Shown here piece after piece: positions 1 to 10,776 of a DNA stretch of 10,776 bases; the stretch's first letter is position 1; each line of letters begins with the position of its first letter. Position numbers and translations under genes: made by a program. Where the stretch lies: assembly GCA_044869275.1 (NCBI GenBank), contig JBIOXB010000219.1, forward strand, positions 1 to 10,776. Direction: 5' to 3'. Below the pieces are notes generated by a model. The model saw only the letters and a list, made by a program, of their open reading frames with translations. It had not been told where the DNA came from and made no database searches. This DNA comes from a bacterium. GTDB taxonomy: Bacteria > Zhuqueibacterota > Zhuqueibacteria > Zhuqueibacterales > Zhuqueibacteraceae.

Positions 1-31
1 GCAGATCGGTGACGGCCGTCTCGAAATCTTT

Positions 32-144
32 GGAAAACCGGCCTTACGGCCGTTTTACATATACCGGCGGGCGCGCGCTCGAGTTGTAAACGCAATGCAG
101 AGATTCAACTGATGTGAAATCTTCCGCGCGCTCGCCGGTTTTCC
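32..144. other. Nested inverted repeats, candidate structured RNA or terminator region
   Basis: 63-77 accggcgggcgcgcg pairs with 125-139 cgcgcgctcgccggt (15 bp, one G-T). Inner stem agttg 82-86 / caact 106-110. Alternative pairing ggaaaaccggc 32-42 / gccggttttcc 134-144. Small hairpin cggcc-ttac-ggccg at 39-52. Confidence 0.4.
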
Positions 145-248
145 TAATCCTTCCCGTCTGCTGTTTTATCAAGATGGTATCACCTCCCCTCTCCCCCTTT
201 TGAAAACCGAACACGATCAAGTTATAACCTGGGCGAGCCGGAACCAAA

Positions 249-334
249 AAAAACTTTTCGCCCACAAAAACGGAACTCCTACGAAAATGAAAATCTTTTT
301 TCGTGACAGTTCCATTTCGTGGGAGAAAGTTTTT
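249..334. repeat. Long imperfect palindrome, REP-like element (ccacgaaa...tttcgtgg type)
   Basis: 249-287 aaaaacttttcgcccacaaaaacggaactcctacgaaaa closely matches the reverse complement of 298-334 (aaaaactttctcccacgaaatggaactgtcacgaaaa). Confidence 0.65.
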
Positions 335-385
335 GCTTTTTTGGAGAGAGTGCACTTATAACTGGCTACAACGGATTTTCAGACA

Positions 386-481
386 AGCCGAAAACCGTAG
401 CCCTACGGGCGGCTCCAAACTGATAGATTAAGTCCAACGGATAAAACTCTTAGTCTTTTCATCAGTCGGTGTTAATCTATC
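386..481. repeat. Two further REP-like hairpins
   Basis: agccg(386-390)-aaaa-ccgtag-cc-ctacgg-g-cggct(410-414). gatagattaa 422-431 / ttaatctatc 472-481 is a perfect 10-bp stem with an imperfect inner extension (ccaacggataaaa / ttttcatcagtcgg). Confidence 0.55.
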
Positions 482-555
482 CATTGCGATAAAAAGTTGG
501 AATTTTATTTTGAGTTTGAAAAGTTAAGCGCGTAACGCAGTCGGCAAAATATATC

Positions 556-584
556 TTGAGTTTTCAGTGCTACGGGAGTATTTT
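556..584 (+). promoter_or_regulatory. Putative sigma70 promoter of the carboxypeptidase gene
   Basis: TTGAGT (556-561), 17 bp, TATTTT (579-584), 130 bp upstream of ATG 715. Confidence 0.35.
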
Positions 585-714
585 CGCAAAGTCGCAAGAA
601 GTTTTGCCGAATTCATGCTCACACTTGAGCAGTTCCTTCCGGTCGAGGCTGGAGTTTTAGTGCACTTTTCACACGCCGAACCCGCGATGATGACCATAAC
701 CTAGGGATGCCCGC

Positions 715-2589
715 ATGCTCAGAAGAAGTTTGATTCCTGTCTGCCTGCTGATTTTTGCCTTTGCCGCCGCTGCACAAGAAGCAATGCCACAGCGCCCGCG
801 CAAGCTGATACGCCTCGAGGCTCAAAACTGGCAGACAGCGCAGTGGCGCGAAGCGCTTGCGTCTGACATGGATTTGGTCGATTTCGACACGCGAAAAAAA
901 AGCATAGAAGCCATTGTCACGCCTGCCGAATTAGAAACACTGCAAAAGAAAGGTTTGAGCTTCACCATTCTGCACGATGATTTAGAAGAGTATGAGCGCC
1001 AATTGCGCGCACAGGATTATTTGGATCATTTTCACGATTACCAGAAAACCGTGGATGAAATCCTGCTGGCGGAATCTTTATACCCGCAGCTCGTACAAGT
1101 ATTGGACATTGGCGACAGTTGGGAAAAAGAGCAAGGCCTGGCCGATCGTGACATTTGGGCGGTAAAGATTTCTGATCATGCGGCGATTGAGGAGGGCGAG
1201 CCGGAGGTACTGATCGTGGGCTTGCATCATGCGCGCGAGATCATCACACCGGAAATCGTGCTGGATTACATGAACTATTTGCTCGAAAATTACGGCCATG
1301 ATCCTGACGTCACATATTTGGTGGACCATCGCCAAATCTGGCTTGTGCCGATCGTGAATCCTGACGGCTTGGATTATGTGTTCAGCACGGACATGATGTG
1401 GCGGAAAAATCGGCGAAGAAACTCGAATGGTTCCTATGGCGTGGATCTCAACCGCAATTACGGCTTTAAATGGGGCTATGACAATTTTGGTTCCAGCCCC
1501 AGCGGCTCCAGCGGCACGTATCGCGGCACGGCGGCTTTCTCCGAGCCGGAGACCGCGGCTTTGCGTGATTTCGTTTCGGCGCATCAATTTCGTGCCGCAC
1601 TATCGTATCATTCTTACGGCAACTATGTGATTTATCCTTGGGCCTACGAGGACGGCCCAACGCCGGATCACGCCAGTTTTGTCGCGCTCGCCGATAGCAT
1701 CGTGGCGTACAATCATTACCAGCGCGGCACGGGATTAGAAACCGTGGGTTACACCGTCAACGGCGATTCCGACGATTGGTTTTATGGCGAGCAAACCGCG
1801 AAAAACAAAGTGTTCAGCATGACGCCGGAAGTTGGATACTGGTTTCATCCGGACACTACTGACATCAAAAAATTGATTTTGGAAAATCGCGGGCCGAATT
1901 TGTTCATCACCTATGCGGCGGGGGAGGAGCCGGTGGTGCAATCGCAGCCCCTGCCAGACACGGTGAACCAGGCGGGGCCGTATCAAGTGGTGGCGCGAAT
2001 CACCACGCCGATCATGCTCTCGGAACCGGTGGCGCTGTCGCCACAAAACTTTTTTATGCACTTCAACACTTCCGGCCAATCACCGTTCGATTCAGTGGCA
2101 TTGGCGGCAACCGGCAATGCCGATGAATACGCCGCGGAGATTCCGGCGTTCGCCGGCGGGCAGAAGGTTTATTACTATTTCTCTGCCGCGGATGAAAATG
2201 GCCGCCGCGGCCATGCCCCGCGCGCCGCGTTGGCCGGAGAGTTGTTTTCAATCTATATCCCCATGAGCACTGCCGTGCTCGACCCCGGTGCTCAAAATGA
2301 AATCCCGCAAGATTTCGCGCTGCGCGGCTTCCCCAATCCGTTTCAACGTCGCCTCGCTTTGCAATACGACGTGCCGGCAAGCCACTCCGGCGCGATGATG
2401 GTCGAAATCATCAATGTCCTGGGGCAGCGCGTGCGCTTGCTGGCGCAGGCCGAAACGCGTCCGGGTCGTCATCAAATCGAATGGAACGGCGCGGATGATC
2501 ACGGCCGTTTCGCGCCTCCCGGAGTCTATTTCTGCCGCCTGCGCACCAGCAGCTTCGCGCGCACGCAAAAAATATTGCTGGTCAAGTGA
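715..2589 (+). CDS. Secreted M14 zinc carboxypeptidase (carboxypeptidase T-like) with prodomain and C-terminal T9SS type-A/FlgD Ig-like sorting domain
   Basis: Signal peptide MLRRSLIPVCLLIFAFAAAA. M14 motifs GLHHARE (HxxE Zn ligands), WRKNR, GVDLNRNY, SYHSYG (third Zn ligand) and MTPEVG (catalytic Glu). C-terminus FPNPF...IINVLGQRVRLL...WNGADDHG..APPGVYFCRL...KILLVK. Confidence 0.93.
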   Translation: MLRRSLIPVCLLIFAFAAAAQEAMPQRPRKLIRLEAQNWQTAQWREALASDMDLVDFDTRKKSIEAIVTPAELETLQKKGLSFTILHDDLEEYERQLRAQDYLDHFHDYQKTVDEILLAESLYPQLVQVLDIGDSWEKEQGLADRDIWAVKISDHAAIEEGEPEVLIVGLHHAREIITPEIVLDYMNYLLENYGHDPDVTYLVDHRQIWLVPIVNPDGLDYVFSTDMMWRKNRRRNSNGSYGVDLNRNYGFKWGYDNFGSSPSGSSGTYRGTAAFSEPETAALRDFVSAHQFRAALSYHSYGNYVIYPWAYEDGPTPDHASFVALADSIVAYNHYQRGTGLETVGYTVNGDSDDWFYGEQTAKNKVFSMTPEVGYWFHPDTTDIKKLILENRGPNLFITYAAGEEPVVQSQPLPDTVNQAGPYQVVARITTPIMLSEPVALSPQNFFMHFNTSGQSPFDSVALAATGNADEYAAEIPAFAGGQKVYYYFSAADENGRRGHAPRAALAGELFSIYIPMSTAVLDPGAQNEIPQDFALRGFPNPFQRRLALQYDVPASHSGAMMVEIINVLGQRVRLLAQAETRPGRHQIEWNGADDHGRFAPPGVYFCRLRTSSFARTQKILLVK

Positions 2590-2605
2590 TCATGGCCAAT
2601 GCTCT

Positions 2606-2623
2606 AAATAGAAAGCGCCGGGA
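2606..2623 (+). repeat. Left direct repeat flanking the two-gene cassette
   Basis: aaatagaaagcgccggga; 17/18 identical to aaataaaaagcgccggga at 3343-3360. Confidence 0.8.
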
Positions 2624-2670
2624 TACAGGAATAAACTAAACGCTCCGACAATAAGATACGAATTTGTGAC

Positions 2671-2699
2671 TTGATTTTTCGATTGCCTCTCGTTATACT
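2671..2699 (+). promoter_or_regulatory. Sigma70 promoter giving a predicted leaderless mRNA for the cassette
   Basis: TTGATT (2671-2676), 17 bp, TATACT (2694-2699). The A of ATG 2706 lies 7 nt after the -10 box, and there is no Shine-Dalgarno. Confidence 0.7.
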
Positions 2700-2705
2700 T
2701 TCAAC

Positions 2706-2948
2706 ATGGAACAATTCGAGGTGCTCTCGAAAATTTCCAGCGTCGAAACGATTGCTTGGGGACATGGCATCAAGATTCTGCCATTACTGCTCAAAAAGTA
2801 CGGCGGGAAACCTTCAGCTTGGCGCAAGAAAAAAGGCCAGGCGGTCATTCGGCAATTTGGGGTTTTGTTCCAAGCCGAATTGCATTGGTATGAAGCTCAT
2901 GGTCTCGGCAAGGTCGATATGAAAATCAAACACAAATTAAAAGTATGA
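2706..2948 (+). CDS. Small basic hypothetical protein, putative toxin of a two-gene module
   Basis: 80 aa with motifs ETIAxG, KYGGxPxxWRKxKG and AELHWYEAHGxG, which I recall from a widespread family of unannotated small proteins. Own promoter; ATGA overlap with the next gene. Confidence 0.8.
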   Translation: MEQFEVLSKISSVETIAWGHGIKILPLLLKKYGGKPSAWRKKKGQAVIRQFGVLFQAELHWYEAHGLGKVDMKIKHKLKV

Positions 2949-3229
2949 GTATTCAAGAACTGCGAAGAAAAAAGCTTGTGTTGTGCGTTGACGCGGGTGA
3001 ATACGAAGGCACGAGCTTGTTCGCCATGAAGATTTACGAGTATTTGCAAGATGCCGTCTCGGAGAAAGAGGGCTTCTTGCGCGTGGTTGACGAGGAAGGC
3101 GAGCCTTATTATTATGACGCCCGCGCTTTTCTCAAAATTACTGCGCGCCGCAATGGCCTATCGATTCCCTTCGCTTCATCACGCAAGCCGCGTTCGAAGC
3201 GAGCTGTATCGAAAGTCCGCAAATCCTGA
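2945..3229 (+). CDS. Small hypothetical protein, putative antitoxin/immunity partner
   Basis: 94 aa. Acidic beta-rich core LCVDxGxY..SL...KIYE...GFLRVVDEEGEPYYY...F plus a basic tail. Translationally coupled through ATGA at 2945-2948. Confidence 0.8.
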   Translation: MSIQELRRKKLVLCVDAGEYEGTSLFAMKIYEYLQDAVSEKEGFLRVVDEEGEPYYYDARAFLKITARRNGLSIPFASSRKPRSKRAVSKVRKS

Positions 3230-3342
3230 AGAGATCTCTATTGGGTTTTGCATATAGCGCTACTCGCCACCAGACCCGGTCTGCTTTTGAAATTGCGCGC
3301 CAACTGCAGCGTGGATTGTTTAAGAGCGAATTGATTGATGCC

Positions 3343-3382
3343 AAATAAAAAGCGCCGGGAGATGAGTTCTCCCGGCGCTTTT
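3343..3382. terminator. Bidirectional rho-independent terminator; contains the right direct repeat (3343-3360)
   Basis: Perfect 15-bp stem aaaagcgccgggaga (3348-3362), loop tgagt, tctcccggcgctttt (3368-3382). T-tracts on both strands; lies between convergent genes. Confidence 0.9.
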
Positions 3383-3447
3383 CGTTTTGCAGCACCGTCT
3401 GGACGCTGCGAGCGCCCGGACGGCGAAAGACGGTGAGAAGCACCTTC

Positions 3448-4788
3448 TTAATACACTTCGAGATAGCGATCCAATTCCCACTCGCTCACGTGCATGCGGT
3501 AGTCGTCCCATTCCTTGATTTTGGCTTCGTAGAGCTTGTCGAAGGTGTATTCGCCCAAAGCCTCGCGGATCACTTTGTCTTCCTTTAAAGCCTGCAAAGC
3601 TTCGTACAAATTGCGCGCGACGGTGGTAATTTTGCGCTCGGCGGCGTGCGCGTCGGTGAATTCGAAAATATTTTCTTCCACCGGCGGAGGCGGCGTCAAT
3701 TTCTTGTCGATGCCGTCGAGGCCCGCGGCCAGCATCACCGCGAACGCGAGGTACGGATTGGCCGAAGGATCCGGACAGCGCAACTCCACGCGCACGGCTT
3801 TCTCGCGTCCCGGCGTATAGCGCGGCACGCGCACCAGCGCTGAGCGATTGCGCTGGCCCCAGGCCACGTAAACCGGCGCCTCATAACCGACCACCAGGCG
3901 TTTGTAAGAATTAATGGTGGGATTGAGCACGGCGTTCATCGCCTGGATATGCACCATCTGCCCGGCGACGAAGGATTTGGCCAGCACCGAGAGATGATAA
4001 TCATCCGCAGCATCGAAAAACAAGTTCTTGCGTCCGTCGGCGGTGAACAGGCTTTGGTGCACGTGCATGCCCGAGCCGTTGATGCCGGCGATCGGTTTCG
4101 GCATAAACGTCGCATGCAAGCCGTGCTGGGTGGCAATGGTCTTCATCACGATCTTCAGCGTCATGGCGTGATCGGCGCAGCGCAGCGCGTTCTCGTAGCG
4201 GAAATCGATTTCGTGCTGCCCGGCAGCCACCTCGTGATGCAGCGCTTCCACCTGAATGCCGTATTCTTCCAGCGCGATGGTCATGTCTTTGCGGATCTCG
4301 TGCGCGAGATCCGTGGTTTGATCGAAATACCCGGCGCCATCATGCGGCAAAGCCGACAATTTGTGGTTCTCTTTGCGGAACAGAAAGAACTCCAGCTCCG
4401 GGCCGGTGTTGTAAAGATAGCCCGCTTTTTTCGCGCGCTCGAGCTGGCGCTTGAGAATGTAACGCGGATCGCCTTCGAACGGCTTGCCGTCGGGCATGTA
4501 GACGTCGCAAATCAGCCGCGCGGTGACGTGCGCGGTTTGCCGGGACCACGGCGAAATCGCCCAGGTGTCCAAATCCGGCGTGAGAAACATGTCGCTTTCG
4601 GAAATGCGCGTGAAGCCTTCGATCGAAGAGCCGTCGAACCACATATTGTGCTCGATCACGTCTTCGAGCTGCGCCACGGGGATGCCGACGCCCTTGGCCA
4701 CGCCGTGAATGTCAACAAATTGTAGATTGACGAATTTGACATTGTTTTCCTTAGCATGCGCAAGAATGTCGGCCTTGCTGTACGCCAT
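3448..4788 (-). CDS. glnA: Glutamine synthetase type I (GSI-alpha-like, 446 aa)
   Basis: Motifs FDGSSIEGF, GPELEFFLF, HHEVAAGQHEIDF, ATFMPKP..GINGSGMHVHQSL, NSYKRLV.GYEAP, NRSALVRVP, ELRCPDPSANPYLA. RBS AAAGGAG at 4803-4797. Confidence 0.97.
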   Translation of the reverse strand: MAYSKADILAHAKENNVKFVNLQFVDIHGVAKGVGIPVAQLEDVIEHNMWFDGSSIEGFTRISESDMFLTPDLDTWAISPWSRQTAHVTARLICDVYMPDGKPFEGDPRYILKRQLERAKKAGYLYNTGPELEFFLFRKENHKLSALPHDGAGYFDQTTDLAHEIRKDMTIALEEYGIQVEALHHEVAAGQHEIDFRYENALRCADHAMTLKIVMKTIATQHGLHATFMPKPIAGINGSGMHVHQSLFTADGRKNLFFDAADDYHLSVLAKSFVAGQMVHIQAMNAVLNPTINSYKRLVVGYEAPVYVAWGQRNRSALVRVPRYTPGREKAVRVELRCPDPSANPYLAFAVMLAAGLDGIDKKLTPPPPVEENIFEFTDAHAAERKITTVARNLYEALQALKEDKVIREALGEYTFDKLYEAKIKEWDDYRMHVSEWELDRYLEVY

Positions 4789-4869
4789 GAGAGTCGCTCC
4801 TTTGGATGGTGAGGGATGAAGGTTGATTTAGCCAAGCTGGGGTTCGAAACCTTGAGGCGGTAAAATCAC

Positions 4870-5346
4870 TCAATGCTCGCTGTGCAGGTGCTTGAGGGTA
4901 ATCACGCTTTCTTCCTTTGGGCTCGACAACACCACGTGTGTGCGCGTGTTGGTGACGCCCGGCCACGCCTGAATTTGCGCGAGCAGTTTTTCCAGCGTTT
5001 CCGTGGAATGGGTTTTGATTTTCAACAAATGCGAGCCGTCGCCGGTGATGGCGTGGCACTCCAAAATTTCAGGATGGGCCGAAGCGCGTTCGATGATTTT
5101 GGCATAGTGCGAAGGTGAATCGCTGGCAATGAAGATGAACGCGGTCAAGCCATAGCCGACCTTGCGTCCGTCCAGCACGGCGTGATAACCACGAATCACC
5201 CCCCGCTCTTCCAGCTTGCGCAAGCGTTCGCTCACTGCGGGAATGGAAAGCTTGACTTGCTCCGCCAGCTCGTTGCGCTTGGTGCGGCCCTGCAATTGCA
5301 AGGTTTGCAGGATTTGAATGTCGATGGCGTCTATCTTGTCGTGCAT
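4870..5346 (-). CDS. Lrp/AsnC family transcriptional regulator
   Basis: N-terminal HTH IDAIDIQILQTLQ..GR....ELAEQVKLS.PAVSERLRKLEERGVIRGY. C-terminal RAM domain ILECHAITGDGSHLLKI...GVTNTRTHVVLS. Confidence 0.95.
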   Translation of the reverse strand: MHDKIDAIDIQILQTLQLQGRTKRNELAEQVKLSIPAVSERLRKLEERGVIRGYHAVLDGRKVGYGLTAFIFIASDSPSHYAKIIERASAHPEILECHAITGDGSHLLKIKTHSTETLEKLLAQIQAWPGVTNTRTHVVLSSPKEESVITLKHLHSEH

Positions 5347-5488
5347 AAAAGCCCATGCTGCTTTGAGACATTGAACTTTGTAAAAACCCTCTAAGGTATT
5401 AGGTTTTGCGTGAAACGTAATGCGTAAATTTATTCATTCTATTAGCTTGCTTGTGCGGCTGCTGCGAGATGGGCAACATCATCTGTTT

Positions 5489-5881
5489 TCAATGCACCAG
5501 ATTTGCCGGTTGCAGCAGCGCAGTCACCATTGCGAACAAGGCACAAATGTCATTGGATTTTTCCACCACCGCATCCGCAGCCCAGGACCGAAAGCTTTCC
5601 TTGTATCCTAAAGCAGTGGTATTGACCACGATGGGAACGCGCTGCCGGCGCGCCGCGAAAGCCTCGATCAACTCCATGCCCGGCATGTCCGGCAGCGAAA
5701 CTTCCGAAACAATCAAATCGATTTTCTCGCGCGCAAACAATTCCAGCGCCTCGCGGCCGGAATGCGTGCACATCACGCGGTAACCTTTGGATTCAAACTC
5801 CGATTTGCAGTTCAAAGCGGTTTTCAAATCTTCGTCGACAACCAATACCGTGCGTGGTGCAGCCTCCGAATCAGCGTTCAT
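5489..5881 (-). CDS. Stand-alone receiver-domain protein (CheY-like) with phosphoacceptor Asp replaced by Glu
   Basis: Start reassigned to ATG 5881 (RBS AAGGAG 9 nt upstream), 130 aa. Motifs VLVVDED, SGREAL, IDLIVSEVSLPDMPG, VPIVVNT, AADAVVEKS. Confidence 0.88.
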   Translation of the reverse strand: MNADSEAAPRTVLVVDEDLKTALNCKSEFESKGYRVMCTHSGREALELFAREKIDLIVSEVSLPDMPGMELIEAFAARRQRVPIVVNTTALGYKESFRSWAADAVVEKSNDICALFAMVTALLQPANLVH

Positions 5882-5960
5882 GGTTTCGCGCTCCTTGAAC
5901 TTGTTGTTCCGCAAAAAATGGCTCGTGCCGGTTAGCCCGTTGGGCAAAAGAGATGAAGAA

Positions 5961-5988
5961 AATCTATGAAAAAATTTCGAAAAGTCAA
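5961..5988 (-). promoter_or_regulatory. Sigma70 promoter upstream of the receiver-Lrp-glnA cluster
   Basis: Minus strand TTGACT (5988-5983), 16 bp, TAGATT (5966-5961), with a very AT-rich UP-like tract at 5990-6045. Confidence 0.6.
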
Positions 5989-6228
5989 GTTAATTTTTAA
6001 TTAATTTAGGAATAAGTAGTCCAAACATTACAATTTAAATAATTCTCCCAAACAAGGCCTTCCAGCCCGTAAGTCATCACTGCAACGCCTGTTTCGAGAT
6101 TTTACCCAAAAAACAGCACTGTCATTTGTAACTTTCCCATATCACAGTCCATTTCGGCCTTTTGTCCATCGCCTGGGAGGATCCCAAGGAATCAAAGACT
6201 TTTTAAAGCGGTTTTTATACTCTTTTGA

Positions 6229-6280
6229 CCACGGATACCACGGATTAGGCTGACTTTCGCTGATTTTAGTGCTATCGTGG
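6229..6280. repeat. Degenerate REP-like element with 9-bp tandem units
   Basis: ccacggata-ccacggatt (6229-6246), followed by degenerate gctga units and a closing atcgtgg. Shares the acggat core with 371-376 and 437-442. Confidence 0.45.
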
Positions 6281-6373
6281 CTCTGAATTGGTCTAATTGG
6301 TTTTGACGGAGCCTTTTGATCAGATTATGCTTCGCATGGCCGAAAAGGAGTATAAACAAGCGCAAGCACGCCT

Positions 6374-7873
6374 CTACTTTTTCCGTTTTCGCGCGAAGGC
6401 CGTGATCTCGGCACCGACACCATCCTGCACGCGGCGCACGGCGCGATCGGAAACGAGGAAATGCTGCATCATCATCGAGAAAACAATCTCTTCACCCTCG
6501 ACCGTCGTGGTATATCCTGACAGGGTGCTCACCCCGGAAAGCGAGCCGGTCTTGGCGCGCAACACCCCCTCGGCCGGAGTTTGGCGCATGCGCGTTTCCA
6601 GCGTGCCATCCACACCGGCGATTGGAAGCGTGGTAACGAACTCATGGCGAATGGTCTCATTGCTCCAGAGCGCGGTCAACATCTCCACCAGACCGGCAGG
6701 CGTGACCAGGTTATAACGCGACACCCCCGAGCCGTCAGCAGCTCTCAGGGCGAGCGTATCGACACCGCTTTGGGCGAGAAATTGGCGCAAAGCAACAATG
6801 CCCTTTTCCGCCGTACCCGGACGGCCGAGACGCTCCGCGCCGATGGTCTTTAACAACAATTCCGCGCTGAGATTATCGGAAGTTTTGTTGAGATTGATCA
6901 GCACCGGCAGCAGAGGGCCTTCATGCTCTGCCAGAGTCTGCTTCCTTGCCGGGCCCAGGCCATGCTGAATCTCACCGGAAAATCGCACGCCGCAGAGCGG
7001 CAACAAATCTCGGAAGATATAGCCGGCCTGCAACTCGGCCTGCAACACGTTTTGTTTGCTTTCCTGCAGCCCTTCGTCCATGCCGATCGCCCCTTCGATC
7101 TCGAACACGTTTTGATTTTCCTGCCAGCGGCGATGGAGGCTGAGCGGCCGCAAATCCAGCGAATCGATTTGCGCCGCGCGCGCCACGGTGACGCTGCGAT
7201 TGACGACTTCCACGAACGGGCTGGGCGCGTTGACGGAGATCCGTGCGGGCTGCCCGGGTGTTTGCGCCGCGTGTGCGCGCAGGGTCACGGCGTTATCATT
7301 CACCGTCAGTGCCGTAAAACGAGAGTACAGCCACGAGGGATCGTCATCCCACATCCAGCCGCTGCCCCAGCGCACGTTATCAAAATAAAAATCATCACAA
7401 ACGATATTGCCGTTGATCGCATGAATGCCTTTTTGTGCCAGTGCTTGTGCCAGAGAGAACAGATCGCCCGTGGTCAAATCGGGATCGCCGCGGCCGATCA
7501 AATAAATATTGCCCTGCAAAACGCTGTCGCGCACCGCACCGGAATCGCAGGCGAGAGTAGTTTTATAAATGAAATGCGGCCCCAACAAAGAAATGGCTGC
7601 CGCAGAAGTGAGCAGCTTCTGGTTCGAAGCGGGGTGAAACAACAAATGAGCATTGCGCTCATACAAAACTTCTCCGGTGCGCAGCGCAACGATTTTGACC
7701 CCGGCTTGCGAACGCGCCAACGCCGAATCGGCAAGAATGGCATCGAGGCGCTGGCCCAGGGCTTTGACTGCCGCAGATTTCTTTCTAGCAGTTTGCCGTG
7801 AGGTGGCACAACCGGAGTTCAGTAAAGCCAGACAGATTAAAACGGAACAAATCTGGGGCAAGAGGCTATGCAT
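6374..7873 (-). CDS. dacB: D-alanyl-D-alanine carboxypeptidase/endopeptidase PBP4 (peptidase S13), probable lipoprotein
   Basis: SxxK (PASNQK), SxN (KTSDNL), KTG (AKTGSL), GRGDPDL and DGSGVSRYN. Start placed at ATG 7873, which gives a signal peptide with lipobox LNSG-C; the ORF track start at 7906 is less likely. Confidence 0.93.
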   Translation of the reverse strand: MHSLLPQICSVLICLALLNSGCATSRQTARKKSAAVKALGQRLDAILADSALARSQAGVKIVALRTGEVLYERNAHLLFHPASNQKLLTSAAAISLLGPHFIYKTTLACDSGAVRDSVLQGNIYLIGRGDPDLTTGDLFSLAQALAQKGIHAINGNIVCDDFYFDNVRWGSGWMWDDDPSWLYSRFTALTVNDNAVTLRAHAAQTPGQPARISVNAPSPFVEVVNRSVTVARAAQIDSLDLRPLSLHRRWQENQNVFEIEGAIGMDEGLQESKQNVLQAELQAGYIFRDLLPLCGVRFSGEIQHGLGPARKQTLAEHEGPLLPVLINLNKTSDNLSAELLLKTIGAERLGRPGTAEKGIVALRQFLAQSGVDTLALRAADGSGVSRYNLVTPAGLVEMLTALWSNETIRHEFVTTLPIAGVDGTLETRMRQTPAEGVLRAKTGSLSGVSTLSGYTTTVEGEEIVFSMMMQHFLVSDRAVRRVQDGVGAEITAFARKRKK

Positions 7874-8004
7874 GGTATTCGCTTCGTTAAGATTCAACCT
7901 CCACACACCTGCGGTTCGAGCAGGCTTGATTTATCGTCAAAATCGGGCATGGGCACCGAATTAAGTTTGTATAAATGCTGAGGCCTTGCCGCGCAAATTT
8001 GTGC

Positions 8005-8032
8005 TTGACAATGAACCGGAATGTGTTATTAT
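8005..8032 (+). promoter_or_regulatory. Strong sigma70 promoter with extended -10
   Basis: TTGACA (8005-8010), 16 bp, TATTAT (8027-8032), with TG at 8024-8025. Confidence 0.65.
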
Positions 8033-8045
8033 TCAGCTCGTCGCC

Positions 8046-8120
8046 ATGTTCTTCCGCTTTGTTCTGCATGCCGCCCTTTTTGGTTTGTACCTGGCAGCCC
8101 TTTGCCGGCTGCCGTTGTGA
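8046..8120 (+). CDS. Putative 24-aa hydrophobic small protein / uORF
   Basis: MFFRFVLHAALFGLYLAALCRLPL, followed by tandem stops TGA TAA. Starts about 7 nt after the predicted TSS. Confidence 0.35.
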   Translation: MFFRFVLHAALFGLYLAALCRLPL

Positions 8121-8164
8121 TAAACCCATCGCTCCATCCATCCTTTCGCCTCAGAAAAGAAACT

Positions 8165-9082
8165 ATGAAACCCAACGACCATCGCCTGCTCCTTGCCGTC
8201 CTGGCGTTTGTCTTCGCCGCCGGATGCAGTTCGCGCACGGTAAAACCGCAGCAATCCTACGACAAGCTGAAGCCGATCGGCGTCGCGCCACAAACTTCCT
8301 CCACCCCGACTTTGGTCGTGCAGATCAACAATGTACGCGATCACGGCAAAAGCCGGAAAAATTCCGCGGCGTTGTTCATCAACGATCAGGAAATAACGCC
8401 CAGCAATGCCACCCAGGATGCCAACCCGCGCGATAATATTTATGAGCTGTCGCTGGCCAGCGGCGTCTACAAAATCGAAGCGGTTTACCATGCGCAATCC
8501 TTTTGGAAAGCGAAGGATTTCAAAATCACCACCCAGGACGGCAAGGTGAGGGTTTATCCCAATCACAGCACGACACTGGCAATCACGCTGGACAAGAAGC
8601 CCGACGGGGCTTTGCAACGCCAGAAAAACTTCTTTTCCGAAATACCTCAGGCCCTTTCCGCCGGCGCGACACTCACTTCCTCCCCGCCAGCGGCCGACAA
8701 GCCTTCTGCCCCGCTGCTGATCACCACGCCGCAAAATGCGCCGCAGGCGCAACCCCAGGCACGGGCTTCTATCGTTGAAATCACCTCCCCAGTGCAACAA
8801 ACTGCTCAGCCGGCGTCTCCAGCTGCAGCCGAGCAGGCGGCACCGGTGCGCAGCGGCCAAATCGCGCTGCAAATCAACACCTCACCGACCAACGCCGAAG
8901 TTATTGTTGATAACAAGTATTTGGGCCAATCGCCGCTGGTCACCTATGTCGATCGCGGGCAGAATCACGTGATTCAAATTTCCAAGAACGGCTATGCGAC
9001 GACGATCAAAGTGCTCGAGCATCGCGAATTTGGCAACCAAAATGTTTACTTCTTCATCGAAAAGCTGGAAGCGCAGAGATAA
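8165..9082 (+). CDS. Lipoprotein with C-terminal PEGA domain
   Basis: Start reassigned to ATG 8165 (305 aa): MKPNDHRLLLAVLAFVFAAG-C lipobox, beta-rich domain, P/A/Q-rich linker, PEGA motif LQINTSPTNAEVIVDNKYLGQSPL...HVIQISKNGY. Confidence 0.85.
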   Translation: MKPNDHRLLLAVLAFVFAAGCSSRTVKPQQSYDKLKPIGVAPQTSSTPTLVVQINNVRDHGKSRKNSAALFINDQEITPSNATQDANPRDNIYELSLASGVYKIEAVYHAQSFWKAKDFKITTQDGKVRVYPNHSTTLAITLDKKPDGALQRQKNFFSEIPQALSAGATLTSSPPAADKPSAPLLITTPQNAPQAQPQARASIVEITSPVQQTAQPASPAAAEQAAPVRSGQIALQINTSPTNAEVIVDNKYLGQSPLVTYVDRGQNHVIQISKNGYATTIKVLEHREFGNQNVYFFIEKLEAQR

Positions 9083-9122
9083 CGCTGCCGCAACTGCCGG
9101 CCACCTTACTAGAGCATCGATT

Positions 9123-10052
9123 TCATACCCGGCGATAAGGCTTCGCCAAGTCGGCCGGGGTGGAAGTTTTCGAACTCACCAAAACGAGCACCACCAGGGT
9201 TAAGATATACGGCAGCATCAAGAAAAACTGATATGGGATCTTCGAGCCGAGCGCTTGAAATTGAAATTGCAGCGCATTGGTGCAGCCGAAAAATAATGAA
9301 GCCAGGAAGATTTTCCACGGCTGCCAGCGGCCGAAGATCACCAGCGCCAGCGCGATAAAACCCCGCCCGGCCGTCATCCCTTCCACAAAAGTGTTGGCGT
9401 GCGCCAAAGAAAGATAGCTGCCCGCAGCGCCGCACATTCCGCCGCAAAACAAGAGGCACGCGAAACGCAGGCGATAGACATTCAATCCCGCCGTATCTGC
9501 TGCGGCCGCGTGCTCGCCGCAGGCGCGAATCGCCAGGCCCAGTTGCGTCCGGTTCAAGATCAGAGAAGCAAGGGGCAATAAGCCCAGGGCAAGATACAAG
9601 AGCGCCGGCTGATGCGAGAAAAAAGCTCCCACGAGAGGAATTTGATGCAAAACCGGAATCGTGACCGGCTCGAAGGAGGGCACCGTAAGCGCTGACCCGG
9701 TCACACCGAAAATGCGGCGGAAGAGAAAACCGGTCAATCCTGCGGCCATCAAATTCAAGCCTGCACCCACGATGATTTGATCGGCAAAAAAATAAACCGT
9801 CAAAATGCCAAACAGCGCCGCCAGCACGATTCCAGCAAGAACGCCCGCAAGCAATCCCAGCCACGGGCTGGCGGTGAAGAAACCGGCCGCCATGCCCGTA
9901 AAAGCGCCTGCCAGCATCATGCCTTCCAAGCCGATATTGATCACCCCGCTGCGCTCGGCATAGGTTTCGCCGGTGGCCGCCAGCCACAAGGGCGCAGCGA
10001 GCTTGCCGCCGGAACGGAGGAGATTTTCGATAAAATCGAGATACAAACTCAA
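9123..10052 (-). CDS. ABC transporter permease, CUT2/nucleoside type (NupC/YufQ-like)
   Basis: Motifs ERSGVINIGLEGMMLAGAF, GLAIRACGEH..AADTAGLNV, GRGFIALALVIFGRWQP, MLPYILTLVVL. TTG start with GGGAG RBS. Confidence 0.93.
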   Translation of the reverse strand: MSLYLDFIENLLRSGGKLAAPLWLAATGETYAERSGVINIGLEGMMLAGAFTGMAAGFFTASPWLGLLAGVLAGIVLAALFGILTVYFFADQIIVGAGLNLMAAGLTGFLFRRIFGVTGSALTVPSFEPVTIPVLHQIPLVGAFFSHQPALLYLALGLLPLASLILNRTQLGLAIRACGEHAAAADTAGLNVYRLRFACLLFCGGMCGAAGSYLSLAHANTFVEGMTAGRGFIALALVIFGRWQPWKIFLASLFFGCTNALQFQFQALGSKIPYQFFLMLPYILTLVVLVLVSSKTSTPADLAKPYRRV

Positions 10053-10157
10053 TGCTGCTCCCGTGATTTTGCCGCCCCCAACCAGAAAAACACGAAATGA
10101 ATCGCACCGTTTGCACAGATGGCAGAAGTTTCTCGGCGCTTAACCGAGTCGCGTCGC

Positions 10158-10775
10158 TTATTTTTTGCGCAGTTCCAGCGCGCCCATGACGGCGACCGTG
10201 ACGATGACCGAACCCTGAATCGCATAGACAATCACAGCCGAGACATTGGCCTGCCTTTGCATGGCCGCCGCGCCGTTTTCCAGCGCGCCGAAGAGAAAAG
10301 CCGTGGCGATGATGGCCAGCGGATGCAGCCTGGCCATAAGCGCGACGGCGATGGCGGTGTAGCCATAACCCGGCGAAAAATTTTGATACAGGCGATAGGT
10401 GACTCCGCTCAATTCCACCACGCCGGCGAAACCGGCCACGGCGCCGGAAAGCACCAAGCTCCACAAGTGAATGCGTTTCACCTCCAGGGCGGCAAAGCGC
10501 GCGGCAACTGGGTTTGCAGCAACCATTTGCATGTGCCATCCGAAGGCCGTGCGAAAAAAAAGTAAATAGCCCATCCAGGCGAGCAAGGGTGCCAGCACAA
10601 TGCCGGCATGCAATCGCGTGGGCGGCAGCCAGCGCCCCAGCCGCAACCCCGGCGCGAGAGCTTCCGTTTGCGGGAACTGCCTGGCCGCTTCCATCAGCGG
10701 CCCGTTGACGGCGTAACGGATCATTTCAATAGCGATGAAATTGAGCAGAATCGTCGCCACCACTTCCGGCACACC
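10158..10775 (-). CDS. ABC transporter permease, CUT2/nucleoside type (NupB/YufP-like), 5' end outside the window
   Basis: Frame open to the window edge. Motifs EVVATILLNFIA, NPVAARFA, SGAVAGFAG, GYGYTAIAVALMARLHP, FLFGALENGA, IQGSVI. Confidence 0.92.
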   Translation of the reverse strand, partial: GVPEVVATILLNFIAIEMIRYAVNGPLMEAARQFPQTEALAPGLRLGRWLPPTRLHAGIVLAPLLAWMGYLLFFRTAFGWHMQMVAANPVAARFAALEVKRIHLWSLVLSGAVAGFAGVVELSGVTYRLYQNFSPGYGYTAIAVALMARLHPLAIIATAFLFGALENGAAAMQRQANVSAVIVYAIQGSVIVTVAVMGALELRKK

Positions 10776-10776
10776 G

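Follow-up and report, generated by a model that had tools for sequence, protein, structure and literature searches.

The window (the whole stretch of DNA analyzed, 10,776 nucleotides long) contains a pair of small genes, A and B, located between a peptidase gene and glnA (Table 1). A first-pass annotation had described them as coupled genes with an ATGA overlap, and both open reading frames are confirmed at the positions given in the table, with an in-frame stop 36 nt upstream of the start of A (open frame of 92 aa). The GC content over positions 2701-2940 is 45.8%, in agreement with the approximately 46% counted in that annotation and below that of glnA (57.3%) and of the genome (54.8%). Comparison with a close relative (L028) revealed purifying selection on both genes, with a dN of 0.077 and a dS of 0.64 for A and a dN of 0.109 and a dS of 1.28 for B.

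Table 1. Features of the A/B locus and of its immediate neighbors in the window.
Feature	Position	Strand	Remarks
Gene A, 80-aa basic putative toxin	2706..2948	+	AELHWYEAHG at residues 57-66
Gene B, 94-aa putative immunity protein or antitoxin	2945..3229	+	RVVDEEGE at residues 46-53
ATGA overlap (stop of A and start of B)	2945..2948	+	Putative translational coupling
Sigma70-like promoter, TTGATT-17-TATACT	2671..2699	+	Ends 6 nt 5' of the ATG of A; no Shine-Dalgarno-like word
18-bp direct repeat, left copy	2606..2623	+	17/18 identical; the copies bracket the pair; possible insertion scar
18-bp direct repeat, right copy	3343..3360	+	Within the left arm of the terminator-like hairpin
Terminator-like inverted repeat	3336..3394	.	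27-nt arms, 85% complementary; between B and the convergent glnA
M14 zinc carboxypeptidase with FlgD-like tail	715..2589	+	Upstream neighbor; outside the A/B system
Glutamine synthetase (glnA)	3448..4788	-	Downstream neighbor; outside the A/B system

The peptidase is placed outside the system because its orthologue in a genome of the same genus (G088) precedes another gene. Directly upstream of glnA, and on the same strand, lies an ordinary Lrp/AsnC regulator (4870-5346, minus strand) that possibly regulates glnA. No trafficking domain or secretion gene was found at the window locus, where the neighbors are the peptidase and glnA, and the window copy contains neither a MuF domain nor phage genes; its relatives do carry MuF. 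Downstream of B, a 55-nt stretch (3252-3306) is conserved in relatives together with B (L195) and also at a site without an A/B match in the DNA search (L205); no Rfam family was assigned to it. No tRNA was found in the window, and no RNA family came near its Rfam gathering score. Two further pairs are present in the same genome. In one (G000:C207:18194-18686, L026), A has a single in-frame stop while B is intact; the other is of a divergent EYHWYEHPG subtype (G000:C21:10100-10717, L027). The B protein of the latter has an extra C-terminal domain of approximately 60 to 80 aa, and the subtype is sister to a Rhs tip.

Protein A had been described as basic with an E-L-H-W-Y-E motif, and we found the motif in place and a net charge of +9, with a pI of 10.1. 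All the conserved positions of the family are present (G19, L28, W39, K41, E58, H60, W61, E63, K73, and K75), the most conserved in 280 nonredundant rows being H60 and W61 (100% each), E58 and K75 (95% each), K73 (94%), and K41 and E63 (91% each). The predicted fold is beta-alpha-beta-beta-beta with a pLDDT of 94.8 (strand 11-18, helix 25-32, and strands 39-50, 53-64, and 68-79). In agreement with the first-pass annotation, A did not match the RelE, VapC, HicA, MazF, BrnT, or HEPN profiles, and no family was recovered at an E value of ≤1 in Pfam, NCBIfam, PADLOC, or PHROGs. Alignments of 88 members of A and B gave no named Pfam, NCBIfam, or PADLOC family and only unnamed families in PHROGs; stray Pfam rows for the window proteins and these alignments had best E values of 4e-4 to 9e-3 in one or two members, and the Colicin_D profile appeared in one of the 88 members (E value of 0.009). 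In the viral structure library, A retrieved its own family only (two uncharacterized proteins and one minor capsid protein), and in the ESM Atlas the matches were solely clusters labeled "hypothetical protein." Neither A nor B found anything in the PDB by sequence below an E value of 0.1. By fold, we discarded AcrIIA22 (7jta; Z of 5.2 to 5.3, rmsd of 3.5 to 3.8, 56 aligned residues, 5% identity) as background, together with PC4-like and cystatin-like rows with background-level Z scores and 5 to 15% identity (propeller blades were also listed). No row of the PDB fold search named a chemistry, and no BECR chain was among the matches listed; these comparisons of a predicted model would neither establish a new fold nor exclude a BECR fold. 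The conserved His, Glu, and Lys residues, the charge, and the context suggest that A may be a nuclease-type toxin.

Protein B had been described as having an acidic, beta-rich, possibly SH3-like core. The core (residues 9-66, net charge of -5) is indeed acidic, but the whole protein is basic (net charge of +6, pI of 9.6) because of a basic tail predicted with low confidence. The SH3-like core, at approximately residues 9 to 66, includes the segment R46-V-V-D49-E-E-G-E53-P-Y55-Y-Y57, in which D49 (99%), E53 (92%), and Y55 (99%) are highly conserved. SH3 domains made up nearly all of the best 50 rows of the fold search (best Z of 6.7, rmsd of 2.3, 60 aligned residues). By profile, B matched the unnamed phrog_34144 (E value of 3.5e-4) and otherwise weak rows only, and no row of the viral structure library reached an E value of ≤0.001. 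B consists of a single SH3-like domain plus a tail, and no HTH, RHH, or AbrB profile was found in the 88 members. As B lacks a DNA-binding domain, the autorepression usual in toxin-antitoxin (TA) modules would be missing, and control would have to rest on translation and proteolysis rather than on repression.

The predicted complex of A and B scored 0.90, against 0.01 for the best of three controls. By rough counts, with their own alignments, 116 of 157 solved complexes but just 2 of 215 mismatched pairs attain this mark. Contacts agreed completely (100%) between runs, and the partner pLDDT was at least 82. The predicted interface comprises residues 23-32, 60, 62, and 70-79 of A and residues 16-24 and 49-58 of B, taking in the most conserved positions on either side (H60, K73, and K75 of A; D49, E53, and Y55 of B), while Glu58 and Glu63 of A are not among its named residues. 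The model supports, as a prediction, direct binding of B to A. No complex resembling this one was found in the PDB by sequence or by fold. A basic A with invariant His, Glu, and Lys residues facing an acidic and aromatic B resembles a nuclease with a nucleic-acid-mimicking inhibitor, an arrangement that the Nachmias preprint (10.1101/2021.10.19.465003) describes for PT1 and PT7.

The family is large. A profile built from 24 sequences of A retrieved 2,724 clusters (50% identity) at an E value of ≤0.001 among 1.84 billion representatives, and a genome scan confirmed at least 593 stretches (593/600). The best 80 of these 593 loci were analyzed, which, being the best scoring, lean to intact copies; among the taxa named in their titles are Acidobacteria, Chloroflexi, Cyanobacteria, Planctomycetes, and several Proteobacteria. 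A homolog of B was located within 250 nt downstream of A in 80 of the 81 A matches at these best 80 loci, with the single exception of a reversed order, B just upstream of A (L083:3737-4225). The same distance applied at all 25 viral loci (approximately 15 of them distinct), and a B-first scan of viral contigs recovered A upstream in 14 of 17 cases. The gene-neighborhood check proposed in the first-pass annotation thus gave an almost invariable pairing. The spread of the pair is patchy, as A occurs in 30 and B in 34 of the 151 genomes of a phylum sample, and in close relatives the pair is found at a different site in each. Only 1 of 72,556 plasmid records contained it (one query), unlike classic addiction modules, which we count against an addiction reading. 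None of 50,697 records of cultured phages matched (one phage-type query).

Outside free-standing pairs, the A domain is a C-terminal tip: it ends no more than 25 aa from the C terminus in 223 of 225 long proteins. The first-pass annotation had mentioned fusions to MuF or minor capsid proteins, and such fusions, with a small R[IV]VD..GEDYLY gene downstream, are real. Among 12 long viral proteins scanned, we assigned six to MuF1, two to MuF2, and three to portal proteins, leaving one unassigned, and 67 long matches picked from the best 150 comprised 34 MuF1, 17 MuF2, two VG15, one LPD3, and 13 without assignment. A Rhs core was present in 8 of 19 fused proteins scanned, and among 40 proteins the carriers included PT-HINT in three and PT-TG in one. 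Cleavage at the HN-C site of PT-HINT is established. In the PT-HINT proteins found here, the A domain begins within approximately 10 to 15 residues of that site, so that the released tip would have about the length of a free-standing A. The Rhs cassette (L132/L189) has the cognate B downstream. At this Rhs-type locus (L189:258-15001), orphan tip/immunity cassettes follow a 2733-aa gene; they include an A/B pair, and at least three carry different tips. Portal proteins (PF06381) of 824 to 851 aa combining a NUDIX and an A domain were observed at six loci (L002-L006 and L019).

The placement at the C terminus of several unrelated trafficking scaffolds is characteristic of polymorphic toxins, and the family shows it, while the window copy is free-standing. 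By the criteria for tips set out in parts of PMC3482391 and PMC5576092, this architecture marks A as the toxin and B as its immunity protein. The pairing in a fixed order, the position at the tip of larger toxins, the predicted binding over conserved residues, and the one-way decay of A described below all agree with the toxin plus immunity pair proposed in the first-pass annotation, and we consider this assignment very probable.

The decay of the pair was followed in every A/B match of the 151 genomes, amounting to 65 modules, of which 4 at contig ends were set aside. The remaining 61 modules have both genes intact in 23 cases, a broken A with an intact B in 15, no detectable A with an intact B in 13, and neither gene intact in 10. 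Therefore, an intact A without an intact B was never seen (0/23), while an intact B without an intact A was seen in 28 of 51 cases. These counts include L027 as intact, scored by hand because its open frame failed only the K-x-K rule (the script gave 22 and 16); one of the intact pairs is a Rhs cassette and another has a changed Trp39, and two of the "absent" A genes show degraded remnants by eye. The sample consists mostly of metagenome bins of related genomes, with rows that are not independent and with possible assembly errors, but such errors are a poor account of the pattern because they would not be one-sided. In another 61 genomes, sampled around L057, both A genes found had an intact B, and six B genes had no A, five of them with the whole core. 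Decay in this one direction would be expected of an A that does harm when B is missing. At one further locus (L122:1501-2232), an insertion of approximately 270 to 300 nt disrupts A close to its end, and B is intact.

The same decay could also be read differently, with the free-standing pair as an orphan tip/immunity cassette retained on account of its B gene. B would protect the cell against the same toxin delivered by Rhs proteins or by MuF-carrying phage heads, A being a decaying passenger. The 28 intact B genes without an intact A, 13 of them without any detectable A, fit this possibility, as do the two or three tandem B genes that follow one A or stand without A at L071, L100, and L216, like small immunity arrays, and the proximity of the free-standing groups to Rhs tips in the tree described below. 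Against it, A is under purifying selection, it has its own start and promoter at many loci, 23 modules keep both genes, and the gain of a degron-like tail by B (see below) would not be expected. Moreover, the window B is only approximately 21 to 35% identical to phage B, which makes cross-protection doubtful. All in all, we regard such an immunity store as unlikely.

The first-pass annotation had taken the pair to derive from a phage polymorphic toxin. The branching of phage and free-standing copies was examined in an unrooted tree of 70 rows and 79 columns, comprising 28 of the 55 phage rows, 31 of the 66 free-standing rows, and every one of the 11 rows of secreted toxins. A single branch (97/97) separates the 28 phage tips from all other rows. 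Among the free-standing rows (31), there are two groups, each sister to a Rhs tip (98/85 and 97/88), and a topology holding them together was rejected (P = 0.027). A phage origin is thus unsupported by this tree of 79 columns, in which the phage tips stand apart and both free-standing groups lie beside Rhs tips. The tree is short and unrooted and leaves the direction unset; it suggests that free-standing pairs arose from Rhs-type toxins, or were exchanged with them, at least twice.

Among 150 nearest neighbors, most of the annotated ones were housekeeping genes and approximately 10 were TA or restriction genes (by crude ORF calling and with no matched control), and no integrase, transposase, or phage profile was found at an E value of ≤1e-6. 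The 18-bp repeat of the window has no third copy in the genome at one mismatch. Flanking direct repeats of at least 17 bp are enriched: they occur at 10 of 73 loci, with no case in 73 swapped, 10 in 1133 own small genes, and 4 in 248 shifted. As a general insertion mechanism we rejected these repeats, at least two of which are repeated elements (an attC-like site at L107 and a repeat at L073); we do not claim a single mechanism, because some brackets are attC sites or other repeats. At L107 (3740-4530), the pair lies between two attC-like sites, that is, in an integron cassette array, and adjoins BrnA-like and MazE/HicB-like genes (names given by eye). At two other loci (L031 and L032), the pair is located between genes for a pyrR-like phosphoribosyltransferase and an aspartate/ornithine carbamoyltransferase, inside a likely operon.

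This setting also bears on a role in defense by abortive infection, in which A would be freed either by a phage protein or when a phage shuts off host expression, and would then halt translation. A labile antitoxin and a stable toxin would suit such a trigger, some copies are found beside HicAB, MazE, RelE, BrnA, Mrr, or an Eco57I-type gene, one copy is in an integron cassette, and the spread is patchy (30/151 genomes). Conversely, PADLOC 2.0.0 (library of 2023) has no model for the pair, with 0 families at an E value of ≤1 for both window proteins, the neighbors are mostly housekeeping genes, and the window copy itself stands between a peptidase gene and glnA. The anti-phage module put forward in the first-pass annotation was not borne out by these data, and we give abortive infection a low probability, although it is compatible with the addiction module favored below, of which it would be the purpose. 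Even less probable is a nonenzymatic nucleic-acid- or protein-binding A (PC4-like or cystatin-like) with B as a regulatory partner, because the top fold rows that would suggest it (AcrIIA22 and the PC4-like and cystatin-like scaffolds, Z of 4.3 to 5.3) are at background with 5 to 15% identity, and because a harmful enzyme better suits the invariant H/E/K set, the placement of the domain as a tip behind the cleavage motifs of Rhs and HINT, and the decay in one direction.

Free-standing copies have features of their own at both ends of the pair. A -10 box is found 5 to 9 nt 5' of the start of A at 22 of 77 loci (shuffles gave a mean of 6.5 and a maximum of 12) and at 279 of 4436 crudely called genes of the window's own genome, and the combination with a TTG -35 box occurs at 13 of 77 loci versus 38 of 4436 own-genome genes. 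With its promoter ending 6 nt 5' of the ATG and no Shine-Dalgarno-like word, the A transcript of the window is predicted to be leaderless. Against a strictly leaderless message counts an RNA contig of a 95 to 99% similar strain, whose first position (2659) lies 47 nt upstream of the predicted start. RNA from one study gave four contigs, which span 2659-2899 and 3034-3268 at a depth of 2 to 3; we do not count them as proof of expression because DNA carry-over is possible.

At the other end, free-standing B proteins extend at least 13 residues (mostly approximately 17) beyond the conserved core, versus 4 or 5 residues in 10 of 13 phage B proteins. An Ala-Ala end is present in 15 of 77 free-standing B proteins (8 of 52 when close copies are left out) and in none of the 13 phage B proteins, the controls being ORFs of these loci (4 of 273) and of the window's own genome (35 of 3617); of the 54 B proteins in the phylum sample, only 7 have it. 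Free-standing A proteins end in D or E in 43 of 77 cases. Phage immunity proteins are short and acidic ended, whereas free-standing ones are tailed and often Ala-Ala ended. In the E. coli screen, as summarized in portions of PMC10862746, a terminal Ala-Ala dominates ClpXP degrons but is not sufficient for degradation, and an Asp-ended tag is nonfunctional. The tail of the window B is basic and lacks Ala-Ala; its likeness to the MuA-type C-motif-2 degron, which excerpts of PMC12723719 describe as basic, is loose. We consider a tail-driven lability of B possible for the family, at slightly less than even weight, and unlikely for the window copy.

With moderate confidence, we interpret A/B as a toxin-first type II TA (addiction) module in which A would probably be a metal-independent RNase blocked by B. 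A nucleic acid is a fairly likely target of A, and an RNase activity stands at even chances; a metal-independent one is favored because a single His accompanied by acidic residues, and no His cluster, is conserved. In such a module, A would be made at a low rate from the leaderless message and the translation of B would be coupled to that of A. The D49-E50-E51-E53-Y55-Y57 segment of B, with the 16-24 loop, is predicted to cover His60, Tyr62, Lys73, and Lys75 of A as a nucleic acid mimic. B would be short-lived in many members of the family by means of the added C-terminal tail ending in Ala-Ala, while A tends to end in Asp or Glu, so that B would decay first and A would be freed once the pair is no longer expressed or its locus disappears. 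The free toxin would then cut RNA by His60 with Glu58 or Glu63 and Lys41/73/75, in a putative active-site geometry.

More tentatively, we propose that domestication of the pair has given rise, on at least two occasions, to a TA module without a repressor, by losing the carrier, acquiring a leaderless toxin promoter, and adding an ssrA-like tail to the immunity protein. It would combine an SH3-fold partner with a nuclease for which no structural relative has been solved, both from a large unnamed family present in Rhs, type VII-type, MuF, and portal weapons. If this reading is true, it provides a direct and testable case of an interbacterial weapon turned into an addiction module. The contrast between short phage B and tailed free-standing B also opens to testing the passage from an immunity protein to a labile antitoxin.

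The pair shares with type II TA modules the two small proteins, the predicted direct binding, the absence of export, the patchy spread, and the one-way decay. It differs in being almost absent from plasmids and in the antitoxin, which would be an old immunity protein with a new tail and has no DNA-binding domain, a usual but not universal component in type II. HigBA and HicAB are also toxin first. The sharing of toxin domains between TA modules and polymorphic toxins is already known, so the kind of system is not new: the relevant sections of Zhang et al. 2012 (PMC3482391) give BECR RNases, RES, and Ntox24 as common to both, with the TA form of Ntox24 paired with a different antitoxin. Compared with the polymorphic toxin/immunity systems treated in those sections, with Rhs, PT-HINT, and PT-TG carriers, the window copy lacks a carrier or export domain; A and B match no Ntox or Imm model of Pfam or NCBIfam, and the immunity fold is here SH3-like. 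In common with the MuF toxins of temperate phages (Jamet et al. 2017, PMC5576092), the A domain is found at the tip of MuF1 (PF04233), MuF2 (PF06152), VG15, and portal proteins, with an ORF of <150 aa after it, but A is not a named MuF tip by Pfam, and the phage tips are on a separate branch from the free-standing copies.

We found no description of the A/B family in the literature, and its motif did not turn up in the supplements of PMC5576092, PMC9424270, and PMC13483458, the last of which has 24 W10XG families, nor in the DNA table of that paper; such tables may list accessions only. The family, which spans many phyla, gut-type prophages, and Rhs arrays, seems to be unnamed, and its members continue to be labeled hypothetical. 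With it come a candidate toxin that has no solved structural relative, an SH3-fold class of immunity proteins, and a likely function for many MuF and portal extensions of unknown type.

Two described groups are close to A in some respects. Ntox9, in the one-line motif description of Zhang et al. 2012 (PMC3482391), is mostly beta with RxY, E, WxE, and H, and a colicin E3-like mechanism is proposed for it. The order E...WxE...H fits E58, W61xE63, and H65 of A, and Rhs carriers are shared; by this description alone, A differs in having no conserved RxY and in the invariant His directly before the Trp, and Ntox9 is listed there without MuF carriers or an immunity protein. The PBECR1-5 domains of polyvalent proteins, predicted RNases in the portions of Iyer et al. 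2017 (PMC5512222) devoted to them, are likewise fused to MuF and portal proteins, but no PBECR profile matches the A domain, and in one protein (P0075) PBECR3 (residues 60-129) and the A domain (210-288) are apart from each other. In two other proteins, the A domain occurs with a MuF intein (P0095) and in an LPD3 polyvalent protein (P0165).
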